64,000 bases of DNA, taken from contig DASRJI010000101.1 of the NCBI GenBank assembly GCA_035649535.1, forward strand, positions 1,994 through 65,993. The letters are read 5' to 3'. This document shows, in pieces, positions 1 to 64,000 of the stretch. The stretch's first letter is position 1. Each line of letters begins with the position of its first letter. Under the pieces are notes generated by a model that worked only from the letters and a program-made list of their open reading frames with translations, searched no databases and was not told the DNA's origin. This DNA comes from Acidimicrobiales bacterium (lineage in GTDB: Bacteria; Actinomycetota; Acidimicrobiia; Acidimicrobiales; JACDEA01). The translations under genes and the position numbers were made by a program.

Positions 1-883
1 CCAGGGCGGCCAAACGGTGGCGATGGGCGTGCCGTGGCGCGACGCGCCCGGCTGGTGGATCGTCGACCGGGCCAGCGATGTGCTCGACGAGGACCTCGCC
101 GCGCTGCTGCTGACCGCCGACGCCGAGCGGCTCGCTCGCACCCGGGACGCGCAGCTCGCGGTTCTGCTCACCTCACTCGTTGCGTGGGAAAGCGACCCGC
201 TCCGTCACGACGACAGCGTGGTCGCCATGGCCGGTCACTCGCTCGGCCAGGTCACGGCGCTGGTGGCGTCCGGCGTGCTCTCGATCGACAACGGCGTGCG
301 GTTCGCCGCGCAACGGGCCGACGCGACGCAGGCGGCGGCCGACGCCCACCCCGGTCGGATGGCCGCCCTCCTCGGCGGGACGATCGATCAGGCCACCAGT
401 GCCTGTGCCGCCGCGCCGTCGGCCGCGTGGGTCGCCAATGACAACGCACCGGGTCAGGTCGTGATCGCCGGGACGCCCGCCGGCGTCGACACAGCCACGA
501 ACCGGGCCCAGGAGCTGGGCGTTCGTAAGTCCGTCAGCCTCAACGTGGGCGGCGCGTTCCACACGCCGCTGATGGATCCCGCCCGTGACGGGCTGGTCGC
601 CGCCCTGGACGGCATCGAGCTGAGCACCGGCCGGGTGCCGGTCGTCGGCAATGCCGACGCCGCGCCCCATCGCGACGCCGAAGGGTGGCGCTCGCGGCTG
701 GTCGATCACATCGTCTCCCCTGTGCGCTGGCGGGATTCACAGTTGGCGTTGGTGGCGTTGGGCGCGACCGAACTCGTCGAGATGGGCGGGCCGGGGACCC
801 TCGCGGCGATGGCCAAACGCACCGTCCCCGACATCGAATGCCGCGTCGTGAACGCACCGACCGTGGGTGCGTCAGCCGCGTGA
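1..883 (+). CDS. fabD: malonyl-CoA:ACP transacylase, 5' end probably outside window
   Basis: The frame stays open back to nt 2. It has the GHSLGQ nucleophile elbow and a GGAFHTPLM motif. It is the first gene of a FAS-II cluster. Confidence 0.9.
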   Translation, partial: QGGQTVAMGVPWRDAPGWWIVDRASDVLDEDLAALLLTADAERLARTRDAQLAVLLTSLVAWESDPLRHDDSVVAMAGHSLGQVTALVASGVLSIDNGVRFAAQRADATQAAADAHPGRMAALLGGTIDQATSACAAAPSAAWVANDNAPGQVVIAGTPAGVDTATNRAQELGVRKSVSLNVGGAFHTPLMDPARDGLVAALDGIELSTGRVPVVGNADAAPHRDAEGWRSRLVDHIVSPVRWRDSQLALVALGATELVEMGGPGTLAAMAKRTVPDIECRVVNAPTVGASAA

Positions 884-956
884 GTGAGCCGAAGGCGAAG
901 CCGGAAGGCGATCGGGCAAATACAGGCTGGGCCGCCATCCGAAGGATGGTGGACCA

Positions 957-1241
957 GTGAGCGTCGACGTCCTCCCCGGCGAGCAACTTCTGGTCCCCGA
1001 ACGCATCGTGATTGCGCCCGTCGCCGGGGTGTTCCGGCCGGCACCGCCGCAGACGGTGACGGCCGACGGTGAGGTCGTCTACGCCGGCCAAGTCGTCGGC
1101 CTGGTCGAGACGACTGCGGGCACCACCCCGGTGACCAGCCCCTTTACCGGCTTCTTCATGGGGCTGATGGCCCACGACGGCGAGCGGGTCCGTGAGGACC
1201 AGCCGGTCGTGTGGTTGCGAACATCGTCGGCGGCGGCGTGA
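957..1241 (+). CDS. small biotinyl/lipoyl-like (BCCP C-terminal-like) domain protein with no lysine
   Basis: GTG start preceded by GAAGGATGG. The product aligns by eye to the BCCP domain, but the EAMKM hairpin reads ETTAG and the protein has zero Lys. Its stop lies 4 nt before the fabH start. Confidence 0.6.
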   Translation: MSVDVLPGEQLLVPERIVIAPVAGVFRPAPPQTVTADGEVVYAGQVVGLVETTAGTTPVTSPFTGFFMGLMAHDGERVREDQPVVWLRTSSAAA

Positions 1242-1245
1242 GCGC

Positions 1246-2160
1246 GTGAGAGTTGGCGGATGGGGCGCGGCGGTGCCCGACGGCGTGCTGACCAACGCCG
1301 ACCTCGAAGCGTGCCTCGACACCACCGACGCGTGGATCGTCGAGCGGACCGGCGTCCGCGAGCGACGGGTGGCCGGACCGCAGGACACCACGGTGTCGCT
1401 TGCGGTGGCGGCTGGTGCGGCAGCGCTGAAGTCGGCGCAGCTCGTGCCCGATGACATCGACACGCTGATCACGGCCACGGCCACGCCCGACCAGCAGATC
1501 CCGATGACCTCGTCGTTGGTGCACGGCGGTCTGGGTCTGCGCTGCGGCGCCTTCGACGTCGGCGCCGCCTGCGCGGGCTTCGTGTACGCGCTGGTCGCGG
1601 CTGCATCGCTACCAGGCACCCGGCTCGTGATCGGCGCCGAGACCCTCACCCGAATCGTCGATCCGGCCGACCGGGCCACCCGCCCGCTCTTTGGAGACGG
1701 CGCCGGCGCCCTACTCCTGCTCGAGGGCGGGAACGGCTTGCTCGGGTGGGACACGGGCTGTGACAGCTCCGCCGCCCACTTGCTCGAGATCCCGCCAGGG
1801 GAGAAGTGGCTGCGGATGGAGGGCCGCGAGGTCTTTCGTCGAGCCGTGCGCGCCGTCGTCGACTCCGCCAGCACGGCTCTCGATCGCGCCGGTCTCGGCG
1901 CGGGCGACGTCGATGTGTTCGTTCCGCACCAAGCCAACGTCCGCATCATCGACGCGGCCACAGAGCGCCTCGGCATCCCGCGCGATCGCACCGTCGTGAA
2001 CATCGATCGGTACGGCAACACGTCGGCCGCGTCGATCCCGATCGCGCTGGCCGAGGCGGCCGATGCTGGTCGCATCCACGACGGCGACCTCGTGCTGCTC
2101 AGCGGCTTCGGCGCCGGCATGACCTGGGCCAGCGCGGTGTTCAGGTGGGAGGCGGCCTAG
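1246..2160 (+). CDS. fabH: 3-oxoacyl-ACP synthase III (KAS III)
   Basis: N-terminus VRVGGWGAAVPDGVLTNADLE, active-site region AACAGFVYAL, and C-terminal GNTSAASIP and GFGAGMTW motifs. I moved the start from the track's 1192 to the in-frame GTG at 1246. Confidence 0.9.
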   Translation: MRVGGWGAAVPDGVLTNADLEACLDTTDAWIVERTGVRERRVAGPQDTTVSLAVAAGAAALKSAQLVPDDIDTLITATATPDQQIPMTSSLVHGGLGLRCGAFDVGAACAGFVYALVAAASLPGTRLVIGAETLTRIVDPADRATRPLFGDGAGALLLLEGGNGLLGWDTGCDSSAAHLLEIPPGEKWLRMEGREVFRRAVRAVVDSASTALDRAGLGAGDVDVFVPHQANVRIIDAATERLGIPRDRTVVNIDRYGNTSAASIPIALAEAADAGRIHDGDLVLLSGFGAGMTWASAVFRWEAA

Positions 2161-2871
2161 ATGGGTGGACGGGTAGCACTGGTGACCGGCGGCTCGCGCG
2201 GCATCGGCGCGGCCACGGCGCGCGCCCTGGCGGCCGACGGTCATCGGGTGGCGATCTGCGCCCGCAGCGACGCCGAGGGCAGTGGCGCCGCGCTGGCCGT
2301 CCAGGCCGACGTGACCGACGCGGCGTCGATCGACGCCGCCTTTGCCGCCGTCGAAGCCGAGTTGGGCCCCGTCGAGATCCTCGTCAACAACGCAGGGATC
2401 ACGCGGGACGGCCTGCTCGTGCGCATGGGCGACGACCAATGGCGTGACGTCCTGCGTACCAACCTCGACGGCGCGTTCGTCGCGACGCGACGCGCGCTGC
2501 CCGGAATGATGAAGGGCCGGTTCGGTCGCATCGTGCACGTCGCGTCGGTCGCCGGCGCCATGGGCTCGGCCGGCCAGGCGAACTACGCGGCCGCCAAGGC
2601 CGGCCTCGTTGGTTTCGGCCGCTCGGTGGCGCGGGAGATGGCGTCGCGCTCGATCACGAGCAACGTCGTGGAGCCGGGGCCCATCGCCACGGCCATGACC
2701 GACGAGTTGCCGGCGGCCCGCCGCGCCGACCTGGCCGCGTCGGTCCCGCTCGGTCGTTTCGGCACCGCCGAGGAAGTCGCCGCCCTGATCGCGTTTTTGT
2801 GTTCTGACGCCGCCGGATTCATCACGGGTGCCGTGGTGCCGGTCGACGGCGGACTGTCAATGGGTCGCTAA
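2161..2871 (+). CDS. fabG: 3-oxoacyl-ACP reductase (SDR)
   Basis: TGGSRGIG Rossmann motif, NNAG, and YAAAKAG catalytic Tyr/Lys. The ATG directly follows the fabH stop. Confidence 0.9.
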   Translation: MGGRVALVTGGSRGIGAATARALAADGHRVAICARSDAEGSGAALAVQADVTDAASIDAAFAAVEAELGPVEILVNNAGITRDGLLVRMGDDQWRDVLRTNLDGAFVATRRALPGMMKGRFGRIVHVASVAGAMGSAGQANYAAAKAGLVGFGRSVAREMASRSITSNVVEPGPIATAMTDELPAARRADLAASVPLGRFGTAEEVAALIAFLCSDAAGFITGAVVPVDGGLSMGR

Positions 2872-2884
2872 CAGAGGAGACAAG

Positions 2885-3139
2885 ATGAACAAGGAAGACG
2901 TATTCGCCACGCTCCGAGACGTGGCCGTCGAGGTGCTCGGCGCCGAACCCGATGCCGTTGTCGAGGGCGCGTCGTTCAAGGACGACCTCGACGCCGACAG
3001 CCTCGACCTCGTCGAGGTGGTGATGGCGCTCGAGGAGCGTCTCGACATCGCCGTGCCCGAGGAAGACCTCGAGGGCATCGGCACGGTTGGCGACGCGCTC
3101 ACGCTGCTCCTCGACAAGCTCGCCGCCAAGGCATCGTGA
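2885..3139 (+). CDS. acpP: acyl carrier protein
   Basis: An AGGAGA ribosome-binding site precedes the ATG at 2885. The LDADSLDLVEVVMALEE motif carries the phosphopantetheine-attachment Ser. Confidence 0.9.
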   Translation: MNKEDVFATLRDVAVEVLGAEPDAVVEGASFKDDLDADSLDLVEVVMALEERLDIAVPEEDLEGIGTVGDALTLLLDKLAAKAS

Positions 3140-3176
3140 GCGAGTCGGAGGCGAAGACGGAAGACGAGCGGGAGAC

Positions 3177-4400
3177 ATGAGTAGGCGCGTCGCCGTCACC
3201 GGCATGGGCGTGAAGACGCCGGCCGGGCTCGACGTCGACACGTTGTGGTCGACGCTGCTCGCCGGCCGCGGTACTGGTGCGGCCATTGACGCGTTCGACA
3301 CGACCGACCATCCGGTGTCGCTGGCCTGCCAGATCCGCGACTTCGATCCCGTCGCGTACATGGGCGTGAAGGACGCGCGGCGGGCCGATCGCGTCGCGCA
3401 GCTCGGGCTGGCGGCCGCCATGGACGCCATCGCCGACGCCGGGTTGGCTGACGCGCCCGTCGACCCGGCGCGCTGCGGTGTGATCGTCGGGACCGGCGTG
3501 GGCGGGCTGTCCACCCACGAAGAGCAAGAACGGGTCTACCTGGAGAAGGGCCCGACCCGGGTGAGCCCGATGTTCGTGCCGATGATGATGCCCAACGCCA
3601 CCGCGGCGTTGGTCGCGCTCCAGTACGGCTTCAGCGGCCCGAACCTCTGCGTGTCGACCGCCTGCGCGGCGGGCGCTCACGCCATCGGCGAAGGGGTGCG
3701 CCTCATCCGTGAGGGCAGCGCCGACGTCGTCGTCGTCGGCGGCACGGAGGCGGCGATCACACCGTTGGCCTTGGCCGCGTTCCATCGCATGGGCGCGCTG
3801 AGCAACCGAGCCGACGATCCCGGCGCCGCGTCGCGGCCCTTCGACGCCGATCGCGACGGTTTCGTCATGGGTGAGGGCGCGGCGATCCTCGTTTTGGAGT
3901 CGTGGGCTCACGCCGAGTCTCGCGGCGCGGCGATCAAGGGTGAGCTGCTCGGGTACGGCCGCAACTGCGACGCCCACCACATCACCGCACCGGCCCCCGG
4001 TGGTGCTGGCGCCGTCGCGTGCATGCAGCTTGCTCTCGAGGACGCCGGGCTGGCGCCCGACGCCGTCGGGCACGTCAATGCGCACGGCACGTCGACACCC
4101 CTCAACGACGCGGCCGAGGCGGCGGCGATCAGCAAGGTGTTTGGCGAAAACACACCGGTGACGTCGACCAAGGGCGTCACCGGCCACCTCATCGGCGCAG
4201 CCGGCGCGGTGGAATGCGTGGCCGCGCTCCTGGCCTGCGCCAACCGGCTCGTGCCGCCGACGGCCAACCACGAACGTACCGATCCGGAGATCACGGTCGA
4301 CGTCGTGGCCGGACAGCCGCGGTCAATCGAGCAAACGATCGCGATCTCCAATTCATTCGGCTTCGGTGGCCACAACGCCTCGTTGATCGTTTCGTGCTGA
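3177..4400 (+). CDS. fabF: 3-oxoacyl-ACP synthase II (KAS I/II)
   Basis: Starts MSRRVAVTGMG. It has the active-site Cys context STACAAG, the HAHGTSTP and GHLIGAAG motifs, and a NSFGFGGHN C-terminus. Confidence 0.9.
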   Translation: MSRRVAVTGMGVKTPAGLDVDTLWSTLLAGRGTGAAIDAFDTTDHPVSLACQIRDFDPVAYMGVKDARRADRVAQLGLAAAMDAIADAGLADAPVDPARCGVIVGTGVGGLSTHEEQERVYLEKGPTRVSPMFVPMMMPNATAALVALQYGFSGPNLCVSTACAAGAHAIGEGVRLIREGSADVVVVGGTEAAITPLALAAFHRMGALSNRADDPGAASRPFDADRDGFVMGEGAAILVLESWAHAESRGAAIKGELLGYGRNCDAHHITAPAPGGAGAVACMQLALEDAGLAPDAVGHVNAHGTSTPLNDAAEAAAISKVFGENTPVTSTKGVTGHLIGAAGAVECVAALLACANRLVPPTANHERTDPEITVDVVAGQPRSIEQTIAISNSFGFGGHNASLIVSC

Positions 4401-5728
4401 CCCTCGCCGCCGAGCGGGGCGGCGCGGTCGACGCGGGACTACGGCGGATCGACGGCCGCCGCGTTGCCTGGTTCCGTCTGGCCGGCGGCAAACATCGCGG
4501 CGCCATCGGCACCGTCGAGGGCGACACGATGCGCCGGGTCATTGAGGCGGGCGTCGATGCCGGCGTCCCGATCATTGGCGTCATCGACTCGTCGGGCGCC
4601 GACGTCACCGAGGGTGTCGCCGCGCTCCACGCGTGGGGAACGGTGGCGCGGGCCCTGGCGACCGCATCGGGCCAGGTACCGGTGTTGCTCGCGGTCGTGG
4701 GCCCGTGTGTGTCGGGACCCGCGCTGCTGCTCGGCCTCGCGGATGCGGTCGTGATGACCACCGACGCCTTTGCCTACGTGAGCGGGCCCGACGCGGTTGC
4801 TGCGTTCTCGGGTATGGACGTGGACCATCATCGGCTCGGCGGTGCGGCGATCCACGCCACACGCAGCGGCGTGGCCAGCCTGGTGGTGGACGACGAGGAC
4901 GCCGCGCTCGACGCGCTGGCGGCCTTGCTGTCGTACGTCCCCGACAACTGCATGACGATGCCGGATAACAGCGAGGCCGCCGCACCGATTGCATCGGCAG
5001 CCGACGTTGTTCCGGCGACGCCCAATGCGTCCTACGACGTACGCGCCGTTGTCGACGGCATCGTCGACGCTGGATCGTTCCTCGAGCTGCGCGCCCGCTT
5101 CGCGCCCAACCTCGTCACCGGTCTGGCTCGCGTCGACGGCGTGCCGGTAGGGATCGTCGCCAACCAGCCCTGCCAGCTCGCTGGCACGCTCGACATCGCT
5201 GCGTCGCAGAAAGGCGCCGGTCTCGTGCAGTGGTGCGACGCGTTCAACATTCCGCTGGTGACCCTCGTCGACACCCCCGGGTTCCAGCCCGGTAAGGACA
5301 TCGAGTGGCGGGGGATGATTCGCCACGGGGCGCAGCTCGCTCACGCATACGCGGCGGCCACCGTGCCGCGGGTGTGCGTGATCCTCCGCAAGGCGTTCGG
5401 CGGCGCGTACATCGTCATGGACTCGCGCCCGATGGGCAGCGACCTGTGCCTCGCCTGGCCCACCGCGGAGATCGCGGTGATGGGCCCGGCCGGTGCAGTC
5501 AACATCCTCTTCCGCCGCGAGCTGGCGGCCGACCCGACCCGGCGCGTCGACCTCGAAGCCGACTACGAGCTGCGCTATTGCAACGCACGGATGGCGGCCG
5601 AGCGCGGCTACGTCGACGCGATCGTCGCGCCCGACGACACCCGTGCCCTGATCGCCGAGACGCTCGACGCGCTGGCCGCCAAGCGGGAGCACCTTCCTCG
5701 CCGCCGCCACGCGAACATTCCGCTATGA
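4394..5728 (+). CDS. accD: acyl-CoA carboxylase carboxyltransferase (beta) subunit, AccD6-like
   Basis: The GTG at 4394 overlaps the fabF stop by 7 nt (in GTGCTGA). It has carboxyltransferase motifs (VIDSSGADV, PGFQPG, RKAFGGAYIVM). Its position after the KAS gene matches the mycobacterial fabD-acpM-kasA-kasB-accD6 operon. Confidence 0.85.
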   Translation: MLTLAAERGGAVDAGLRRIDGRRVAWFRLAGGKHRGAIGTVEGDTMRRVIEAGVDAGVPIIGVIDSSGADVTEGVAALHAWGTVARALATASGQVPVLLAVVGPCVSGPALLLGLADAVVMTTDAFAYVSGPDAVAAFSGMDVDHHRLGGAAIHATRSGVASLVVDDEDAALDALAALLSYVPDNCMTMPDNSEAAAPIASAADVVPATPNASYDVRAVVDGIVDAGSFLELRARFAPNLVTGLARVDGVPVGIVANQPCQLAGTLDIAASQKGAGLVQWCDAFNIPLVTLVDTPGFQPGKDIEWRGMIRHGAQLAHAYAAATVPRVCVILRKAFGGAYIVMDSRPMGSDLCLAWPTAEIAVMGPAGAVNILFRRELAADPTRRVDLEADYELRYCNARMAAERGYVDAIVAPDDTRALIAETLDALAAKREHLPRRRHANIPL

Positions 5729-6501
5729 CCAACGGACTCGTCGACGGCAAGCGACTCCTGATCACCGGCGTCCTCAACCACTCGTCGATCGCGTTTCACA
5801 CCGCGCGCGTCGCCCAGGAACAGGGCGCCGAGATCGTCCTCACGTCGTTCGGCCGGGCCATGCGCGTCACCGAGAGGGCGGCCAAGCGTCTGCCGTCGCC
5901 GCCCGACATCCTCGAGCTCGACGTCACCGATCCGTCGCACCTCGAATCATTGACAGCCGAGCTCGATCGCAGGTGGGGCGGCCTCGATGGCGTCCTCCAT
6001 GCGGTCGCGTTCGCGCCCGAGACGTGTCTCGGCGGCAACTTCCTGGCGTCGCAGTGGGATGACGTGAGCATCGCCATGCACGTATCGGCGTTCTCGCTCA
6101 AGGCGCTGGCCGTGGCCGCCGCCCCACTCATGAAGGCCGAAGGCGGATCGATCGTCGGGCTCGACTTCGACGCCGCCCAAGCGTGGCCCCAGTACGACTG
6201 GATGGGCGTCGCCAAAGCCGCGCTGGAGGCGACCGCCCGGTACCTCGCCCGCGATCTCGGCTCGTCGCAGATCCGGGTCAACTTGGTCGCGGCCGGGCCG
6301 GTGCGCACCGTTGCCGCCCGCGGCATCGCCGGGTTCTCGAAGTTCGAGGACGTGTGGACGGCCCGCGCTCCGCTCGGATGGGATGTGACTGAACCCGAGC
6401 CGGTGGCCCGTGCGTGTATCGCCCTCCTCTCCGACTGGTTCCCGGCGACGACGGGCGAGATCATCCACGTCGACGGCGGCTTTCACGCTGTTGGCGCCTA
6501 G
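5725..6501 (+). CDS. fabI: enoyl-ACP reductase (NADH), InhA/FabI type
   Basis: ATGA overlap with the accD stop. Starts GKRLLITGV and has the DWMGVAKAALE Tyr/Lys region and an IHVDGGFH C-terminus. Confidence 0.9.
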   Translation: MTNGLVDGKRLLITGVLNHSSIAFHTARVAQEQGAEIVLTSFGRAMRVTERAAKRLPSPPDILELDVTDPSHLESLTAELDRRWGGLDGVLHAVAFAPETCLGGNFLASQWDDVSIAMHVSAFSLKALAVAAAPLMKAEGGSIVGLDFDAAQAWPQYDWMGVAKAALEATARYLARDLGSSQIRVNLVAAGPVRTVAARGIAGFSKFEDVWTARAPLGWDVTEPEPVARACIALLSDWFPATTGEIIHVDGGFHAVGA

Positions 6502-6684
6502 GCCGGCGACGCAGTCGGCGCGTAGCGTCAAGGCATTCCGACCTCCACCGCGCTCGTCGCCGACCTGCTTCGCGACCTGAATGTCAACGCGCGCATCATC
6601 ACGCCGATAAACGAAGGCTGGGACAGCGACGTATTCGACGTCGACGGCGCGTGGATCTTCCGGTTCCCGCGGCGGCCGGAGGTC

Positions 6685-7392
6685 GTGGCGAGTGTGCAAC
6701 GCGAGGAGCGTCTGTTGCCTGCCCTGCAGGAATCGGTTCCCTTCGCCGTGCCCCATCCGCGTTGGGTCGGCGAGTTCGAAGGGCGGCGCTACATGGGCTA
6801 CGAGCGCGTACCCGGCCACGCCTACGTGAGCGGTGACGATGCGCCGTCGATCGGCGCCGCGATTCGTGCCCTCCACGCGTTCCCAGCGGGCACCGCCGCC
6901 CATTTGCTGGACGCCGATCCGACGATTGCCGGCTGGCTCGACTCGTACAAGGAGCTACGCGCGACGAGCGACGCGTGCGTCGCACCGCTGCTCGACAGCG
7001 ACGTGGCTGACGCGCTCGACGTCGCCTTCGATCGCTTTTTCGCCGACGACTGGGACGCGGTCACGCCGGTCCTCGTGCATCGCGACCTCGGCGCCGAGCA
7101 CTTGCTCATGGACCGGACGACGCGAGCCCTCATCGGCATGATCGATTTTGGCGACGCGACGGTCGGAGACGCGGCGATCGACTTCGTCGGCGTCGACCTC
7201 ACCGGTGGGTCGGCGGCGACGAGGGCGGCCATCAACGCGTACCTTGATCCCGTCAGCCAGGCGCGGGTCCGCTTCTACGAACAGCTGGGGCCGGTGCACG
7301 CCGTGGTGTACGGCCAGGAGATTGGTGACGAACAGCTCATCGTCGACGCCATCGCCAACCTGCGCACCCGTCTGCTCGGGCAGACTTGCTGA
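6685..7392 (+). CDS. aminoglycoside-phosphotransferase (APH) family kinase
   Basis: HRDLGAEHLL catalytic loop and IDFGD metal-binding motif. APH-like sequence continues upstream of this GTG (see findings). Confidence 0.75.
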   Translation: MASVQREERLLPALQESVPFAVPHPRWVGEFEGRRYMGYERVPGHAYVSGDDAPSIGAAIRALHAFPAGTAAHLLDADPTIAGWLDSYKELRATSDACVAPLLDSDVADALDVAFDRFFADDWDAVTPVLVHRDLGAEHLLMDRTTRALIGMIDFGDATVGDAAIDFVGVDLTGGSAATRAAINAYLDPVSQARVRFYEQLGPVHAVVYGQEIGDEQLIVDAIANLRTRLLGQTC

Positions 7393-7393
7393 C

Positions 7394-7678
7394 GTGATCA
7401 CCCACGTCGTTTTGTTCAAGCTCAAGGATCCGAGCGCCGACCTCGACGAAGCGGTGCGGCGGCTGCGCTCACTCGACGGCAACGTTCCCGTGCTGCGGAC
7501 GCTCGATGTCGGCGTGGACGCCCTGCACTCCGAGCGCTCGTACGACATCGGTCTGATCGGCACCCTCGATTCACTCGAGGACCTGGCCACGTATCAGGAC
7601 GACCCGTTCCACCGCGAGGTGGCGCTCTACATGCGTTCGGTCAGCGAACGGGCCGTTACCGTCGACTACGAGAGTTGA
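7394..7678 (+). CDS. Dabb (stress-responsive alpha/beta-barrel) domain protein
   Basis: The GTG lies 1 nt after the previous stop. It has the VITHVVLFKLKD N-terminus and a YQDDPFHREV motif typical of Dabb. Confidence 0.8.
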   Translation: MITHVVLFKLKDPSADLDEAVRRLRSLDGNVPVLRTLDVGVDALHSERSYDIGLIGTLDSLEDLATYQDDPFHREVALYMRSVSERAVTVDYES

Positions 7679-7684
7679 CGTCGC

Positions 7685-9103
7685 TCAGATCTGAAGGGCC
7701 TTGACCTCGAGGTACTCCTCGAGGCCCCACTTGCCCCACTCGCGGCCGTTGCCGGATTGCTTGTAGCCGCCGAACGGTGTCGGCTCGCTCGACCGGGCGC
7801 CGTTGACGTTGACCTGGCCGCTGCGCAACTTGCGCGCCACTCGCTGCGCCCGCTCGGGATCGCCGCCCCACACGCCGGCGGCCAGGCCGTAGATCGTGTC
7901 GTTGGCGATCTCGATGGCCTCCTCCTCGGTGTCGTAGGGGATCATCGACAGCACCGGCCCGAAGATCTCCTCCTGGGCGATGGCCATGTCGTTGCGCACG
8001 TCGGAAAACACCGTGGGGCGCACGAAGAAGCCGCGGTCGACACCGTCGGGCAGGCCCGGCCCGCCGGCGACCAGGCGGGCGCCCTCCTCCACGCCGCGGT
8101 CGATGTAGCCCTTCACGCGGTCGTGCTGTACGCGCGACACGAGGGGTCCGAGCTTGCTCGTCTCGGAGAACGGGTCGCCGACCGTGTACGAGTCGGCCAC
8201 GCGCGCCGCGATCACTTCGGCTTCGGCCAGCTTGGAACGGGGCACGAGCATCCGTGTCAGCGCGCTGCACGTCTGCCCGCAGTTGGCGTACGCAGCGGCG
8301 ACACCGCCGGTGACCGCCTTCTCGAGGTCGGCGTCGTCGAGGATGATGTTCGGCGACTTGCCGCCCAGCTCGAGCGTGACCCGCTTGACGGTCTGGGCCG
8401 CCAACTCGGTGACCCGCTTGCCGGCGCGGGTGGAGCCGGTGAAGCTCACCATGTCGACGTCGGGATGGGCGGCGATCGCTTCACCGACAACCGGCCCCAC
8501 GCCCGACACCATGTTGAACACACCGGGCGGGAGGCCGACGTCATCGAGGATCTCGGCGATGATGTACGCGCACAGCGGCGTGACTTCGCTGGGCTTCAAC
8601 ACCACCGTACAGCCGGCGGCCAGCGCGGGCGCGACCTTCGCCGCGATCTGATTCAGCGGGTAGTTCCACGGCGTGATCGCGCCGACGACGCCGATCGGCT
8701 CGCGCACGACGAGGCCGTTGCCGATCTGCTCCTCGAACGGGAACGTCTCGATCAGGTCGGCGACGGTCGTGAACGACCGCAATGGCAAACCCACCTGGAT
8801 CGCGGCCGCTTGCTTGAGCGGCATGCCGAGTTCGTGGGCGAGCACCTCGGCCAGTTCCGACCGGCGGGCTTCGAGCCCTTCGGCGACGCGGCGCAGATAC
8901 TTGCCGCGCTCCTCGAGCGGCGTCTCGCTCCACGTGGCAAACGCCGCTTTGGCGGCAGCCACGGCCCGGTCGACGTCGGCGGCGACGCCGTCGGGGACGG
9001 TGGCGATGACCTCCTCGGTGGCCGAGTCGACCACGTCGATCGTGCCCGTCCCACCCGAGGGAACCCACGCGCCGTCGATGTAGATCCTGTCCCGTGTCTG
9101 CAT
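7685..9103 (-). CDS. NAD(P)-dependent aldehyde dehydrogenase
   Basis: ELGGKSP and the catalytic Cys context NCGQTCSA, plus EEIFGPV. I prefer the internal ATG at 9103 ([14 protein letters not shown]) over the track start at 9160. Confidence 0.9.
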
Positions 9104-9162
9104 ACGCACAGTCTTGCCCAGCGAGCGGGCATAAGCATCGGGGTCGCGTAGTTTCAACATCC

Positions 9163-10725
9163 ATGCCCTTCTCCGAACCGGACAAGCGCAAGAAGATCCT
9201 CGTCCTCCTCGCCATGTGCTTCGCGCTGTTCATGGCCATGCTCGACAACACCGTCGTCAACGTGGCCCTGCCCACGATCAGCCGGGAGCTGGGCGCCGGC
9301 GTCAGCGGCCTCCAGTGGATCGTCGACAGCTACGTGCTCGCCTTCGCCACGCTCCTCCTCACCGGCGGCATCCTCGGCGACCGCTACGGACGCAAGCGGC
9401 TGTTCCTCGGCGGGCTGCTCGGGTTCACCCTCGCCAGTCTTCTCTGCGCGCTGTCGCAATCCACCGGCCAACTCGTCGCCGCTCGCGCCTTTCAGGGCAT
9501 CAGCGCGGCGATGGTCATGCCGGGCACGCTGTCGATCCTCACGGTCACCTTCCCGGTCGAGGAGCGGGCCCAGGCCATCGGGATCTGGGCCGGCGTGTCC
9601 GGTATCGCACTAGCCCTCGGTCCGACTCTCGGTGGTTGGCTGGTTGAGACCGCCGGCTGGCAGTCGGTGTTCTTCCTCAACGTGCCCATCGGCATCATTG
9701 GCGCGGTGGTCGCGTTCCGCGTGGTGTCCGAGTCCCGCTCACCGCAAGCTCGCAAGCTCGACGTGGTCGGGCTCTTGCTCGGCACCGGACTGCTCACGTC
9801 GATCACGTACGGCCTGATCGAAGCGAACCAATACGGATGGAGCGACCCGCTGATCATCGGCGTGCTCTCGCTCGGTGCCGTGCTGATCGCGGCGTTCCTG
9901 CTGTGGGAGCGCACGACGGCGGAGCCCCTGCTCCCGCTCGCCCTGTTCCGCATCCCGACGTTCGCGGCCGGTAGCCTTGTCGCCCTCACGATCTCCTTCG
10001 GCATGTTCGGGACGTTCTTCTTCGCCAGCCTCTACTTCCAGGTGATCCGCGGCTACTCCGCGTTCTCGGCCGGCCTTCACATGCTGCCGCTCACCGCCAT
10101 GATCACGATCGTCGCGCCCAACGCCGGGCGCTACGCGCAGAAGTACGGACCGCGTTGGCCGCTCACGTTCGGGCTCACGACTGCGGGCACCGGGCTCATT
10201 CTCATGAGCCGAGCCAACGCAGGAACGCCGTATGTGCTGCTGGCCATCGCCTTGGCGATCATGGGTATCGGCATGGCGTCGACCATGACGCCGATGACCG
10301 CGGCGGTCATGGGCGCCGTCGGTCCCGAGCGGGCCGGCTTGGGGTCGGCGACCACCAACACGTCGCGCGAGGTCGGTGGCACGCTCGGCATTGCCATCCT
10401 CGGCACGCTGCTCACCACCAAACTCAAGTCCTCGATGGGGCACGCGCTGGCCGCGCTCTCGCTTCCCGCCGCCACCCGCGACACGCTCGTCGCTACGTCC
10501 AGCCACGGCCGCCTCGACCCGGCGGCATTGCACAGCCTGCCGGCACAACAGGCGGCCGAGGTGCAGCGCGCGTTCCAGAACGCGTTCATGTCGGGCTGGC
10601 ACCTGGCGCTGCTCCTCGCCGGAACGGCGATCCTCGTCGCCGCCTACGTCGCCAACCGTTTCGTGGCGTCCGAGGGCCGGCGGGCGCCGGCCGCCGCGGC
10701 GGCCGCACCGGTTATCGCCCCCTAG
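9163..10725 (+). CDS. MFS transporter, DHA2 (EmrB/QacA-like, about 14 TMS) family
   Basis: N-terminal [24 protein letters not shown] and the [12 protein letters not shown] motif A. It has many hydrophobic segments. Confidence 0.85.
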
Positions 10726-10737
10726 AGTTCGCGGCCC

Positions 10738-12144
10738 ATGGACTTTCGCGGGCCGTACGCCGACGGCGCGCCGCCGGCGGCGCTCGCGGTGCATCCCCCG
10801 TCTCTGACAGCGTTCGGATGGCGTGAGCTGCGCCGCGCCGCGGCGATCGCGTTCCTCGGAACGATCGCCGTGGTGCTGGCTGTTGGCCAACGTCTCGTGC
10901 GGGTCGGGCGGGCGAAAGGTCAGACGTGGGCGGCGGCGACCAGCGCCGGTGTCGTCGACGCGTTCATCGCCCTCGGACCGACGTTCGTGAAGCTGGGCCA
11001 GATGATCGCGTCGTCGCCCAGCGTGTTTCCCAAGCCATTGGCGGACGCGTGTCTGCGATGCCTCGACGACGTGCCGCCCGTGTCGGCCGCCCAGGTGCGC
11101 CGCATCGTCGCCGAGGACTTGGGCGTGTCGGTCGACGAGGTCTTCAAGGAGTTCGACGACGCGCCGCTGTCGGCCGCGTCGATCGCCCAAGTGCACGCGT
11201 GCCTGTTGTCCGACGGCCGCCAGGCGGTACTGAAGATCCAGCGGCCGGCGATCAAGGACCGCATGAACCGCGATCTGCGGATCATGTATCGCGTCGCTCG
11301 GCTCATCAATCGCACCAAGCGGGGCAAGCTCGTCAATCCGGTCGCCGTCGTGCAGGACCTGCACCAAGTCACCAACGAGGAGCTGAACTTCGCCCTCGAG
11401 GCCCACCGGCAAAGCCGGTTCCGCTCGAACATCTCGGCCTTTGGTGACAACGAGTGGATCACCGCCCCCGAGATCTACTGGGACGTGTGCGGGCCGCGTG
11501 TCATCGCCATGGAGCGGATGTATGGCGTGCCGTTGGACGAGTTCGAGCAGCTGCGGGCGCGAGGCATCGACGGCGAACTCGTCCTGCGGCGCGGCGTGAA
11601 GGTATGGATGGAAGCCGCGCTCGTGCACGGTCCGTTCCACGGCGACGTTCACGCCGGCAACCTGTGGCTACTCGATGACGGACGGGCCACCTACCTCGAC
11701 TTTGGGATCATGGGCGAGCTGCCGCCAGATCACCGTGACGCCCTCCGCGATGCGCAATACACCTCGATGATCGACGGCGACTACACGCGTGTCGTGCGCG
11801 CGTGGCAGCGCATCGGCATCCTCGGCCCCGAGAGCGAGATCGGTCCCGTCGACGAGGTCGCCGTCCGGATCAAGATGGTGATGGAGCCGATGCTCGACCT
11901 GAAGATGGGCGACGTCAGCCTGTCCTCGATGATGAAGGACCAGCTCGAGCTGGCCCAGGAGTACGGGGCGCAGACGCAACGTGAGCTGGTGTTGGTCACC
12001 AAGCAGCTCATGTATTTCGAGCGCTACGCCAAAGGGCTGGCGCCTGACTACAACATGGCTCGCGATCTGTTCTTGCTGAAGAACGTCTTCCCCGAGGCCG
12101 TCGCCCAGGCGTGCGCCGAGCGAGCCATCACCCTGCCGACGTAA
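10738..12144 (+). CDS. ABC1/UbiB (AarF) atypical kinase family protein
   Basis: FVKLGQMIASSP, ASIAQVH, AVLKIQRP and HGDVHAGNL motifs. Confidence 0.85.
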   Translation: MDFRGPYADGAPPAALAVHPPSLTAFGWRELRRAAAIAFLGTIAVVLAVGQRLVRVGRAKGQTWAAATSAGVVDAFIALGPTFVKLGQMIASSPSVFPKPLADACLRCLDDVPPVSAAQVRRIVAEDLGVSVDEVFKEFDDAPLSAASIAQVHACLLSDGRQAVLKIQRPAIKDRMNRDLRIMYRVARLINRTKRGKLVNPVAVVQDLHQVTNEELNFALEAHRQSRFRSNISAFGDNEWITAPEIYWDVCGPRVIAMERMYGVPLDEFEQLRARGIDGELVLRRGVKVWMEAALVHGPFHGDVHAGNLWLLDDGRATYLDFGIMGELPPDHRDALRDAQYTSMIDGDYTRVVRAWQRIGILGPESEIGPVDEVAVRIKMVMEPMLDLKMGDVSLSSMMKDQLELAQEYGAQTQRELVLVTKQLMYFERYAKGLAPDYNMARDLFLLKNVFPEAVAQACAERAITLPT

Positions 12145-12228
12145 ATCCTCCGAATTGCGTCATCACGACGCGTGCCGCCCGTCTTGTACCGGATGCCGCC
12201 AACCGGCGACCGTACGAGGGGAGCAACC

Positions 12229-13218
12229 ATGAAGGCACGGCTCGCAGCGATCGGCGCTCTGATCATGGGGGTCACCCTGTTCGGCGCGATGGCTGCCACC
12301 GGGGCGCGAGCGGGGGACTCGGTCGTCAAGATTCCGGCCCCTCAGGCGCTGGCCGACGGGGCGGCCGCCACCGTCGGCAACCTCGTCAGTGTCGGCCAGA
12401 GCGGCGCCGGCGCCAATTCCACGAACGCGGGGGCGTCAGCGACACCGTTGTCCGTCCTGGGCAAGCCCATCATCGGCGGGGCCCAGGCCGGCAACGGCCA
12501 GAAGACCGGCGCCCTCATCGACACCGGTAATACGCCGCTCGGACGCATCCAGGTGCTCCCCTACGGCGTCGCCGCGTCGCAGACCGCGACCAAGCGCCAG
12601 GCCGGTGCGCAGTCGGCCGCCGCTCGGGTCGACGTTCTCAAGCCCGATTTCATCCACGTCGACGTGCTCCAGAGCGCGTCGAGCGCCACGCACGTTGGCT
12701 CGCTGAGCCGCGGTCAGGCCGTCAGCGACGGCGTCGTCGTCCGCCTCGGCGGTCCCGAGGGCACGATCATCCGGATCCTGCACTCCGAGGCCGACGCCAC
12801 TGGCCAGGGCCGCACGTACCTGCTGGCCGTCGGCAACAACGCCCTCATCGACAACGACGTCCTTGATGCGGCCTGCAGCCTCGATCTCGGCCCGGTCCTG
12901 AACGTGGCCTGCATGCAGGTTGCCGGCGGCGTGGGTGGCCTCACCTCCAGTGTTCTCGAGGCTGCGATCGGCGGCGTCAACGGCCTGCACGTCGGCGCCA
13001 TCACCGCCCTCGGTACCGGCGGCACCGGCGATGTGGTCGAGGGCAGCCGGGTGCTGGCCAACCAGATCACCGCGACGCCGACGGCCAAAGCGCTGGCCCG
13101 TACCGGCACCAATGTCTGGTTCCTCGCCTTCGTCGCCGAGGCGCTCGTCGCCCTCGGTGCGGTCACCCTGGCGGCGACCAAGACCTTCGGCCTGGTTCCC
13201 GCCCGCGTCACCCAGTAG
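12229..13218 (+). CDS. secreted surface protein with C-terminal LAXTG cell-wall sorting signal
   Basis: A GAGGGGAG ribosome-binding site precedes the ATG. It has a signal peptide (MKARLAAIGALIMGVTLFGAMAATGARA). The C-terminus reads LARTG, then a hydrophobic helix, then a K/R tail. Confidence 0.6.
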   Translation: MKARLAAIGALIMGVTLFGAMAATGARAGDSVVKIPAPQALADGAAATVGNLVSVGQSGAGANSTNAGASATPLSVLGKPIIGGAQAGNGQKTGALIDTGNTPLGRIQVLPYGVAASQTATKRQAGAQSAAARVDVLKPDFIHVDVLQSASSATHVGSLSRGQAVSDGVVVRLGGPEGTIIRILHSEADATGQGRTYLLAVGNNALIDNDVLDAACSLDLGPVLNVACMQVAGGVGGLTSSVLEAAIGGVNGLHVGAITALGTGGTGDVVEGSRVLANQITATPTAKALARTGTNVWFLAFVAEALVALGAVTLAATKTFGLVPARVTQ

Positions 13219-13237
13219 CTCGCTCCCAAGCGGTCGT

Positions 13238-13272
13238 CCGCCCCTTCCCGTTCTGCGCACGGGGAGGGGCGG
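13238..13272 (+). terminator. GC-rich stem-loop after the LAXTG protein gene
   Basis: 13-bp stem (CCGCCCCTTCCCG / CGGGGAGGGGCGG, one G-U pair) with a 9-nt loop and no U-tract. Confidence 0.45.
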
Positions 13273-13305
13273 CGGCGCGTCTGGGCCGAGTCCTAAGCTC
13301 GTCGC

Positions 13306-13911
13306 GTGCGCCGCGCGTTCCTGTTCACCGCCTTCGCCGCGCTCGTCGCCGCCGCCATTCCGCCGCCGATCGGGGCCGACGCGGCAGCTGCGCCGACGGC
13401 GGCGACCGTCAGCATGAAGGCGTTCGCCTTCGTTCCCGCGTCCATCGCGGTGCAACAAGGCGGGACGGTTACCTGGACGTACGACGAGACACCGACCGAC
13501 GTCGGCTGCGAGTCACCCGTGTTCCAGACGCCGTTGCCGGTGAACTGTCCCGGTCACTCGACGACCGCCGTCGACAAGGGATCGGACGGCAAGCTGCTGT
13601 GGGACTCGGGTGTGCATCGGGCCGAGGGCTTCCCGTTCAAGACGACGTTCTCGAAGCCCGGGACCTACCACTACATCTGTGTCGTCCACGGCGGCGCCGG
13701 CGCCAACAATCCGGTCACGCATATGGAAGGTGACGTCGTCGTGTTCGCCGCCGCCGGCGCGTCGGGCGCCGCGGCCGCGCCGCCGCAGGTCCAGGGCACC
13801 CTCGCCGTCACCGGGCGAGGGGCGATGTGGCCGGTTTTCGGGGCAATCGCCGTGCTTGGCGCCCTCGGGGTACTCGCTCTTCGGCGGCGGCTCGATACGC
13901 TTTCGCCATGA
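13306..13911 (+). CDS. cupredoxin (plastocyanin/amicyanin-like blue-copper) protein with LAXTG sorting signal
   Basis: It has a signal peptide. The type-1 Cu site is YHYICVVHG...THMEG. The C-terminus reads LAVTG, then a hydrophobic stretch, then RRR. Confidence 0.75.
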   Translation: MRRAFLFTAFAALVAAAIPPPIGADAAAAPTAATVSMKAFAFVPASIAVQQGGTVTWTYDETPTDVGCESPVFQTPLPVNCPGHSTTAVDKGSDGKLLWDSGVHRAEGFPFKTTFSKPGTYHYICVVHGGAGANNPVTHMEGDVVVFAAAGASGAAAAPPQVQGTLAVTGRGAMWPVFGAIAVLGALGVLALRRRLDTLSP

Positions 13912-14450
13912 AACGGCTCTCTCTTGGTCTCTTTGCCGTCGCGCTCGTCGCGCTGGCCGGCTGTAGCTCATCGACCCCATCGAGGTCGATCAACGGCCAG
14001 CTTTCGGCCAATACGCACACGCTGGCGACGCGTAAGTCGACGACCACGACGCGCAAGCACCACCCGACGACCACGACGCGTCGCGACCGCACATCGACCA
14101 CCAAGCGCGACCGCACGTCGACCAGCAACGGTCCGACGGTCCCGACCACACTCACGACGATCAGCGCGACGGGGGTGGCCGGTGCCGTGCTGTACGAGAA
14201 GAACTGCTCGGCCGACCGGCCGTGCTCGTTCGATCCGGGTCCCGCCCAGCTGCGGCTCCTCGACAGCCACGGCGTGGTGGTTGCGCGCGGCAACGCCGCC
14301 AACAACGGGTCGTTCTATCTACAAGCGGCGCCGGGCAGCTACACCCTCGAGGCCAAGCCGCCGAGCAAGAAGCAGGTTTGCGGGTCCGTCTCCGTCACTG
14401 TCACCGACCAGGGCTACACACCGGTCCAGGTGCAGTGCGGCGACAAATAG
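13908..14450 (+). CDS. lipoprotein with Thr/Arg-rich linker and CarboxypepD_reg-like beta-sandwich
   Basis: ATGA overlap with the cupredoxin stop. It has an LALAGCSSS lipobox and a GNAANNGSFYLQAAPGSYTLEA motif. Confidence 0.6.
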   Translation: MKRLSLGLFAVALVALAGCSSSTPSRSINGQLSANTHTLATRKSTTTTRKHHPTTTTRRDRTSTTKRDRTSTSNGPTVPTTLTTISATGVAGAVLYEKNCSADRPCSFDPGPAQLRLLDSHGVVVARGNAANNGSFYLQAAPGSYTLEAKPPSKKQVCGSVSVTVTDQGYTPVQVQCGDK

Positions 14451-14471
14451 CGCCGCGGTCCTGAGATCGCC

Positions 14472-14510
14472 GGGTACATAGGGCGCTCCTCAGCGGCGCC
14501 CTATGTACCC
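14472..14510. terminator. perfect 15-bp inverted repeat between convergent genes
   Basis: GGGTACATAGGGCGC, a 9-nt loop, then GCGCCCTATGTACCC. Confidence 0.6.
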
Positions 14511-14523
14511 CTGGCGTCGCCCC

Positions 14524-14730
14524 CTAGATCGTCGAGATGTCCTCGTCCACGGAGCCGTCGGCTCGGTGGACGATCACCTTTGACGGATGGTGCCGCTTGG
14601 CGTGATAGCGAGCGATTTCGATCGCTCGCTCGCGGGCACCGACCACAGTCTCCTGGCTGCGCTGCCCTGAGACCTCGCCTTCCACACGCCATCCCACGTG
14701 GAATGGCGTAATGCGGAACACTGCTGCCAC
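14524..14730 (-). CDS. DUF2188-like small protein
   Basis: A GGGAGGAGG ribosome-binding site ends 4 nt before the GTG at 14730. The pattern FHVGWRVEGE...AIEIARYHAK...VIVHRADGS matches DUF2188. Confidence 0.6.
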   Translation of the reverse strand: MAAVFRITPFHVGWRVEGEVSGQRSQETVVGARERAIEIARYHAKRHHPSKVIVHRADGSVDEDISTI

Positions 14731-14808
14731 GTGACCTCCTCCCACCCGGATCCGGTCTCTGGGTAACGGGTCGCGCCGCCAGAACTTACGGGCGCCTTTT
14801 GTGCACTT

Positions 14809-15750
14809 TCAGGCCCTTCCGGCGGCGGCGAACAGTGCGTCGGCGCTCAGCACGCCGAGTGTGCCGGCCGGGCCGCGCACGGCGACTGCGGTCTGACCCT
14901 CGGCCAGCATGGCGGCGAGGGCATCGCGCAGGGTGGTGCCGACGTCGATCGCCGGCAAGCCGTCGGCCGAGCCGGGCGAGACGTCGGCCTCGCTCACGCG
15001 GAGCACGCTGAGCCGCTTGATGCCGCGGTCGGCGCCCACGAAGTCGGCGACAAACGGCGAGGCCGGAGCGCCGAGCACCTCGGTCGCCGGTGCGTACTGG
15101 GCCAGGCGCCCGCCTTCGGCCAGTACGGCGATGCGGTCGCCGAGACGGATCGCTTCGTCGACGTCGTGCGTCACGAACACGACGGTCTTGCGCAGCTCCT
15201 GCTGCAACCGCACGAACTCGCCTTGCAGGCGGTCGCGCGTGATCGGGTCGATCGCGCCGAAGGGCTCGTCCATCAACAGCACCGGCGGATCGGCGGCCAG
15301 CGCGCGTGCCACGCCGACGCGCTGGCGCTGCCCGCCCGACAGTTGGTGCGGGAAGCGACGGGCGAAGCGACCGGCGTCGAGGCCCACGAGATTGAGCAGT
15401 TCGTCGACGCGCTCGTCGATCCGTCGGCGGTCCCACCCGAGCAGGCGCGGCACCGTGGCCACGTTGGTCGCGACGGTTTGGTGTGGGAACAGGCCAACCT
15501 GTTGGATGACGTAACCCATGCGCCGCCGCAGTTGCACGGGATCGACGGTCGTGACGTCTTCGTCGTCGAGGAAGATGCGCCCGGTGGTCGGCTCGACGAG
15601 CCGGTTGATCATCTTCATGGTCGTCGTCTTGCCGCAGCCCGACGGGCCGACGAGGACACACGTCTCGCCGGTGGCGATCTCGAGGGTGAGGTTGTCGACC
15701 GCGACGGTGCCGTCGGCGTACCGCTTGGTCACGCCTTCCAGACGGATCAC
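14809..15750 (-). CDS. ABC transporter ATP-binding protein, Opu/ProV type with C-terminal CBS-like region
   Basis: Walker A GPSGCGKTT, signature LSGGQRQRV and Walker B LLMDEPFGA. Confidence 0.85.
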   Translation of the reverse strand: MIRLEGVTKRYADGTVAVDNLTLEIATGETCVLVGPSGCGKTTTMKMINRLVEPTTGRIFLDDEDVTTVDPVQLRRRMGYVIQQVGLFPHQTVATNVATVPRLLGWDRRRIDERVDELLNLVGLDAGRFARRFPHQLSGGQRQRVGVARALAADPPVLLMDEPFGAIDPITRDRLQGEFVRLQQELRKTVVFVTHDVDEAIRLGDRIAVLAEGGRLAQYAPATEVLGAPASPFVADFVGADRGIKRLSVLRVSEADVSPGSADGLPAIDVGTTLRDALAAMLAEGQTAVAVRGPAGTLGVLSADALFAAAGRA

Positions 15751-15767
15751 GCCGATACGGTAACGGC

Positions 15768-16424
15768 GTGCTGGCCGCCGGCGACCCGTGGGTCAAATGG
15801 TCGTGGGTCGCCGATCACCGCGACGTCATCTGGAACGCGACGCGCCAGCACGTCGAGCTGACCGTGATCGCGATCGTGATCGGCCTGCTCATCGCCCTCC
15901 CGTTGTCGGTGCTGTCATTCCGCGCCCGTCGGTTCTACGGACCGGTGCTCGGCGTGACCGGCATCCTCTACACGATCCCGTCGCTCGCGCTGTTCGCGTT
16001 CCTGATCCCCTGGACCGGCTTGTCGCGAACGACGGCGGAGATCGGGCTCGTCGGCTACACGCTGCTGATCCTCGTCCGCAACATCGTTACCGGGCTCGAC
16101 GGCGTTCCCGAAGACGCCAAGGAAGCGGCGCGCGGGATGGGGTTCACGCCGACGCGCCAGCTCCTTCGCGTCGAGCTCCCGCTGGCGGTTCCCGCGATCC
16201 TCGCCGGGGTGCGGATCGCGACGGTGACGACGATCGGTCTCGTCACCGTCACCGCGCTCATCGGGCAGGGCGGGCTCGGCGCGCTGATCCTCGACGGCCT
16301 GTACCGCGACTTCCGCACACCCGAGGTGGTGGGCGCCGCGCTCTCGGTCGGCCTGGCGGTGCTCGCTGACGTGAGCCTCATCGTGGTTGAGCGCGTCGTG
16401 ACACCGTGGGCGGTGCGCCGCTGA
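15768..16424 (+). CDS. ABC permease (glycine betaine/choline OpuCB-like)
   Basis: It has multiple TM segments and the EAARGMGFTPTRQLLRVELPLA EAA loop. Confidence 0.85.
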   Translation: MLAAGDPWVKWSWVADHRDVIWNATRQHVELTVIAIVIGLLIALPLSVLSFRARRFYGPVLGVTGILYTIPSLALFAFLIPWTGLSRTTAEIGLVGYTLLILVRNIVTGLDGVPEDAKEAARGMGFTPTRQLLRVELPLAVPAILAGVRIATVTTIGLVTVTALIGQGGLGALILDGLYRDFRTPEVVGAALSVGLAVLADVSLIVVERVVTPWAVRR

Positions 16425-17131
16425 TGGAGTTCCTCGGCCGGGTCGTCGAGTGGTTGACCACTGCAAGTCACTGGTCGGGATCCGGTGGCATCGTCCACCG
16501 CGTCGTCGAGCACCTCGAGCTCAGCGGCGCGTCGGTTGCGACCGCGGCGCTGGTCGCCATGCCGATCGGTCTCGTGTTCGGTCACATCCGCCGGGGCGGG
16601 GTCGTGGCGGTCAACGTGGCCAACGTCGGGCGGGCCATCCCGAGCTTCGCGCTGCTCGTGCTGGCCCAGAACGTGTTCGGCATCGGGTTTCGGCCGGCCT
16701 ACGTGGCGCTGGTCGCCCTCGCAGTTCCGCCGATCGTGACCAACACGTTCATCGGCGTGCGCGACGTCGACGTCGACGTCCGTGAGGCCGCGCGCGGCAT
16801 GGGCATGAGCGGCTCACAGGTGTTGTGGCGTGTCGAGTTGCCGCTCGCCCTTCCGTTGGTCATCGCCGGCCTGCGGACTGCGGCCGTCAACGTGGTCGCC
16901 ACCGCCACGCTGGCGGCGCTCATCGCCGGCGGCGGGCTCGGGCGATTCATCGTCGACGGGCTGGCCCAGCGAGACAGCCCGCAGGCGTTCTCGGGCGCGC
17001 TCCTCGTCGCCTTGTTGGCGGTCGCCATCGAGGTGACGTTGGGCGCCGTGCAGCGCCGGGCTCGAGTCCGGTCGGCTACGGTCGCTCGGGTCCAAGGCGA
17101 GGAGGAGTTGGCTGATGCGCTCAAGGCGTAA
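16424..17131 (+). CDS. ABC permease (OpuCD-like)
   Basis: The ATG overlaps the previous TGA by 1 nt. It has the EAARGMGMSGSQVLWRVELPLA EAA loop. Confidence 0.85.
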   Translation: MEFLGRVVEWLTTASHWSGSGGIVHRVVEHLELSGASVATAALVAMPIGLVFGHIRRGGVVAVNVANVGRAIPSFALLVLAQNVFGIGFRPAYVALVALAVPPIVTNTFIGVRDVDVDVREAARGMGMSGSQVLWRVELPLALPLVIAGLRTAAVNVVATATLAALIAGGGLGRFIVDGLAQRDSPQAFSGALLVALLAVAIEVTLGAVQRRARVRSATVARVQGEEELADALKA

Positions 17132-18032
17132 GACGACCTGGTTGGTCGCACTGGTGGCGGGTTTGGCGTTGGTTTCGGCCGCGTGCGGAGACGACAGTTC
17201 GTCCTCGTCTGACACGACCAAGCCCGCGAGCAAGGGCTCGATCACCGTGGCGGGGAGCGACTTCGTCGAGCAGGACGTCGTCGCCAATATCTACGCCGCC
17301 GCCCTCCGCAAGATCGGTTACACCGTCACCGTCAAGCCGCACCTCGGCAAGCGCGAGATCGTGCAGCCTGCGCTGCAGAACGGTGAGGTTGACGTGCTGC
17401 CCGAGTACGTCGGGAGCCTGCTCGAGTACCTCGAGAAGGGATCGTCGTCGACCGATCTGAGCGCGTCGGTCACCAAGCTGCGGTCGTTGCTCGCGGGAAA
17501 GAACCTCACCGCGCTCGACCCGGCCGGGGCCTACGACGCCAACGCGCTCGTGGTCACCAAGGCGACGGCCGACAAGTACAAGCTCGAGAAGGTGTCGGAC
17601 CTAACGGCGGTGGCGTCGCGGCTCAGCCTTGGCGGTCCGCCCGAATGCCCAACGCGGCCGCTGTGTGCGCCCGGGTACAAGGACAAGTACGGCATCGAGT
17701 TCAAGTCGTTCAAGCCGCTGGACGGCGGCGGCCCGATCACCAAGAAGGCGCTGACCGACGGCAGCATCGACGTCGCCTTGCTGTTCTCCAGTGACATCCC
17801 GGCGGACACCGTGGTGCTGAAGGACGACAAGAACCTCCAGCCGGCCGAGAACCTCATTCCCGTCCTGCGCACCGACAAGGCCAAGGCCGACGTCACCGCC
17901 GCGCTGAACGCGGTGTCGCAGAAGCTCACCCTCGACGAGTTGGTTGAGCTGAATCAGAAGGTCAACGGAGCCGACAAGCCCGATCCGGCCGACGTCGCCA
18001 ACGACTGGGCCAAGGAATACAAGGTCGGCTAA
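17115..18032 (+). CDS. compatible-solute (glycine betaine/choline family) substrate-binding lipoprotein
   Basis: It has an LVSAACGDD lipobox. GSDFVEQDVVANIYAAAL and LVVTKATADKYKL are typical of OpuAC/OpuCC-fold binding proteins. Confidence 0.85.
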   Translation: MRSRRKTTWLVALVAGLALVSAACGDDSSSSSDTTKPASKGSITVAGSDFVEQDVVANIYAAALRKIGYTVTVKPHLGKREIVQPALQNGEVDVLPEYVGSLLEYLEKGSSSTDLSASVTKLRSLLAGKNLTALDPAGAYDANALVVTKATADKYKLEKVSDLTAVASRLSLGGPPECPTRPLCAPGYKDKYGIEFKSFKPLDGGGPITKKALTDGSIDVALLFSSDIPADTVVLKDDKNLQPAENLIPVLRTDKAKADVTAALNAVSQKLTLDELVELNQKVNGADKPDPADVANDWAKEYKVG

Positions 18033-18035
18033 CCC

Positions 18036-18893
18036 GTGCAGCGGCGACGACTCGGGCGTACCGGACACGAGTCGTCGCTCGCCGTTCTCGGGGCCGCCGC
18101 GTTCTGGAACAGTGAGACCGGCGACGCCGAACCGGCGTTCAACGCGGCGCTGGCGGCGGGCGTCAACCACCTCGACATCGCTCCGCAGTACGGCGCGGCC
18201 GAGCGGGCCGTCGGCCCGCTGATCCCGGCGCGTCGCTCAGAGCTGTTCATCGGCTGCAAGACGACGCGGCGTAATCCCGACGGGGTGCGCGCCCAGCTCG
18301 AGAACTCGTTGTCGCTTCTTGGATGCGATGCGTTCGACCTGTACCAGCTGCACGCGGTGTGCGACATCGAGGAGCTCGACGCGCGGGCGGGCGCGGTCGC
18401 CGCGATCTTGCAGGCGCGCGACGAGGGGCTGTGCCGCTACGTCGGCATCACCGGCCATGACGTCACCGTGCCGGCCACGCACACCGAGGCGTTGCGGCGC
18501 TACGACCTCGACACGGTGATGTTCCCGGTGAATCGCCGGCTGTGGGCCGACGACGCGTACCGGCGCGACGCCGAGGGGTTGCTCGCGGTGTGCGCCGAGC
18601 GGGACCTGGGTGTGATGGCCATCAAGTCGGTGGCCCGTCGGCCGTGGCCCGCGGGTGCGGATCACCACGCAACGACTTGGTACGAGCCGTATCAGGACGA
18701 CGCCGACATCGAGACTTCCGTGCGGTTCACCCTTTCGGTCCCCGGCGTCCACGCCATCGCGACGGCGGGCGACGTGCACCTCCTGCCGCGCGTGCTCGCC
18801 GCCGTCGACCGCTTCGAGCCGCTGCCGGCCGACGAGCTGCTGCCGGTCGCCGCCGCCGTGGCCGCCGAGCCAATTCTCGGACGCCCCGGCTAA
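18036..18893 (+). CDS. aldo/keto reductase
   Basis: N-terminus RRLGRTGHESSLAVLG, then LDIAPQYG, with a GITGH region. Confidence 0.8.
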   Translation: MQRRRLGRTGHESSLAVLGAAAFWNSETGDAEPAFNAALAAGVNHLDIAPQYGAAERAVGPLIPARRSELFIGCKTTRRNPDGVRAQLENSLSLLGCDAFDLYQLHAVCDIEELDARAGAVAAILQARDEGLCRYVGITGHDVTVPATHTEALRRYDLDTVMFPVNRRLWADDAYRRDAEGLLAVCAERDLGVMAIKSVARRPWPAGADHHATTWYEPYQDDADIETSVRFTLSVPGVHAIATAGDVHLLPRVLAAVDRFEPLPADELLPVAAAVAAEPILGRPG

Positions 18894-18978
18894 CGCCGCA
18901 GTACAGTCCGCTTCCCCGCATTCACCCCCGTCGCGCGCCGCGTCGGGGGTTCTTTGCGCGGCGTGAGAAAGGGGAGCG

Positions 18979-20907
18979 GTGGACGACTTAGAGACCGAGC
19001 AGGCGTATGTGGACTGGGCGTATGAGTGTCTCGACGCCATGCGGAAGCGCACGGAGTCGCTCGAGCTGGCGGCGGGCAACGAGGTCAGCGAGCAGGACAT
19101 CAAGCTGCTCATGGCCCGACGGCTCGCATCGATGAACCTGGGTTTGCGGCCGTTGGTGTTCGGCCGCATCGACGAGGAGGCGGGCGAGGTCTGGTACGTC
19201 GGCCGCCGCCACATCGAGGATGCCAACGCCGACCCGGTGATCATCGAGTGGCGGGCGCCGGTCGCCCTGCCGTACTACCGGGCCAGCGTGGCCGATCCGA
19301 TGGCCCTCATCCGTCGGCGCCAGTTCGTCGCTGACGCCAAGCGCCTCTTGTCCATGGCTGATGATGTTTTCTCAAAGGAAGGCGAAGGCGGAGACGGAGC
19401 CGACCGGGGGATACAGGTCCGAGTACGCGGCCTCGACGCGCTGCTCGTCGAGTTGGAGCGCAGCCGCACCGGCGAGATGCTCGACATCGTCTCGACGATC
19501 CAGGTCGAGCAGGACGAGGTGATCCGCTCCGAACAGCGGGGCGTTCTCGCCGTGCAGGGCGGGCCGGGAACCGGCAAGACGGCCGTGGGCCTGCACCGCG
19601 CCGCGTTCCTGCTCTACGGCAACGACGTACTGAGCCGGGCTGGAGTGCTCGTCGTCGGGCCCAACCGAACCTTCCTCCGGTACATCGAGCACGTGCTGCC
19701 GTCGCTGGGCGAGGAGGCGGTGCTGCAAGTCACGCTGGCCGACCTCGTCCCCAACGCCCGAGTGGGCGCGGTCGATGACCCGGCGACGCAACGCGAGAAG
19801 GGTGACGCCCGCATGGCGACCGTGCTGGCCGACGCCCTCAGCAAACTGCGGCGACCCCTTGTCGACGGCATCGAAGCGCGCGCCGGCGTGCGGACGGTCC
19901 GGTTGTCGGCCGCCGACGCCAATGCGCTGGCCGCACAGGTCGCCGAGCGGCGCATGCCCTATGCGAGTGGTCGGTCGACGTTGCGCGAGCTACTGATCAA
20001 GACGATGTTCGAACGATCCACCGCGAGCGACCCGCAGGCGTTCGCGTCGCTCGTGCGCCGCGAGAAGTCATTCGTCGCCGCCCTCGACCAGTTGTGGCCG
20101 TCGGTCACCGCCGCGGCGCTCGTGCGCGACGCGCTGGGCCAGACCCGCTCGCACAAGTGGACCGACGCCGACCTGGCGTTGCTCGACGAGGCGCAAGCCC
20201 TCATCCACGGAGCCGGCCGCACCTACGGCCACGTCGTCGTCGACGAGGCGCAGGACCTCTCGCCGATGCAGTGGCGCATGCTCGGCCGCCGGTGCCCGAG
20301 CGGTTCGATGACGATCCTCGGCGACATCGCCCAGGGCATCGGCGTGTGGGCGATCGACCGATGGGACGAGGCGTTCGCGCACCTGCCGACGCCCGACGGC
20401 ACGCGCATCGAGGAGCTGCACCTCGGCTATCGCTCGCCTGCGCAAGTGCTCGACCTGGCGGCGCGCCTCCTCCCCGAAGCAGCGCCACAGGTCCGGCCCA
20501 CCGAGTCGGTCCGGCGAGGCCGCACCGAACCGGTAACGATCGTGGCCGAAGACCTGGCCGCGGCCGCCGTGGCCGAAGCGCGCCGGTTGCTCGAGGGCAA
20601 CGGCACGATCGCCGTCATCGCCGCCACCTCCATGATCGACGAGCTGACCAAAGCGCTGACCAATTCCGGTTTGCCCTTCGGTGAGCCCGTCGGCTCCGGA
20701 GACAGAGCACAGCTCGGGGATCCCGTCTCGCTGCACGCGGCGCCGGCGGTGAAAGGCCTCGAGTTCGACGCGGTGATCGTTGTCGAGCCCGCGGCCATCG
20801 TCACCGACGCGCCCCGAGGCCTACGGCTGCTCTACGTCACCCTCACTCGACCCACGCGCCACCTCACGATTGTCCATAGAGCGCCAATGCCTCAGGCAAT
20901 GTCGTGA
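18979..20907 (+). CDS. helD: HelD-like UvrD/Rep superfamily-1 helicase (RNA polymerase-associated)
   Basis: Walker A GGPGTGKT, Walker B VVVDEAQDLSPMQ, LGYRSP, and C-terminal KGLEFDAVIVVEP. The N-terminal coiled region is typical of HelD. Confidence 0.8.
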   Translation: MDDLETEQAYVDWAYECLDAMRKRTESLELAAGNEVSEQDIKLLMARRLASMNLGLRPLVFGRIDEEAGEVWYVGRRHIEDANADPVIIEWRAPVALPYYRASVADPMALIRRRQFVADAKRLLSMADDVFSKEGEGGDGADRGIQVRVRGLDALLVELERSRTGEMLDIVSTIQVEQDEVIRSEQRGVLAVQGGPGTGKTAVGLHRAAFLLYGNDVLSRAGVLVVGPNRTFLRYIEHVLPSLGEEAVLQVTLADLVPNARVGAVDDPATQREKGDARMATVLADALSKLRRPLVDGIEARAGVRTVRLSAADANALAAQVAERRMPYASGRSTLRELLIKTMFERSTASDPQAFASLVRREKSFVAALDQLWPSVTAAALVRDALGQTRSHKWTDADLALLDEAQALIHGAGRTYGHVVVDEAQDLSPMQWRMLGRRCPSGSMTILGDIAQGIGVWAIDRWDEAFAHLPTPDGTRIEELHLGYRSPAQVLDLAARLLPEAAPQVRPTESVRRGRTEPVTIVAEDLAAAAVAEARRLLEGNGTIAVIAATSMIDELTKALTNSGLPFGEPVGSGDRAQLGDPVSLHAAPAVKGLEFDAVIVVEPAAIVTDAPRGLRLLYVTLTRPTRHLTIVHRAPMPQAMS

Positions 20908-21508
20908 CGAGGACGCCGGGTTCGCCGGCGACGGCCGTGAGCCACTCGGGCCGGCCGCGGGCGGCCACGGCGATCGGCTCCGGGAGCTCCGATGACTGGG
21001 TGGCTTGCCGAACGAACGCGGTGGCGTAGTCGGGCGGACGAACGTCCTGCGCGAGCTCGACAAGCGCGAACGGATCAGGCGGAACCACGCGCGCTGGCGC
21101 GGGCAGCACCACGAAGGGCGACCCTGGGGTAGGTCCGCCCCCGGCCAGGCCGGGACCGTCGCCGAGGATCGTTCCGTGCACGATGTCGGCCCGCGCGCCG
21201 GCGACGAGCAGGGCGACGTAGGCGCCGAGGCCGCGGCCGTAGACAGTTGCCGGGCCGAGGTGGGCAAGGGCGGCGTCGACGTCGCCCATCAGCAGCTCGG
21301 CGTAGTAGCCACCGCCGGCGGGCATCGACGACGCGCCGTGGCCGGTGAAGTCCAAGCCGTAGATCGGACCGGGCCAACCCTCGACCGTTGCCGGGACGTC
21401 GGCCGGTGTCCGCTCGCCCAGCCCGTGCAACAACAACAAGGCGCGACCGTCGCCTTCGCGCAACGCGTGGAGGCCGAGCGCTATCCGTCCGTGGGTTAAC
21501 GCAATCAC
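20864..21508 (-). CDS. alpha/beta-hydrolase-fold protein lacking the nucleophile serine
   Basis: It has an LLLLHGLGE oxyanion region, but the nucleophile elbow reads G-R-G-L-G. GTGA overlap with the upstream hydrolase gene. Confidence 0.6.
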   Translation of the reverse strand: MIALTHGRIALGLHALREGDGRALLLLHGLGERTPADVPATVEGWPGPIYGLDFTGHGASSMPAGGGYYAELLMGDVDAALAHLGPATVYGRGLGAYVALLVAGARADIVHGTILGDGPGLAGGGPTPGSPFVVLPAPARVVPPDPFALVELAQDVRPPDYATAFVRQATQSSELPEPIAVAARGRPEWLTAVAGEPGVLVTTLPEALALYGQS

Positions 21509-22401
21509 GCGAGGAACTCGAGGGTGAGGTCGGCCGTGCGCTCGGGTTGTTCGATGTGGATGAAGTGGCCCGTGTCAGCGAAGGGGACCAGGCGCGCACC
21601 GGCTGGGAGGTAGGGCTCGATCATGGTGGGCGTCGCGCCCCAGCCCATCGGCTCTTGCTCGGTCCCCATGATCCCGAGCATCGGGGCGCCGAGCCCCGGG
21701 AGCCGGTCCAGCGACCAGCTCGGCCGCCACGGCCCGAACCCGCCCGGTCGCATGGCCGGATCGATCTTCCACCGCCACCCGTCGGGGTCCTCGCGCCCGC
21801 CGATCGTCACGAGGTAGCGGAGCCAGTCCATCGGCAGCCGCGGGTTCATCCGGCGCCGACGCGCCGCCAAGCCATCGAGCGTGTCGGGCTTGCGCTGGTT
21901 GCCCGCGACTCGGCGCCGGTGGTCGAGCCAGCCGCTGATCTCGCGCGCAAGGAGGCGCGTGCGCTCGTGGTCGGCAATGTCGGGATGGATGTGCGGTGAC
22001 GGCAGTCCGTCGATCAGGACGAGCTTGCTGACGCGGTGCGGGCAGGACTCGGCGAGTTGCAGCATGAGCCCGCCGCCCTTCGAGTGGCCGATGAACGGAA
22101 TCGGCGTATCGGCGACGGTGTCGAGAACGGCGAGCGCGTCGCGGACGTCGGCCGACCACGAGTACATCGCCGCGTGCTCAGAGTCGCCGCAACCGCGGTG
22201 GTCCCACGCGACGACTCGCCAGCCCGCGGCGGCGAGCAGCGGTGCGAACACGTCGAACGTCCCGGCGAAATCGAATCCGCCGTGGGCGAGCAGCAACGGT
22301 GGCGCGGCTTCGGCGCCCCACTCGTATGTCGCGATCGCCAGGCCGTGCGCGTCCACGGTGCGCGTCCTGTCCGGGCGACGGGCGCCCGGGTAGCTGATCA
22401 C
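21505..22401 (-). CDS. alpha/beta hydrolase
   Basis: LLLAHGGFD and an intact GHSKGGG elbow. The GTG at 22401 overlaps the cupredoxin stop (GTGA). Confidence 0.8.
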   Translation of the reverse strand: MISYPGARRPDRTRTVDAHGLAIATYEWGAEAAPPLLLAHGGFDFAGTFDVFAPLLAAAGWRVVAWDHRGCGDSEHAAMYSWSADVRDALAVLDTVADTPIPFIGHSKGGGLMLQLAESCPHRVSKLVLIDGLPSPHIHPDIADHERTRLLAREISGWLDHRRRVAGNQRKPDTLDGLAARRRRMNPRLPMDWLRYLVTIGGREDPDGWRWKIDPAMRPGGFGPWRPSWSLDRLPGLGAPMLGIMGTEQEPMGWGATPTMIEPYLPAGARLVPFADTGHFIHIEQPERTADLTLEFLA

Positions 22402-22850
22402 TTGACGGTGAGGTCGCCCTTCATCGTCGGATGCACGTCGCACGTGTAGTCGTACGTGCCCGCCTTGTCGACGCGAAGCGTGACGGTGTCCTTCTCGGGG
22501 CCGTTCTTCGGATCCGTCTTCACTTCCTTGGGCGTGAAGAAGTGGATGTTGTGCGGGACGGCCGCATCCTGGTTGTCGAAGACGACCTCAACGTCGACGT
22601 TGGCGGGGATCGTGAGCTTCTCCGGGGAGAACGCGATGTTCTTGGCCACGACCGTGAAGTGCGTCTTCATGGCCTCGCTCGACGTCGTCATAGCGCCGCC
22701 GCCGGTCGTCGTGGACGTGGATGCCCGCGTTGTGGTGGTCGTGGAGGGTGTCGTCTTGTCGGCGCCCCGCGCCTGATCGTCACCTCCGCACGCGCTGAGT
22801 AACAGCGCCGCGGTGGCGACGGCAACGGGTAGCAGCCTACGGATGGGCAC
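22398..22850 (-). CDS. cupredoxin (amicyanin/pseudoazurin-like) lipoprotein
   Basis: It has an LLSACGGDD lipobox. The Cu ligands are VPHNIHF ... YDYTCDVHPTMKG. Confidence 0.8.
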   Translation of the reverse strand: MPIRRLLPVAVATAALLLSACGGDDQARGADKTTPSTTTTTRASTSTTTGGGAMTTSSEAMKTHFTVVAKNIAFSPEKLTIPANVDVEVVFDNQDAAVPHNIHFFTPKEVKTDPKNGPEKDTVTLRVDKAGTYDYTCDVHPTMKGDLTVK

Positions 22851-22991
22851 GTGTTCTTCCTCCGGCGATTCCTGTGGACCTCCCTTCCTACCGCAACCCC
22901 GCGGTTTGGCGGTAATTACGACCGCCGGATGAGCCCCGAATCCGCCCTCAAGACGACGCCGAAATCGCGCCCGCGTCGTTACGCTGCACCC

Positions 22992-23627
22992 ATGACGGCC
23001 CCGGCGCGCCCAACCGAGCGCCTGCCCGCGAGCCCGTCGTCACTCAATACCCGCGTGCTCGGCGGGCTCCTCTTGGTGTTTGGCTCGGGCTGGATGCTCA
23101 AGGAGGCCGGCGTCCTCGACATTCCGTGGTCGGCCGTGTTCTCGATCGTCCTCGTAGCACTGGGCCTGGCCCTCCTCGTGACCGCACGCAGCCGCGTGCG
23201 CACGATCCCGCTGGTTGTGCTCGGGGCCATCCTGACCGCCGGCCTCGCTGTCGGCTCGGCCAACATCGGCATCACCGGCGGCGTGGGCGAGCGCGTGCTG
23301 CGGCCGGTAACGCTGACCCGCTCCCCGCACTACCGGCTCGGCATCGGCGAGCTACAGGTCGACCTCCGACGGGCGGCGATCGGCGAGGGCGACACCCGCA
23401 TCACCGCCGACGTCGGCGTTGGCCACCTCTCGGTGCGGGTGCCGGAAGGACTCGCCGTGCGGGTCGAGGTCGACACGAATATGGGCAACGCGGTGGTGTT
23501 CGGCGACCGACTCGATGTCCATGGCAAGGCCGGCGACTCGACCGAGACCGAGGGCTACCGGGACGCGTCGCGGCGTTTGCTCCTGGTGCTTCACGTTGGC
23601 GTCGGCCAGATCGATGTGACGACGTGA
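22992..23627 (+). CDS. LiaF-like (DUF2154) cell-wall-stress membrane protein
   Basis: It has N-terminal TM helices and a C-terminal beta-rich region (GELQVDLRR ... GVGHLSVRVPEGLAVRVEVDTNMGN ... GVGQIDV). It lies immediately upstream of a HisKA_3 kinase. Confidence 0.65.
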   Translation: MTAPARPTERLPASPSSLNTRVLGGLLLVFGSGWMLKEAGVLDIPWSAVFSIVLVALGLALLVTARSRVRTIPLVVLGAILTAGLAVGSANIGITGGVGERVLRPVTLTRSPHYRLGIGELQVDLRRAAIGEGDTRITADVGVGHLSVRVPEGLAVRVEVDTNMGNAVVFGDRLDVHGKAGDSTETEGYRDASRRLLLVLHVGVGQIDVTT

Positions 23628-24559
23628 CGACCACCACGACCAGCACGTATGAGTACGGCCGGCTTCGGTTCACCGCCGGCGTGATGTACACCGCGGCCGG
23701 CGTCACGTTTCTGCTTCAGAGCCTCGGCGCGTGGACCGTCAACTTGGTGTTCCTCTGGCCGCTCGCCCTCATCGCCTTCGGTACCTCGGTGCTGCTCGGA
23801 AGGGCCAAGCGCATCCAGGTCGAGGAGACGAGGACCGGCCAGCTGACCATCGCCGAGGAACGCGTGCGTATTGCGCGCGAGTTGCATGACATCGTCGCTC
23901 ACAGCGTGACCCTGATGACCGTCCAGGTCGCCGCGGCGCGCCGCGTGGCCAAGGCCAAGCCCGAGGAGGCCGAGCACGCCCTGGCGTCGGCCGAGGAAAC
24001 CGGGCGGCAAAGCCTCGTCGAGCTTCGCCGTCTGCTCGCGATCCTGCGGTCGGCCGACGCGTCGATCGAGGCGGCCAGCCCACGCGACTCGGCGGTGGCC
24101 AACGGCGACGGCACGGCGGTCGCCGACCCGCTGCCGGGACTCGTCGATCTCGACCGGCTGATCGAGGGGTTCCGCGACGCCGGGTTGAGCGTGGAGTTCG
24201 AGGTAACCGGCGAGCAGCCGCCGACGTCGGCCAGCGTCGGTCTGGCGATCTACCGCGTGGTGCAGGAGTCGCTCACCAACGTGGTGCGCCACGCCGGCGC
24301 CGCCAAAGCCAAGGTATCCCTGCTCTACGCGCCCGACGCGATCAACGTATGGGTCGAGGACAACGGCAGGAAGCTGAGCGGGCCGGCGGCGCGGGCCGCG
24401 GGCCGGCCGACGGAGGGACACGGATTGGTGGGTATGCGCGAACGCATCGTGGCGGCAGGTGGAGTGCTCGATGCGGGGCCGAAGTCCGAGGGCGCCGGGT
24501 GGCAAGTGCACGCGCGCGTTCCCGTCAGCGAGCACCTGCGCGCCGTAGGGGAAGCGTGA
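23624..24559 (+). CDS. sensor histidine kinase, NarL/LiaS type (HisKA_3 + HATPase_c)
   Basis: GTGA overlap with the previous gene. It has two TM helices, the H-box RIARELHDIVAHSV, and the N/G boxes SLTNVVRHAG and GHGLVGMRER. Confidence 0.85.
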   Translation: MTTTTTSTYEYGRLRFTAGVMYTAAGVTFLLQSLGAWTVNLVFLWPLALIAFGTSVLLGRAKRIQVEETRTGQLTIAEERVRIARELHDIVAHSVTLMTVQVAAARRVAKAKPEEAEHALASAEETGRQSLVELRRLLAILRSADASIEAASPRDSAVANGDGTAVADPLPGLVDLDRLIEGFRDAGLSVEFEVTGEQPPTSASVGLAIYRVVQESLTNVVRHAGAAKAKVSLLYAPDAINVWVEDNGRKLSGPAARAAGRPTEGHGLVGMRERIVAAGGVLDAGPKSEGAGWQVHARVPVSEHLRAVGEA

Positions 24560-24587
24560 GCGCAGCGGCAGTACGCGGAGCGAACCA

Positions 24588-25253
24588 ATGACACAGAGCG
24601 ACAAGATCCGCGTGCTCGTGGTCGACGATCAGGCCCTGATCCGCTCGGGCTTCCGCCTGATCCTCGACTCCGAAGACGACATCCTCGTCGTGGGCGAAGC
24701 GGGCGACGGCGAAGTTGCCATCACCGAAGCGGCGCGCCTCAAGCCCGATGTCGTGTTGATGGACGTGCGCATGCCCCGCCTCGACGGCGTGGAGGCTACG
24801 CGCCAGCTCGCGGCGATCGGCGACACGCGCGTGCTCATCCTCACCACCTTCGACCTCGACGAATACCTCTTCGAAGCGGTGCGGGCGGGTGCGTCGGGCT
24901 TCCTGTTGAAGGACGTTCCGCCCGACGACCTCGTCGCCGCGGTACGCGCTGTCGCGCGCGGCGAGGCCCTGATCGAGCCGCGGATGACCCGGCGGCTGCT
25001 GGCCGAGTTCGCCCGCCAACCGAGGACGGTGGCCGGCCGTACGCCCGACGCGCTGGGCGACCTCACCCCGCGCGAGCTCGAAGTCTTCAACGCGATCGCC
25101 CGCGGGCTGTCGAACGCCGAGATCGGCGAGTCGCTCTACATCAGCGAGACCACGGTCAAGTCCCACGTCGGCCACATCCTGATGAAGCTCAACCTGCGGG
25201 ACCGCATCCAGGCGGTGGTGCTCGCCTACGAATCGGGGCTCCTACCCAAGTAG
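24588..25253 (+). CDS. response regulator, NarL/LuxR family
   Basis: Receiver domain (VLVVDDQ, DVVLMDVRMP) plus a LuxR helix-turn-helix (LTPRELEVFNAIARGLSNAEI). Confidence 0.9.
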   Translation: MTQSDKIRVLVVDDQALIRSGFRLILDSEDDILVVGEAGDGEVAITEAARLKPDVVLMDVRMPRLDGVEATRQLAAIGDTRVLILTTFDLDEYLFEAVRAGASGFLLKDVPPDDLVAAVRAVARGEALIEPRMTRRLLAEFARQPRTVAGRTPDALGDLTPRELEVFNAIARGLSNAEIGESLYISETTVKSHVGHILMKLNLRDRIQAVVLAYESGLLPK

Positions 25254-25305
25254 GAGGCACGAATCGTCGGTCGAGCCGACGACAAGCGGGGACGCAGTCC
25301 GTACC

Positions 25306-26397
25306 GTGCGTCTGGTGACTTGGGACGATGACGACGGGGCGCCGACACGTGTCAGGTCCAATGCCCCGCATTTCCCGATGTTCCCAGTGCTGCTGATTGC
25401 CATCGGCACTGCTGCGCTGTTCCACCACTTCAGCCTGTTCACGCTCGTCCTCGGCCTGTTCCTGCTGTCGCGCAGTCGGGCGACCGGCGGCTACGGCACG
25501 CTCATCGTCGGTGCGGTCCTCACCGGATCGGGCGCCGGGCACTTCGTCGGCGACGTCGTCACTTCCGGCGCCAGCGACGCCATGGGCAACTTCGGGACGG
25601 CGGCCGGGTTCTTCTGGCTGGCCAACAACGACCGCCCGCGCTCGAACTGGGCGCTCATCCCGGCGGCGATCATCGGCCTCATCGGCGTCGGCTCGCTGGG
25701 CCTGCACGTCAACGAACTCGTCAACGGTGGCGCCGGCAGTTGGGTCCTCCCGGCCGGCGTCGTGGTCGCCGGCATCCTGCTCCTCGGCGCGCACCGCATG
25801 CCCGGTCCGCTGCGCTTGATCGGGCTGGTGTTCGTTGCCGCCACCGCGATGTCGCTCGTGACCAGCCAGTCGCCCAACGACGGCCGGCGCGGCGAGCGGG
25901 GCGATCGTGGCCGAGTGATCTCGACGGCACCGGCGGCGTCGCGTGCGCTGCCGGTGCTCTTGGACAAGAAGGTGTCGATAACGAGCAACAACGGTCCGAT
26001 CATCGTGGACGCCGCCGAGGACGGGAACGGCACAGTCTCGGGTGCGAGCATCAAGGAGACCGAAGGCGGCATCACGCTCGTGCCGACGAACTCGAACACG
26101 CCGGTCACCGTGAAGGTGCCCGCGGGTACGCGGCTGAAGCTCACGACCACCAACGGGCCGATCACGGTGCGGATGCCGGTGGCCGACCTCGACGCGTCGA
26201 GCCAGAACGGTCCGATCACCGTGTTGGTGGCCGGTGACGCGACCATCGAGGCCACAACCCGAAACGGCGCGATCGATGTCGACGGTCGCGGCGAGGACGG
26301 CGCCTACGCGCACAGCGGCGACGACCCCGGTCACATCGAGTTGCACACGGTGAATGGGCCCATCGTGCTCACCCACAAAGAACTGGTGCGGCGCTAG
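25306..26397 (+). CDS. membrane protein with DUF4097-type (LiaG-like) beta-helical domain
   Basis: It has about 5 N-terminal TM segments followed by repeated NGPI(T/I)V units (NGPIIVD, NGPITVR, NGPITVL, NGAIDVD, NGPIVL). Confidence 0.65.
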   Translation: MRLVTWDDDDGAPTRVRSNAPHFPMFPVLLIAIGTAALFHHFSLFTLVLGLFLLSRSRATGGYGTLIVGAVLTGSGAGHFVGDVVTSGASDAMGNFGTAAGFFWLANNDRPRSNWALIPAAIIGLIGVGSLGLHVNELVNGGAGSWVLPAGVVVAGILLLGAHRMPGPLRLIGLVFVAATAMSLVTSQSPNDGRRGERGDRGRVISTAPAASRALPVLLDKKVSITSNNGPIIVDAAEDGNGTVSGASIKETEGGITLVPTNSNTPVTVKVPAGTRLKLTTTNGPITVRMPVADLDASSQNGPITVLVAGDATIEATTRNGAIDVDGRGEDGAYAHSGDDPGHIELHTVNGPIVLTHKELVRR

Positions 26398-26440
26398 CAG
26401 CGATGCTGCGCCATTGGCGACCGAACGCGCCCATCTGGCG

Positions 26441-27019
26441 TTAGGGGGCAGCCACCGCGCTGAGTGCGACGAGCGCGGCTGCGGCTGCTTCCCGGTGATC
26501 TTTCTGCCATGGCGGCCCGATCGATTTGCCGGCCTCCGCGACCGACGTCGCGACGTTGACGCCGAGTAGCTGCGACGCGTGGTCAAACAACCTCCCGGTG
26601 GCCGGCACGGTCGTCACCGGCAGCCCGGCGCGCGCCGCTCCCTCGATGATCGCTTGCTCGTACAGGTCGCGGTCTGCCGCGTGCAGCAGCGCGTGCTTCG
26701 CGAGGATCCGCGGTAGTTCCGGGAGTTGACGGGTCCCGCCGACAACACCGACCGCGGCGACGCCGCCGAGAGACGAAACCAACGCTCGGATCGTCGTCAC
26801 TGCAACAGCCGTCGCCGCCTCCTCGACCGACTTGATGAGCGCAGGAGCCTCGTCGAGGGGAACTGCGACCGCCGCGTGATACGGCTCGCGCAACGACGCG
26901 TCGGCGACCAACGTGAACGCTTCGCGGTGGACGACCACAGGTGACGAGGCGAGCCCGCTGACAGCCACGACGAGAGCCGACGAGTGGCGGACCCGCCACC
27001 CGAGACCGATCGCCGTCAC
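26441..27019 (-). CDS. hypothetical protein (192 aa), coupled to the upstream APH-like gene
   Basis: Clean ORF with a 4-nt overlap with the upstream gene. I recognise no motif in it. Confidence 0.5.
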   Translation of the reverse strand: MTAIGLGWRVRHSSALVVAVSGLASSPVVVHREAFTLVADASLREPYHAAVAVPLDEAPALIKSVEEAATAVAVTTIRALVSSLGGVAAVGVVGGTRQLPELPRILAKHALLHAADRDLYEQAIIEGAARAGLPVTTVPATGRLFDHASQLLGVNVATSVAEAGKSIGPPWQKDHREAAAAALVALSAVAAP

Positions 27020-28107
27020 GCTCCCGCTCCTCTCCCTGCCGTGCGCTGCTGGCGGCGCACTGCAGCTCGCGTTACTTCGGCGGTGATGCGGGTGTTCTCG
27101 GGATCGCTGAACCTACGCACGTTCTCGCCAGGAGCGCGACCGTTCGCGAGGTTGCGTCGATAGTCGAAGGCGTCGAGGTAAAGCGGGCGGATGTACATCA
27201 CTTCCTCGAGGCGCTCGAGTTCCTCGTCGGTCAGTTCGACGTGGCGGCAATACGCCTCGACGGCAGGATCGATCCCCTCTGCGTCGCCCCAGCTCACGCG
27301 CATGAGCCAGGCGAAGTCGGCGAGGCGAGGCCCGCGTCCCGACGAGGTCCAGTTGAACGCGACCGCGCCGTGCTCGGTTCGCAATACGTGGTCGGGCGCG
27401 TGGGGGAGGTTGCCGTGCAGCAGCGCCTCCGGTAGGCCGTCGCCGTAATCGGCGGCGCGCACCTTGTCGCGGAGCTGCTCGAACTCTTCGCGACGATTAA
27501 CGGGCACCTTGGTGTCGACTGCGTCAAGACACGCAAGCGCCGCGAGCAGGTCCTGGCGAGGGGCGCCCTCGTGGCTGGGGTCGATGCTCTGGGCGCCGCC
27601 CGGCCGGGTGACCGTGTCATCCAACGGCAGCGCGTGAAGGCGGCCGAGAAGGTCGGCCATGACCGCCATGTTGTCGGTGAACGCCGGGATGTGCTCGCCG
27701 TGGATGAACTCGGTGACGAGGACGGCGCTCCCGTCGACGTCCGATACCGCGTCGTCAACCGCCAACCGCTCAGCGGGATAGTCGTGACGCGCCAGGAACC
27801 GCAGCATCGCGGCATCACCTTCGGCACCGGCCCGCGGCCGTGCAGGTGGGAACGCCCGCGCGATCCACGCGTCGCCGTCGTTCCTGTCGATGCGGAACAC
27901 GTCCGCGCGGTGCACGCTGACCTGCGTCGCAGTCACCGCATCAATGCCGTAGCGATCCCGCAGGTGCGCGAGCAACCGCTCGGCGACGGGCTGGTGGAAC
28001 ATGCGGGCCGCGAGACCCTCGAGATCTGTCAGCGCCTCGGTGTAGCGCTGACCGGTCTGCTCCGCATGGCGGCGCACGACCTTCTTGAAACTGCCGTCCT
28101 TGGTCAT
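27016..28107 (-). CDS. APH-fold phosphotransferase-like protein, predicted catalytically inactive
   Basis: A GGAGG ribosome-binding site lies 7 nt before the ATG at 28107. The fold is APH-like, but the catalytic loop reads HGNLPHAPDH and the metal-binding position reads FNW (Asp to Asn at both sites). Confidence 0.7.
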   Translation of the reverse strand: MTKDGSFKKVVRRHAEQTGQRYTEALTDLEGLAARMFHQPVAERLLAHLRDRYGIDAVTATQVSVHRADVFRIDRNDGDAWIARAFPPARPRAGAEGDAAMLRFLARHDYPAERLAVDDAVSDVDGSAVLVTEFIHGEHIPAFTDNMAVMADLLGRLHALPLDDTVTRPGGAQSIDPSHEGAPRQDLLAALACLDAVDTKVPVNRREEFEQLRDKVRAADYGDGLPEALLHGNLPHAPDHVLRTEHGAVAFNWTSSGRGPRLADFAWLMRVSWGDAEGIDPAVEAYCRHVELTDEELERLEEVMYIRPLYLDAFDYRRNLANGRAPGENVRRFSDPENTRITAEVTRAAVRRQQRTAGRGAGA

Positions 28108-28322
28108 GGACAAGCCTCCTCGTGACACCCTCGCCCCCCAGCGACGCGGTGTTTTGAGATGGCCTGTGACATTGGCAACCGAGAGGGCATATCCCCTTCG
28201 CCAATGGAACCCCGACTGGGGCGGAATGTCCCACGGCTCGGCGACCGGCCGTCGCCGGACGCGACTTTCACCGGAACCCCACGAGCTTGTCAAGCAATCG
28301 CCAAACAACGCGACTGGCGGCG

Positions 28323-28967
28323 CTAGTAGCGCTCCGGCGCGGTCGACGGGCCGATGTGCTTGTCGAGCCAGGAGTTGAGGGGTCGGGCGGCGACGAACAC
28401 GTCGACAATGCGCTGCTTGGCCTTGGCGGTTCCGAGCCACGCCGCGACCGGCCACTGCTTCCACGTGATGAGGCCCTTCTGGCGCAACAGCTCGATACGT
28501 GGGTGGTCCTTGGGGTAACCCTTCGGCGCGGTCTTGAGCGCGTCGTGACCGGCGACCTCGAGCCCCGCCTTCCGGCTCGCCTCGACGAGCTTCTCGAGTT
28601 GTGGGCCGGTCTTGTTGTCGGCGACCGCCGCCCGGAACCGCTCGAGCTGGTCGGGCATCGGCATGTAGTAGCCACTGCCGACGCCGAGCCCCTCGCTCGA
28701 CAGTGAGATGTAGCCCCCGGTGGCGACGGTGGCGGCGATGTTGGTCTTGTACGGCGACTTGTCAGCGCTGAACCGCACGTCGCGGTAGGGCCGGAACACC
28801 TTCCCCTCGCCGAAGTCCTTCGCCAGTTCGGCGAGTAGTTCGTCCATCGGGCCACGGACGTTCTTCTCGTAGTCGGCCTTGTGGTCCTGCCAGTACGCCT
28901 TCGTGTTGTCGGCCTCCAGGCCCTCGAAGAACTCGATCGCCTCGGCCGGCCATCCACGAAACGCCAC
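28323..28967 (-). CDS. DUF2461 (TIGR02453) family protein
   Basis: FFEGLEADNTKAYWQDHKADYE, RPYRDVRFSADKSPYK and GGYISLS motifs. Confidence 0.75.
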   Translation of the reverse strand: MAFRGWPAEAIEFFEGLEADNTKAYWQDHKADYEKNVRGPMDELLAELAKDFGEGKVFRPYRDVRFSADKSPYKTNIAATVATGGYISLSSEGLGVGSGYYMPMPDQLERFRAAVADNKTGPQLEKLVEASRKAGLEVAGHDALKTAPKGYPKDHPRIELLRQKGLITWKQWPVAAWLGTAKAKQRIVDVFVAARPLNSWLDKHIGPSTAPERY

Positions 28968-28976
28968 GCCTGTCTC

Positions 28977-29357
28977 CTATTCCTCGTCCACGTAGATCGT
29001 GACCGCATCCGAGCAGTTGCGGGCGACGATCACGACCAACTCCTCGGTGGTCGACGCGTTTTGCTCGACGTGCACCTCGCCGGCGGGGATGTACACGAAG
29101 TCGCCGGCCGCCGCGTCGAGCGTGTTCTCGACGCCGGTAGGCCCCGACGAGAAACTCGCCTGGCCCGACAGCACGTAGATCGCGGTCTCACAGTCGCCGT
29201 GATGGTGCCGACGCGTGGCGGCGCCCGGTGCCGTCGTGACGACCGCTGCGTAGATCCCCGCGCTACCTACGGTGTCGCGACTGATCGCGACTGCTCGCTC
29301 CATATCGCCGTTGTGGGTCGGCGTCCGCAGCCACTCAGTCGCGCCGACACGTCGCAT
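28977..29357 (-). CDS. cupin domain protein
   Basis: HHHGDCETAIYVLSG ... GDFVYIPAGEVH two-motif cupin signature. Confidence 0.7.
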   Translation of the reverse strand: MRRVGATEWLRTPTHNGDMERAVAISRDTVGSAGIYAAVVTTAPGAATRRHHHGDCETAIYVLSGQASFSSGPTGVENTLDAAAGDFVYIPAGEVHVEQNASTTEELVVIVARNCSDAVTIYVDEE

Positions 29358-29403
29358 CGACCGAGGTTTACCATGACGCCACCATCGACAGCTGGGGGCA
29401 GCA

Positions 29404-31563
29404 TTGGTCGAATCCGGAGGCCGCTGGGAGCGGGTCGTGCTCGATCGCCGGGCGCGCGCGGGCGCCTACGCAGTCGCCGGGACGGTGGCCTTCTACGGCG
29501 TGCTCCAGTGGTTCTGGCCCGCGCCGATCGGCGTGCTGCTGCAAGGCGTGGTGATCGGCGGCCTCACGTCGCTCATCGCGTTCGGCATCGTCCTCGTCTA
29601 CCGATCGAACCGCATCCTCAACCTGGCCCAGGGCGACCTCGGCGGGCTGCCCGCGTCGTTAGCGGTGCTGTTGATCCTCGATACCGGGCTGCCCTACGTG
29701 GTCGGGTTCCTCGCCGGGTTGGTTGCCGCGATCGCGCTGGGCGCGATTGTCGAGTTCGTCTTCATCCGTCGGTTCTTCAAGGCGCCGCGGCTGATCCTCA
29801 CCGTCGTGACCATCGGCGTCTCGCAGATCCTCGCTGGCGGCGCGACGGCGCTGCCGCGGGCGTTCGGGCTGACGGTGCCGCCGCAGGACTTCACGTCGCC
29901 GTTCGAATTCACGTTCAACGTCGGGAACACCGTGTTCCATGGCGACGAGGTCGTCGCCATGCTGGCGGTGCCCATCGTCATCGTCGCCCTCGTCGCTTTC
30001 TTCCGATACACGAATGTCGGCATTGCCATCCGGGCCAGCGCCGACAGCGCCGACCGGGCCGCGCTGCTCGGCGTGCCGGTGAAGCGCATCCAGACGGTGG
30101 TGTGGATCGTGGCGGCGACGCTGGCCTACGTCGCCATCTTCCTGCGGGCCGGGATCCTGGGCCTCCCACTGGGCAGTGTCCTCGGGCCGACGATCTTGAT
30201 CCGGGCGCTGGCCGCCGCCGTCGTCGGCCGCATGGAGCGCCTGCCGACCGTGCTGCTCGCGTCGATCGCGCTGGGCGTCCTCGAGGCGTCGATCATCTAC
30301 TCGACCGGTCGGTCGAAGCTCATCGACCCGATCGTGTTCCTCGTCATCCTCGCTGCGCTCTTGCTCCAGCGGCGCCGTGCCTCGTCGCGTGTCGACGATG
30401 ATCAAGCGTCGAGCTGGCACGCGGCGCGTCAGGTGCGACCGATCCCGCGGGAGCTGGCCCGCGTATCCGAGGTCCTGTGGGGATCGCGCCTGTTCACCGG
30501 CGCGCTTCTTCTACTCGCCGTGCTGGCGCCGGCGTACTTCAACGACGGGCGGCTGCACCTGGCGTCGGTCGTCATCATCTTTGCGATCGTGTGCCTGTCG
30601 CTCGTCGTGCTGACCGGCTGGGCCGGCCAGGTGAGCCTCGGCCAACTCGCGTTCGTGGGGATTGGCGCCGCGGTGGGCGGGTACGTGACCGCCGATCGGG
30701 GCTGGGACATGACGCTCGCCCTGGTGATCGCCGGCCTGGCCGGCGCGCTGGCCGCGGTGGTGATCGGGCTGCCGGCGTTGCGGATACCCGGGCTGTTCCT
30801 CGCCGTCGTCACGCTGTCGTTCTCGTTGGCGACGTCGTCGTACCTCCTCGACGAAGACTTCATCCACTGGATACCGGCGCGCCTGTCGATCGCCCGCACG
30901 CCACTGTTCGGGCGCATCGAGGTGAATACCGAAGCGCGCTTCTTCGAGCTGTGCCTTGCTGTGCTGCTCTTGACGATCGCCGCGGTGCGCGGCGTGCGCC
31001 GCAGTCGCGCCGGGCGCGTGCTCATCGGCGTACGCGAGAACCCTCGGGCCGCGCAGTCCTACGGCGTCAACGCCACGACCGTGAAGCTCACCGCCTTCGC
31101 GCTGTCCGGGTTCATCGCCGCGGTCGCCGGCGCGTTGTTCGTCCACCTCCAGGGCGACCTCACTGCCAGCGCGTACAGCGTCGACGCCAGCCGCCGGGCG
31201 TTCGTCATGATCGTCATCGGCGGCCTCGGGTCGATACCGGGCGCGCTCATGGGCGCCACGTTCATCCAGGGTGTCGACTACTTCCGATCGCTCTTCCCCG
31301 AAGTCGTCCGCCCGTACTTGCAGTTCATCACCAGCGGCATCGGGTTGATCTTCGTTCTCCTGTTGTTGCCCGGCGGCTTCAGCCAGCTGTACTACGGGGC
31401 GCGCGATCGCCTGCTGCGGTGGATCGCCCAGCGGCGCGGAATCGACGTTCCCAGCATGGTGGCCGACCGCCGCGTCGACGTCAGTGCCGGCGTCATGCCT
31501 GACGACGAAGTCCTGGCCGAAGGCCTCTCGCACGCAGTGGAACAACTGGAGCCGGTGCCGTGA
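29404..31563 (+). CDS. fused branched-chain-amino-acid-type ABC permease (LivH-like + LivM-like)
   Basis: The N-terminal half resembles LivH (GLTSLIAFGIVLVYRSNRILNLAQGD). The C-terminal half resembles LivM (LTGWAGQVSLGQLAFVGIGA). The TTG start is uncertain. Confidence 0.8.
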   Translation: MVESGGRWERVVLDRRARAGAYAVAGTVAFYGVLQWFWPAPIGVLLQGVVIGGLTSLIAFGIVLVYRSNRILNLAQGDLGGLPASLAVLLILDTGLPYVVGFLAGLVAAIALGAIVEFVFIRRFFKAPRLILTVVTIGVSQILAGGATALPRAFGLTVPPQDFTSPFEFTFNVGNTVFHGDEVVAMLAVPIVIVALVAFFRYTNVGIAIRASADSADRAALLGVPVKRIQTVVWIVAATLAYVAIFLRAGILGLPLGSVLGPTILIRALAAAVVGRMERLPTVLLASIALGVLEASIIYSTGRSKLIDPIVFLVILAALLLQRRRASSRVDDDQASSWHAARQVRPIPRELARVSEVLWGSRLFTGALLLLAVLAPAYFNDGRLHLASVVIIFAIVCLSLVVLTGWAGQVSLGQLAFVGIGAAVGGYVTADRGWDMTLALVIAGLAGALAAVVIGLPALRIPGLFLAVVTLSFSLATSSYLLDEDFIHWIPARLSIARTPLFGRIEVNTEARFFELCLAVLLLTIAAVRGVRRSRAGRVLIGVRENPRAAQSYGVNATTVKLTAFALSGFIAAVAGALFVHLQGDLTASAYSVDASRRAFVMIVIGGLGSIPGALMGATFIQGVDYFRSLFPEVVRPYLQFITSGIGLIFVLLLLPGGFSQLYYGARDRLLRWIAQRRGIDVPSMVADRRVDVSAGVMPDDEVLAEGLSHAVEQLEPVP

Positions 31564-34502
31564 GCCGGCGCCTGTCGCTGCGCGTCGTCACCGAAGGCGC
31601 GCCCGTCCTCCCGCTGCTGGTCCTGTTCGGGCTCAACGCGGTCGATGAGCTCGATCGCAGCGCGTACAACGTGCTGATACCGGAGATCCGGAAGGCGTTC
31701 GACCTCAGCCTGTCCGGCATCACTGCGGTTACCGGCGTGGCGTTGATCGCCGCGTACCTGTTGCAGATCCCGATCGGGTATTACGCCGATCGCCACAGCC
31801 GCGTTCGCATCGCCGGCACCGGCGCCGCCGTGTGGTCGTTCTTCACCCTGCTTACGGGCGTGGCGCCGACGCTGGCGTTGTTGGCTTTGGCTCGCGGCAT
31901 GACCGCGATCGGGCGGGCCGTCAATGACCCCACCCACTTGTCGCTGATCTCCGACTACTACGAGCCCGACGTGCGAGTGAAGGCGTACGGGTTCCACCGC
32001 TTCGCCAACCCGACCGGCCAGATCGTCGGCGCGGCGGGCGGCGGCCTGCTGGCCTACTTCTTCGGTTGGCGCACGCCGTTCATCCTCTTCGCCATCCCGA
32101 CGATGATCCTCATCGCGTTCGCCATCCTCCGGTTGCGCGAACCGGTGCGGGGCGGCATCGACCGGCGCGTCCACGGCGCGTCCGACGACGTGGCCGACAC
32201 CGAGGAGACGCCGCCGTCGTTCGGTGAGGGCTGGCGGATCCTCAACCAGGTCAAGACCCTGCGGCGGATCTGGTTGTCGCTGCCGTTCCTCGCCACGGCG
32301 ATCGCCGGGCTCGGCATCCTGCTGTCGACGTACTACAAGGACGTGTTCAATCTCAACGAGGCACAGCGCGGCATCGTGATCGCGGTGACCCAGCCGTTCG
32401 AGTTCCTCGGCCTGTTGGTCGGCATACCGATCGCCTCGCGCTTGATGCGGCGCGACCCGAGTCTGGTCCTCAAGTTCCTCGCCCTCGCTGGCGTGATCGT
32501 GTCGGCCGGCCTGGCGCTCCTCGCCGGCGCGCCGAACCTCGGCATCGCCATCGCCGCCAACATGCTCGTCGTCGGCGTACTCGGCGTGCTCCTGCCGGGG
32601 ATCTACGCAACCCTTTCGTTGGCCATCCCGCCCAAGGCCCGCTCGCTCGGGTTCTCGATCGGCAGTCTCTACGTCGTCGTCGGGTTGCCGATCGTGTTCG
32701 TGATCGGCGGCATCGCCGACAGTGTCGGCATTCGCGGCGGCATTGTGATGCTCACACCGGTGTTCCTCGTCGGCGCGCTGATCCTGGCGTCGGCCGGCAG
32801 TTTCCTCACGAGCGATATCGACAAGGTGCGGACCGCGGCCGTCGCCCAGGCCGAGGTGCTCGCGGCGAGGCGGCAGGGCGCGGTCAAGCTCCTGCTCGTC
32901 AAGGGGCTCGACGTCGGCTACGACGGCGTGCAGGTGCTGTTCGGCGTCGACTTCGAAGTCGACGCCGGTGAGATCGTCGCCCTCCTCGGCACCAACGGCG
33001 CGGGCAAGTCGACCTTGCTGCGCGCCATCTCGGGCCTGGTGCCGGCGTCGGCCGGTGCTGTTGTGTTCGACGGGGAGGACATGACGTTCGCGCCGCCGCA
33101 CGAAGTCGCGGCGCGCGGTGTGGTGCAGGTACCTGGCGGTCGCGGCGTGTTCCCAAGCCTGACGGTCTCCGAGAACCTGCGCATCGCCGGGTGGCTGTAC
33201 CTGAAGGAGACCGACTACCTGAAGCGGGCCACCGAGGAAGTGCTCGGGTTCTTCCCCGTGCTGCGCGAACGATGGGACCAGCCGGCCGGCAACCTGTCCG
33301 GCGGCGAGCAGCAGATGCTCACGCTCGCCCAGGCGTTCATCGCCCGCCCCCGGTTGCTGATGATCGACGAACTGTCGCTCGGGCTGGCGCCGACGATCGT
33401 CGAACAGCTGCTCACGATCGTGAAGGCGATCCGAGACCGCGGCACGACGATCATCCTGGTCGAGCAGTCGGTGAACGTCGCCCTGACGGTGGCCGAGACC
33501 GCCTACTTCATGGAGAAGGGCGAGATCCGGTTCCGCGGTCGCACCGACGAGTTGCTCCGCCGCCCCGACGTGTTGCGGTCGGTGTTCCTCGAGGGCGCGG
33601 GGTCGGTCAACGGCCTGAACGGAAAACACACCGCGGGAAAGCGACGCGTCGTGCGAGCGGTCGAGGCCAACGGCGACCGCCCGGTTGCGCTCGAGGTCAG
33701 GGGCGTGCGGAAGCGCTTCGGCGGCATCACTGCGGTCGACGAGGTCGATCTCACCCTTCATCAAGGTGAGATCCTCGGCGTGATCGGTCCCAACGGTGCT
33801 GGCAAGACGACGCTGTTCGACCTCATCTCCGGTTTCGTACCGGCGGACGGCGGGCGGGTGACACTGATGGGTGAGGACGTCACCGACATGGGTCCCGACG
33901 CCCGCGCCCGCCGCGGCCTCGGCCGGTCCTTCCAGGACGCGCGGCTGTTCCCCGCCCTGACGGTGACCGAGACGATCAAGCTGGCGCTCGAACGCCACGT
34001 GCTGGTCCGTGATCCGATCGCCGCCGCGTTGTTGCTCCCGGCGGTCGCCGATTCCGAGCGCGATGTCGCGGCGCGCGCCGACAAACTGATCGAGCTCATG
34101 GGCGTCGGCGCCTTCGCCGACAAGTTCGTGTCGGAGCTGTCGACGGGGAGCCGGCGGATCGTCGACCTGGCGTGCGTGCTGGCGCATGAGCCCGACGTCA
34201 TCCTGTTCGACGAGCCGTCGTCGGGCATCGCCCAGCGCGAGACCGAGGCACTCGGGCCGCTGTTGTTGCGCATCCGTGACGCGACCAGCGCCAGCCTCCT
34301 CGTCATCGAGCACGACATGCCGCTCGTGACGTCCATCTCCGATCGCCTCCTCGCCCTCGACATGGGTCGCGTCATCGCGGCCGGCTCACCCACCGACGTC
34401 GTGCGGCACGCCGCGGTGGTGGAGTCGTACTTGGGCACCAGTACTGCAGTCATCGCTCGCTCGGGCACCCGCCCGCGAGCCGCGCGCAAGGGGAAGTCCT
34501 GA
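31560..34502 (+). CDS. three-domain fusion: MFS-like membrane domain + LivF-like ATPase + LivG-like ATPase
   Basis: About aa 1-440 form a 12-TM MFS-like region (GYYADRHSRVR motif A). A LivF-like ATPase follows (GTNGAGKSTLL, LSGGEQQML, LLMIDELSLGL). A LivG-like ATPase follows that (RKRFGGITAV, GPNGAGKTTLF, LSTGSRR, ILFDEPSSG). Confidence 0.8.
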   Translation: MSRRLSLRVVTEGAPVLPLLVLFGLNAVDELDRSAYNVLIPEIRKAFDLSLSGITAVTGVALIAAYLLQIPIGYYADRHSRVRIAGTGAAVWSFFTLLTGVAPTLALLALARGMTAIGRAVNDPTHLSLISDYYEPDVRVKAYGFHRFANPTGQIVGAAGGGLLAYFFGWRTPFILFAIPTMILIAFAILRLREPVRGGIDRRVHGASDDVADTEETPPSFGEGWRILNQVKTLRRIWLSLPFLATAIAGLGILLSTYYKDVFNLNEAQRGIVIAVTQPFEFLGLLVGIPIASRLMRRDPSLVLKFLALAGVIVSAGLALLAGAPNLGIAIAANMLVVGVLGVLLPGIYATLSLAIPPKARSLGFSIGSLYVVVGLPIVFVIGGIADSVGIRGGIVMLTPVFLVGALILASAGSFLTSDIDKVRTAAVAQAEVLAARRQGAVKLLLVKGLDVGYDGVQVLFGVDFEVDAGEIVALLGTNGAGKSTLLRAISGLVPASAGAVVFDGEDMTFAPPHEVAARGVVQVPGGRGVFPSLTVSENLRIAGWLYLKETDYLKRATEEVLGFFPVLRERWDQPAGNLSGGEQQMLTLAQAFIARPRLLMIDELSLGLAPTIVEQLLTIVKAIRDRGTTIILVEQSVNVALTVAETAYFMEKGEIRFRGRTDELLRRPDVLRSVFLEGAGSVNGLNGKHTAGKRRVVRAVEANGDRPVALEVRGVRKRFGGITAVDEVDLTLHQGEILGVIGPNGAGKTTLFDLISGFVPADGGRVTLMGEDVTDMGPDARARRGLGRSFQDARLFPALTVTETIKLALERHVLVRDPIAAALLLPAVADSERDVAARADKLIELMGVGAFADKFVSELSTGSRRIVDLACVLAHEPDVILFDEPSSGIAQRETEALGPLLLRIRDATSASLLVIEHDMPLVTSISDRLLALDMGRVIAAGSPTDVVRHAAVVESYLGTSTAVIARSGTRPRAARKGKS

Positions 34503-36295
34503 TGGATAGCTGGAGAGACGTCACCATCGGTGACCTGACCAACGCATTGCGGCGGTACTTGCCGTTCCTTGCTGCGGTCGTTGCCGTGATGCTGGTCGCG
34601 CTGCTGCTGCCAGGTCACGGCGATCGCAAGGACGACGTCAAGGCCGCCGCCGCGTCGCTCAACGACACGAGTGCGGACAGCGGCGTCACCACGACCGTCC
34701 CCGCCGGTGACGCGGTGACCACCGAAGGCACCGGCGGACTAGTGGACACCGGCGGCGTGACGGCGCGGACACCTGGCACCGGCGCGGTCAAGCTCCCGTC
34801 GGGGGCAGTAGTCGGCCCCGACTGTGACCCGGCCACCGGCCGCATCAAGGTGCTGTCCCTCGTCGCGCCGCCGTGCATGCCGCCGTTCAGCGGGAACAAC
34901 GGCGGCGCTACCGCGTTGGGCGTCACCGCCAAGACGATCAAGGTCATCTACTACCAACCGCAAGAGGATCCAGCCACGACCGCCGCGCTCACGGCCGCCG
35001 GGGCCAACAACACACCGGACCAGCAGTGGCAGACGACCGTTGACTACGTCGACTACTTCAACAAGTTCTACGAGACCTACGGCCGCAAGGTCGTTCTGGA
35101 GCGGCTGCAAGGTAGCGGCGACCCGAGCGACCCGGCGGCGGCCAATGCCGACGCAGCGACCGTCGTGAGCAAGCATCCGTTCGCGGTGTTCGGTGGCAAC
35201 CTGCCGTCGTTCTACGAAGTGCTGGCCCGCAACAAGATCCTGTGCATCTGCACCACATCGCAGCCGCAGGAGACCTACGAGAAGAACGCGCCGTACGTCG
35301 GGTACACCCCGCTCATGGCGTCGACCCAGGCCTACATCCACCGCGCCGAGTACATCGGCAAGCGCCTGGCCGGCCGGAACGCCGTGTTCGCCGGCAGCCC
35401 GGTGCTCAAGGCCAAGCCTCGCGTCTTCGGGCTCCTCTATTACGAGACCCCCGACAAGGCCTACCGGGCCGGCGCCGAGTTCTTCCGCAAGGAGATCACG
35501 AAGTACGGGACCAGTTTCAAGGTCGTGGTCGCGTATCGCGGGCCGCCTGACTACGCCGGGCTCCGCGAGGACGTGCGCCCGCTCATCCAGAAGATGAAGG
35601 ACGAAGGCGTGACGAGCATCGCCTGCGCGTGCGACCCCATCAGCCCCGCGTTGTTCACCCACGAAGCGACGAACCAGCAGTACCAGCCGGAGTGGATCAT
35701 CACCGGTTCGGCGCTCACCGATACCGACCTGTTCGCGCGCACGTACGACCCGTTGCAGTGGTCGCACGCCTTCGGCATCTCGCTGCTCACGGCGCGACTG
35801 CCCAAGGTGCAGGGCGAGGCGTGGAAGATCTACCAGTGGCACTTCAACAAGACGCCGCCGGCCGACAACCAGTACGGCATCCTCTATCCGATACCGCTGG
35901 TGTTCTTCACCGGCCTGCACCTCGCCGGTCCGAACCTGACGGTGCAGAGCTGGCAGAAGGGCTTGTTCAGCTTCCCGGTGACGAACAAGGGCCGCAAGAC
36001 GCAGCCCACGACCTCATACGGGCAACACAACGTGTGGTCGATGGTCGACTACACGGGGGCCGACGACGTCACCGAGATCTGGTGGGACCCCAACACCGTG
36101 GGACCCGACGAGCTCGACAACCAGGGTGCGGGGATGTATCGCTACGTCGACGGCGGCAAGCGGTACTTACCTGGCGAGCACCCGCGTTCGGATCCCAAGC
36201 CGTTCGTGACTGCGGGCACGGTGACGATCTACGACCAACCGCCGCCGGGTGAGACGACGCCGAATTACCCGCACACGCCGTACCACAACCCCTAA
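34502..36295 (+). CDS. membrane-anchored periplasmic-binding-protein (type 1, Liv-like) component
   Basis: The ATG overlaps the previous TGA by 1 nt. It has an N-terminal TM anchor, a low-complexity linker and a large soluble domain. The call rests mainly on operon context. Confidence 0.6.
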   Translation: MDSWRDVTIGDLTNALRRYLPFLAAVVAVMLVALLLPGHGDRKDDVKAAAASLNDTSADSGVTTTVPAGDAVTTEGTGGLVDTGGVTARTPGTGAVKLPSGAVVGPDCDPATGRIKVLSLVAPPCMPPFSGNNGGATALGVTAKTIKVIYYQPQEDPATTAALTAAGANNTPDQQWQTTVDYVDYFNKFYETYGRKVVLERLQGSGDPSDPAAANADAATVVSKHPFAVFGGNLPSFYEVLARNKILCICTTSQPQETYEKNAPYVGYTPLMASTQAYIHRAEYIGKRLAGRNAVFAGSPVLKAKPRVFGLLYYETPDKAYRAGAEFFRKEITKYGTSFKVVVAYRGPPDYAGLREDVRPLIQKMKDEGVTSIACACDPISPALFTHEATNQQYQPEWIITGSALTDTDLFARTYDPLQWSHAFGISLLTARLPKVQGEAWKIYQWHFNKTPPADNQYGILYPIPLVFFTGLHLAGPNLTVQSWQKGLFSFPVTNKGRKTQPTTSYGQHNVWSMVDYTGADDVTEIWWDPNTVGPDELDNQGAGMYRYVDGGKRYLPGEHPRSDPKPFVTAGTVTIYDQPPPGETTPNYPHTPYHNP

Positions 36296-36304
36296 GTCGG
36301 CGAC

Positions 36305-37447
36305 TTAGTCCAGATACCGGAGCGTGCCGCCGGGCACGAGGTGAAGTTGGCGCGCGATCGCGGCCAGGTCGGCGGCCGCGATCGTGCCGAACACCCGCAC
36401 GTAGCGACCGCCGCCAATGAGGGCCCGCACCTCGGCCTGCCGTCCGCTCAGGACGATCTCACCGGGACCGACGGCACCGAGGTCGACCGACTCGTTGTTG
36501 CGATCGACCTGCCACACGGGCTGCCCCTGGAGGGTGGCGCCCCGGTCGACGACGACGATGTCGACGCCGCGCGTGAAGACGTCGCTCACCGACGCGCGCC
36601 GGAAGCCCTCGCGCGTCGCGTCGCTGAAGTTCTCGGGCTGGGGCGGGACCACGGCGAAGCGACCGACGAGCGTGAAACCGGCGGGGGGTTGGTCGAGCTG
36701 CCAGAACTGGCCTGGCGGCACCGACGCCGGGTCGACGGGACGCGTCGATCCGCCACCGCTCTTGACGTCGAGCGTCGGCGGGCCGATGGCGAACGTGTCG
36801 TCGCTCGGCGTGCCCGTCGTATCGACCTTCACCGCGACGCGACGCACGTCGCGGGTGCCGGACTTGACGACCAGTTCCTCGAGAAGGAGGCCGTCGTGGT
36901 CGACGCAGCTGTCGACGTAGCGCTTTGTGGTGGCGCGATAGAGCGACGCGGCGATGAGGCTGTCGCGGCTGCGGAACACCTGACACGTCCGGCCCGCGAC
37001 CTCGCGCCGCTCTCGTCGTTCGAGGTGATGGACGCGAAGCGCATCGGCCACCGCCGTGTCGAGCCGGATGTCAGGTGCCGCCGCGTCGGGCGGCTGCGCG
37101 CTCACCAGGGCCCCGGAACCCGGCCGCTGGATCGCGCTGCGCCCGAGTATCCATCTGTCGAGTGACTCCGGCTCCTGGCCCCGCCGGGCCGCGACAACCG
37201 CGTCGAACGGCCGGCGCACGACGAAACGCTCGGTGCTGACGCGCACCGCGCCGCTGACCCGCTCCTCGAGTCGGTACTGGATGCTGTACGCCGGCGGCGG
37301 CGGGCCGAACCCGACCGGCTGACCGGCGCTGAGCGCGGTCGAGCCGTCGCGACCAATCCTCGCCGGGCGCCGATCGTTGATCGTCGCCGCGACCCACATG
37401 CCGACGATGACGGCGAGGATCAGTGCGGCGACGCGACCCCGGCTCAC
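36305..37447 (-). CDS. hypothetical N-terminally anchored extracytoplasmic protein
   Basis: It has a single N-terminal TM helix (VAALILAVIVGMWVAA) and a 4-nt overlap with the upstream gene. I recognise no motif in it. Confidence 0.5.
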   Translation of the reverse strand: MSRGRVAALILAVIVGMWVAATINDRRPARIGRDGSTALSAGQPVGFGPPPPAYSIQYRLEERVSGAVRVSTERFVVRRPFDAVVAARRGQEPESLDRWILGRSAIQRPGSGALVSAQPPDAAAPDIRLDTAVADALRVHHLERRERREVAGRTCQVFRSRDSLIAASLYRATTKRYVDSCVDHDGLLLEELVVKSGTRDVRRVAVKVDTTGTPSDDTFAIGPPTLDVKSGGGSTRPVDPASVPPGQFWQLDQPPAGFTLVGRFAVVPPQPENFSDATREGFRRASVSDVFTRGVDIVVVDRGATLQGQPVWQVDRNNESVDLGAVGPGEIVLSGRQAEVRALIGGGRYVRVFGTIAAADLAAIARQLHLVPGGTLRYLD

Positions 37448-38562
37448 TGCGGCGCGTTTCCGCGCCGCGCCCGGGCCCGCCGCGTCACCGGCATCCGTCG
37501 ATACGGCGGCTTGCGGTGATCACTCGACCACGGCGCCGGTGGCGCCAGGGTGACCGTCGCCAGTCCCAGCAGCACGGCGTCGTAGTTCACCCGCCACCCG
37601 TTGAAATCGCGCCACGCTTGATCGCGATCGCGCTTGAGCGGGACGCCGGCGTCGGCCATGGTCGCCAGCGCTTCGTCGAACTCCTCGCGCGTAATCGATG
37701 TCTCGTCGTCCGGCGCGGGATCGGCGTCGTACGGGATGTTGAAGAAGTCGGCGATGCGCCGGAGGGCGAGAAACCCGGCCCGGATGCAGAGCTGGGCGCG
37801 CGGCGAGTTGGGGGTGTCGACCGACGACTCCATCAGGGCCACGCCGTCGAGCACCGTTCCCGCCGCGGTGACCCACGAGCGCCCTGGCAGCGGCGACCGG
37901 TAGAAGGGGAGGGCGGCCAGGCTCAGGTGGCTCTCCTCGACGTCGACGAACCACGCCTCCCAGTCGCTCCACAGGTCGTCGAGCTGGTCGAAGGCGCCGA
38001 TGGCGTGGAAGCGGATGATCATCGTCGGCGCCCACGGCGCTCGTCCCTCGCGACCAGCGCGACTTGCGAGCAGCGCAACCTGCGCTTCGCGGCGAGCGAA
38101 GGCGGCGTACATGCTCGGTAGGTAGGTGATCAGCAGGGCGAGCGACGCGATCCCGAGGGCGGCTTCGGAGAACGCGAGGAAGGTCGCCGGGAGGCCGCTG
38201 GGGTGGGCAAAGCCGAGCGTGAACATCGACGAGCCACTGGCGTTGATCGCGGCGCGCCATCCCTGGTCGTTCACGGACCAGAACATGACCGTGTAGGAGG
38301 CGCCGATGACGGTCAGCCACACGACCGGGAGGAACAGCAGGCTCAGCGGCGCGAACAGGGCCAGCGTGTCGTCGGTGGCCCGCTCGGTGCGACGAAGACG
38401 GGCCACCCGCACGATGAAGAACCGGACGACGAGGAACGCCGCCCGCGAGAGCCGGACCTGGGCGGCCCGGGGGAGCACGAAGGTGTGGACGGCCGACAGT
38501 GTCGTGCTCGCCGCGGTGAGGGCGGCGATGGCGAAGGCCGCTATGCGGAGAACGAGCACCAC
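37444..38562 (-). CDS. membrane protein with K-channel-like pore module (degenerate filter) and cytoplasmic domain
   Basis: It has an outer helix, then a pore-helix/filter-like segment INASGSSMFTLGFAHPSGLP, an inner helix and a soluble tail of about 200 aa. Confidence 0.5.
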   Translation of the reverse strand: MVLVLRIAAFAIAALTAASTTLSAVHTFVLPRAAQVRLSRAAFLVVRFFIVRVARLRRTERATDDTLALFAPLSLLFLPVVWLTVIGASYTVMFWSVNDQGWRAAINASGSSMFTLGFAHPSGLPATFLAFSEAALGIASLALLITYLPSMYAAFARREAQVALLASRAGREGRAPWAPTMIIRFHAIGAFDQLDDLWSDWEAWFVDVEESHLSLAALPFYRSPLPGRSWVTAAGTVLDGVALMESSVDTPNSPRAQLCIRAGFLALRRIADFFNIPYDADPAPDDETSITREEFDEALATMADAGVPLKRDRDQAWRDFNGWRVNYDAVLLGLATVTLAPPAPWSSDHRKPPYRRMPVTRRARARRGNAPQ

Positions 38563-38592
38563 TCCTCGTTAGCAGACGCGTACGATCGCGTC

Positions 38593-39915
38593 GTGCGGTC
38601 GACCGAACCGCTCCGACCTACGGCGGCCACCACGTTGACCCCGCTCGTCGCGGCGTTCTTCGGCGACAAGCCGCTACCCGTGAAGTTGCGGTGTTGGGAC
38701 GGCAGCGTCATCGGCGATCCGGCGGCGCCGGCCACGCTCGTGATCGCCTCGCCCGATGCGGTCCGCCGGCTCTTGTGGGCGCCCAACGAGTTGGGCCTCG
38801 GCCGGGCCTACGTCGCCGGCGACCTCGACGTCGACGGCAACGTCTTCGACGTGCTCTCGCTGCGTGACGTTCTCGCCGATCGCGGCGACGGCCTCAGGAT
38901 CGCCCTGGACTGGCGCGGCCGGCTGAGGGCACTGCGCGCGGCGCGGGCGGTTGGCGCGCTGGGCCGCCCGTTGCCGCCGCCGCCCCAGGAGGCCCAGCTG
39001 CGCGGTGGGCGTCACTCGAGGGCGCGGGACGCCGCCGCCGTCTCGCATCACTACGACCTCTCCAACGACTTCTATCGCATGGTGCTCGGGCCCACGATGA
39101 CGTACTCGTGCGCGTACTTCCCGGATGAAGACGCCACGCTCGATGAGGCGCAGCGCTACAAGTACGACGTCATCGCTCGCAAGCTCGAGCTTACGGCCGG
39201 GATGCGACTGCTCGACGTCGGTTGCGGCTGGGGCGGCATGGTGCTGCACGCGGCGGAGGAGTACGGCGCGCGCGCGGTGGGTGTCACGCTGTCGCAGCGG
39301 CAGGCCGAGCTGGCGACCGAGCGCGTCCGGGTCGCGGGGCTGAGCGATCGCATCGAGATCCGGGTGCAGGACTACCGCGACATCAACGACGGCCCGTTCG
39401 ACGCCATCAGCAGCATCGGGATGTTCGAACACGTCGGCCGGGATCAGCTGGCCGAATACTTCGGCTGCCTGCACCGTCTGCTCGCCCCGGGCGGCCGCTT
39501 GCTCAACCACGGCATCTCGCGCCCGGGCGACGGCGAGGTCGGCTCGCGCGCTGCGTTCGACCGCAACGGGTTCATCGAGCGCTACGTGTTCCCCGACGGC
39601 GAACTGCACGAGGTCGGCACTGTCGTGAGCCTCATGCAGGAGCGCTTCGAAGTTCGCGACGTCGAGTCGCTGCGCGAGCACTACGCCCGCACGCTGCGTC
39701 ACTGGGTCGCCAACCTCGAGGCCAACTGGGACCGCGCCGTCGATCTCGTCGGCCCGTCGGCTCGCATCTGGCGGCTCTATATGGCCGGGTCGGCCCTCAA
39801 CTTCGAAGCCGGCCGCACGTCGATCCACCAAGTTCTCGCCGTGAAACCCCACGCCGATGGCACCAGCGGTATGCCGCTGAACCGCGCCTCGTTGTTGCTA
39901 CAGCAGTCGCAGTGA
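38593..39915 (+). CDS. cfa: cyclopropane-fatty-acyl-phospholipid synthase family SAM methyltransferase
   Basis: HYDLSNDFYRMVLGPTMTYSCAYF, LLDVGCGWGG and the HVG...Y region. I moved the start to the GTG at 38593. Confidence 0.85.
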   Translation: MRSTEPLRPTAATTLTPLVAAFFGDKPLPVKLRCWDGSVIGDPAAPATLVIASPDAVRRLLWAPNELGLGRAYVAGDLDVDGNVFDVLSLRDVLADRGDGLRIALDWRGRLRALRAARAVGALGRPLPPPPQEAQLRGGRHSRARDAAAVSHHYDLSNDFYRMVLGPTMTYSCAYFPDEDATLDEAQRYKYDVIARKLELTAGMRLLDVGCGWGGMVLHAAEEYGARAVGVTLSQRQAELATERVRVAGLSDRIEIRVQDYRDINDGPFDAISSIGMFEHVGRDQLAEYFGCLHRLLAPGGRLLNHGISRPGDGEVGSRAAFDRNGFIERYVFPDGELHEVGTVVSLMQERFEVRDVESLREHYARTLRHWVANLEANWDRAVDLVGPSARIWRLYMAGSALNFEAGRTSIHQVLAVKPHADGTSGMPLNRASLLLQQSQ

Positions 39916-39916
39916 C

Positions 39917-40741
39917 CTAGCCGCGGAGGGCGAAGGTGACACCGGCGGCCGTCGCACTGCCGCGACGGGCGACGGCGCGGTAGGTGCCGGCGGGCGCGTG
40001 GGCGCCGCTGCAGCCGTCGCCGTCAGGGCAGACGATCTGGTTCCACACGGCGACGGTGCCGTAGTTGTGCGTGTCGTTCGGGTTGAGCAGCGGCGACGAC
40101 GGCGGCGGATTCGGGCACGGCGTCGAGGCCGGGCTGTTCTTCCACACGGTCGCCCCGCTCGTGTCCTCCACGCTGGCCCACGCGGTGATGCCACACGGCG
40201 CCGGCGCGTAACACGGGCGGTTCGTCGCGTTGCGGACCGTGATCGAAATGTCGACCGGGCCGTTGGGCCGGTAGCTGGGCTTGGCCGTGTTCGTCGAGTA
40301 CGCAAGGTCGCCCGCCTTGCAGTTGCCGATCGGCGACGGCGGCACGGTGCCGCCGACAGGGGTCGAGGTGGTGTTGCCCGCCGCGGTCGTGGTCGTGCGT
40401 GATGCGTTCGTCGAAGTTGTCGCGCCCGCGGCGGTGGTCGTGGTCCGGCGCGGGTGCTTGTTGTCCGCGTCCGCCGACGCGGTCGTGGTGGTTCCGCCCG
40501 CGCTCAAGTTGTCGGAACCGCCGCCACCACCGGCGCCGGCGATCGTCCGTAGAGGCTGCAGGATGGGTGAGGTGCTGCCGCCAACCATGACGGCCAACCC
40601 GACGACGGCGACAAGAGCGGCGCTGGTGGCACCGACTTGACGCCGCCGCCGGAGCTGGCGTCCCCTCCGATAGGTACGTTCGAGGTGAGCCTCCGGGGAC
40701 CAGGCGGGATCAGGCTTGATTGGGTTCACCGACGAACACAT
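39917..40741 (-). CDS. putative anti-sigma factor: TM protein with Thr-rich linker and Cys-rich extracytoplasmic domain
   Basis: The start overlaps the sigma-factor stop. It has a single TM helix (ALVAVVGLAVMVGG), RTTTTAAG repeats and 7 Cys in the C-terminal domain. Confidence 0.5.
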   Translation of the reverse strand: MCSSVNPIKPDPAWSPEAHLERTYRRGRQLRRRRQVGATSAALVAVVGLAVMVGGSTSPILQPLRTIAGAGGGGGSDNLSAGGTTTTASADADNKHPRRTTTTAAGATTSTNASRTTTTAAGNTTSTPVGGTVPPSPIGNCKAGDLAYSTNTAKPSYRPNGPVDISITVRNATNRPCYAPAPCGITAWASVEDTSGATVWKNSPASTPCPNPPPSSPLLNPNDTHNYGTVAVWNQIVCPDGDGCSGAHAPAGTYRAVARRGSATAAGVTFALRG

Positions 40742-41225
40742 CCTCTCGGAAGTCGTTGCCGAGGCGGAGACGCAGCCCGTCGAGGCCGCGCCGCAAATGG
40801 GCACTGGCGGTGCCTGCCGATATGCCGAGCGTCTCGGCGACTTCGGTTTCCCGGAAGCCGCTGAGATAGCGCAGAGCCACTGCCTGCCGTTGCCGGCGCG
40901 GAAGTGATCGGAGGGCATTGACCAGTGCCAGGCGGACTATCGCCGCCTCGGTGGCATCTAGAGGCTCCTGGACGGTGACCGCAGGTATTCGTCGCCGGGT
41001 CGCGTCGATGGCGAGATTGGTTGCGACCCGCAGAATCCACCCGTCGCGGTGCGGCAGCTTGGCGATCTTGTGCCAGCGTGCGTAGGCACGAGCGAGGGCT
41101 TCAGCAGCGACATCTTCAGCCGCGGTCCGATTGCCCAGTAGCCGATAAGCAAGAGTTGCGGCGCGAGGAAAGATTTCGGCATAAACAGCCTCGAAATCCT
41201 CGTTTCGCGCCGCGGTACCCGCCAT
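40710..41225 (-). CDS. ECF-type RNA polymerase sigma-70 factor
   Basis: Region 2 (AEDVAAEALARAYARW, ATNLAIDATRRR) and region 4 (LPRRQRQAVALRYLSGFRETEVAETLGISAGT). Confidence 0.85.
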   Translation of the reverse strand: MAGTAARNEDFEAVYAEIFPRAATLAYRLLGNRTAAEDVAAEALARAYARWHKIAKLPHRDGWILRVATNLAIDATRRRIPAVTVQEPLDATEAAIVRLALVNALRSLPRRQRQAVALRYLSGFRETEVAETLGISAGTASAHLRRGLDGLRLRLGNDFREDVFVGEPNQA

Positions 41226-41282
41226 CGCTACTTAAACGTCCGAGCGATCGGAATCCGCGACACGCACAGTGAGATTTTCTCT

Positions 41283-42227
41283 TTAGCCGGACGGCGGTGG
41301 GGAGATGATGTCCACGGCGGCCAGCACGTCGGCGTCGAGCTGCCACGCCCCAGCCGCCGCGTTGGCGACGACCTGCTCGGGCTTGGTGGCGCCGGCGATG
41401 ACCGAGGCGACGTGAGGCTGGGTCGCCAGCCAGGCGATGGCCAGCTCGAGGATCGTGTGGCCCTGGTCGGCGGCCAGCTTCTCGAGGGCCTCGACCTTGT
41501 CGAAGTTCTTGTCGCTGAGCACGCGGTCGGCCCGGTCCGCCGGCACGCCGGCGAGCCGTGTGCCATCCGGCGGCGCCTCGCCACGGTGGTACTTGCCGGT
41601 GAGCAGCCCGTTGGCCAGCGGGAAGTACGGCAGGACGCCGAGGCCCCGCTCGACGGCGGCGGGGGCGACGTCGTTGTCGACGTGGCGGTTGAGCACGTTG
41701 TAGTAGTTCTGCGCGGTCACGAAACGGGCCAGGCCGGCAGTGGTCGACGCGTCATCGGCGGCGCGGAGCTGCGCGGCGTCGAAGTTGGAGTTGCCGATCT
41801 CGCGGACCTTGCCGGCGCGCACGAGGGCGTCGAGCGCGGCGAGCGTCTCCTCGATTGGTGTCTCCGCGTCCGGCGCGTGCAGCTGGTACAGGTCGATGCG
41901 GTCGGTGCCGAGCCTGCGGAGGCTGTTCTCCACCGCCTGTCCGATCCACCGGGCGCTGGCGCCCGCCTCGCCCTCGGCGCCCATGGGCATGCCGAACTTG
42001 GTCGCGACCAGCACCTCGTCGCGCCGGGCGCCAAGGGCCTGTCCGAGTAGTTCCTCCGACCGGCCCTGGCCGCCGTAGACGTCGGCCGTGTCGAACAGCG
42101 TGATCCCGGCGTCGATGGCGGCGTTGACGACCGCCGCGGTTTGCGCCGCGTCGCAGCGCATTCCGAAGTTGTTGCACCCGAGCCCAACGACCGAAACCTC
42201 GAGGCTCCCCAGCGTCTTTGTTCGCAT
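41283..42227 (-). CDS. aldo/keto reductase
   Basis: Starts MRTKTLGSLEVSVVGLGCNNFG at the ATG at 42227 and has LFDTADVYG and GNSNF motifs. The rest of the 585-aa track ORF is an upstream read-through artefact. Confidence 0.85.
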   Translation of the reverse strand: MRTKTLGSLEVSVVGLGCNNFGMRCDAAQTAAVVNAAIDAGITLFDTADVYGGQGRSEELLGQALGARRDEVLVATKFGMPMGAEGEAGASARWIGQAVENSLRRLGTDRIDLYQLHAPDAETPIEETLAALDALVRAGKVREIGNSNFDAAQLRAADDASTTAGLARFVTAQNYYNVLNRHVDNDVAPAAVERGLGVLPYFPLANGLLTGKYHRGEAPPDGTRLAGVPADRADRVLSDKNFDKVEALEKLAADQGHTILELAIAWLATQPHVASVIAGATKPEQVVANAAAGAWQLDADVLAAVDIISPPPSG

Positions 42228-42239
42228 GCTGCTAATCGT

Positions 42240-43085
42240 ATGGCCATGCCGATCAACCCGAATGCCGTTGGTACGACGTCCGAGCCGGTGGAGCGGTCGT
42301 GGAATTCGAAGGACGCGCTGCTCTACGCGGTGGGCGTGGGCGCCGGTCTCGACGAGTTGCAGTACACCACGGAGAACTCCCGCGACATCCAACAGGCGGT
42401 GCTGCCGACGTTCGCAGTGATCGCCGGCATCGGGGGTAACGCCATGTCCGAGATCGGCGACTTCAACTTCGCCATGCTCGTGCACGGCGAGCAGGCGATC
42501 CAGGTGCACAAGCCGATCCCGGTCGAGGGCACCGTCCGGACCGTCAGCAAGGTCACCGCGATCTGGGACAAGGGATCGGGCGCGGTCATCGAGACCGAGT
42601 CGGAGTCCGTCGACGTCCAGACCGGCGACCCGCAGTTCACGAACCGCTCGGCCGTGTTCATCCGCGGTGAGGGTGGATGGGGCGGCGACCGCGGACCATC
42701 CGGCGGCCGCAACGCGGCGCCCGAGCGCGCGCCCGACCACGTCGTCACTTACGAGACCCGGCCGGATCAGGCCCTCACCTATCGCTTGTCGGGCGACCGC
42801 AACCCGCTGCACTCCGACCCCGCGTTCGCGGCGATGGCCGGCTTCGAGAAGCCGATCCTGCACGGGCTCTGCACCTACGGGTTCACCGGCCGGGCGTTGC
42901 TGCACACGTTGTGCGGCGGCGACGCGGCGCGGTTCAAGTCGATGGAGGGCCGCTTCTCGCGGCCCGTATATCCCGGCGACGCGCTGACTGTGTCGATGTG
43001 GGTCAACGGGAGCGAGGCGATCTTCCAGACCAAGACGCAACGCGACGAGGTCGTGATCGACGGCGGTCTCTGCGTCTTCGCGTGA
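42240..43085 (+). CDS. MaoC-like double hot-dog (R)-specific enoyl-CoA hydratase/dehydratase
   Basis: The N-terminal pseudo-hot-dog starts ALLYAVGVGAG. The C-terminal MaoC motif is YRLSGDRNPLHSDPAFA ... ILHG. Confidence 0.8.
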   Translation: MAMPINPNAVGTTSEPVERSWNSKDALLYAVGVGAGLDELQYTTENSRDIQQAVLPTFAVIAGIGGNAMSEIGDFNFAMLVHGEQAIQVHKPIPVEGTVRTVSKVTAIWDKGSGAVIETESESVDVQTGDPQFTNRSAVFIRGEGGWGGDRGPSGGRNAAPERAPDHVVTYETRPDQALTYRLSGDRNPLHSDPAFAAMAGFEKPILHGLCTYGFTGRALLHTLCGGDAARFKSMEGRFSRPVYPGDALTVSMWVNGSEAIFQTKTQRDEVVIDGGLCVFA

Positions 43086-43858
43086 CCGTTACCTATGCGG
43101 TTCGCGCTCACAACGCGGCGACCGACTCCGACAACCGGATCCACTCCGACGACGTCGCCCAGCAGTACGGGTTCAAGGGCGGCTTGGTCCCGGGCGTCAC
43201 GGTGTACGCGTACATGGTCAGGCCGGTTGCGTCGCAGTGGGGCCGGGCATGGGTCGAGCGAGGGAGTCTGACGGCGCGGTTCGTGCAGCCCGTGTACGAG
43301 GGCGACGACACGTCGGTCGAGTTCGACGAAGAGAGCGGCGCGGTCACCGTTCGCAACGGGGCGGGCGAGACGTGCGCAACCGGCCGGGCCGGGTGGTCCG
43401 AGATGGTGGCTCCCGACGTGGCCGGGTACCCGCCGGCGGCACTGCCCGACCCGCGCCCCGCCGCGTCACCCGAGTCATTGGTGCCGGGTGCGATGTTGGG
43501 ATCGTTGGGCGCCGGGTTCCATGCCGACCGGGCCGGCGAGTACCTCACGATCGTCAGCGACGACCTTCCGCTGTGGGCCGAGGAGCGCATCGCCCATCCC
43601 GGCTATCTACTGACCTTCGCCAACTACATCCTGTCGAGCAACGTGAAGCTCGGTCCCTGGATCCACGTCGAGAGCACCGCCAACCATTTCGCGGTGGTCA
43701 GCGACGGCGAGCATTGGGAGATCCGCGGCAACGTCGCCGACGCATACGAGCGCAAAGGACACAAGTTCGTGGAGCTCGACCTGCTGGTGGTCGAGGGCGG
43801 CATCCGGCCGGTGATGGCCATCCGCCACACCGCGATCTACGAGCCCGCCAAGCGATAA
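43082..43858 (+). CDS. MaoC-like hot-dog fold protein
   Basis: GTGA overlap with the previous gene. The N-terminal motif is DSDNRIHSDDVAQQYGFKGGLVPG. Confidence 0.7.
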   Translation: MTVTYAVRAHNAATDSDNRIHSDDVAQQYGFKGGLVPGVTVYAYMVRPVASQWGRAWVERGSLTARFVQPVYEGDDTSVEFDEESGAVTVRNGAGETCATGRAGWSEMVAPDVAGYPPAALPDPRPAASPESLVPGAMLGSLGAGFHADRAGEYLTIVSDDLPLWAEERIAHPGYLLTFANYILSSNVKLGPWIHVESTANHFAVVSDGEHWEIRGNVADAYERKGHKFVELDLLVVEGGIRPVMAIRHTAIYEPAKR

Positions 43859-43861
43859 CCG

Positions 43862-43907
43862 CCGCCGCGTGCAGTAGTGGACGTGTACGCAGCCACTTCT
43901 GCGCGCG
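43862..43907. repeat. left copy of a 46-bp direct repeat flanking the DUF559 pseudogene
   Basis: 44/46 identical to 44842..44887, at an offset of 980 bp. Confidence 0.9.
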
Positions 43908-43958
43908 AGCGCGATTGCGTCTAGCGGTGGCGCGCGCCGGATGGTTCCCTGGCGAGCG

Positions 43959-44857
43959 ATGTTCCTCGACGCGATCGCTCGGTTGACGAGCGCACAGCAC
44001 GGGCTCGTCACGACGCAGCAGATCCTCGCGACCGGCGCGACCCGCGCATGGATCAGGTGGGCGGTCGAGGACGGGCGGCTGACCCCGGTTCGTCGCGGCG
44101 TCTACGCGGCGGTCGGCGCGCCTGCGTCACCGTACGCAAGCCTCGCCGCCGCAGGGTTGGCAGCCGGCCCCGGCGTTGCCGCATCGCACCTCCCTGCGGG
44201 CTGGCTTTGGGGCGCCGCCGACGTGGCCCGGGCCCTACCGGAGCTGACGGCGTTTGACGGTCGCCAAGTCCGCCTCCGCGGCGTCCGAGTCCACCGATCG
44301 GCCCTTGAGTCGGAGCGATGGGTAACGGATCGGCACAACATTCCCACCGTCGTTGCACCGCTGATGATCGTGCAGTTGGCGGAGGCCGCGAGTTGTGAGC
44401 TGGCGATAGCGGTCGCCCGCGACCTCCGGAAGCGGAACCTCGTCGGGTATCGGCTCGTACTCGAGTGCCTCGATGCGACGCGGATCAAGGTCAAGCCTGC
44501 GCTAGCCCGCTATTGCGACCGGGCCCTGCGGGTCGACGGCCACGACGACAGTCCGCGGCGAACGCGCTGGGCGTCGCGCTGCTCGATGCCGGCGTGCCAC
44601 AGTTTGAGACGCAGTACGAGGTCGTCGTCGATGGCCGGGTCCTTCACCTCGATTTCGCTTGGCCCGACCACATGGTCGGCCTCGAGTACATGGGCAAGGC
44701 AGACCACGGAATGGACCAAGTCGACAGCGACGCCCGTCGCCGCGGCCAACTCACCGCTGCCGGTTGGCGCGTCCTAGACGCCACCGCCGGGATCGCGCTC
44801 CGCGACATCGTGCGATGGGTGGATCAAGCCTTAGCCATCGCCCGCCGCGTGCAGTAG
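43959..44857 (+). pseudogene. frameshifted AbiEi-like N-terminal domain / DUF559 (Vsr-like endonuclease fold) gene
   Basis: Two overlapping ORFs (43941..44777 and 44465..44857) together make one typical DUF559 protein. The frame switch lies near 44550-44560. Confidence 0.7.
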
Positions 44858-44887
44858 TGGACGTGTACACAGCCACTTCTGCACGCG
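44842..44887. repeat. right copy of the 46-bp direct repeat
   Basis: It contains the last five codons and the stop of the DUF559 gene (ARRVQ*) plus 28 nt downstream. Confidence 0.9.
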
Positions 44888-44904
44888 CTGGCCGGGGATG
44901 GCGG

Positions 44905-45591
44905 TTACGCGGCGGCGAGGCGGGCCTGACGGATTCGGTTGTGGAGGACGACGGTGTACGAGATGTCGAGCACGGTCACGATGACCGCCAGGCAGCGCAC
45001 GAACGGGTTGCCGTAGAACACCATGAAGATGAAGACCGTCACCATGCCGGTGCCGATGAACTTCGACCAGGCCACTGTCATCGAGAGATCACGCGGGTTG
45101 GCCAGCGTGAGGCCGAACCACAAGTAGGCGGCGGACTCCACGACGTTGACGGCGTAGGCCGACACGCTGCCGAGCGGCAGGTCGTAGCCCGAGTTCTTCA
45201 TCGTGACGTGGAACGCGACCCAGCCGGCGACGATCCCGGTGTTGATGAGCACGAACCAACGGCGGACCAGCGGCACGTTGGTCTGTTTGGCGCCGTAGAC
45301 GTAGACGAAGATCAGGATCGGCAGGTCCATGATGAACGCGCCGCGATAGATCCACTGCAGGCCCCATCCCATGTCGACGTGGAACAGGAAGCCCCACACG
45401 AACTCCCACGTGACATTGCCGGTCGCCGCCAGCACCGGTATCTCGAGGCGCTTCTGTTTCACCGCGATCACGAGGATCGCGGTGTAGGCCGGGACCCACG
45501 CGAGGAACCCGCCCACGTACCAGAAGACCTCGGCGCGGCTGTAGTGCCGGGTGTCGAGGAACGGCTCGGCGGCGAGGATCGCGTACCTCAC
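44905..45591 (-). CDS. polytopic membrane protein of unknown function (about 7 TM)
   Basis: GTGA overlap with the upstream MpaB-like gene. The product is very hydrophobic and Trp/Phe-rich (NVTWEFVWGFLFHVDMGWGLQWIY). Confidence 0.55.
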   Translation of the reverse strand: MRYAILAAEPFLDTRHYSRAEVFWYVGGFLAWVPAYTAILVIAVKQKRLEIPVLAATGNVTWEFVWGFLFHVDMGWGLQWIYRGAFIMDLPILIFVYVYGAKQTNVPLVRRWFVLINTGIVAGWVAFHVTMKNSGYDLPLGSVSAYAVNVVESAAYLWFGLTLANPRDLSMTVAWSKFIGTGMVTVFIFMVFYGNPFVRCLAVIVTVLDISYTVVLHNRIRQARLAAA

Positions 45592-46760
45592 GGCTGGACC
45601 CCGGTCGGCACCGCCTTCGGCATGGCCCACGGCGTCGCCAGCGCAGCCGGAATGTCGAATGCCGGTCGGGTCCCACCGCGCACCATACGGAACGCGTTGT
45701 CGAGCAGTTCGCGCCCGATCGGTTCGACGAGCCGCTGGAGTCGCTCGCTCCGGTCGACCAGCCGTTCGCCGCGCCCGAACACGCGTCCCATCCAGCGGGG
45801 GACGAATCGCACCAGCGGAGGGGTCACCGTCGGGACATCGATCATGGCGGCCACGTCGTTGCCGATCAGATACCGCATCAGCGTCGGGACAAACGGGTCG
45901 TCGAGTGGGCCCGGTGTCAACGTCTGGACCAGCTCGATGAGCGCGGCAGTGAGCTCCTTGCCCTCCTCGGTCGCTTCGTACTGCCGCTCGCGGATCGCGT
46001 TCACCAATTGGGTCGCGTCGTCCATGTCGTGGATCCGCATCTCGGGGAGGACGCCGAGCATCTCGCCGACGACCTTCCAGAGATGGAGGTAGTCCTCCTG
46101 CGTCCGCCGGCTCACTTCGATGCCGAGCTTGCGCAGCGGTTCGGCCGGCACGTAGGCGAACGACAGCAGGGTGCCGGCCAAGTCCTCCTGGTTGATCGGC
46201 GTACCCCAGTGCGGGTCCCACGACGCCGGGTTCCGCAGCCTCTCCTTCTCGATGCTCTGCCGGATCGCCGCGTGCATGAGCCGGACGTGCTGGATCGTCC
46301 GCCGCCCGTTGCCCGTGTCCTCGAGACCGCCGGGCGTGAGGACGTCCATCAGGAACTGCCCGGTCTCGAGCACGCGGCGCTTGGCGTCCTTCTGGAGGCG
46401 GCCGGTATAGGCGAGCACGCGAACGCCCTTACCGGCCGCGTAGGCCGACGGGAGCGAGGCGCAAAACAAGCACGTCGTGATGTGCACGCCCCAGATCTGG
46501 AAGAAGCTCTGCGCCCGGGCAATCCGGTCGGGTTTGGCCCACCTGGGCAGCTCGATGGTGGTGTTGAGGAACTGCTCCATGTCGTCGGGCAGCTCACGAG
46601 GAACCGGCTGGTTAGTGCGAACCAGGGTCCGGAAGATGTCGTTGACGTGTTCGAGCTCGGACCCGGCGAGCACCGATGCCGCGATGTCATCGGCGGGTTT
46701 GTCGCCGACATCGCGCATCGGATCGAGCTTTGCGTCGGTCCAGCGTCCCCTGTCCGCCAT
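45588..46760 (-). CDS. MpaB/Lcp-like oxygenase family (DUF2236) protein
   Basis: An AGGGGG ribosome-binding site precedes the ATG at 46760. It has the TIQHVRLMHAAIR motif and the overall pattern of DUF2236. Confidence 0.7.
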   Translation of the reverse strand: MADRGRWTDAKLDPMRDVGDKPADDIAASVLAGSELEHVNDIFRTLVRTNQPVPRELPDDMEQFLNTTIELPRWAKPDRIARAQSFFQIWGVHITTCLFCASLPSAYAAGKGVRVLAYTGRLQKDAKRRVLETGQFLMDVLTPGGLEDTGNGRRTIQHVRLMHAAIRQSIEKERLRNPASWDPHWGTPINQEDLAGTLLSFAYVPAEPLRKLGIEVSRRTQEDYLHLWKVVGEMLGVLPEMRIHDMDDATQLVNAIRERQYEATEEGKELTAALIELVQTLTPGPLDDPFVPTLMRYLIGNDVAAMIDVPTVTPPLVRFVPRWMGRVFGRGERLVDRSERLQRLVEPIGRELLDNAFRMVRGGTRPAFDIPAALATPWAMPKAVPTGVQP

Positions 46761-46814
46761 CGAAACTGACCCCCTGCTATCCGCGTATCCCCGAGGCAGC
46801 ATGGCAGACTGCGC

Positions 46815-49800
46815 GTGAGCATGGCTGAAGCGAGCCGCGCGCTTCGCATCACGCTTGTAGGACAACTGGGAATCGCTAAGGGGGCGGTTCGTCTCGAAGA
46901 GCGTCAACTGAGCGGTGCTCAAGCGCGCCTCGTGTTCGTGACGCTCGTTCTGGAACGCCGGCGGGTGCTGCCCCGTGACGAACTGGCCGACGCGCTGTGG
47001 GGCGAGTCGCTCCCGTCGTCGTGGGACTCGGCACTCCGCAACCTCGTCAGCCGGGTACGGGCCTTCGTCGGCGAGGCCGGCCTCGATCCCGACGAGGCCA
47101 TGGTCGGGACGCGCGACGGCTACCAGCTACGGCTCCCGGAGGACGCGGTTGTCGACGTCGAAGAAGCAGCCGACCTCGTCCAAGGTGCCGACGCCGCCGC
47201 CGCCGACGGGCAGCACAGGGAGGCCGCCGAGGCCGCCGCCGCGGCGCGGGCCGCGCTGACACCGCCGCTGCTCGCCGGCGTCGACAACGTGTGGCTCGAT
47301 GCCCAGCGCGAGCGGTTGAGCGCGCTGCGCGTGCGGGCGGCCGAACTCGAGGCCGGCGCCCGCCTGGCGCTGGGTGACGCGGGCGCCGCGGTCGTCGCCG
47401 CCGCTGATGCGGTCGCCGCCGCCCCGTACCGCGAGTCGGCGTTCCGGCTGCTGATGGGCGCCCACGCGGCGGCCGGCAATCGGGCCGAGGCATTGCGCGT
47501 GTACGAACGATGCCGGCGCATGCTCGCCGAGGAGATGGGGGTCAGCCCGTCGCCAGAGACCGAGGCCGACTACGTCGCGCTGCTCGGCACCGAACCCGAC
47601 CCATCGATTGCCGCTCCGCTGGCGACGACCTCGGGGACGGTGACGTTCCTCTTCACCGATATCGAGGGCAGCTCGACCCGATGGGAGCAGGACGCCGAGG
47701 CCATGGCCGCCGCGCTGGTGCGGCACGACGAGCTGATCACCGTCGCCGTCACGGGCAACTCCGGGCGCGTCTTCAAGCACACCGGCGACGGCGTGTGCGC
47801 AGTGTTTGCGTCCGCCAGTGACGCGGTCGTGGCCGCGGTCGCCGCCCAACGGGCGCTGGCGGCCGCGGATTGGGGGCGGCCCGGTCCGCTCCGCGTTCGC
47901 ATCGGCGTTCACACCGGCGAGGCGGAAGTGCGCGGCGACGACTACGCCGGCGTCGCCCTGAATCGCATCGGCCGGTTGTGCGCGCTGGCCAGCGGCGGGC
48001 AGATCCTGGCGTCGGCGTCCACCCGGCTGATCGTCGACGGCCGACTTCCTCCGCCCGTCGCGTTGCAGTACCTGGCTGAGGTCGAACTGCGCGGCATGGC
48101 CGGGACCGAGGCCGTGTACCAGGTGACGCACCCCGACTTGCGGGCTGACTTCCCTGCCGTCCACACCGGTCACCGGCAGGGATCGAGCCTGGCGATCGAG
48201 GACGCGGCATTGATCGGTCGCGACGCCGACCTGGCCAGCGTCCTTGCCGCGACCGACGCGTCGCGACTCGTGACGATCACCGGCGTCGGTGGCGTCGGTA
48301 AGACGCGGCTGGCACTGGCCGCCGCGCACCGCGTGAGCCAGACATATGGCGACCGGACGTGGTGGGTCGAACTGGCGTCGGTTGATCCCGACGCCGTCGC
48401 CTACGCGGTGGCTAACGTCGTCGGTGGCGCTCGGCAGGGCATGGACGCGCTGGCGGCGACGATCGCCCGGCTCGACGCGGCGCCCGCGTTTCTCGTGCTC
48501 GACAACTGTGAGCACGCCGTCGAGGCCGTGAAGCTGGTCGTCGAGGCGCTGTTGGCTGCGTGCGCGGACCTCAACGTGCTGACGACCTCGCGAGCGACAC
48601 TCGGGGTGGCGACGGAGCACGCGGTGAACCTGGCGCCGCTCGCCGCACCGGCCGAGGATGCCGGGTTCGACGCAATCGTCGCCAGCCCCGCGGTCGAGGT
48701 GTTCGTGCGTCGCGCCCAAGCCGCGAGCCACGGCTTCACGCTGACGGAGTCCAATGCCGCCGCCGTCGCCGAGATCGCCCGGCGGCTGGATGGGCTACCG
48801 CTCGCCCTCGAACTGGCGGCGGCACGCGTGCGGTCGATACCGCCCGCCCAAATCGCCGCCCATCTCGACGAACGCTTCCGATTGCTCCGCGGCGCCCACC
48901 GCGACGCGTCCGGGCGCGAGCGGCGCCTAGAGGACGTGGTTCGCTGGTCATACGAGCTACTCGACGCGGCCGAGGCCGGGCTGTTCGATCAGCTGTCCGT
49001 ATTCGCCGGCGGCTTCAGCATCGAGGCGGCGGCCGCCGTCGCCGGCCTCGACATCCTCGACGTCTCTGACCTGATCGACGCATTGGTCTCCCGCTCGATG
49101 CTCGTCGTCGTCGACGACGCGACCTTCGCTCGCTACGCGCTCCTCGAGACCATGCGCGAGTTCGGCCGGGCCAACCTCGACGCAGGTGGCGAAGCGGCGA
49201 ACGTGATCGGGCGCCATCGCGACTACTACGTCGCGCTGGCGACGTCGGCGGCGGCGGGCCTCCAAAGTCGCGAGGAGGCGTGGTGGGTTCGTGCCGTGCA
49301 CGCCGACCTGGCCAACATCCGTGCCGCGTTCGTCCGCGCCGCGGCGGTGCGCGACGTGAACGCCTGCGCCGAGATCGTCGTGGGCCTGTTCGACTACGCC
49401 TTCTTCCGGATGCGCCGCGAGGTCGGCCTCTGGGCAGCCGAGACCGTCGCCCTCCCCGGCGCCGCCGATCACCCGCTGTACCCGCAGTTCGCCGGTGTAG
49501 CCGGGCACCTCGCGTGGGAGCGCGGCGACATCGACAACGCGACCACGTACGCCGAGTCGGCCGTCGCCGCCGGGAGCACCTGGCTCGGCCACGACGCCCT
49601 CGGCACGATCCGCTTGTTCCAAGGCCGGGTCGCCGATGCCGTCGAGGCCTTCACGGCGGCGAGCGAGTCGGCGCGATCCGCGGGTAACGACTACCGGCTC
49701 GCATTGGCGTTGGGCCAACTCGCGTTCTCGCATGTGCTCACGGCCGCGGACCAATCGGACGACGTCGCGGTCGAACTGGCAGTCGAGGCCGAGGCAGTAG

Positions 49801-50351
49801 CCGGTCGGACCGGCAATCCGACTGCGGTGGCCCACGCCGCGTGGTCGATGGGTCTGGCGCTGTTCGATCGTGACCCGGCCGGCGCGCTCGAGGCGCTGGC
49901 CCGGTGCATCGAAATCAGCCGTGAGGTCGACAACCGCATGGCGCTCGGTGCCGCGGCGACGCCGGCTGAGGAGCTGCGGACCAAGCTCAGCCGGCGGACG
50001 CTCGACGACGACCTGCGGGCCGCGGTCGAACACATCGACTACTGGGTCAAGGTCGACAACACCGCCAATCTCTGGGGCGTCGTACGACGGGTCGCGCGCG
50101 ACTTCGCCGCCCTCGGTGACGCCGAATCGGCCGCCGTCGCGCTGGGCGCCGACGCCGAGGCGTCACTCAAGCTGCCGCTACGGGAGCGGGAGCAAGCCCG
50201 GCATGAGGCGGTCGTGGCCGACGTGCGGGCCGCCCTCGGTCCCGACGTGTTTGCCGCCCAGATGGCGAGGGGTGCGGCGATGACGCCGAGCGAGCTGGTC
50301 GAACAGCTGCGTGCCGCGGTCGCCGAACTCGGCGACCACCGCGGTAACTAA
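46815..50351 (+). CDS. SARP (OmpR-type wHTH + BTAD) - class III adenylyl cyclase - NB-ARC/STAND ATPase - TPR multidomain regulator
   Basis: The wHTH has ELADALWGE...RNLVSRVR. The BTAD has YRESAFRLLMGAHAAAGNRAEALRVYERCRRML. The cyclase has FLFTDIEGST, FKHTGDG and GVALNRIGRL. The P-loop is GVGGVGKTRLA and a long helical-repeat tail follows. Confidence 0.8.
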   Translation: MSMAEASRALRITLVGQLGIAKGAVRLEERQLSGAQARLVFVTLVLERRRVLPRDELADALWGESLPSSWDSALRNLVSRVRAFVGEAGLDPDEAMVGTRDGYQLRLPEDAVVDVEEAADLVQGADAAAADGQHREAAEAAAAARAALTPPLLAGVDNVWLDAQRERLSALRVRAAELEAGARLALGDAGAAVVAAADAVAAAPYRESAFRLLMGAHAAAGNRAEALRVYERCRRMLAEEMGVSPSPETEADYVALLGTEPDPSIAAPLATTSGTVTFLFTDIEGSSTRWEQDAEAMAAALVRHDELITVAVTGNSGRVFKHTGDGVCAVFASASDAVVAAVAAQRALAAADWGRPGPLRVRIGVHTGEAEVRGDDYAGVALNRIGRLCALASGGQILASASTRLIVDGRLPPPVALQYLAEVELRGMAGTEAVYQVTHPDLRADFPAVHTGHRQGSSLAIEDAALIGRDADLASVLAATDASRLVTITGVGGVGKTRLALAAAHRVSQTYGDRTWWVELASVDPDAVAYAVANVVGGARQGMDALAATIARLDAAPAFLVLDNCEHAVEAVKLVVEALLAACADLNVLTTSRATLGVATEHAVNLAPLAAPAEDAGFDAIVASPAVEVFVRRAQAASHGFTLTESNAAAVAEIARRLDGLPLALELAAARVRSIPPAQIAAHLDERFRLLRGAHRDASGRERRLEDVVRWSYELLDAAEAGLFDQLSVFAGGFSIEAAAAVAGLDILDVSDLIDALVSRSMLVVVDDATFARYALLETMREFGRANLDAGGEAANVIGRHRDYYVALATSAAAGLQSREEAWWVRAVHADLANIRAAFVRAAAVRDVNACAEIVVGLFDYAFFRMRREVGLWAAETVALPGAADHPLYPQFAGVAGHLAWERGDIDNATTYAESAVAAGSTWLGHDALGTIRLFQGRVADAVEAFTAASESARSAGNDYRLALALGQLAFSHVLTAADQSDDVAVELAVEAEAVAGRTGNPTAVAHAAWSMGLALFDRDPAGALEALARCIEISREVDNRMALGAAATPAEELRTKLSRRTLDDDLRAAVEHIDYWVKVDNTANLWGVVRRVARDFAALGDAESAAVALGADAEASLKLPLREREQARHEAVVADVRAALGPDVFAAQMARGAAMTPSELVEQLRAAVAELGDHRGN

Positions 50352-50361
50352 CCGTTGGCCC

Positions 50362-50391
50362 GGTCGGTCCCGCCCCCCGCGGGATCCGACC
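50362..50391 (+). terminator. GC-rich stem-loop downstream of the SARP-cyclase gene
   Basis: GGTCGGTCCCGC, a CCCCC loop, then GCGGGATCCGACC (12 bp with one bulge). Confidence 0.4.
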
Positions 50392-50506
50392 GCCCCCGTT
50401 CTTGGCGACCAGCCCCCCCAAGACCTGGTCGACGTGGGTGACCGTACGGACCGGCCGCAATTCGCCCGCAAGGCCAGCGCAAGTGGCCGTCCTCTAGCCT
50501 GCGGCC

Positions 50507-51196
50507 GTGCCTGACGAGACGGCGGTGGTGGTCTTCCCGACGTGTCTCGTCGAGTTGGTGGCGCCGGCGGTCGGCCAGGCCGTGGTGCGGGCGCTCGAAG
50601 CGCGCGGGTACACCGTCACCGTCGGCCGGGGCGCGACGTGCTGCGGCCAGCCGGCGTGGAACGCCGGTTATGTAAAGGACGCCCGTCGCGTCGCCCGCCG
50701 CACCGCCAAGGCGCTGGACCGCACCACGGGGCCGGTCGTCGTCCCGTCGGGCTCGTGCGCGGCGATGATGCACGAGTACTGGCCCGAACTACTGGGCGAG
50801 TCCGGCGTCGGCGTGGCGTCGCGGGTGGTCGAGTTCTCGGCGTTCCTCGGTGCCGGCGCCGACGTGCAGGCCCGCCCCGCCGGCGACGGCGTTGCGTACC
50901 ACGACTCGTGCCACATGCTGCGCTCGCTGGGCATCAAGGAAGAGCCGCGGCGGCTCCTCGGTGGGACCGCCGAGTTGTCGGAGCGATGCTGCGGCTTCGG
51001 CGGCACGTTCTCGGTGAAGCTGCCCGAAGTGTCGACCGCCATGGCCGACGAGAAACTCGACGAGGTTGTTGCCGCCGGCTGCGACACCTTGGTCGGCTGC
51101 GACTTGTCCTGCCTGATGCACCTTGACGGCCGGGCGCGCCGGCGCGGGCTGGGCCTCACGGTGCGCCACCTGGCTGAAGTCCTCGCCGATGGCTGA
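50507..51196 (+). CDS. lutA: L-lactate utilization protein A ((Fe-S)-binding CCG-domain oxidoreductase)
   Basis: FPTCLVE and TCCGQPAWNAGY motifs plus a second CCG-type Cys cluster (CCGFGGTF). It is followed by lutB and lutC. Confidence 0.8.
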   Translation: MPDETAVVVFPTCLVELVAPAVGQAVVRALEARGYTVTVGRGATCCGQPAWNAGYVKDARRVARRTAKALDRTTGPVVVPSGSCAAMMHEYWPELLGESGVGVASRVVEFSAFLGAGADVQARPAGDGVAYHDSCHMLRSLGIKEEPRRLLGGTAELSERCCGFGGTFSVKLPEVSTAMADEKLDEVVAAGCDTLVGCDLSCLMHLDGRARRRGLGLTVRHLAEVLADG

Positions 51197-52550
51197 GGCG
51201 GCGTTCAAGGCGCGCGCCCACGGCGCCCTGAACGACGACCACTTGCGGGGCGCGTTGCGAACCGCCACCGATGTGCTCGGGATGATGCGCCCGGTTTCGT
51301 TGCAGGACCTGGCCGACCCCGATGCTGTCCGTGACACGGCCCGGACGATCCGCAAGCGGATGGTCGCCGACTTGCCTCGCGTCCTCGATCGTTTCGTCGA
51401 GAACGTCGATGCGGTGGGTGGGACCGTGTTCCGCGCCGCCAACGGCGACGCGGCCGTCGCGTACATCGTCGGGATCGCGCAACAGCGCGGCGCGCGCGTG
51501 GTCGCCAAAGGCAAGTCGATGGCCAGCGAGGAGATTCATCTCAACGCCGGCCTCGAAGCCGCCGGCGTCACGGTGGTCGAGACGGACTTGGGCGAGTTCA
51601 TCATCCAGCTGGCCGGCGAGACGCCGAGTCACATCATCGCCCCGGCGATCCACAAGACCCGGTACGACGTGGCCGAGCTGTTCACCGCCGACGCTGCGGC
51701 ACGGGGGGAGACGGGGGCTCCGGTTGCGCCCGACATCCCCGCCGAGTTCGCCTACGCCCGGTCCCGACTACGTGAAGCATTCCTCGAAGCGGACATCGGC
51801 GTAACCGGCGTCAACTTTGCGGTCGCCGAGACCGGTTCGATCTGCCTCGTGGAGAACGAGGGCAACGGGCGCATGTGCACGACCTTGCCGCGGGTGCACA
51901 TCGCGGTTATGGGGATGGAACGCATCGTCGAAACGTGGGACGAGCTCGACGTCATGCTCAACGTGCTGGCTCGCTCGGCGACCGGGCAGCCGCTGAGCGT
52001 GTACACCAACATCCTCACCGGGCCGCGCCGCGTCGATGACGTCGACGGTCCCGAGGAGCTGCACGTCGTCATCCTCGACAACGGGCGTAGCGCAATCCGC
52101 GGTACGAAGTTCGAGGACGTGCTCGACTGCATCCGCTGCGGCGCGTGCCTCAACGTGTGCCCGGTGTACCGCAATGTCGGCGGTCACGCGTACAACGCGG
52201 TCTACTCCGGACCGATCGGCGCGGTGCTCACGCCATTGCTGCGACCCGACGATCCCGAAGCGCGCGAGCTGTCGCAGGCATCTTCGCTGTGCGGCGCCTG
52301 TTGGGAGGCGTGTCCGGTCCGCATTCCGCTACACGAGATGCTTCTCGACCTGCGAGCGCGCGATGCGCCGGGTGACGGCGGCGCGACCCGCCGCATCGGC
52401 TTCTCGCTGTGGTCCTGGCTGTGGTCGACGCGCGCCGGGTTCGTTGCCACCAAGGTCGCGTCACGCGTCGGCCGCCGGGTGGGCCGGAGAGCCCGCCGCG
52501 CACCTGGGTGGGCCGGCGCCTGGCTGTCGACCCGGGAGGCCCCGAAGTGA
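51189..52550 (+). CDS. lutB: L-lactate utilization protein B (LUD domain + 4Fe-4S ferredoxin)
   Basis: CIRCGACLNVCPVY and CGACWEACP clusters, plus a HIIAPAIH motif. Confidence 0.85.
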   Translation: MAEAAFKARAHGALNDDHLRGALRTATDVLGMMRPVSLQDLADPDAVRDTARTIRKRMVADLPRVLDRFVENVDAVGGTVFRAANGDAAVAYIVGIAQQRGARVVAKGKSMASEEIHLNAGLEAAGVTVVETDLGEFIIQLAGETPSHIIAPAIHKTRYDVAELFTADAAARGETGAPVAPDIPAEFAYARSRLREAFLEADIGVTGVNFAVAETGSICLVENEGNGRMCTTLPRVHIAVMGMERIVETWDELDVMLNVLARSATGQPLSVYTNILTGPRRVDDVDGPEELHVVILDNGRSAIRGTKFEDVLDCIRCGACLNVCPVYRNVGGHAYNAVYSGPIGAVLTPLLRPDDPEARELSQASSLCGACWEACPVRIPLHEMLLDLRARDAPGDGGATRRIGFSLWSWLWSTRAGFVATKVASRVGRRVGRRARRAPGWAGAWLSTREAPK

Positions 52551-53032
52551 GCGTCGTGATTCCCGAGGTCGTCTACAAGCGAGAGGTCACCTCACCGGTC
52601 GACGACTTCGTCGCGTCATGGACCCGGTTGATGGGCCAGGTCCATCGCGGCGCCGACGGTGTCACCGCCGCCATTGCCGGGCGCTCGCCGGTCGCCTTCG
52701 CCGTAGACCGCCCGTCCCGCGAGGAGTTGGCCGACGCCGCCGTGGGCGTCGTCCCTGCGGTGGCCGCGATCGCGGCAACCGGGTCGATCGTCGTCGACTC
52801 CCGGCTCGTGCGGGCGGTCAGCCTGCTGCCGCCGGCGTGCGTGTTCGTCATTCGGGCCGACGACATCGTGGCCACGCCCGGCGACGTGCTCCGCCACCGC
52901 GACCGTTGGTGGCCGGACGGGCCGCCGGCCCAGATCGTGTTCGTCACCGGCCCGTCCCGAAGCGGCGACATCGAACTGCAACTCCTCACCGGCGTCCACG
53001 GTCCCGGCGAAGTCCACGCCGTAATCGTCTAA
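52547..53032 (+). CDS. lutC: L-lactate utilization protein C (LUD domain)
   Basis: GTGA overlap and a GGGAGG ribosome-binding site. It has a VTGPSRSGDIELQLLTGVHGPGEVH motif. Confidence 0.7.
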   Translation: MSVVIPEVVYKREVTSPVDDFVASWTRLMGQVHRGADGVTAAIAGRSPVAFAVDRPSREELADAAVGVVPAVAAIAATGSIVVDSRLVRAVSLLPPACVFVIRADDIVATPGDVLRHRDRWWPDGPPAQIVFVTGPSRSGDIELQLLTGVHGPGEVHAVIV

Positions 53033-53045
53033 CCGACCTACGACC

Positions 53046-53094
53046 GACTTTGTTGCAGTTGTCGTTCTGGCAGAACGACAACTGCAACAAAGTC
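53046..53094. terminator. 49-nt perfect palindrome (about 22-24 bp stem) between convergent lutC and trmH-like genes
   Basis: GACTTTGTTGCAGTTGTCGTTCTG, one G, then CAGAACGACAACTGCAACAAAGTC. The local GC content is well below the window average. Confidence 0.7.
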
Positions 53095-53100
53095 CGGGGG

Positions 53101-53913
53101 TTAGGCCTGGTGGAGGGCCTCGTAGAGGAGAAGCGCGGCGGCGTGGCCGACGTTGAGTGAGTCGGCGACGCCGCGCATTGGGATCGACACCGTGACGTCA
53201 GCGGCGTCGACCCAGAACGGGGCGACGCCGTGGCGCTCGCTGCCGAGCACGATGGCTACCCGGCCGCGGTAGTCAGCGTCACGATACGACGTGGGCGCAG
53301 CCGGCTCCGCGGCGATCACCCGGAACCCCCGCGCTCGTAGCCAAGCGAGCGCATCGGCCCGATCGGCGTCGACGACCGGCGTCGAGAACACCGTTCCCAT
53401 GCTCGCCTTCAGTACCCGAGGGTGGCTGACTCGCAGCCGGCGATCGGTGAGGACCACGGCGGCCGCGCCGGCGCCGTCCGCGCACCGGATCAGCGTGCCG
53501 AGGTTCCCGGCCAGCTCGAAGCCGTCGGCGACGACGACACGCGTCGCCGGGCCGACGGCGACGTCGTTTAGCCGCGGCGTGCGGAGATGGGCGATGGCGG
53601 CCAGCCCGTCGGGCCCGTCACGATCGACCATGCGGCGCAGGACGCGCTCGCTCACCTCGAACGGGCGCGTGCCACCCTCCCGCAGGTTGTCGATCACGCG
53701 GTCGGCTTCGTCGCCTCGCTGCAGGGCGCGACAGACGAACACGACCTCGATCGGCACGTTCGCCTCGACGGCCCGTTCGATGGACCAGAGGCCTTCGAGG
53801 GCGAAGGCGCCCTCGGCGTTCTTCACCCGGTTGTGCTTGATGTTGAGAAACTGCCTGACCCGCGGATGGCCGATGCCAGCGGGGGCCAATTCGTGACGAT
53901 GCGATGCCGGCAC
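53101..53913 (-). CDS. TrmH/SpoU-family RNA 2'-O-methyltransferase
   Basis: SpoU motifs NLGTLIRCADGAG, IVLGSERHGV and SLNVGHAAALLLYE. Confidence 0.8.
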   Translation of the reverse strand: MPASHRHELAPAGIGHPRVRQFLNIKHNRVKNAEGAFALEGLWSIERAVEANVPIEVVFVCRALQRGDEADRVIDNLREGGTRPFEVSERVLRRMVDRDGPDGLAAIAHLRTPRLNDVAVGPATRVVVADGFELAGNLGTLIRCADGAGAAAVVLTDRRLRVSHPRVLKASMGTVFSTPVVDADRADALAWLRARGFRVIAAEPAAPTSYRDADYRGRVAIVLGSERHGVAPFWVDAADVTVSIPMRGVADSLNVGHAAALLLYEALHQA

Positions 53914-53917
53914 CGTC

Positions 53918-53946
53918 CACCTCCTGTTTGCTCAGGGCAGGAGGTG
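53918..53946 (-). promoter_or_regulatory. Shine-Dalgarno-sequestering hairpin in the trmH-like leader
   Basis: The minus-strand RNA reads CACCUCCUG-(11 nt)-CAGGAGGUG-GACG-GUG(start). The stem is a perfect 9 bp and the 3' arm is the ribosome-binding site. Confidence 0.5.
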
Positions 53947-54157
53947 TCGGGGCGCGCGGCGCTCAGCTCGTCAAGAGGAAGCGGGCGCGCCGAGTCTCCC
54001 GCCGCTTCCTCCGACGCAGTGGTGGAAGCGGCGGGCGCCGAGTGTGGGCGTCATCGCCCTCATACGCCACGGTCTTGCCGGACCGCGGCGGGTAGCGCAC
54101 CGCATGCGTGCACGGTAACGAGCGTCGCCCGGCGGCTCCACCGAGTTTGTCGATAGG

Positions 54158-55558
54158 TTGCCCGGCGTGAGTTGGGCGACGAAGTCGGCGACGGAACTGG
54201 CGCGGGCGATTCGGGGCAAGGAGGTGTCGAGCCGCGAGTTGCTCGACGAGTACCTGGTCCGCGTGGAGCGGCTGAACCCGGCCATCAACGCGGTCGTGAC
54301 GCTCGACGCCGATCGCGCTCGTGACGCGGCCGCCGCGGCCGACGAGGCCACGGCGCGGGGCGACGACGTCGGCCCACTGCACGGCCTGCCGATCACGATC
54401 AAGGACGCCATCGAAGTCGGCGGGGTTCGCTCGACCGGTGGCGCCGTCGCCTTGACCGACCACGTCCCGGTCGCCGATGCGCCGGTGGTGGCCCGGGTGA
54501 AGGACGCCGGGGCGATCGTCTTCGGCAAGACCAACGTCCCCGAGTGGTCGGGTGACCTCCAGACGTTCAACGAGATCTTCGGGACCACGAACAACCCGTG
54601 GGCGACCGACCGCGTGCCCGGCGGGTCGTCGGGCGGCCCGGCGGCCGCGGTCGCCGCCGGCCTCACGTCGTTCGAGATCGGCACGGACATCGGCGGCTCG
54701 ATCCGCGTGCCTTCGCACTGCTGCGGGATCTTCGGCCTCAAGCCGTCGTTCGGCGTCGTCCCGCAGCGCGGCTACCTGGACCACGTGGGCGGCGGGACGA
54801 CCGACGCCGACATCAACGTGTTCGGACCGCTGGCGCGGAGCGCGGCCGACCTCGACCTGCTCCTGGGCGTGATCGGCGGCCCCGAGCCTGATCGCGAACT
54901 GGCTTGGCGGCTCGAGCTGCCGGCGCCCCGCCGCAAGGACGTCACCGAATACAAGGTCGGGGTATGGCTGGAAACCCCGGGCCTGGCCTCCGATGACGAG
55001 CAGCGCGCCATCATCGGCCACGCGGCGGACAAGCTCGCCGGCGCGGGCGCCAAGGTGGAGGACGCCCATCCGCCGGTTGACTTCTCCGACCAGCTGAACG
55101 TCTTCAACCAGCTCATTGCTGCCGCCATCTCGCCGTCGATGCCCGATGAGGCCGCTGAGGCGATGAGCGGCTCGCACCGGCAGTGGCTGGCGGGCGACGA
55201 GAAGCGCGCCGCGTTGCGAGCAGTGTGGGCGGAGTGGTTCGCGACGTACGACGCGCTGCTGTGCCCGGTGATGGTCGTGCCCGCGTTCACGCACCGGCAA
55301 GACGGCGACTTCTTCAGCCGGACCGTCGAGGTCAACGGCCACGACGAGCCGTACTTCAACCTGGTGAGCTGGACCGGCCTCATCGGCGTGGTCGGTCTAC
55401 CGTCGGCCGTGCCGCCCATCGGCCGCACGGCGGCGGGCGTTCCTGTCGGCGTCCAGGTGGTCACGGCCTACCTACGCGACCGCGAGGCGATCGACTTGGC
55501 CGGCCTGCTCGCCGAGGTCGCGGGTGGCGGCTACGAAGTTCCGGAGGGATACGCATGA
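54158..55558 (+). CDS. amidase (amidase-signature family)
   Basis: GGSSGGPAAAVAAG signature and a GTDIGGSIRVP motif. Confidence 0.85.
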   Translation: MPGVSWATKSATELARAIRGKEVSSRELLDEYLVRVERLNPAINAVVTLDADRARDAAAAADEATARGDDVGPLHGLPITIKDAIEVGGVRSTGGAVALTDHVPVADAPVVARVKDAGAIVFGKTNVPEWSGDLQTFNEIFGTTNNPWATDRVPGGSSGGPAAAVAAGLTSFEIGTDIGGSIRVPSHCCGIFGLKPSFGVVPQRGYLDHVGGGTTDADINVFGPLARSAADLDLLLGVIGGPEPDRELAWRLELPAPRRKDVTEYKVGVWLETPGLASDDEQRAIIGHAADKLAGAGAKVEDAHPPVDFSDQLNVFNQLIAAAISPSMPDEAAEAMSGSHRQWLAGDEKRAALRAVWAEWFATYDALLCPVMVVPAFTHRQDGDFFSRTVEVNGHDEPYFNLVSWTGLIGVVGLPSAVPPIGRTAAGVPVGVQVVTAYLRDREAIDLAGLLAEVAGGGYEVPEGYA

Positions 55559-56415
55559 GCGACATGAACGGCAAGACGGTGATCGTCACCGGCGGCAACT
55601 CGGGCATCGGCTTGGAGACGGCGGTGGCGCTGGCCCGCGCCGGCGCCGATGTGGTGATCACCGCGCGCGACGCCGAGCGCGGCAAGCAGGCGGTGGCCGA
55701 CATCAAACAGCGCAGCGGGAGCGACGCGGTCGACCTCGTCTTGTTCGACCTGGGCAGCCTCGAGTCGACCCGAGCGGGTGCGGCCGAGCTGCTCGACCGC
55801 TGCCCGCGCATCGACGTGCTCGTCAACAACGCCGGCGTCGTCCTCACCGACCGGCGCGAGACGGTCGACGGCTTCGAGAGCACGTTCGCGATCAATCACC
55901 TCGGGCCGTTCCTGCTTACGTCGCGCCTGCTCGACCGGATCAAGGCCAGCGCGCCGTCGCGGATCGTCAACGTGGCGTCGACCGCGCACCGCGGCGCCCG
56001 CAAGGGCCTCGACTACGACGACCTCCAGAACAGCAAGAACTACAAGGGCATGCGCGTCTACAGCCAGTCGAAGCTGGCGAACATCTTGTTCACGAATGAG
56101 CTGGCCCGGCGCCTCGAAGGGACCGGCGTGACCGTCAACTCGTTGCACCCCGGCACCGTGCGCACCGGCTACGGGCGCGACGGCGACAGCACCGGCATGC
56201 TGCGCATCGGGATCGCGATCGGTTCGCGGTTCTTTCTCAGCCCCGAGAAGGGCGCGGCTACATCCGTGTACCTGGCCTCGTCGCCCGACGTGGCCGGCGT
56301 GACGGGAGAGTACTTCGTGAAGCAGAAGGTCAAACGACCGACGGCGGCGGCGCGCGACGCCGATGCGGCGCGCCGGCTGTGGGAGGCGAGCGAGGAACTG
56401 GTCGGCCAGCGATGA
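55555..56415 (+). CDS. short-chain dehydrogenase/reductase (retinol-dehydrogenase-like)
   Basis: ATGA overlap with the amidase stop. It has TGGNSGIG, NNAG and YSQSKLAN motifs. Confidence 0.85.
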   Translation: MSDMNGKTVIVTGGNSGIGLETAVALARAGADVVITARDAERGKQAVADIKQRSGSDAVDLVLFDLGSLESTRAGAAELLDRCPRIDVLVNNAGVVLTDRRETVDGFESTFAINHLGPFLLTSRLLDRIKASAPSRIVNVASTAHRGARKGLDYDDLQNSKNYKGMRVYSQSKLANILFTNELARRLEGTGVTVNSLHPGTVRTGYGRDGDSTGMLRIGIAIGSRFFLSPEKGAATSVYLASSPDVAGVTGEYFVKQKVKRPTAAARDADAARRLWEASEELVGQR

Positions 56416-56966
56416 AGGTCCGTCGGGTCGTCACCGGTCAGGACGCGACCGGCAAGTCGGTGTTCGTGTCCGACGGCGAAGTCGAGCCGGTGACGTTGTC
56501 GCAGATCACCGGGCCCGAGTTCCACCGAATCTGGGGGAGTGACGAAACGCCGCAGCTCCCGACCGACGGCACCCCGCCCGGCCAACCGACGTACTTCCCG
56601 CCCGCACCCGGGTACCGCGTCGGCTTCTTCACGCTGCCTCCCGTCGCGCCGGAGGCGCGCAATGTGACAGACGCGCCGGTCCCGGACAACATCGACGTCG
56701 TCGCCTTGTTCGCCGAGATGGGCGAGAAGCTGCCGGGCATGGCCGAAGTGATGGAGCCCGAGCATCCCGGCATGCACACCACCGACACTGTCGACCTCGA
56801 CCTCGTTATCTCGGGCGAGGTGTTCCTCGAACTCGATGACGGCGCCGAGGTTCGCCTCGGCCCCGGCGACTGCGTGGTGCAGAACGGCACGCGCCACGCC
56901 TGGCACAACCGATCGAACGAGCCGGCCGTCCTCTTCGTCGCCCTCCTCGGCGCAGTTCGGTCGTGA
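56412..56966 (+). CDS. cupin domain protein
   Basis: ATGA overlap with the SDR stop. It has a C-terminal cupin motif GDCVVQNGTRHAWHN. Confidence 0.65.
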   Translation: MKVRRVVTGQDATGKSVFVSDGEVEPVTLSQITGPEFHRIWGSDETPQLPTDGTPPGQPTYFPPAPGYRVGFFTLPPVAPEARNVTDAPVPDNIDVVALFAEMGEKLPGMAEVMEPEHPGMHTTDTVDLDLVISGEVFLELDDGAEVRLGPGDCVVQNGTRHAWHNRSNEPAVLFVALLGAVRS

Positions 56967-58624
56967 CTGCCTACTCCTCGGGCCCGGCGGCCGAGCCGCT
57001 GTTGGGCGACACGGTGGGCGCCGCGTTGCGCACTGCGGCGGCGCGTTTCGGTGATCGCGAGGCGCTCGTCAGCCGCCACCAGGACATCCGGCTGTCGTGG
57101 CGCGAGCTGTCCGACGCGGCCGACGACGTGGCGCGCGGCCTTTTCGCCCTCGGGATCGGGCGCGGCGACCGCGTCGGTATCTGGTCGCCGACCTGCGCCG
57201 AATGGACGCTGCTGCAATTCGGGTCGGCGCGCGCCGGCGCGATTCTCGTCAACGTCAACCCCGCCTACCGGCCGGCCGAGTTGCAGTACGCGTTGACCCA
57301 CTCCGGCGTCCGCCTGCTCGTGTGCGCGCGCCAGTTCAAGACGTCGGCGTACCTCGAGATGATCAACGAGGTCCGTTCCGAGCTTCCGGCACTCGAGCGG
57401 GTTGTCGCGTTGGGCGACGAGTCGGCCGGTGGGCCCGATGACCTCGTGTGGGATGAGTTGGTGGCGCTCGGCGCCCGCGTGACAGCCGAGCAGCTCGCCG
57501 ATCGCGAGGCGCAACTCGACGTCGACGACCCGATCAACATCCAGTACACGAGCGGCACCACGGGAAACCCCAAAGGCGCCACGCTCACGCACCACAACAT
57601 CGTCAACAACGCCCGGTCGATCGCGGCGGTGCTCGGCTATACCGACGACGACCGCGTGTGTATCCCGGTGCCGCTGTACCACTGCTTCGGCATGGGCATC
57701 GGCAACCTCGGCTGCGTCACGGCCGGGGCCACGATGGTGTACCCGGCCGAGGCGTTCACGGCCGATGCCACGCTGGCCGCCATCGCCGAGGACCGCTGCA
57801 CGAGCATCTACGGCGTCCCGACGATGTTCATCGCCATGCTCGAGGATCCGTCGTTCGCCGGTCTCGACCTGACGAGCCTGCGCACCGGGATCATGGCCGG
57901 GTCGCCCTGCCCGGTCGAGGTGATGAAGCGCGTCGTCGACGAGATGCACGCGGCCGAGATGACGATTGCCTACGGCATGACCGAGACATCTCCGGTGTCG
58001 ACCATGACCCGACGCGACGACGACCTCGAACGGCGGACCGCGACCGTCGGTACGGTTTTGCCCAACGTCGAGGTCAAGATCGTCGATCCGGCGACCGGCG
58101 CGACGGTCGGCGCCGGCGCGCCCGGCGAGCTGTGCTCTCGCGGGTACCTCGTCATGCGCGGGTACTGGAACGACGCGGCCGCGACCGCGGAGGCGGTCGA
58201 CGACGCCGGCTGGATGCACACCGGCGACCTCGCCGTCATGGACGAGCGCGGCTACATCAACATCGTCGGCCGGGCCAAGGACATGGTGATCCGTGGCGGC
58301 GAGAACCTGTACCCGCGGGAGATCGAGGAGGTCTTGTTCCAACACCCGGCGGTGGCGAGCGTGCAGGTTATCGGTGTCCCCGACGCGCGCATGGGCGAGG
58401 AATTGATGGCGTGGGTGTCGTTCCGCGACGGCGCCCGCGCATCCGACGACGAGCTCCGGACGTTCTGTCGTGAGCGACTCGCCCATTTCAAGGTGCCGCG
58501 CTACTGGAAGTTCGTCGACGAGTTCCCGATGACGGTCACCGGCAAGGTGCAGAAGTTCAAGATGCGCGAGGTGGCCATCGCCGAGTTGGGCCTCGAGGCG
58601 GCGGCGGCGATCGTTACCGCGTAG
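56963..58624 (+). CDS. AMP-dependent acyl-CoA synthetase/ligase
   Basis: GTGA overlap with the cupin stop. It has IQYTSGTTGNPKGA, YGMTETS, TGDLA and GKVQKFK motifs. Confidence 0.85.
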   Translation: MTAYSSGPAAEPLLGDTVGAALRTAAARFGDREALVSRHQDIRLSWRELSDAADDVARGLFALGIGRGDRVGIWSPTCAEWTLLQFGSARAGAILVNVNPAYRPAELQYALTHSGVRLLVCARQFKTSAYLEMINEVRSELPALERVVALGDESAGGPDDLVWDELVALGARVTAEQLADREAQLDVDDPINIQYTSGTTGNPKGATLTHHNIVNNARSIAAVLGYTDDDRVCIPVPLYHCFGMGIGNLGCVTAGATMVYPAEAFTADATLAAIAEDRCTSIYGVPTMFIAMLEDPSFAGLDLTSLRTGIMAGSPCPVEVMKRVVDEMHAAEMTIAYGMTETSPVSTMTRRDDDLERRTATVGTVLPNVEVKIVDPATGATVGAGAPGELCSRGYLVMRGYWNDAAATAEAVDDAGWMHTGDLAVMDERGYINIVGRAKDMVIRGGENLYPREIEEVLFQHPAVASVQVIGVPDARMGEELMAWVSFRDGARASDDELRTFCRERLAHFKVPRYWKFVDEFPMTVTGKVQKFKMREVAIAELGLEAAAAIVTA

Positions 58625-58633
58625 CGCGCCGCG

Positions 58634-58891
58634 CTACAGGTGGGCGGCGGCCGCCGACTGCACGGCGGCGATGATCGGCTCCCAGTCGGCATCGGCGACC
58701 CGGTTGACGGTGACGAAGTCGTTCACGCCGAAGATCGACGCCACGCCCGGCGCCGTGAAGATGGCGGCAGCAAACGGACTGGCGGCGGCTTCCTCCGCTG
58801 ACGCGTAGCTGATCGTGTCGGGCAGCGTCACGTCGAGTTCGAACTTGAGCGCGTTCGGGTTGGGGCTCGGCGTGGGATTAGCGGTCGCCAT
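58634..58891 (-). CDS. Nfu_N (NifU N-terminal-like scaffold) domain protein
   Basis: PNPNALKFELD ... FGVNDFVTVNR ... W pattern. ATGA overlap with the upstream gene. Confidence 0.6.
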   Translation of the reverse strand: MATANPTPSPNPNALKFELDVTLPDTISYASAEEAAASPFAAAIFTAPGVASIFGVNDFVTVNRVADADWEPIIAAVQSAAAAHL

Positions 58892-59436
58892 CAGCGCAAC
58901 GTAGCTGCGAGTTCCTGGGCGGCGGGACTCATCTTCGCGATGGTCTTGGCGACAACGTCGTTCATCTTGTCGTCCTCGAGCTTGACGGCCAGTTCGTCGT
59001 ACTGCGTCTCGATGAAGACGAGACACAGCGCGTCCTCGAACGCCTGCACTTCCGCGTCGTCGGTCTTGCCTAATCCGCGCTTGTGGATGAGATCGGCCAC
59101 GCGGTTGATCGTGGCGTCGTCCCAATCGCGGGCACGCATGATGGCGGCGGCGCCATCGGCGTGGACGGCATGCAGGTCGCGCCGCCAGCGCAGGTAGCCG
59201 GCGCGCCCCTCGGGGTACGAGGTGCGCGGCACCGTCCACCGCTGAAGGTGGTGGGCGCGAATGGCGACGAGCAACTCGTCGCTCGGATTGCTGAGGAGCC
59301 GGCCGATCCACTCGGTGGCCAACTCGGCCTCACCCAAGGCCTTCGGGCGCGCGCTGCCGCGCACCTGAAGGCGGTTGGGGTCGGCCGCGTTGGCCGCGTC
59401 GATGTCAGCGAGGGTGGCGGCGAGCCGTTCGTCCAC
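58891..59436 (-). CDS. DUF4202 domain protein
   Basis: AHHLQRWTVPRTSYPEGRAGYLRWRRDLH ... FEDALCLVF pattern. Confidence 0.65.
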   Translation of the reverse strand: MDERLAATLADIDAANAADPNRLQVRGSARPKALGEAELATEWIGRLLSNPSDELLVAIRAHHLQRWTVPRTSYPEGRAGYLRWRRDLHAVHADGAAAIMRARDWDDATINRVADLIHKRGLGKTDDAEVQAFEDALCLVFIETQYDELAVKLEDDKMNDVVAKTIAKMSPAAQELAATLR

Positions 59437-59448
59437 GCCGACCAGTCT

Positions 59449-59904
59449 CTAACCCCGCAGGGCGCGCCGCGCACAGACCGGCCAGTTGCGCCAACCGGAG
59501 CGGGCCTGGAGGCGCTGCGCCGCCGCCAGCTGGTCGGCGTAGGAGTAGTCGATCGGGTTACCCGTCATGCCGATGCCGTGCCAGGTCCGCAGGGTGAACT
59601 GGAAGGCGCCGTAGAAGCGGCCGTGGCCGCCGATCGCCCGAGGGTTGCCCCCCGATTCACAGCGGGCCAGGCGGCCCCAGACGTCGCCCGTGATCGGCAC
59701 GTTGGCCGAGGCGAGCTGGACGCGGGTCGCGCCGCGGCTGGCTCGGGCGAGGACGACTTCCGCCTCCGGCGCCGGTTCTGGCGCCGGAGTCGCGGCGGCG
59801 ACTCCGAGAGCGACGATGTGGGGCGGCGGGCCATCAGGCACCCGTGCTCCACACGCCGTTAGGGCGAGCGCCAGTACGCCGACGCCCGCGATGAGGCGGT
59901 GCAT
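59449..59904 (-). CDS. rpf: resuscitation-promoting factor (Rpf) family transglycosylase lipoprotein
   Basis: It has an LALTACG lipobox. Rpf core: WGRLARCESGGNPRA...GFYGAFQF...TW. Confidence 0.8.
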   Translation of the reverse strand: MHRLIAGVGVLALALTACGARVPDGPPPHIVALGVAAATPAPEPAPEAEVVLARASRGATRVQLASANVPITGDVWGRLARCESGGNPRAIGGHGRFYGAFQFTLRTWHGIGMTGNPIDYSYADQLAAAQRLQARSGWRNWPVCARRALRG

Positions 59905-60081
59905 TGCTTGTCCCTTTCCGGCCCCGGGCTTCCCAGCCAGCGTCCGTGACGCCCACGAGGCCTCGCCGGAAACGTGCGCCGAGGGCTTCTTCCTCTACGC
60001 TTGCTCCAGCTAGCGAGTGTTAAACTCTAGCACGCATAGGATAGCAAGTCGAGGATTGGAGGGGGGCGATACCTTGGCGCC

Positions 60082-61626
60082 ATGCGCGTACCCCTCACCG
60101 TGGCGGACTTCATCGAGCGGGCCGAGTTGGTGTTCCCCGAGCGCACCGGGGCGATCGACGAGCCCAGCCCGCCGGGTGGCTCGCTAGGCACGATCACGTA
60201 CGGGCAAATCGCCCGAAAGGCGCGGGGAATGGCCGGTGCCCTCGACCGCATGGGGGTCGGGCTCGGCGAGCGGGTGGCCATCGTCAGCCCCAATGCGGCC
60301 CGGTTCCTCGTCACCTTCTACGGGACCAGCGCGTATGGCCGCATCGTCGTGCCGATCAACTTCCGCCTCAACAGCGAGGAGATCGCCTACATCGTCGAGC
60401 ACTCCGGCGCGTCGGTCCTGCTGATCGACCCGGAGATCGAATCGCAGGTTGCTGGCGTGACCGCCAAGCACCGGATTCTGCTCGACGGCGTGGAGGACGC
60501 CGAGCTGTTCGCCGAGGGCGACGACCCGGGTGAGTTGTGGACGCCCGACGAGGACGCGACCGCGTCGATCAACTACACGTCGGGGACGACGGCCCGGCCC
60601 AAGGGCGTGCAGATCACGCACCGCAACGCGTGGATCAACACGATGACGTTCGGCTTCCACGCCGGCATCAACGATCGCGACGTGTACCTCCACACGCTGC
60701 CGATGTTCCACTGCAACGGCTGGGGGATGCCGTACGCATTGACCGGCATGGGCGTGCCGCAGGTCGTGCTACGCAAGGTCGACGGCGAGGACATCCTGTC
60801 TCGCGTCGAGCAGCACGGCGTGACGTTGCTCAACGGTGCGCCGGCGGTCGTCGCCGCCATCCTCGACGCGGCGAGCGCCCGTCGGGACAAGGGCGAGCCG
60901 ACGCCGGGCGCCGGCACCGTGCGAATGATCGTGGCCGGCGCACCGCCGCCCACGCGCGTCATCGAACGGATGGAGACCGAACTCGGTTGGGAGTTCATCC
61001 AGATCTACGGCCTCACCGAGACGTCGCCGATCCTCACGATGAACCGGGCGCCGAAGGAGTGGGACGGCCTCGAGTCCGGCGAGCGGGCGCAGCGGCTCAA
61101 TCGCGCCGGCGTACCGGTGATCGGCGTGCGGATGCGCGTTGACAGCGAGGGCGAGGTGCTGGCGCGGGCCAACGAGGTGTTCGAGGGCTATTGGGAACAG
61201 CCCGAGGAAACGAGCAAGGCGATCGTCGATGGGTGGTTCCACACCGGCGATGGTGGTCACCTCGACGGCCCGTACATCGTGATCGCCGACCGCAAGAAGG
61301 ACGTGATCATCAGCGGCGGCGAGAACGTCAGCTCGATCGAGGTCGAGGACTGCCTGTTCCAGCATCCGGCCGTCGCCGAGGCGTGCGTCATCGGCGTGCC
61401 CGACGAGAAGTGGGGCGAGACGGTCAAGGCGTTGGTGGTTTTGCGCGATGGGCAGACCGCGTCGGAAGCCGATCTCATCGAGCACTGCCGCAGCAAGATC
61501 GCCCACTTCAAGTGCCCGACGTCGGTCGAGATCCGTGATGCATTGGCGCGTACCGCCACCGGCAAGCTCCAGAAGTTCAAGTTGCGCCAGCCCTACTGGG
61601 AAGGCCGCGAAAAGCGCGTCAACTGA
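60082..61626 (+). CDS. AMP-dependent acyl-CoA synthetase/ligase
   Basis: INYTSGTTARPKGV, YGLTETSP, TGDGG and GKLQKFKLR motifs. Confidence 0.85.
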   Translation: MRVPLTVADFIERAELVFPERTGAIDEPSPPGGSLGTITYGQIARKARGMAGALDRMGVGLGERVAIVSPNAARFLVTFYGTSAYGRIVVPINFRLNSEEIAYIVEHSGASVLLIDPEIESQVAGVTAKHRILLDGVEDAELFAEGDDPGELWTPDEDATASINYTSGTTARPKGVQITHRNAWINTMTFGFHAGINDRDVYLHTLPMFHCNGWGMPYALTGMGVPQVVLRKVDGEDILSRVEQHGVTLLNGAPAVVAAILDAASARRDKGEPTPGAGTVRMIVAGAPPPTRVIERMETELGWEFIQIYGLTETSPILTMNRAPKEWDGLESGERAQRLNRAGVPVIGVRMRVDSEGEVLARANEVFEGYWEQPEETSKAIVDGWFHTGDGGHLDGPYIVIADRKKDVIISGGENVSSIEVEDCLFQHPAVAEACVIGVPDEKWGETVKALVVLRDGQTASEADLIEHCRSKIAHFKCPTSVEIRDALARTATGKLQKFKLRQPYWEGREKRVN

Positions 61627-61724
61627 ACGCGTTCGCGTCATACGCAATTCACGTCGGGGTCAGTCTGTTAAGAGTGTGAGTCGGCGGCCGTTTTGGCGAT
61701 TTTCGGTTCCTACACTGCGCCGCC

Positions 61725-62243
61725 ATGCATCTGCGAAGGAGTGTTGCGATCACGCTGATCCCGATCGTCGGCGTGCTGCTCTTCGGGTCGAGCGCGCTCG
61801 GTGCGAGCGGCGGCGATGGCGGCACCGGGGGACCGGGTGCCGTGTCGGGTAAGAGTGGCGCCGGCGGCGCTGGTGGCAAGGCCGACGGCAACGGCGTGGC
61901 GTCCGACGTGACGGCCGGGCGGGGCGGCGACTCCGGGAACTCGGGCGGCGGTGGCAACGGCGGCCGCGGTGGCACCGGGGGTAACGGCGGCAACGCCAAG
62001 TCGGTGAACGCGGGCATCGCCTCAATCGGCCGTAACGGCGGTGGGGCGGGCCCCGGTGGTTTCGGCGGCGGATCGGGCGGCACCGGTGACGGTGGGGCCG
62101 GCGGCAGCGCGTTGGGTGCCGGCGACGACGGCGACGTCGCGTCGGGACGCGGTGGCGACACGGGCGACACCGGTCGCGGCGGCAACGGCGGTCCCGGCGG
62201 TAACGGTGGCCACGGAGGGACGGCGTGGAAGCGCAACTCCTAA
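61725..62243 (+). CDS. secreted glycine-rich repeat protein (PGRS-like GGxGG repeats)
   Basis: It has a signal peptide (MHLRRSVAITLIPIVGVLLFGSSALGA) followed by about 140 aa of GGxGGxG/N/D repeats. Third-position GC bias fits the plus frame. Confidence 0.6.
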   Translation: MHLRRSVAITLIPIVGVLLFGSSALGASGGDGGTGGPGAVSGKSGAGGAGGKADGNGVASDVTAGRGGDSGNSGGGGNGGRGGTGGNGGNAKSVNAGIASIGRNGGGAGPGGFGGGSGGTGDGGAGGSALGAGDDGDVASGRGGDTGDTGRGGNGGPGGNGGHGGTAWKRNS

Positions 62244-62254
62244 CCGCGGTTACA

Positions 62255-63319
62255 TCAGCGGGGGTGGCGAAGGGTGGCGGCGAGGTGTTCGACGAGGTCG
62301 TCAAAACTCGTCCGCGCGTTGAGCCCGCTGGTTGACGGCATCACGTAGGCCGGACGGCCACCGAACGGTTCTGGTTGCCATCCCGTCGTGGCGCCGCGAT
62401 TGATCGCGGCGCGGTAGCCGGCCAGGCCGACGAAGCACACCGCGCGCGGTTGCAGCCATTCGACGAGGCGCCGCACGCGTTCGGCGCCGGCGCGGTACTC
62501 GTCCTTCGAGAGTTCGCTGGCCGCGGTCGTCGCTCGCTTCACGAGATCGGTGATGCCGATCCCGCTATCGACCAGCGCGCACGCGGGCTTCAACGGGCGG
62601 GTGAGAAGGCCGGCGGCCACCGCCGCGGGCCAGAAACGGTTGCCCGGTCGCGCGTAGCCCACGCCGCGGTCGGCCGAATAGATGCTCGGGTTCAGACCGC
62701 AGACGAGGAGGCGCATATCGGCGCCGACAGTGTCGGCGAGGGTGCGGGCCCTCGTGGCGACGACATGCGTCTGATCACCGTCGACGACGTCGACCGTGCC
62801 GACGTCGAACCCGGCGCCGGTGACGATGTCGGCCAGGCGCTCCCCGGTCCAGCACGCGAAGTAGCGGCCCGGGAAATCGTCGCCCGGCATGTCGGTGCCC
62901 ACGTAGTCGCCTTCGGCCATCGTGATGTCGAGGGTGGCGCCGACCTCGAGGGCGCGGTGCAGGTCGGCGAGTGCCATTGGCACCTGCTCGCGGTCGATGT
63001 GGTGGTACGTCATCGCCGCCCAGGCGCCAGCGACTGAGCCGGCTCGGAGGGGAAGCGCCGTGACGTCGGCTTGAAACAGCGACGCGTCCGGCGCGATCTC
63101 GCGCGTCAGTCGCAGCATCTCGATCGACGCGTCCATGGCCGCGGTCGGCGTACCGAGGGCGGCCGAGTAACGCCCGGGTCCGCTGCCGACATCGATGCGG
63201 ACGCCGCCGCGGCGGACGGTCGCGTCGAACGCGATCGCCCCGTCGTTGCGTACCGGGCGTTTCTTGCTCGCCCAGCGCGATGCGTTCTTGTCGTAGAACG
63301 CGATCGTGTCGCGGTTCAC
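62255..63319 (-). CDS. fusion of a class I SAM-dependent methyltransferase and a Mug/TDG-family mismatch uracil-DNA glycosylase
   Basis: The N-terminal half has the DVGSGPG motif I. The C-terminal half has LLVCGLNPSIYSADRGVGYARPGNRFW and MPSTSGLN, which align with E. coli Mug GINPGLSS...AHPANRFW and PNPSGLS. The GTG at 63319 overlaps the upstream stop. Confidence 0.75.
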   Translation of the reverse strand: MNRDTIAFYDKNASRWASKKRPVRNDGAIAFDATVRRGGVRIDVGSGPGRYSAALGTPTAAMDASIEMLRLTREIAPDASLFQADVTALPLRAGSVAGAWAAMTYHHIDREQVPMALADLHRALEVGATLDITMAEGDYVGTDMPGDDFPGRYFACWTGERLADIVTGAGFDVGTVDVVDGDQTHVVATRARTLADTVGADMRLLVCGLNPSIYSADRGVGYARPGNRFWPAAVAAGLLTRPLKPACALVDSGIGITDLVKRATTAASELSKDEYRAGAERVRRLVEWLQPRAVCFVGLAGYRAAINRGATTGWQPEPFGGRPAYVMPSTSGLNARTSFDDLVEHLAATLRHPR

Positions 63320-64000
63320 GGCGCGCTGATCGGCAGTTCGAGCAGGCGGGGCTCGCCGCTGTCCCACGCGGCGCGCGCCGCGTCGGCCACGTCGTCCGCC
63401 TTCTCGACGAGCGTGGCGCCGACGCCCATCGACTCGGCGAGGGCGACGAAGTCCACCGGTGGCGCGTCCAGGTCGAGTCCGGGATACGCCTTGCCGGGCG
63501 GGAGGTTGCGCTTGAGGATGAGGTACTGGCGGTTGTTGACGACCGCGAAGAGGACCGGCAGCTGCTCGTGAGCTGCGGTCCACAGCGCTTGCGGCGAGTA
63601 CATGGCCGACCCGTCGCCGACGACGCACACGACTGGGCCGCGGTCGAGGGCCAGCGAAATGCCCAGGGCGGCGGGCATTCCCCAGCCAAGCCCGCCGCCC
63701 CGGTTGAAGAAGTATTGCCCGTCGCCGTGAAAGCCGCGCACGTACGCACCCGTCGTGATGGCCTCGTCAACGACGGGTGCATCGGCGGGCAGGGCGCGCA
63801 ACAAGGCGTGCGTCGCCGCCATTGGATGCATGGGGACGTCGCCGTAACGGCTGCGGGCGCGCTCGTCGAAGTCGCTCGACGCCGTGGGCGCAGCCGCCGC
63901 GTCGACGGTCGGCAATCGGTCGGCGACCGCCTCGAGCGTGGCGCGCACGTCGCCGAGGAGACCGAGCACTGTCGACTGAACCCGGCCGAGCTGGCCGGCG
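63316..64000 (-). CDS. thiamine-diphosphate enzyme (benzoylformate decarboxylase/acetolactate synthase-like), C-terminal part; 5' end outside window
   Basis: ThDP-binding motif GDGSAMYSPQALWTAAHEQLPVLFAVVNN. The frame stays open to the window edge. Confidence 0.7.
   Translation of the reverse strand, partial: AGQLGRVQSTVLGLLGDVRATLEAVADRLPTVDAAAAPTASSDFDERARSRYGDVPMHPMAATHALLRALPADAPVVDEAITTGAYVRGFHGDGQYFFNRGGGLGWGMPAALGISLALDRGPVVCVVGDGSAMYSPQALWTAAHEQLPVLFAVVNNRQYLILKRNLPPGKAYPGLDLDAPPVDFVALAESMGVGATLVEKADDVADAARAAWDSGEPRLLELPISAP

Follow-up and report, generated by a model that had tools for sequence, protein, structure and literature searches.

A Spinster-like MFS domain fused to the LivF and LivG ATPases of a Liv-type ABC importer in Acidimicrobiia

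The window analysed here is a stretch of 64,000 nucleotides from an Acidimicrobiales bacterium (assembly GCA_035649535.1, contig DASRJI010000101.1). Three open reading frames follow one another on its forward (+) strand, on which all features described below also lie: ORF1 (29404..31563, start TTG, 719 aa), ORF2 (31560..34502, start GTG, 980 aa), and ORF3 (34502..36295, start ATG, 597 aa). ORF1 and ORF2 overlap by 4 nt and ORF2 and ORF3 by 1 nt, in agreement with the overlaps of 1-4 nt reported in the initial annotation of this DNA, and the same 4-nt and 1-nt overlaps were seen again in further assemblies. Together the three frames make up a genuine operon whose genes are translationally coupled, in an Acidimicrobiia-type actinobacterium. 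This operon encodes a complete binding-protein-dependent ABC importer of the HAAT/Liv type, composed of LivH-LivM, LivF, LivG, and a membrane-anchored LivJ-fold binding protein. The ABC part is considered complete because the permease has both its LivH and LivM halves, both nucleotide-binding domains (NBDs) carry Walker A, signature, and Walker B motifs, and ORF3 has a binding-protein fold.

ORF1 is a LivH-LivM fused permease, as initially described. The Pfam family BPD_transp_2 (PF02653) matches it in two stretches (E 1.2e-52), and NCBIfam models delimit a LivH/UrtB-like half (aa 45-322, nt 29536-30369) and a LivM/UrtC-like half (aa 351-663, nt 30454-31392), with the LivH, LivM, UrtB, and UrtC scores all under their equivalog cut-offs. 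A hydropathy scan found about 18 hydrophobic segments. The remaining residues (aa 664-719) form a cytoplasmic C-terminal tail. Up to about aa 689 this tail aligns into the linker between LivHM and LivG found in loci with a different layout (type B, see below). The position of the gene is also consistent with its assignment: wherever a related locus has enough flank, the LivHM gene lies directly 5' of the gene for the MFS-LivF-LivG protein.

The C-terminal part of ORF2 contains both ATPases. The LivF/UrtE-type NBD (aa 446-680, 32895..33599) was recognised by Pfam ABC_tran and by NCBIfam, with 248.7 bits to LivF over aa 447-678. Its motifs are GTNGAGKST (Walker A), LSGGEQQ (signature), and LLMIDE (Walker B), and VEQS stands where the H-loop histidine is expected; mean pairwise identity of this domain among orthologues is 0.79. 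The LivG/UrtD-type NBD (aa 710-960, which with a short tail and the stop codon occupies 33687..34502) matches ABC_tran and, at aa 937-960, the tail family BCA_ABC_TP_C (PF12399). It scores 313 bits to LivG over aa 711-960, under the cut-off of 362. Here the motifs are GPNGAGKTT, LSTGSRR, and ILFDEP, and the H-loop histidine is present (IEHD). LivF thus precedes LivG within one polypeptide, the reverse of the livHMGF order of E. coli, and the inverted arrangement noted initially is borne out by the NBD positions. Between the two NBDs lies a poorly conserved tether (aa 681-709, 33600..33686). Across the operon, none of LivG, LivF, LivH, LivM, UrtB, UrtC, and UrtD reaches its curated NCBIfam equivalog cut-off. 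The sole score over a cut-off is that of UrtE (310.8 vs 285.8), and it exceeds the threshold because the matches of the two NBDs are summed. A urea (Urt) system was considered and rejected, as the UrtB and UrtC scores are far under their cut-offs.

ORF3 (34502..36295) is predicted to be a type I substrate-binding protein (LivJ-like, cluster B) that is anchored in the membrane. It has no match in Pfam or NCBIfam and none in the PDB at the sequence level, so its assignment to the LivJ type (type I, Peripla_BP_6) is supported only at the level of the predicted fold. The AlphaFold2 model (pLDDT 83) matches LivJ/LivK-type cluster-B binding proteins with a Foldseek probability of 1.0 and E values of 1e-13 to 1e-10; the PDB matches include 4n0q, 4eyg, 1z15, 4n03, and UrtA, at 11-16% identity. 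An N-terminal TM helix is modelled at aa 9-35 (nt 34526-34606), followed by a linker modelled as disordered (aa 36-93) and a folded ectodomain from about aa 100 to 597 that exceeds LivJ by about 140 aa. A lipobox is absent, since the first cysteine of the translation is residue 108. The initial annotation had named ORF3 a binding protein held by a TM anchor in place of a lipobox: the anchor was found and the fold agrees, but no sequence profile supports the family. Among the 724 homologues of ORF3, some carry PF13458. The N-terminal TM segment is conserved together with a juxtamembrane RYxPF motif, and a gene of this type adjoins the transporter genes in 52 complete loci.

The N-terminal part of ORF2 (aa 1-412, 31560..32795) is a 12-helix domain of the major facilitator superfamily (MFS). 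The MFS-like nature initially proposed for it is clear by Pfam, AlphaFold2, Foldseek, and a PDB profile search. MFS_1 matches aa 23-361 with 138.7 bits (cut-off 33.4; E 2.9e-40). The AlphaFold2 model has 12 TM helices in a canonical MFS fold (pLDDT 94.8, pTM 0.90) and matches many MFS structures with a Foldseek probability of 1.0. Human Spns1 (9boi, TM-score 0.78/0.81) ranks first, ahead of SPNS2, HnSpns, and DgoT, while the profile search against the PDB retrieved HnSpns (6e8j, E 2.3e-29) with the motifs aligned. By these methods the nearest relatives in both sequence and structure are Spinster proteins, and the domain is classified as Spinster-like (TC 2.A.1.49). With HnSpns, human Spns1, and SPNS2 it has in common the 12-TM fold (TM-score 0.75-0.81), a TM1 'DR', motif A, and 'DYYPPxxR', where the reading of 'DR' and 'DYYPPxxR' as Spinster marks is our own interpretation of the alignment and follows no curated rule. 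However, identity to these proteins is only 17-22%, and in the window the domain shares its polypeptide with ABC ATPase domains.

The MFS domain is joined to LivF by a helical connector (aa 413-445, 32796..32894). In the AlphaFold2 model TM12 and the connector form one continuous helix (aa 391-444). Mean pairwise identity of the connector among orthologues is 0.63, above that of the MFS domain, whereas the tether between LivF and LivG reaches only 0.18. Residue D419 is invariant, stand-alone relatives included. A full-size 12-helix Spinster-type MFS is joined to the N-terminus of LivF by a conserved helix that extends TM12.

Could this junction be an error? The initial annotation had asked for a check on a frameshift or misassembly near position 32880, and a gene-calling error might also have joined a separate MFS gene to livF-livG. 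Many database relatives do carry frameshifts, among them nanopore MAG loci (L083, L086, L091) and individual proteins (P0252, P0256, P0320, P0376). Against an artefact, the same continuous frame occurs in at least 79 loci of independent short-read and long-read assemblies, the junction is intact and in frame in dozens of them, it is conserved above the level of the MFS domain, and it is modelled as a single continuous helix. The chance of an artefact is thus negligible and this explanation is effectively refuted. The frameshifts seen in those relatives either interrupt the gene or read through it, and in no case do they produce the fusion.

At least 120 clusters of full-length ORF2 homologues were found (61-81% identity), all with MFS_1 and two ABC_tran domains, and the 79 or more loci above come from GTDB species-representative genomes. 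Nearly all carriers of the full-length protein are Acidimicrobiia MAGs, and some genomes have 2-3 paralogues. The five modules occur together in 52/52 loci with enough flank. Conservation of the neighbourhood is limited to the three cassette genes; CoA-ligase genes, for example, are neighbours in 9/79 loci, which is not above chance, and the surrounding genes are uninformative. Two layouts recur: [HM][MFS-F-G], as in the window, and type B, [MFS-F][HM-G]. Since MFS and LivF are attached in both, what stays constant is the junction between them. The MFS::LivF::LivG triple fusion initially proposed is thus upheld by its Pfam and NCBIfam domains, by the model, and by comparative genomics. The accompanying picture of a Liv system 'collapsed' into three genes holds for the gene count, but this is no one-off: the MFS-F fused layout, with its second permutation, is a common format of Liv-type transporters across Acidimicrobiia.

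Like E. coli LivJ/LivK-LivHMGF and other HAAT importers (TC 3.A.1.4, including UrtABCDE), the system has two BPD_transp_2-type domains (LivH and LivM), a LivG-type NBD with a BCA_ABC_TP_C tail, a LivF-type NBD, and a type I cluster-B binding-protein fold. It differs in the fusion of H to M, in the fusion of F to G with F first, in the extra 12-TM MFS that precedes F on the same polypeptide, and in the binding protein, which in addition to its size is TM-anchored and lacks a Pfam match. Fusions of LivM or LivHM to LivG are annotated as 'branched-chain amino acid ABC transporter permease/ATP-binding protein'. The type B relatives L087 and L090 hold exactly such a LivHM-LivG fusion, whereas in the window LivG resides on the MFS-F polypeptide.

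Several features bear on what the MFS module does. Its motif A (GYYADRHSRVRI, aa 73-84, a GxxxDRxGRR-like sequence in the TM2-TM3 loop) contains D77, R78, and R81, which are invariant across 43 fused homologues; R78 and R81 are also invariant when the domain is aligned with 41 stand-alone relatives. TM1 carries DELDR and TM4 is followed by DYYEPDVR, and both the D/E/D-R cluster and DYYxPxxR are invariant in fused and stand-alone members and common to HnSpns. The domain keeps the residues that are invariant in its stand-alone relatives. No variation occurs in its polar and charged intramembrane residues or in either motif-A-like loop, and the 6-7 cytoplasmic loop is 60% identical with R197, G198, and R202 invariant. 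Compared with the window, the MFS domain has a median identity of 44% and LivHM one of 45%, and judged by these values the MFS domain evolves as slowly as the permease. Invariant motifs, an identity close to that of LivHM, and the canonical fold together argue for transporter-like constraint. The stand-alone relatives (40-49% identity) sit outside ABC operons, which suggests that a working carrier was recruited into the ABC system.

The best guess, at slightly less than even confidence, is that the MFS works as an active carrier that is coupled to the Liv importer. The ABC part would act conventionally: the binding protein would dock on LivHM, and the F/G heterodimer would power solute uptake by ATP binding and hydrolysis. 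The MFS would be no dead anchor but a second, proton-coupled translocation route within the same complex, its substrate probably the same as that of the importer or metabolically linked to it. Solved human Spns structures among the Foldseek matches contain lysophosphatidylcholine or sphingosine-1-phosphate. From the relationship of the domain to Spinster proteins, an amphipathic or lipid-like solute might conceivably be carried.

The slow evolution of the MFS domain, no faster than LivHM, also speaks against the improbable reading that it is a passive membrane anchor or assembly scaffold, which would neither transport nor sense but hold the F-G tandem by LivHM, or hold the TM anchor of the binding protein. 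The invariance of its intramembrane polar and charged residues and motif-A-like loops is at odds with such a role, one or two helices would suffice in place of a full MFS fold, and conventional Liv ATPases need no anchor. In its favour, the ABC importer is complete alone, fusion imposes a 1:1 stoichiometry, and the conserved TM segment and RYxPF motif of the binding protein could need a docking partner.

Signs of coupling between the MFS carrier and the ABC part are the conserved connector and the constancy of MFS-LivF over the two layouts. The rigid helix from TM12 to LivF would let the two transport cycles influence each other, though it could also be a mere spacer, and no coupling-helix-like element was identified between the MFS domain and the NBDs. 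The same helix is central to a regulatory 'transceptor', in which the MFS would perform no bulk transport but sense a ligand, a lipid, or the membrane potential or proton gradient, and gate the ATPase by passing on its conformational state; the regulatory domains of MetN, ModC, and OpuA are analogues. The connector is conserved and modelled as rigid, the MFS is always on an NBD (specifically LivF), and the importer is complete without it. Motif conservation is expected for a conformational sensor too, and is therefore no proof of transport. On the other hand, the domain keeps all residues invariant in its stand-alone and presumably transporting relatives, and 12 TM helices are a costly sensor. 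To our knowledge there is no precedent for an MFS domain that regulates an ABC ATPase, and no such case was found in a literature search. Sensing without transport is rated unlikely.

Type B polypeptides, MFS-NBD(F) and LivHM-NBD(G), resemble two half-transporters. This resemblance, the continuous helix modelled from TM12 to the NBD, and the conserved 6-7 cytoplasmic loop would fit an F/G pair that energises the MFS besides or instead of LivHM. The secondary carrier would then become a primary pump, in the way that ArsA acts on ArsB. However, power strokes of ABC importer NBDs are normally relayed by coupling helices, each seated in a groove of an NBD. These grooves are presumably filled by LivH and LivM. 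The MFS also keeps acidic residues of the proton-coupling type that its stand-alone relatives have. ATP-driven transport by the MFS is rated very improbable. Conceptual precedents for a secondary carrier that is linked, physically or in function, with a further energy or enzyme module are ArsAB, a secondary carrier optionally energised by an ATPase, and LplT-Aas, an MFS fused to an enzyme. Neither is related to the window in sequence; ArsA is not an ABC ATPase, and LplT-Aas lacks both an ATPase pair and a binding protein. A bolder composite machine of the MFS domain and LivHM is quite doubtful: the LivF/LivG cycle would directly drive or gate the MFS rocker-switch through the TM12-LivF helix, making it a primary-active or ATP-gated MFS. 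Such a machine could receive an amphipathic ligand from the tethered binding protein and hand it from one membrane module to the other.

Textbooks treat ABC (primary) and MFS (secondary) transporters as alternatives, and a conserved chimera that joins them covalently comes as a surprise; a literature search found no description of the MFS-LivF-LivG architecture. Should the MFS module prove active or regulatory, proton-driven and ATP-driven transport would communicate in a new way, and bacterial Spinster homologues would gain a tractable genetic context. Acidimicrobiia are an abundant, little-cultured actinobacterial class of soil, freshwater, and sea. In public annotation the 980-aa protein is labeled "MFS transporter" and the binding protein 'hypothetical protein', which hides a complete ABC importer, and metabolic reconstructions will therefore mis-score the uptake capacity of such bacteria.

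The operon occupies positions 29404-36295 of the window (G+C ~69%) and comprises three co-directional genes on the forward strand. ORF1 (29404-31563, 719 aa) overlaps ORF2 (31560-34502, 980 aa) by 4 nt, and ORF2 overlaps ORF3 (34502-36295, 597 aa) by 1 nt; the positions in the initial annotation were exact for all three in the ORF analysis. Its reading of ORF1 as a fused LivH-LivM permease (LivHM) and of ORF2 as an MFS-LivF-LivG fusion was borne out by profile searches. ORF1 contains two BPD_transp_2 stretches, corresponding to a LivH/UrtB-like half (aa 45-322) and a LivM/UrtC-like half (aa 351-663), and a hydropathy scan detected about 18 hydrophobic segments. In ORF2, a match to MFS_1 (aa 23-361, E 2.9e-40) is followed by a LivF/UrtE-type nucleotide-binding domain (NBD, aa 446-680) and a LivG/UrtD-type NBD (aa 710-960), the latter with the family-specific BCA_ABC_TP_C tail. 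Walker A, signature, and Walker B motifs are present in both NBDs. The H-loop His is kept in the LivG domain; the LivF domain reads VEQS there, and LivF proper carries a Gln at this position.

Judged from the sequences collected, the MFS-LivF-LivG fusion is real. At least 120 full-length cluster representatives of ORF2 (61-81% identity) were found in JGI, ENA, NCBI, and Logan assemblies, and every one has MFS_1 and two ABC_tran domains. A GTDB scan with one genome per species returned at least 540 relatives, some perhaps matching the NBDs only, and at least 79 loci, with a full-length protein in at least 70 and a protein cut at the contig end in 9. According to the labels given by the MAG depositors, nearly all hosts of the listed loci are Acidimicrobiales, Microthrixaceae, Iamiaceae, or Aquihabitans-type MAGs. 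Two or three paralogues occur together in several of these genomes (e.g. loci L001/L058, L019/L049/L071, and L054/L066/L079). The closest relative among the matches listed, at 80% identity, is L001, from an uncultured actinomycete MAG. In a tblastn survey of the listed loci, the LivHM gene lies immediately 5' wherever flank exists, the binding-protein gene lies downstream in 31 loci and upstream in 21, and all five modules (LivHM, MFS, LivF, LivG, and binding protein) are co-present in 52 of the 52 loci with enough flank. Mean pairwise identity is higher at the MFS-LivF junction (0.63) than in the MFS domain (0.52-0.58), and the tether between LivF and LivG is barely conserved (0.18). That a frameshift, misassembly, or gene-calling error produced the fusion is vanishingly improbable.

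The MFS domain was modeled from an alignment with 41 stand-alone relatives (pLDDT 94.8, pTM 0.90). The model has twelve TM helices, and TM12 extends into the linker as one helix covering aa 391-444. In structure the domain is closest to human Spns1 (TM-score 0.78/0.81); SPNS2, the bacterial Spinster homologue HnSpns, and DgoT rank next. The family profile matched HnSpns with an E-value of 2.3e-29, with the TM1 'DR', motif A, and 'DYYPPxxR' all aligned. In a single-sequence search the best NCBIfam family was the anion:cation symporter group, whose cut-off was not reached. Residues invariant in both fused and stand-alone MFS proteins are N26, D29, E30, D32, R78, R81, R112, H126, D132, Y134, R139, R171, R197, R270, R361, and D419.

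The system comprises a complete Liv-type importer and a fully featured MFS domain, which a conserved helix links to LivF. The ABC importer would operate conventionally. The MFS module is tentatively read, at a little under an even chance, as an active carrier. It would give the complex a second, proton-coupled route that takes the same solute as the importer or a linked one, and the helix might mediate cross-talk. A passive anchor or scaffold, which might in addition dock the binding protein's conserved TM anchor, is doubtful. Across the 52 loci, median identity to the window is 45% for LivHM, 44% for MFS, 69% for LivF, 64% for LivG, and 38% for the binding protein; the MFS domain is thus conserved as well as LivHM, which argues for a working membrane domain and against a decaying anchor. 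A conformational sensor that gates the ATPase is unlikely, if slightly less so than the anchor, and an MFS domain driven by ATP is more improbable than either.

ORF3 had been labeled a binding protein in the initial annotation. The label holds at the level of fold but not of sequence: ORF3 has no match in Pfam or NCBIfam, and its family profile (37 sequences) has no sequence-level match in the PDB. Its 724 homologues are mostly annotated 'hypothetical', and some have a precomputed Peripla_BP_6 match. The identity of ORF3 was resolved only by an AlphaFold2 model, built with 37 homologues (pLDDT 83, pTM 0.79), and a Foldseek search. The model consists of an N-terminal helix (aa 9-35), a disordered linker (aa 36-93), and a folded alpha/beta ectodomain, which matches LivJ/LivK-type binding proteins with a probability of 1.0, E-values of 1e-13 to 1e-10, and 11-16% identity. 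The ligands of the matched proteins are leucine, aromatic acids, fatty acids, and urea. The first Cys is residue 108 and therefore there is no lipobox. ORF3 is accordingly modeled as a type II membrane-anchored binding protein, and it exceeds LivJ by ~140 aa. Ahead of the TM anchor, on the cytoplasmic side, stands a conserved juxtamembrane motif RYxPF (consensus RYRPF, residues 18-21), and four cysteines are invariant (C108, C125, and C248 and C250 within 'CICTT'). These sequence features suggest that the anchor has a specific role and that disulfides or a metal/ligand site are present.

A HMMER search of 1.84 billion cluster representatives with the MFS domain only identified 295 clusters at E < 1e-30, with lengths near 1000, 680-720, and 420-480 aa. 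Once artefacts were removed, two states proved real in addition to the layout of the window ([LivHM][MFS-LivF-LivG], type A): type B operons ([MFS-LivF][LivHM-LivG]) and stand-alone MFS proteins. Type B operons, which have 4-nt overlaps and include two genes for binding-protein-like products, were found in two independent short-read assemblies, at loci L087 (7001-11898) and L090 (6001-11033). The 495-aa neighbor at L087 is distantly homologous to ORF3 (hhalign probability 96.9%), and the cytoplasmic tail of the window permease aligns into the type B LivHM-LivG linker. Twelve more MFS-LivF representatives from separate 50%-identity clusters are consistent with type B; 11 stop naturally just past the LivF domain, and the twelfth is truncated within that domain. 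Stand-alone MFS proteins (40-49% identity) were judged genuine and lie outside ABC operons; their neighbors are TetR and P450 genes, or else a multicopper oxidase or a cupredoxin. The type B and stand-alone states together suggest that a free-living Spinster-like carrier was recruited, with attachment to LivF as the constant feature.

Several other arrangements were rejected. 'Split' variants in loci L083, L086, and L091 (MFS beside LivF-LivG, or MFS-LivF beside LivG) are nanopore indel artefacts: their pieces overlap by 34-50 nt, and frame breaks also run through the LivHM and binding-protein genes of L083 and L086. The LivHM-MFS mega-fusion proteins P0320, P0376, and P0336 are frameshift read-throughs with Arg/Pro-rich junk segments; P0252 and P0256, also read-through proteins with junk segments, were excluded as artefacts. 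Many database relatives from long-read MAGs carry such indel-induced frameshifts, which can pass for split genes or mega-fusions; counting architectures in protein databases would therefore mislead unless the DNA is checked. In P0390, a partial protein of 650 aa, the C-terminal portion of a LivG-type NBD is followed by an Ala/Lys/Thr-rich linker and then MFS, with no obvious frameshift junk; it is a single partial example of a possible third permutation. The two type B polypeptides resemble unequal 'half-transporters'. At locus L085 (9080-13627) a stand-alone Spinster-like MFS gene adjoins TetR and P450 genes, and ~4 kb from it lies a Liv-type set of more conventional make-up, consisting of an NBD (237 aa), a Peripla_BP_6 protein, and a fused LivHM (645 aa), along with two proteins of 434 and 183 aa, function unassigned. 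This arrangement may be an unfused counterpart.

Structurally, the proteins fall within the HAAT ABC family, the MFS superfamily, and the Spinster-like clade; at equivalog level they fall outside both Liv and Urt, and all cut-offs were missed except that of UrtE, whose score is inflated by two NBDs. A urea transporter was rejected: the UrtE score sums both NBDs, UrtB and UrtC fall far short of their cut-offs, and at sequence level the binding protein matches none of the solved binding proteins, not even UrtA. Among genes called in the 79 listed loci (570 proteins clustered), conservation is confined to the three cassette genes; the next commonest are a 410-aa secreted protein with no assigned function, seen at 10 loci, and an AMP-binding CoA ligase, seen at 9. 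Lipid-metabolism neighbors were discarded as substrate evidence, their frequency being no higher than chance for such genomes. Spinster kinship and the hydrophobic-ligand neighbors of the binding protein hint weakly at an amphipathic solute.

The sequences are already known and predicted by public pipelines; it is their combination that is uncharacterized. PGAP names the fusion 'MFS transporter', IMG 'ABC-type branched-chain amino acid transport system ATPase component / MFS permease', and the binding protein is 'hypothetical' in public pipelines. Full-text literature searches turned up no description or discussion of the MFS-LivF/G architecture.

Around the operon, no Rfam family, riboswitches included, matched anywhere in the window, and no sigma-70-like site was found. 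A divergent gene for a 126-aa Cupin_2 protein (28977-29357, reverse strand) lies 46 nt from the proposed TTG start of the permease, whose true start may be further downstream; behind it is a DUF2461 gene (28323-28967, reverse). The only other ABC ATPase detected in the window by tblastn is an NBD at 15088-15747 (reverse; 31% identity to the LivG-like domain), and there is no second Liv-type cassette. Convergent to the operon is a 380-aa ORF (36305-37447, reverse) that has a hydrophobic segment at its N-terminus and matches nothing in Pfam. By eye it is similar to the ~410-aa family adjoining the cassette in 10 related loci; its position may reflect a link to the cassette or synteny alone. Further on, a mechanically called 570-aa ORF (38203-39915, forward) has a CMAS (cyclopropane or mycolic-acid synthase) domain at aa 272-544; its true start is probably well 3' of 38203, because it overlaps an ORF at 37444-38562 (reverse).

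Follow-up and report, generated by a model that had tools for sequence, protein, structure and literature searches.

The regulator of this locus, which comes from an uncultured, soil-type Acidimicrobiales bacterium, consists of a SARP module, a class III adenylyl cyclase domain, a NOD of NB-ARC type and, over some 400 aa, TPR-like helical repeats, and it is encoded divergently from a pair of enzyme genes. This four-part composition, already proposed in the initial annotation, was confirmed, with profile matches, PDB-sequence matches, the AlphaFold model and Foldseek all pointing the same way. On balance, we read the three genes as one module, in which the pair would act on an isoprenoid lipid and the regulator would be a ligand-sensing STAND switch that makes cAMP and activates a promoter. 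Coordinates are those of the window, i.e. the whole 64,000-nucleotide stretch of DNA that was analysed; the ORFs, their coordinates and the 54-bp divergent spacing given by the initial annotation held on rechecking.

44905-45591, minus strand: predicted Pyr4-type transmembrane terpene cyclase, 228 aa, GTG start at 45591, 7 TM
45588-46760, minus strand: Lcp/MpaB-family haem oxygenase homologue, 390 aa, ATG at 46760, stop at 45588, no signal peptide
46761-46814, no strand: divergent intergenic region of 54 bp, holding the conserved motif GCAGCATGGCAGACT at 46796-46810
46815-50351, plus strand: regulator gene (ORF call), 1178 aa, GTG start at 46815, alternative ATG at 46821
46815-47588, plus strand: SARP module, OmpR-type wHTH at about aa 8-105 and BTAD at aa 113-254
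47625-48161, plus strand: class III adenylyl cyclase catalytic domain, aa 271-449 (Pfam, phmmer, Foldseek)
48189-49124, plus strand: NB-ARC/STAND NOD with P-loop, Walker B, TSR sensor 1, helical ARC and winged helix
49137-50339, plus strand: C-terminal TPR-like helical-repeat sensor region, aa 775-1175 (AlphaFold, Foldseek)

Domains of the regulator

In a public collection the regulator is called from V40 onwards; since this would truncate the wHTH, the upstream start at 46815 is preferred. Orthologues are 51-70% identical to the window protein, whose AlphaFold model has a mean pLDDT of 88. At the N-terminus, the BTAD domain (aa 113-254) scored 95 bits in Pfam and Trans_reg_C 22 bits, the latter under the family cut-off, and the NCBIfam model of the AfsR N-terminus gave 128 bits. 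When the whole SARP module was searched against PDB sequences, EmbR (2fez, E 1e-21) and AfsR (8k60, 8jke and 8hvr, E 3e-20) were found, and Foldseek aligned it on AfsR 8k60 with a TM-score of 0.88. Profile, PDB-sequence and Foldseek results therefore place at the N-terminus of the regulator the OmpR-type wHTH and BTAD that define large SARPs.

The NOD gave weak Pfam matches only (AAA_16, NB-ARC and AAA_22), while Foldseek matched it to 6mfv, Apaf-1 and a plant resistosome; HTH_77 (PF25872) is precomputed on orthologues of the regulator. Its Walker A motif is GVGGVGKT (aa 490-497, nt 48282-48305) and its Walker B motif LVLDNCEH, and K496, D563 and T591-S592-R593 were invariant in 35 sequences. 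The tail (aa 775-1175) was modelled as about 20 paired helices with a pLDDT of about 90 or higher, and the best Foldseek match of the regulator was the STAND-TPR protein 6mfv, aligned over 735 columns. No Pfam TPR was found in the tail itself; TPR_12 (PF13424) is present on several relatives. A C-terminal LuxR/GerE HTH was also sought with Pfam, and none was found; the AlphaFold model ends in helical repeats, in agreement with the contrast to the Rv0386 type drawn by the initial annotation.

The cyclase domain scored only 22.9 bits with the Guanylate_cyc profile of Pfam, against a cut-off of 21.9. By phmmer it was matched to the active Mycobacterium avium cyclase Ma1120 (E 1.5e-21, with alignment at the level of residues), and Foldseek gave TM-scores of about 0.9 to Ma1120 and Rv1900c, as for a cyclase homology fold. 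The motifs FTDIEG, KHTGDG, GDDYAG and ALNRIGR contain D282 and D325 for metal binding, K321 and D376 for the substrate, and N383 and R387 for the transition state, so that the catalytic set of the window protein is complete with all six canonical residues, as had been proposed. Conservation was counted across 35 SARP-cyclase family proteins that are 34-70% identical. D376 and R387 were kept in all 35 and K321 in 34; the position of D282 holds 33 Asp and 2 Glu, that of D325 27 Asp and 8 Glu, and that of N383 28 Asn and 7 Ser. Walker A and Walker B showed no variation in the same set.

Class III cyclase domains are obligate dimers, and SARPs work as tandem pairs. The cyclase domain could thus have become a pseudo-enzyme, a dimerisation hinge pairing two SARP modules on DNA (compare the AfsR structures 8k60 and 8hvr) in an AfsR-like activator that makes no cAMP. 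The Pfam score barely over the cut-off would fit this, as would the replacement of the transition-state Asn by Ser in four close orthologues and by Thr in the SARP-less partners described below, and the degenerate active site of one protein (P0008), in which several catalytic residues are lost. However, conservation across the 35 proteins reaches 94-100% at five of the six catalytic positions, if Glu is counted as equal to Asp at the metal sites, and the window protein itself keeps all six residues. Moreover, a DNA-binding domain is lacking in the SARP-less partners, whose output must therefore be the cyclase, and one more distant family member (L157) is encoded divergently from a small cNMP-binding protein, which fits a real cyclic-nucleotide output of the family. 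Loss of cyclase activity is therefore considered unlikely, and a catalytic cyclase domain is the reading followed below.

The SARP-cyclase fusion is not rare: when the 150 best cluster representatives (50% identity) were examined, about 94 had it, nearly all of them from uncultured Actinomycetota. The architecture is common in metagenomes, and the automatic annotation of JGI already names it so. That it might be both common and characterised had been foreseen, and only the first part proved true, as no experimental paper characterising it was found in the literature. The classification of large SARPs in current use knows only SARP-NB-ARC-TPR and SARP-LAL (reviews and the 2026 AfsR survey). SARP-cyclase-NOD-TPR is a third layout, and it would tie NLR-type switching to cAMP signalling in one polypeptide.

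The divergent enzyme pair

The first gene of the pair encodes, as the initial annotation had recognised, an oxygenase of the DUF2236/MpaB-Lcp type. It scored 74.8 bits with MPAB_Lcp_cat (PF09995) and was matched to LcpK30 (5o1m) with E 2.4e-25 over about 310 residues, its RLMHAAIR being aligned on the Lcp sequence RMVHAAVR, the helix whose His we take to be the haem axial ligand of Lcp. The N-terminus, MADRGRWTDAKLDPMRDVGDKPADD, was inspected by eye for a hydrophobic signal segment, and none was seen; since there is no such secretion (Tat) signal, the enzyme is probably cytoplasmic. The GTG of the second gene overlaps the TGA of the first one (GTGA), which bears out the proposed translational coupling, and an identical 4-bp overlap is found in L152, L153 and L154.

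The product of the second gene had been described as a Trp-rich membrane protein of about seven TM segments and of unknown function. The description stands, as 10 of the 228 residues are Trp and the AlphaFold model (pLDDT 94.6) has seven long helices; the function can now be proposed. The protein matched Pyr4-TMTC (PF25129) with 41.5 bits, against a cut-off of 27, and has the length (about 230 aa) and 7 TM segments of that family. All 35 homologues compared have E63 and D209, which were matched to the Glu and Asp of Pyr4 via profile positions rather than by direct alignment with Pyr4, in which the active site is E63/D218 (PMC6486709). By these matches, it is predicted to be a transmembrane terpene cyclase of the Pyr4 family, with both active-site residues (Glu and Asp) retained.

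The two genes are associated far beyond the window. Among 78 informative terpene cyclase loci, i.e. those with at least 1.4 kb of flank, an MpaB homologue lies within about 2.5 kb in 65, in four orientations and about eight phyla, and in a single locus (L238) the two are fused in a protein of 623 aa. A CrtI-like FAD oxidoreductase gene is located 10-50 bp upstream of the terpene cyclase gene in 9 of the 49 loci with no detected MpaB homologue, five of these nine being on contigs too short for MpaB scoring. The prenyl chain on which a Pyr4-type cyclase acts has normally been primed by an oxidase beforehand (PMC13307353). In meroterpenoid clusters the cyclase gene is accompanied by genes for a prenyltransferase and for an FMO or P450 epoxidase. 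No such companions were found around the pair, whether in the window or at related Actinomycetota loci, nor were terpene-synthase or carotenoid genes; the partner gene is MpaB-like. In a 2026 survey, only 264 of 1107 bacterial Pyr4-like homologues were kept, namely those with terpenoid genes nearby, and because of this requirement loci like that of the window were filtered out. The cyclase subfamily of the window spans many phyla, with pathogenic Leptospira included. The MpaB and Pyr4-cyclase pair is thus widely conserved, unstudied and absent from the only published bacterial survey of Pyr4-like proteins; its substrate, once worked out, would define a new bacterial isoprenoid lipid chemistry.

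Linkage of the regulator to the pair

The regulator is linked to the pair in five of the seven closest SARP-bearing orthologues, each in different flanks. MpaB and terpene cyclase genes divergent from the regulator gene were found in the window, L010, L152, L153 and L154, with gaps of 43-81 bp as called, or 32-70 bp if the MpaB starts of L010 and L152 are moved upstream. Cyclase-NOD-TPR proteins without a SARP hold the same divergent position in seven further loci (L011, L012, L014, L015, L018, L080 and L238), and in a neighbour-joining tree the SARP-bearing orthogroup lies inside or beside such SARP-less proteins. As these sister proteins occupy the same place, the link predates the SARP domain. 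The conserved partnership is that of the cyclase-NOD-TPR core, not of the SARP, with the pair. The initial annotation had named the pair as the obvious candidate regulon, and the arrangement in four further SARP-bearing orthologues speaks for this; with so many SARP-less partners, however, promoter activation by the SARP cannot be the whole or the original connection.

In the intergenic region, the motif GCAGC(C/A)TGnCAGA(A/C)T is present at the matching place in L010, L152 and L154 and partially in L153, and in the window, GCAGCATGGCAGACT occurs only once at 0 mismatches. These 15 nucleotides can be read as two back-to-back TGn-extended -10-like hexamers. Large SARPs bind direct repeats with a spacing of about 11 bp over the -35 of the promoters they target. 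Conserved repeats of this kind were sought in the intergenic regions of the five SARP-bearing loci, and none was shared; two copies of CCGGTGCG(T/C)AA occur at 11 bp in L153, and two of TATCC(G/C)CG at 8 bp in the window.

From this linkage, the regulator probably controls the adjoining pair. It could instead act elsewhere, as an ectopic or global regulator like AfsR, its adjacency to the pair being due to shared inheritance or to the pair supplying the ligand. The closest relatives, L008 (69% identity) and L009 (59%), keep the regulator and its flanks and have no adjoining pair, more distant family members lie in unrelated contexts, SARP boxes were not found in the intergenic regions, and 58% of AfsR-like regulators are ectopic (bioRxiv 10.64898/2026.09.02.748808). 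Nevertheless, a divergent arrangement with gaps of 32-81 bp has been kept in at least 12 distinct loci whose flanks are otherwise different, and the SARP-bearing loci share the 15-nt motif that covers the two putative -10 elements, which makes a regulator with no control over the pair improbable. Much less credible still is an anti-phage role, in which the regulator would be an Avs-like STAND/NLR with a Pycsar-like cyclase effector and unrelated neighbours: STAND, TPR and an N-terminal effector form the Avs layout, PADLOC gave weak matches to the Pycsar cyclase PycC (E 2e-6) and an AbiEi-like gene lies nearby (43941-44777), but no PADLOC STAND or Avs model was matched, the K321/D376 pair specifies ATP and not pyrimidines, a SARP module is foreign to the defence NLRs known so far, the partner genes that are conserved encode metabolic enzymes, and the AbiEi-like gene is missing from the other loci of the module.

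Proposed mechanism and comparison with known systems

Most likely, then, the regulator is a STAND switch responsive to a lipid or isoprenoid and making cAMP, whose SARP-bearing forms would also activate the divergent operon. The oxygenase and the terpene cyclase would work together on a polyprenyl or isoprenoid lipid of the membrane, the former oxidising or cleaving a C=C bond and the latter protonating the oxidised or olefinic end with its Glu/Asp pair to close a ring; the reverse order may also be possible. The TPR-like tail would sense a ligand, probably one that the pair uses or makes, and nucleotide exchange in the NOD would lead to oligomerisation. This could bring about the head-to-tail dimer of class III cyclase domains that is required for catalysis, so that cAMP is made, and could also set two SARP modules side by side, by which RNA polymerase would be recruited to the very short divergent promoter region. 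A more far-reaching proposal is tentative and doubtful: the cyclase-NOD-TPR core may be a dedicated sensor of a membrane isoprenoid metabolite from a widespread, unrecognised two-enzyme pathway in which an Lcp/MpaB haem dioxygenase primes a Pyr4-type cyclase, the SARP forms deriving cAMP and promoter activation from one NLR-like event. If true, a haem dioxygenase would stand in place of the flavin or P450 epoxidase, and the products might be ring-closed ends on polyprenyl quinones or apocarotenoid-like signals.

Each part of the module resembles a known system and departs from it. With LcpK30 and the fungal MpaB/MpaB', a family that cleaves isoprenoid C=C bonds oxidatively, the oxygenase shares homology over about 310 residues and the aligned His of the haem-binding helix. 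Unlike LcpK30, it has no secretion signal and is translationally coupled to a membrane cyclase (fused in L238), and extracellular rubber is an unlikely substrate. The predicted terpene cyclase shares the Pfam family, length of about 230 aa, 7-TM fold and Glu/Asp pair with fungal Pyr4, AndB and AscF and with bacterial XiaH, TylF, GroF and ZigF, but it lies outside a meroterpenoid cluster, with no prenyltransferase nearby, and has an Lcp/MpaB-type haem oxygenase as its partner instead of an FMO or P450 epoxidase. For aa 271-449 of the regulator, Ma1120 and Rv1900c (LipJ) are the best matches in sequence and structure, with the same fold and the same metal, substrate and transition-state residues; their domains are stand-alone or fused to a lipase-like domain, whereas that of the window is embedded in a STAND transcription factor.

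AfsR of Streptomyces coelicolor (SARP-NB-ARC-TPR) has a similar wHTH and BTAD (32-34% identity, TM-score of 0.84-0.88 to its SARP module), a P-loop NOD and a C-terminal helical-repeat sensor, and the window regulator is probably a nucleotide-switch activator too. In AfsR the NOD directly follows the SARP, whereas here a 180-aa class III cyclase (aa 271-449) lies between them. An F/Y-H-D activation latch has been reported for 3,853 AfsR-like proteins (bioRxiv 10.64898/2026.09.02.748808); at the position judged by eye to be equivalent, the window protein has R-Y-A-L-L-E-T (family consensus Y-R-L-L-E-T). The NOD-TPR part is also nearer to cyclase-linked STAND proteins, and phmmer aligns only the SARP part with AfsR.

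The cyclase-ATPase-TPR-LuxR proteins of the Rv0386, Rv1358 and Rv2488c type have the cyclase-NOD-TPR core in the same order, and many Mycobacterium loci match residues 266-1162 or so of the regulator at 35-38% identity. Their cyclase is N-terminal; that of the window is internal, with 260 aa of SARP before it, and the DNA-binding output is this N-terminal SARP instead of a C-terminal LuxR/GerE HTH. The substrate-specifying residues of Rv0386 are Gln/Asn, and those of the window protein are the canonical Lys/Asp. For the cyclase-STAND family, to which the mycobacterial Rv0386 group belongs, ligands and targets are largely unknown, whereas in the present locus the cognate target genes seem to be identified.

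Domain architecture of the regulator

The open reading frames described in the initial annotation were borne out by their coordinates, including the 54-bp divergent gap between the regulator gene and the MpaB-like gene. The features are as follows (positions in the window).

46815-50351, plus strand: regulator gene, GTG start at 46815 with an ATG at 46821, 1178 aa
46760-45588, minus strand: MpaB-like gene, 390 aa
45591-44905, minus strand: membrane protein gene, 228 aa
46796-46810: conserved 15-nt intergenic motif GCAGCATGGCAGACT, just 5' of the regulator start

The GTG start of the membrane protein gene shares bases with the TGA stop of the upstream MpaB-like gene (GTGA). The window has a G+C content of about 70%, at which an empty scan for sigma-70 promoters and terminators, as obtained for 44700-50600, is expected. 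A tRNA scan found no tRNA genes in the window, and the best matches of the window LutB (62-66% identity) came from Acidimicrobiales MAGs, which places the source among uncultured actinobacteria of Acidimicrobiales type. A 597-codon open frame at 38122-39915 encodes in its C-terminal half a mycolic-acid cyclopropane-synthase-type methyltransferase (CMAS, 315 bits). An AbiEi-like gene at 43941-44857 (Pfam AbiEi_4; PADLOC AbiEi, E 8e-21) seems to be frame-shifted: its first frame becomes rich in Ser, Thr and Arg past about aa 220, and a second frame (44465-44857) gives a plausible C-terminal domain without a Pfam match.

An AlphaFold model of the regulator (35 relatives as input, pLDDT 88) gave the following domain limits, with disordered linkers between the modules.

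aa 1-258: SARP
aa 271-449: cyclase
aa 459-770: NOD
aa 775-1175: helical repeats

The SARP module was matched by Pfam BTAD at 95 bits and by Trans_reg_C at 22 bits, the latter under the cut-off, by the AfsR N-terminus at 128 bits (NCBIfam) and, among PDB sequences, by EmbR (1e-21) and AfsR (3e-20). The cyclase domain was barely over the cut-off of Pfam Guanylate_cyc (22.9 bits) and was matched by phmmer to Ma1120, a characterised cyclase from M. avium (E 1.5e-21), and also to Rv1900c/LipJ. The NOD carries Walker A (GVGGVGKT), Walker B (LVLDNCEH) and TSR sensor motifs. Foldseek matched the model to the STAND-TPR structure 6mfv, EmbR, AfsR (TM-score 0.88), Ma1120 (about 0.9), Apaf-1 and a plant resistosome. 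Given these profile, PDB-sequence, AlphaFold and Foldseek results, the four modules claimed initially, a SARP, a class III cyclase, a STAND/NB-ARC domain and a TPR-like tail, are real. No LuxR HTH was found in the regulator, in agreement with the claim that the C-terminal helix-turn-helix of the Rv0386 type is absent.

The claim of complete cyclase key residues also held, as all six canonical positions were aligned to Ma1120: D282 (FTDIEG), K321 and D325 (KHTGDG), D376 (GDDYAG), and N383 and R387 (ALNRIGR). The catalytic set is canonical, with a Lys/Asp pair of the ATP type. Comparison of 35 family members shows clear constraint on the catalytic set. Asn383 is the exception: four close orthologues have Ser at this position, and several of the SARP-less relatives have Thr. 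We consider it unlikely that the domain is a pseudo-enzyme serving as a dimerisation hinge.

The oxygenase-terpene cyclase pair

The membrane protein, for which no function had been proposed, matched the profile of Pyr4-like transmembrane terpene cyclases (PF25129; 41.5 bits versus a cut-off of 27), and its E63 and D209 are invariant among 35 homologues, so it is assigned as a Pyr4-like terpene cyclase. The active-site residues of Pyr4 itself are E63 and D218 (PMC6486709). Its AlphaFold model is a 7-TM bundle (pLDDT 94.6). When this model (ma067151b5165; 44905-45591) was compared with the PDB by Foldseek, only weak 7-TM matches to cystinosin/PQ-loop, SWEET and KDEL receptor folds were obtained (TM-score 0.5-0.65, E above 0.007), and no solved Pyr4-type structure was present in the copy searched. 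The reading of the partner as an MpaB/Lcp-like oxygenase was confirmed: the protein is a homologue of LcpK30, a haem-containing rubber oxygenase (E 2.4e-25), and the helix that bears the His falls within the alignment. By inspection it lacks a signal peptide. Near the pair, the window contains neither prenyltransferase nor terpene-synthase genes.

Terpene-cyclase profile scans yielded 63 loci in genomes and 78 in metagenomes, from Actinomycetota, Leptospira (L. interrogans included), Bacteroidota, Acidobacteriota, Gemmatimonadota, Ignavibacteriota, Verrucomicrobiota, Proteobacteria and Myxococcota. Linkage was counted for those loci, 78 in all, whose terpene cyclase is flanked on each side by 1.4 kb or more; an MpaB homologue lay within about 2.5 kb in 65 of these, all four relative orientations occurring. 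In one locus, L238, an ORF of 623 aa (209-2080, minus strand) joins an N-terminal terpene cyclase through a linker to a C-terminal MpaB/Lcp-type oxygenase, both Pfam domains being confirmed; in the window the two genes come in the opposite order. The fusion lies 37 bp from a divergent gene for a cyclase-NOD-TPR protein lacking the SARP (SARP-less). At nine loci without a detected MpaB (L067, L073, L095, L115, L125, L145, L147, L148 and L149), a CrtI/amine-oxidase-type FAD oxidoreductase gene (PF01593) is situated 10-50 bp upstream of the terpene cyclase in its place, which suggests that the oxidase partners are interchangeable. Priming of the prenyl chain by an oxidase is the known logic of Pyr4-type cyclases (PMC13307353), and the linkage, the fusion and the oxidase swap fit it.

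A search for conserved third genes around the pair found no terpenoid-precursor genes, and most recurrent ORF clusters were without a Pfam match or were overlapping-frame artefacts. Only lineage-specific partners were found: the CrtI-like gene at loci lacking MpaB, a histidine kinase (few loci), UbiB (one locus) and, in Leptospira (L029-L034, L039, L055, L057 and L065, including L. interrogans ATCC 43642), a divergent gene for a FadL/TodX-type outer-membrane transporter of hydrophobic compounds about 1.1 kb upstream. The single UbiB case is a Microthrixaceae MAG (L013, 6419-7981), where a UbiB/ABC1 atypical kinase gene (PF03109, 181 bits) is directly upstream of the terpene cyclase gene and MpaB is downstream. 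Kinases of the UbiB/ABC1 family have a link with prenylquinone metabolism. UbiB, the CrtI-like partners and FadL are the sole hints on the substrate of the pair, for which the candidates are polyprenyl quinones, polyenes of the carotenoid type or hydrophobic isoprenoids that are taken up.

Linkage of the pair to the regulator

In all of the four next-closest SARP-bearing orthologues (L010, L152, L153 and L154; 51-56% identity) the pair is divergent from the regulator, with different flanks in each. The two closest orthologues, L008 (69%) and L009 (59%), lack the pair beside the regulator and have the flanks of the window, with genes for aldo-keto reductase, MaoC and hotdog proteins upstream and LutABC downstream; the window segment of about 2.9 kb that is absent from L008 carries the pair and the AbiEi-like gene. 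Genes for SARP-cyclase proteins at a greater distance (35-38% identity) stand next to genes other than the pair. The same divergent position is held by SARP-less cyclase-NOD-TPR proteins, about 900 aa long, in L011, L012, L014, L015, L018, L080 and L238, and in L017 such a gene is convergent with the pair instead. In a rough neighbour-joining tree of the common region the SARP-bearing orthogroup is monophyletic and adjoins the SARP-less proteins. From this shared position and tree placement, the link between cyclase-STAND protein and pair is judged to predate the SARP fusion. That the neighbouring pair is not under control of the regulator seems to us improbable.

Two further loci were noted. 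In a SARP-less close relative (P0008/L239, identity about 50%), several of the catalytic residues of the cyclase have been lost (FTEIEGGA, FHHTGLG, GRFEG), and no adjacent pair was seen on its short contig. In L157 a gene for a 143-aa cNMP-binding protein (5566-5997) is 3 bp from a divergent, distant SARP-cyclase-NOD-TPR gene; the same 31-kb contig encodes two further BTAD proteins and another cyclase, indicating a paralogue-rich signalling neighbourhood in that lineage.

The gaps between regulator and MpaB genes are 32-70 bp after correction of two MpaB starts. The sequence GCAGC(C/A)TGnCAGA(A/C)T, which lies immediately 5' of the regulator start, is common to the SARP-bearing loci, in L153 in part; read on two strands, it contains TGnCAGAAT and TGnCAGGCT as back-to-back extended -10-like elements. 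No further copies were found in the window, a 2-mismatch match being at chance level. At the SARP-less loci, hexamers of the ordinary TAnnnT form occur about 7 nt away from the start codon, suggesting that transcripts there may be leaderless. No SARP-type direct repeat common to the five SARP-bearing loci was detected (8-mers, at most 1 mismatch, 7-23 bp spacing), the window having two copies of TATCC(G/C)CG at 8 bp, and inspection by eye of the SARP-less intergenic regions gave no convincing CRP-type palindromes. The sequence AGCATGGC(A/T)GA occurs twice, 20 bp apart (46797-46829), in the conserved motif and over the ATG at 46821; this repeat is seen in the window only among the loci and may be due to chance.

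Distribution, proposed function and known systems

A word-indexed search gave 4657 relatives of the regulator, and among the best 120 of them BTAD and Guanylate_cyc occur together in about 40 clusters (1150-1250 aa); such clusters already bear the JGI label "predicted ATPase/class 3 adenylate cyclase/DNA-binding SARP". When aa 1-450 were searched exhaustively by phmmer against 1.84 billion representatives, the alignment was continuous from SARP to cyclase domain in about 94 of the best 150 matches (own count). Among GTDB species representatives, nearly all of the top 80 loci encode SARP-less cyclase-NOD-TPR proteins (Mycobacterium, Chloroflexota, Actinomycetota MAGs), the fusion being found in one Acidimicrobiales MAG only (L207). 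A single-protein scan of GTDB genomes gave distant relatives only and no close ones, so a close cultured relative is absent. From these counts and the scarcity in GTDB, the SARP-cyclase family is large, yet nearly confined to uncultured Actinomycetota. No paper describing the SARP-cyclase-NOD-TPR fusion was found, counting the accessible part of Shenoy et al. 2004 (PMC2447327), which names BTAD alongside Rv0386-type cyclases. The initial interpretation thus stands in part: the architecture is real and, in the literature found, uncharacterised, but it is already common.

We lean towards a reading of the regulator as a lipid- or isoprenoid-sensing STAND switch. The sensor, for a pair-related lipid or isoprenoid, would be the TPR tail; oligomerisation would build the cyclase dimer and so yield cAMP, and in SARP-bearing forms it would also line up the SARP modules at overlapping divergent promoters. 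A role as a defence NLR can be set aside as highly improbable, as PADLOC gave no defence-system match. Of greater interest than the fusion are the three-part system, which is conserved, and the oxygenase-cyclase module, which is widespread and differs from Pyr4-type systems in that its oxidase is a haem dioxygenase-type enzyme.

A 2026 survey of AfsR proteins (bioRxiv 10.64898/2026.09.02.748808) recognised only two layouts, SARP-NB-ARC-TPR and SARP-LAL, and the "guanylate cyclase homology" published for PimR, SanG and PolR corresponds to the ATPase/TPR half of those proteins. Where AfsR has an F/Y-HD latch, the regulator family shows Y-x-L-L-E-T, an equivalence assigned by eye. The regulator is a variant within the large SARPs and cyclase-STAND proteins, of an architecture common in sequence space and uncharacterised.
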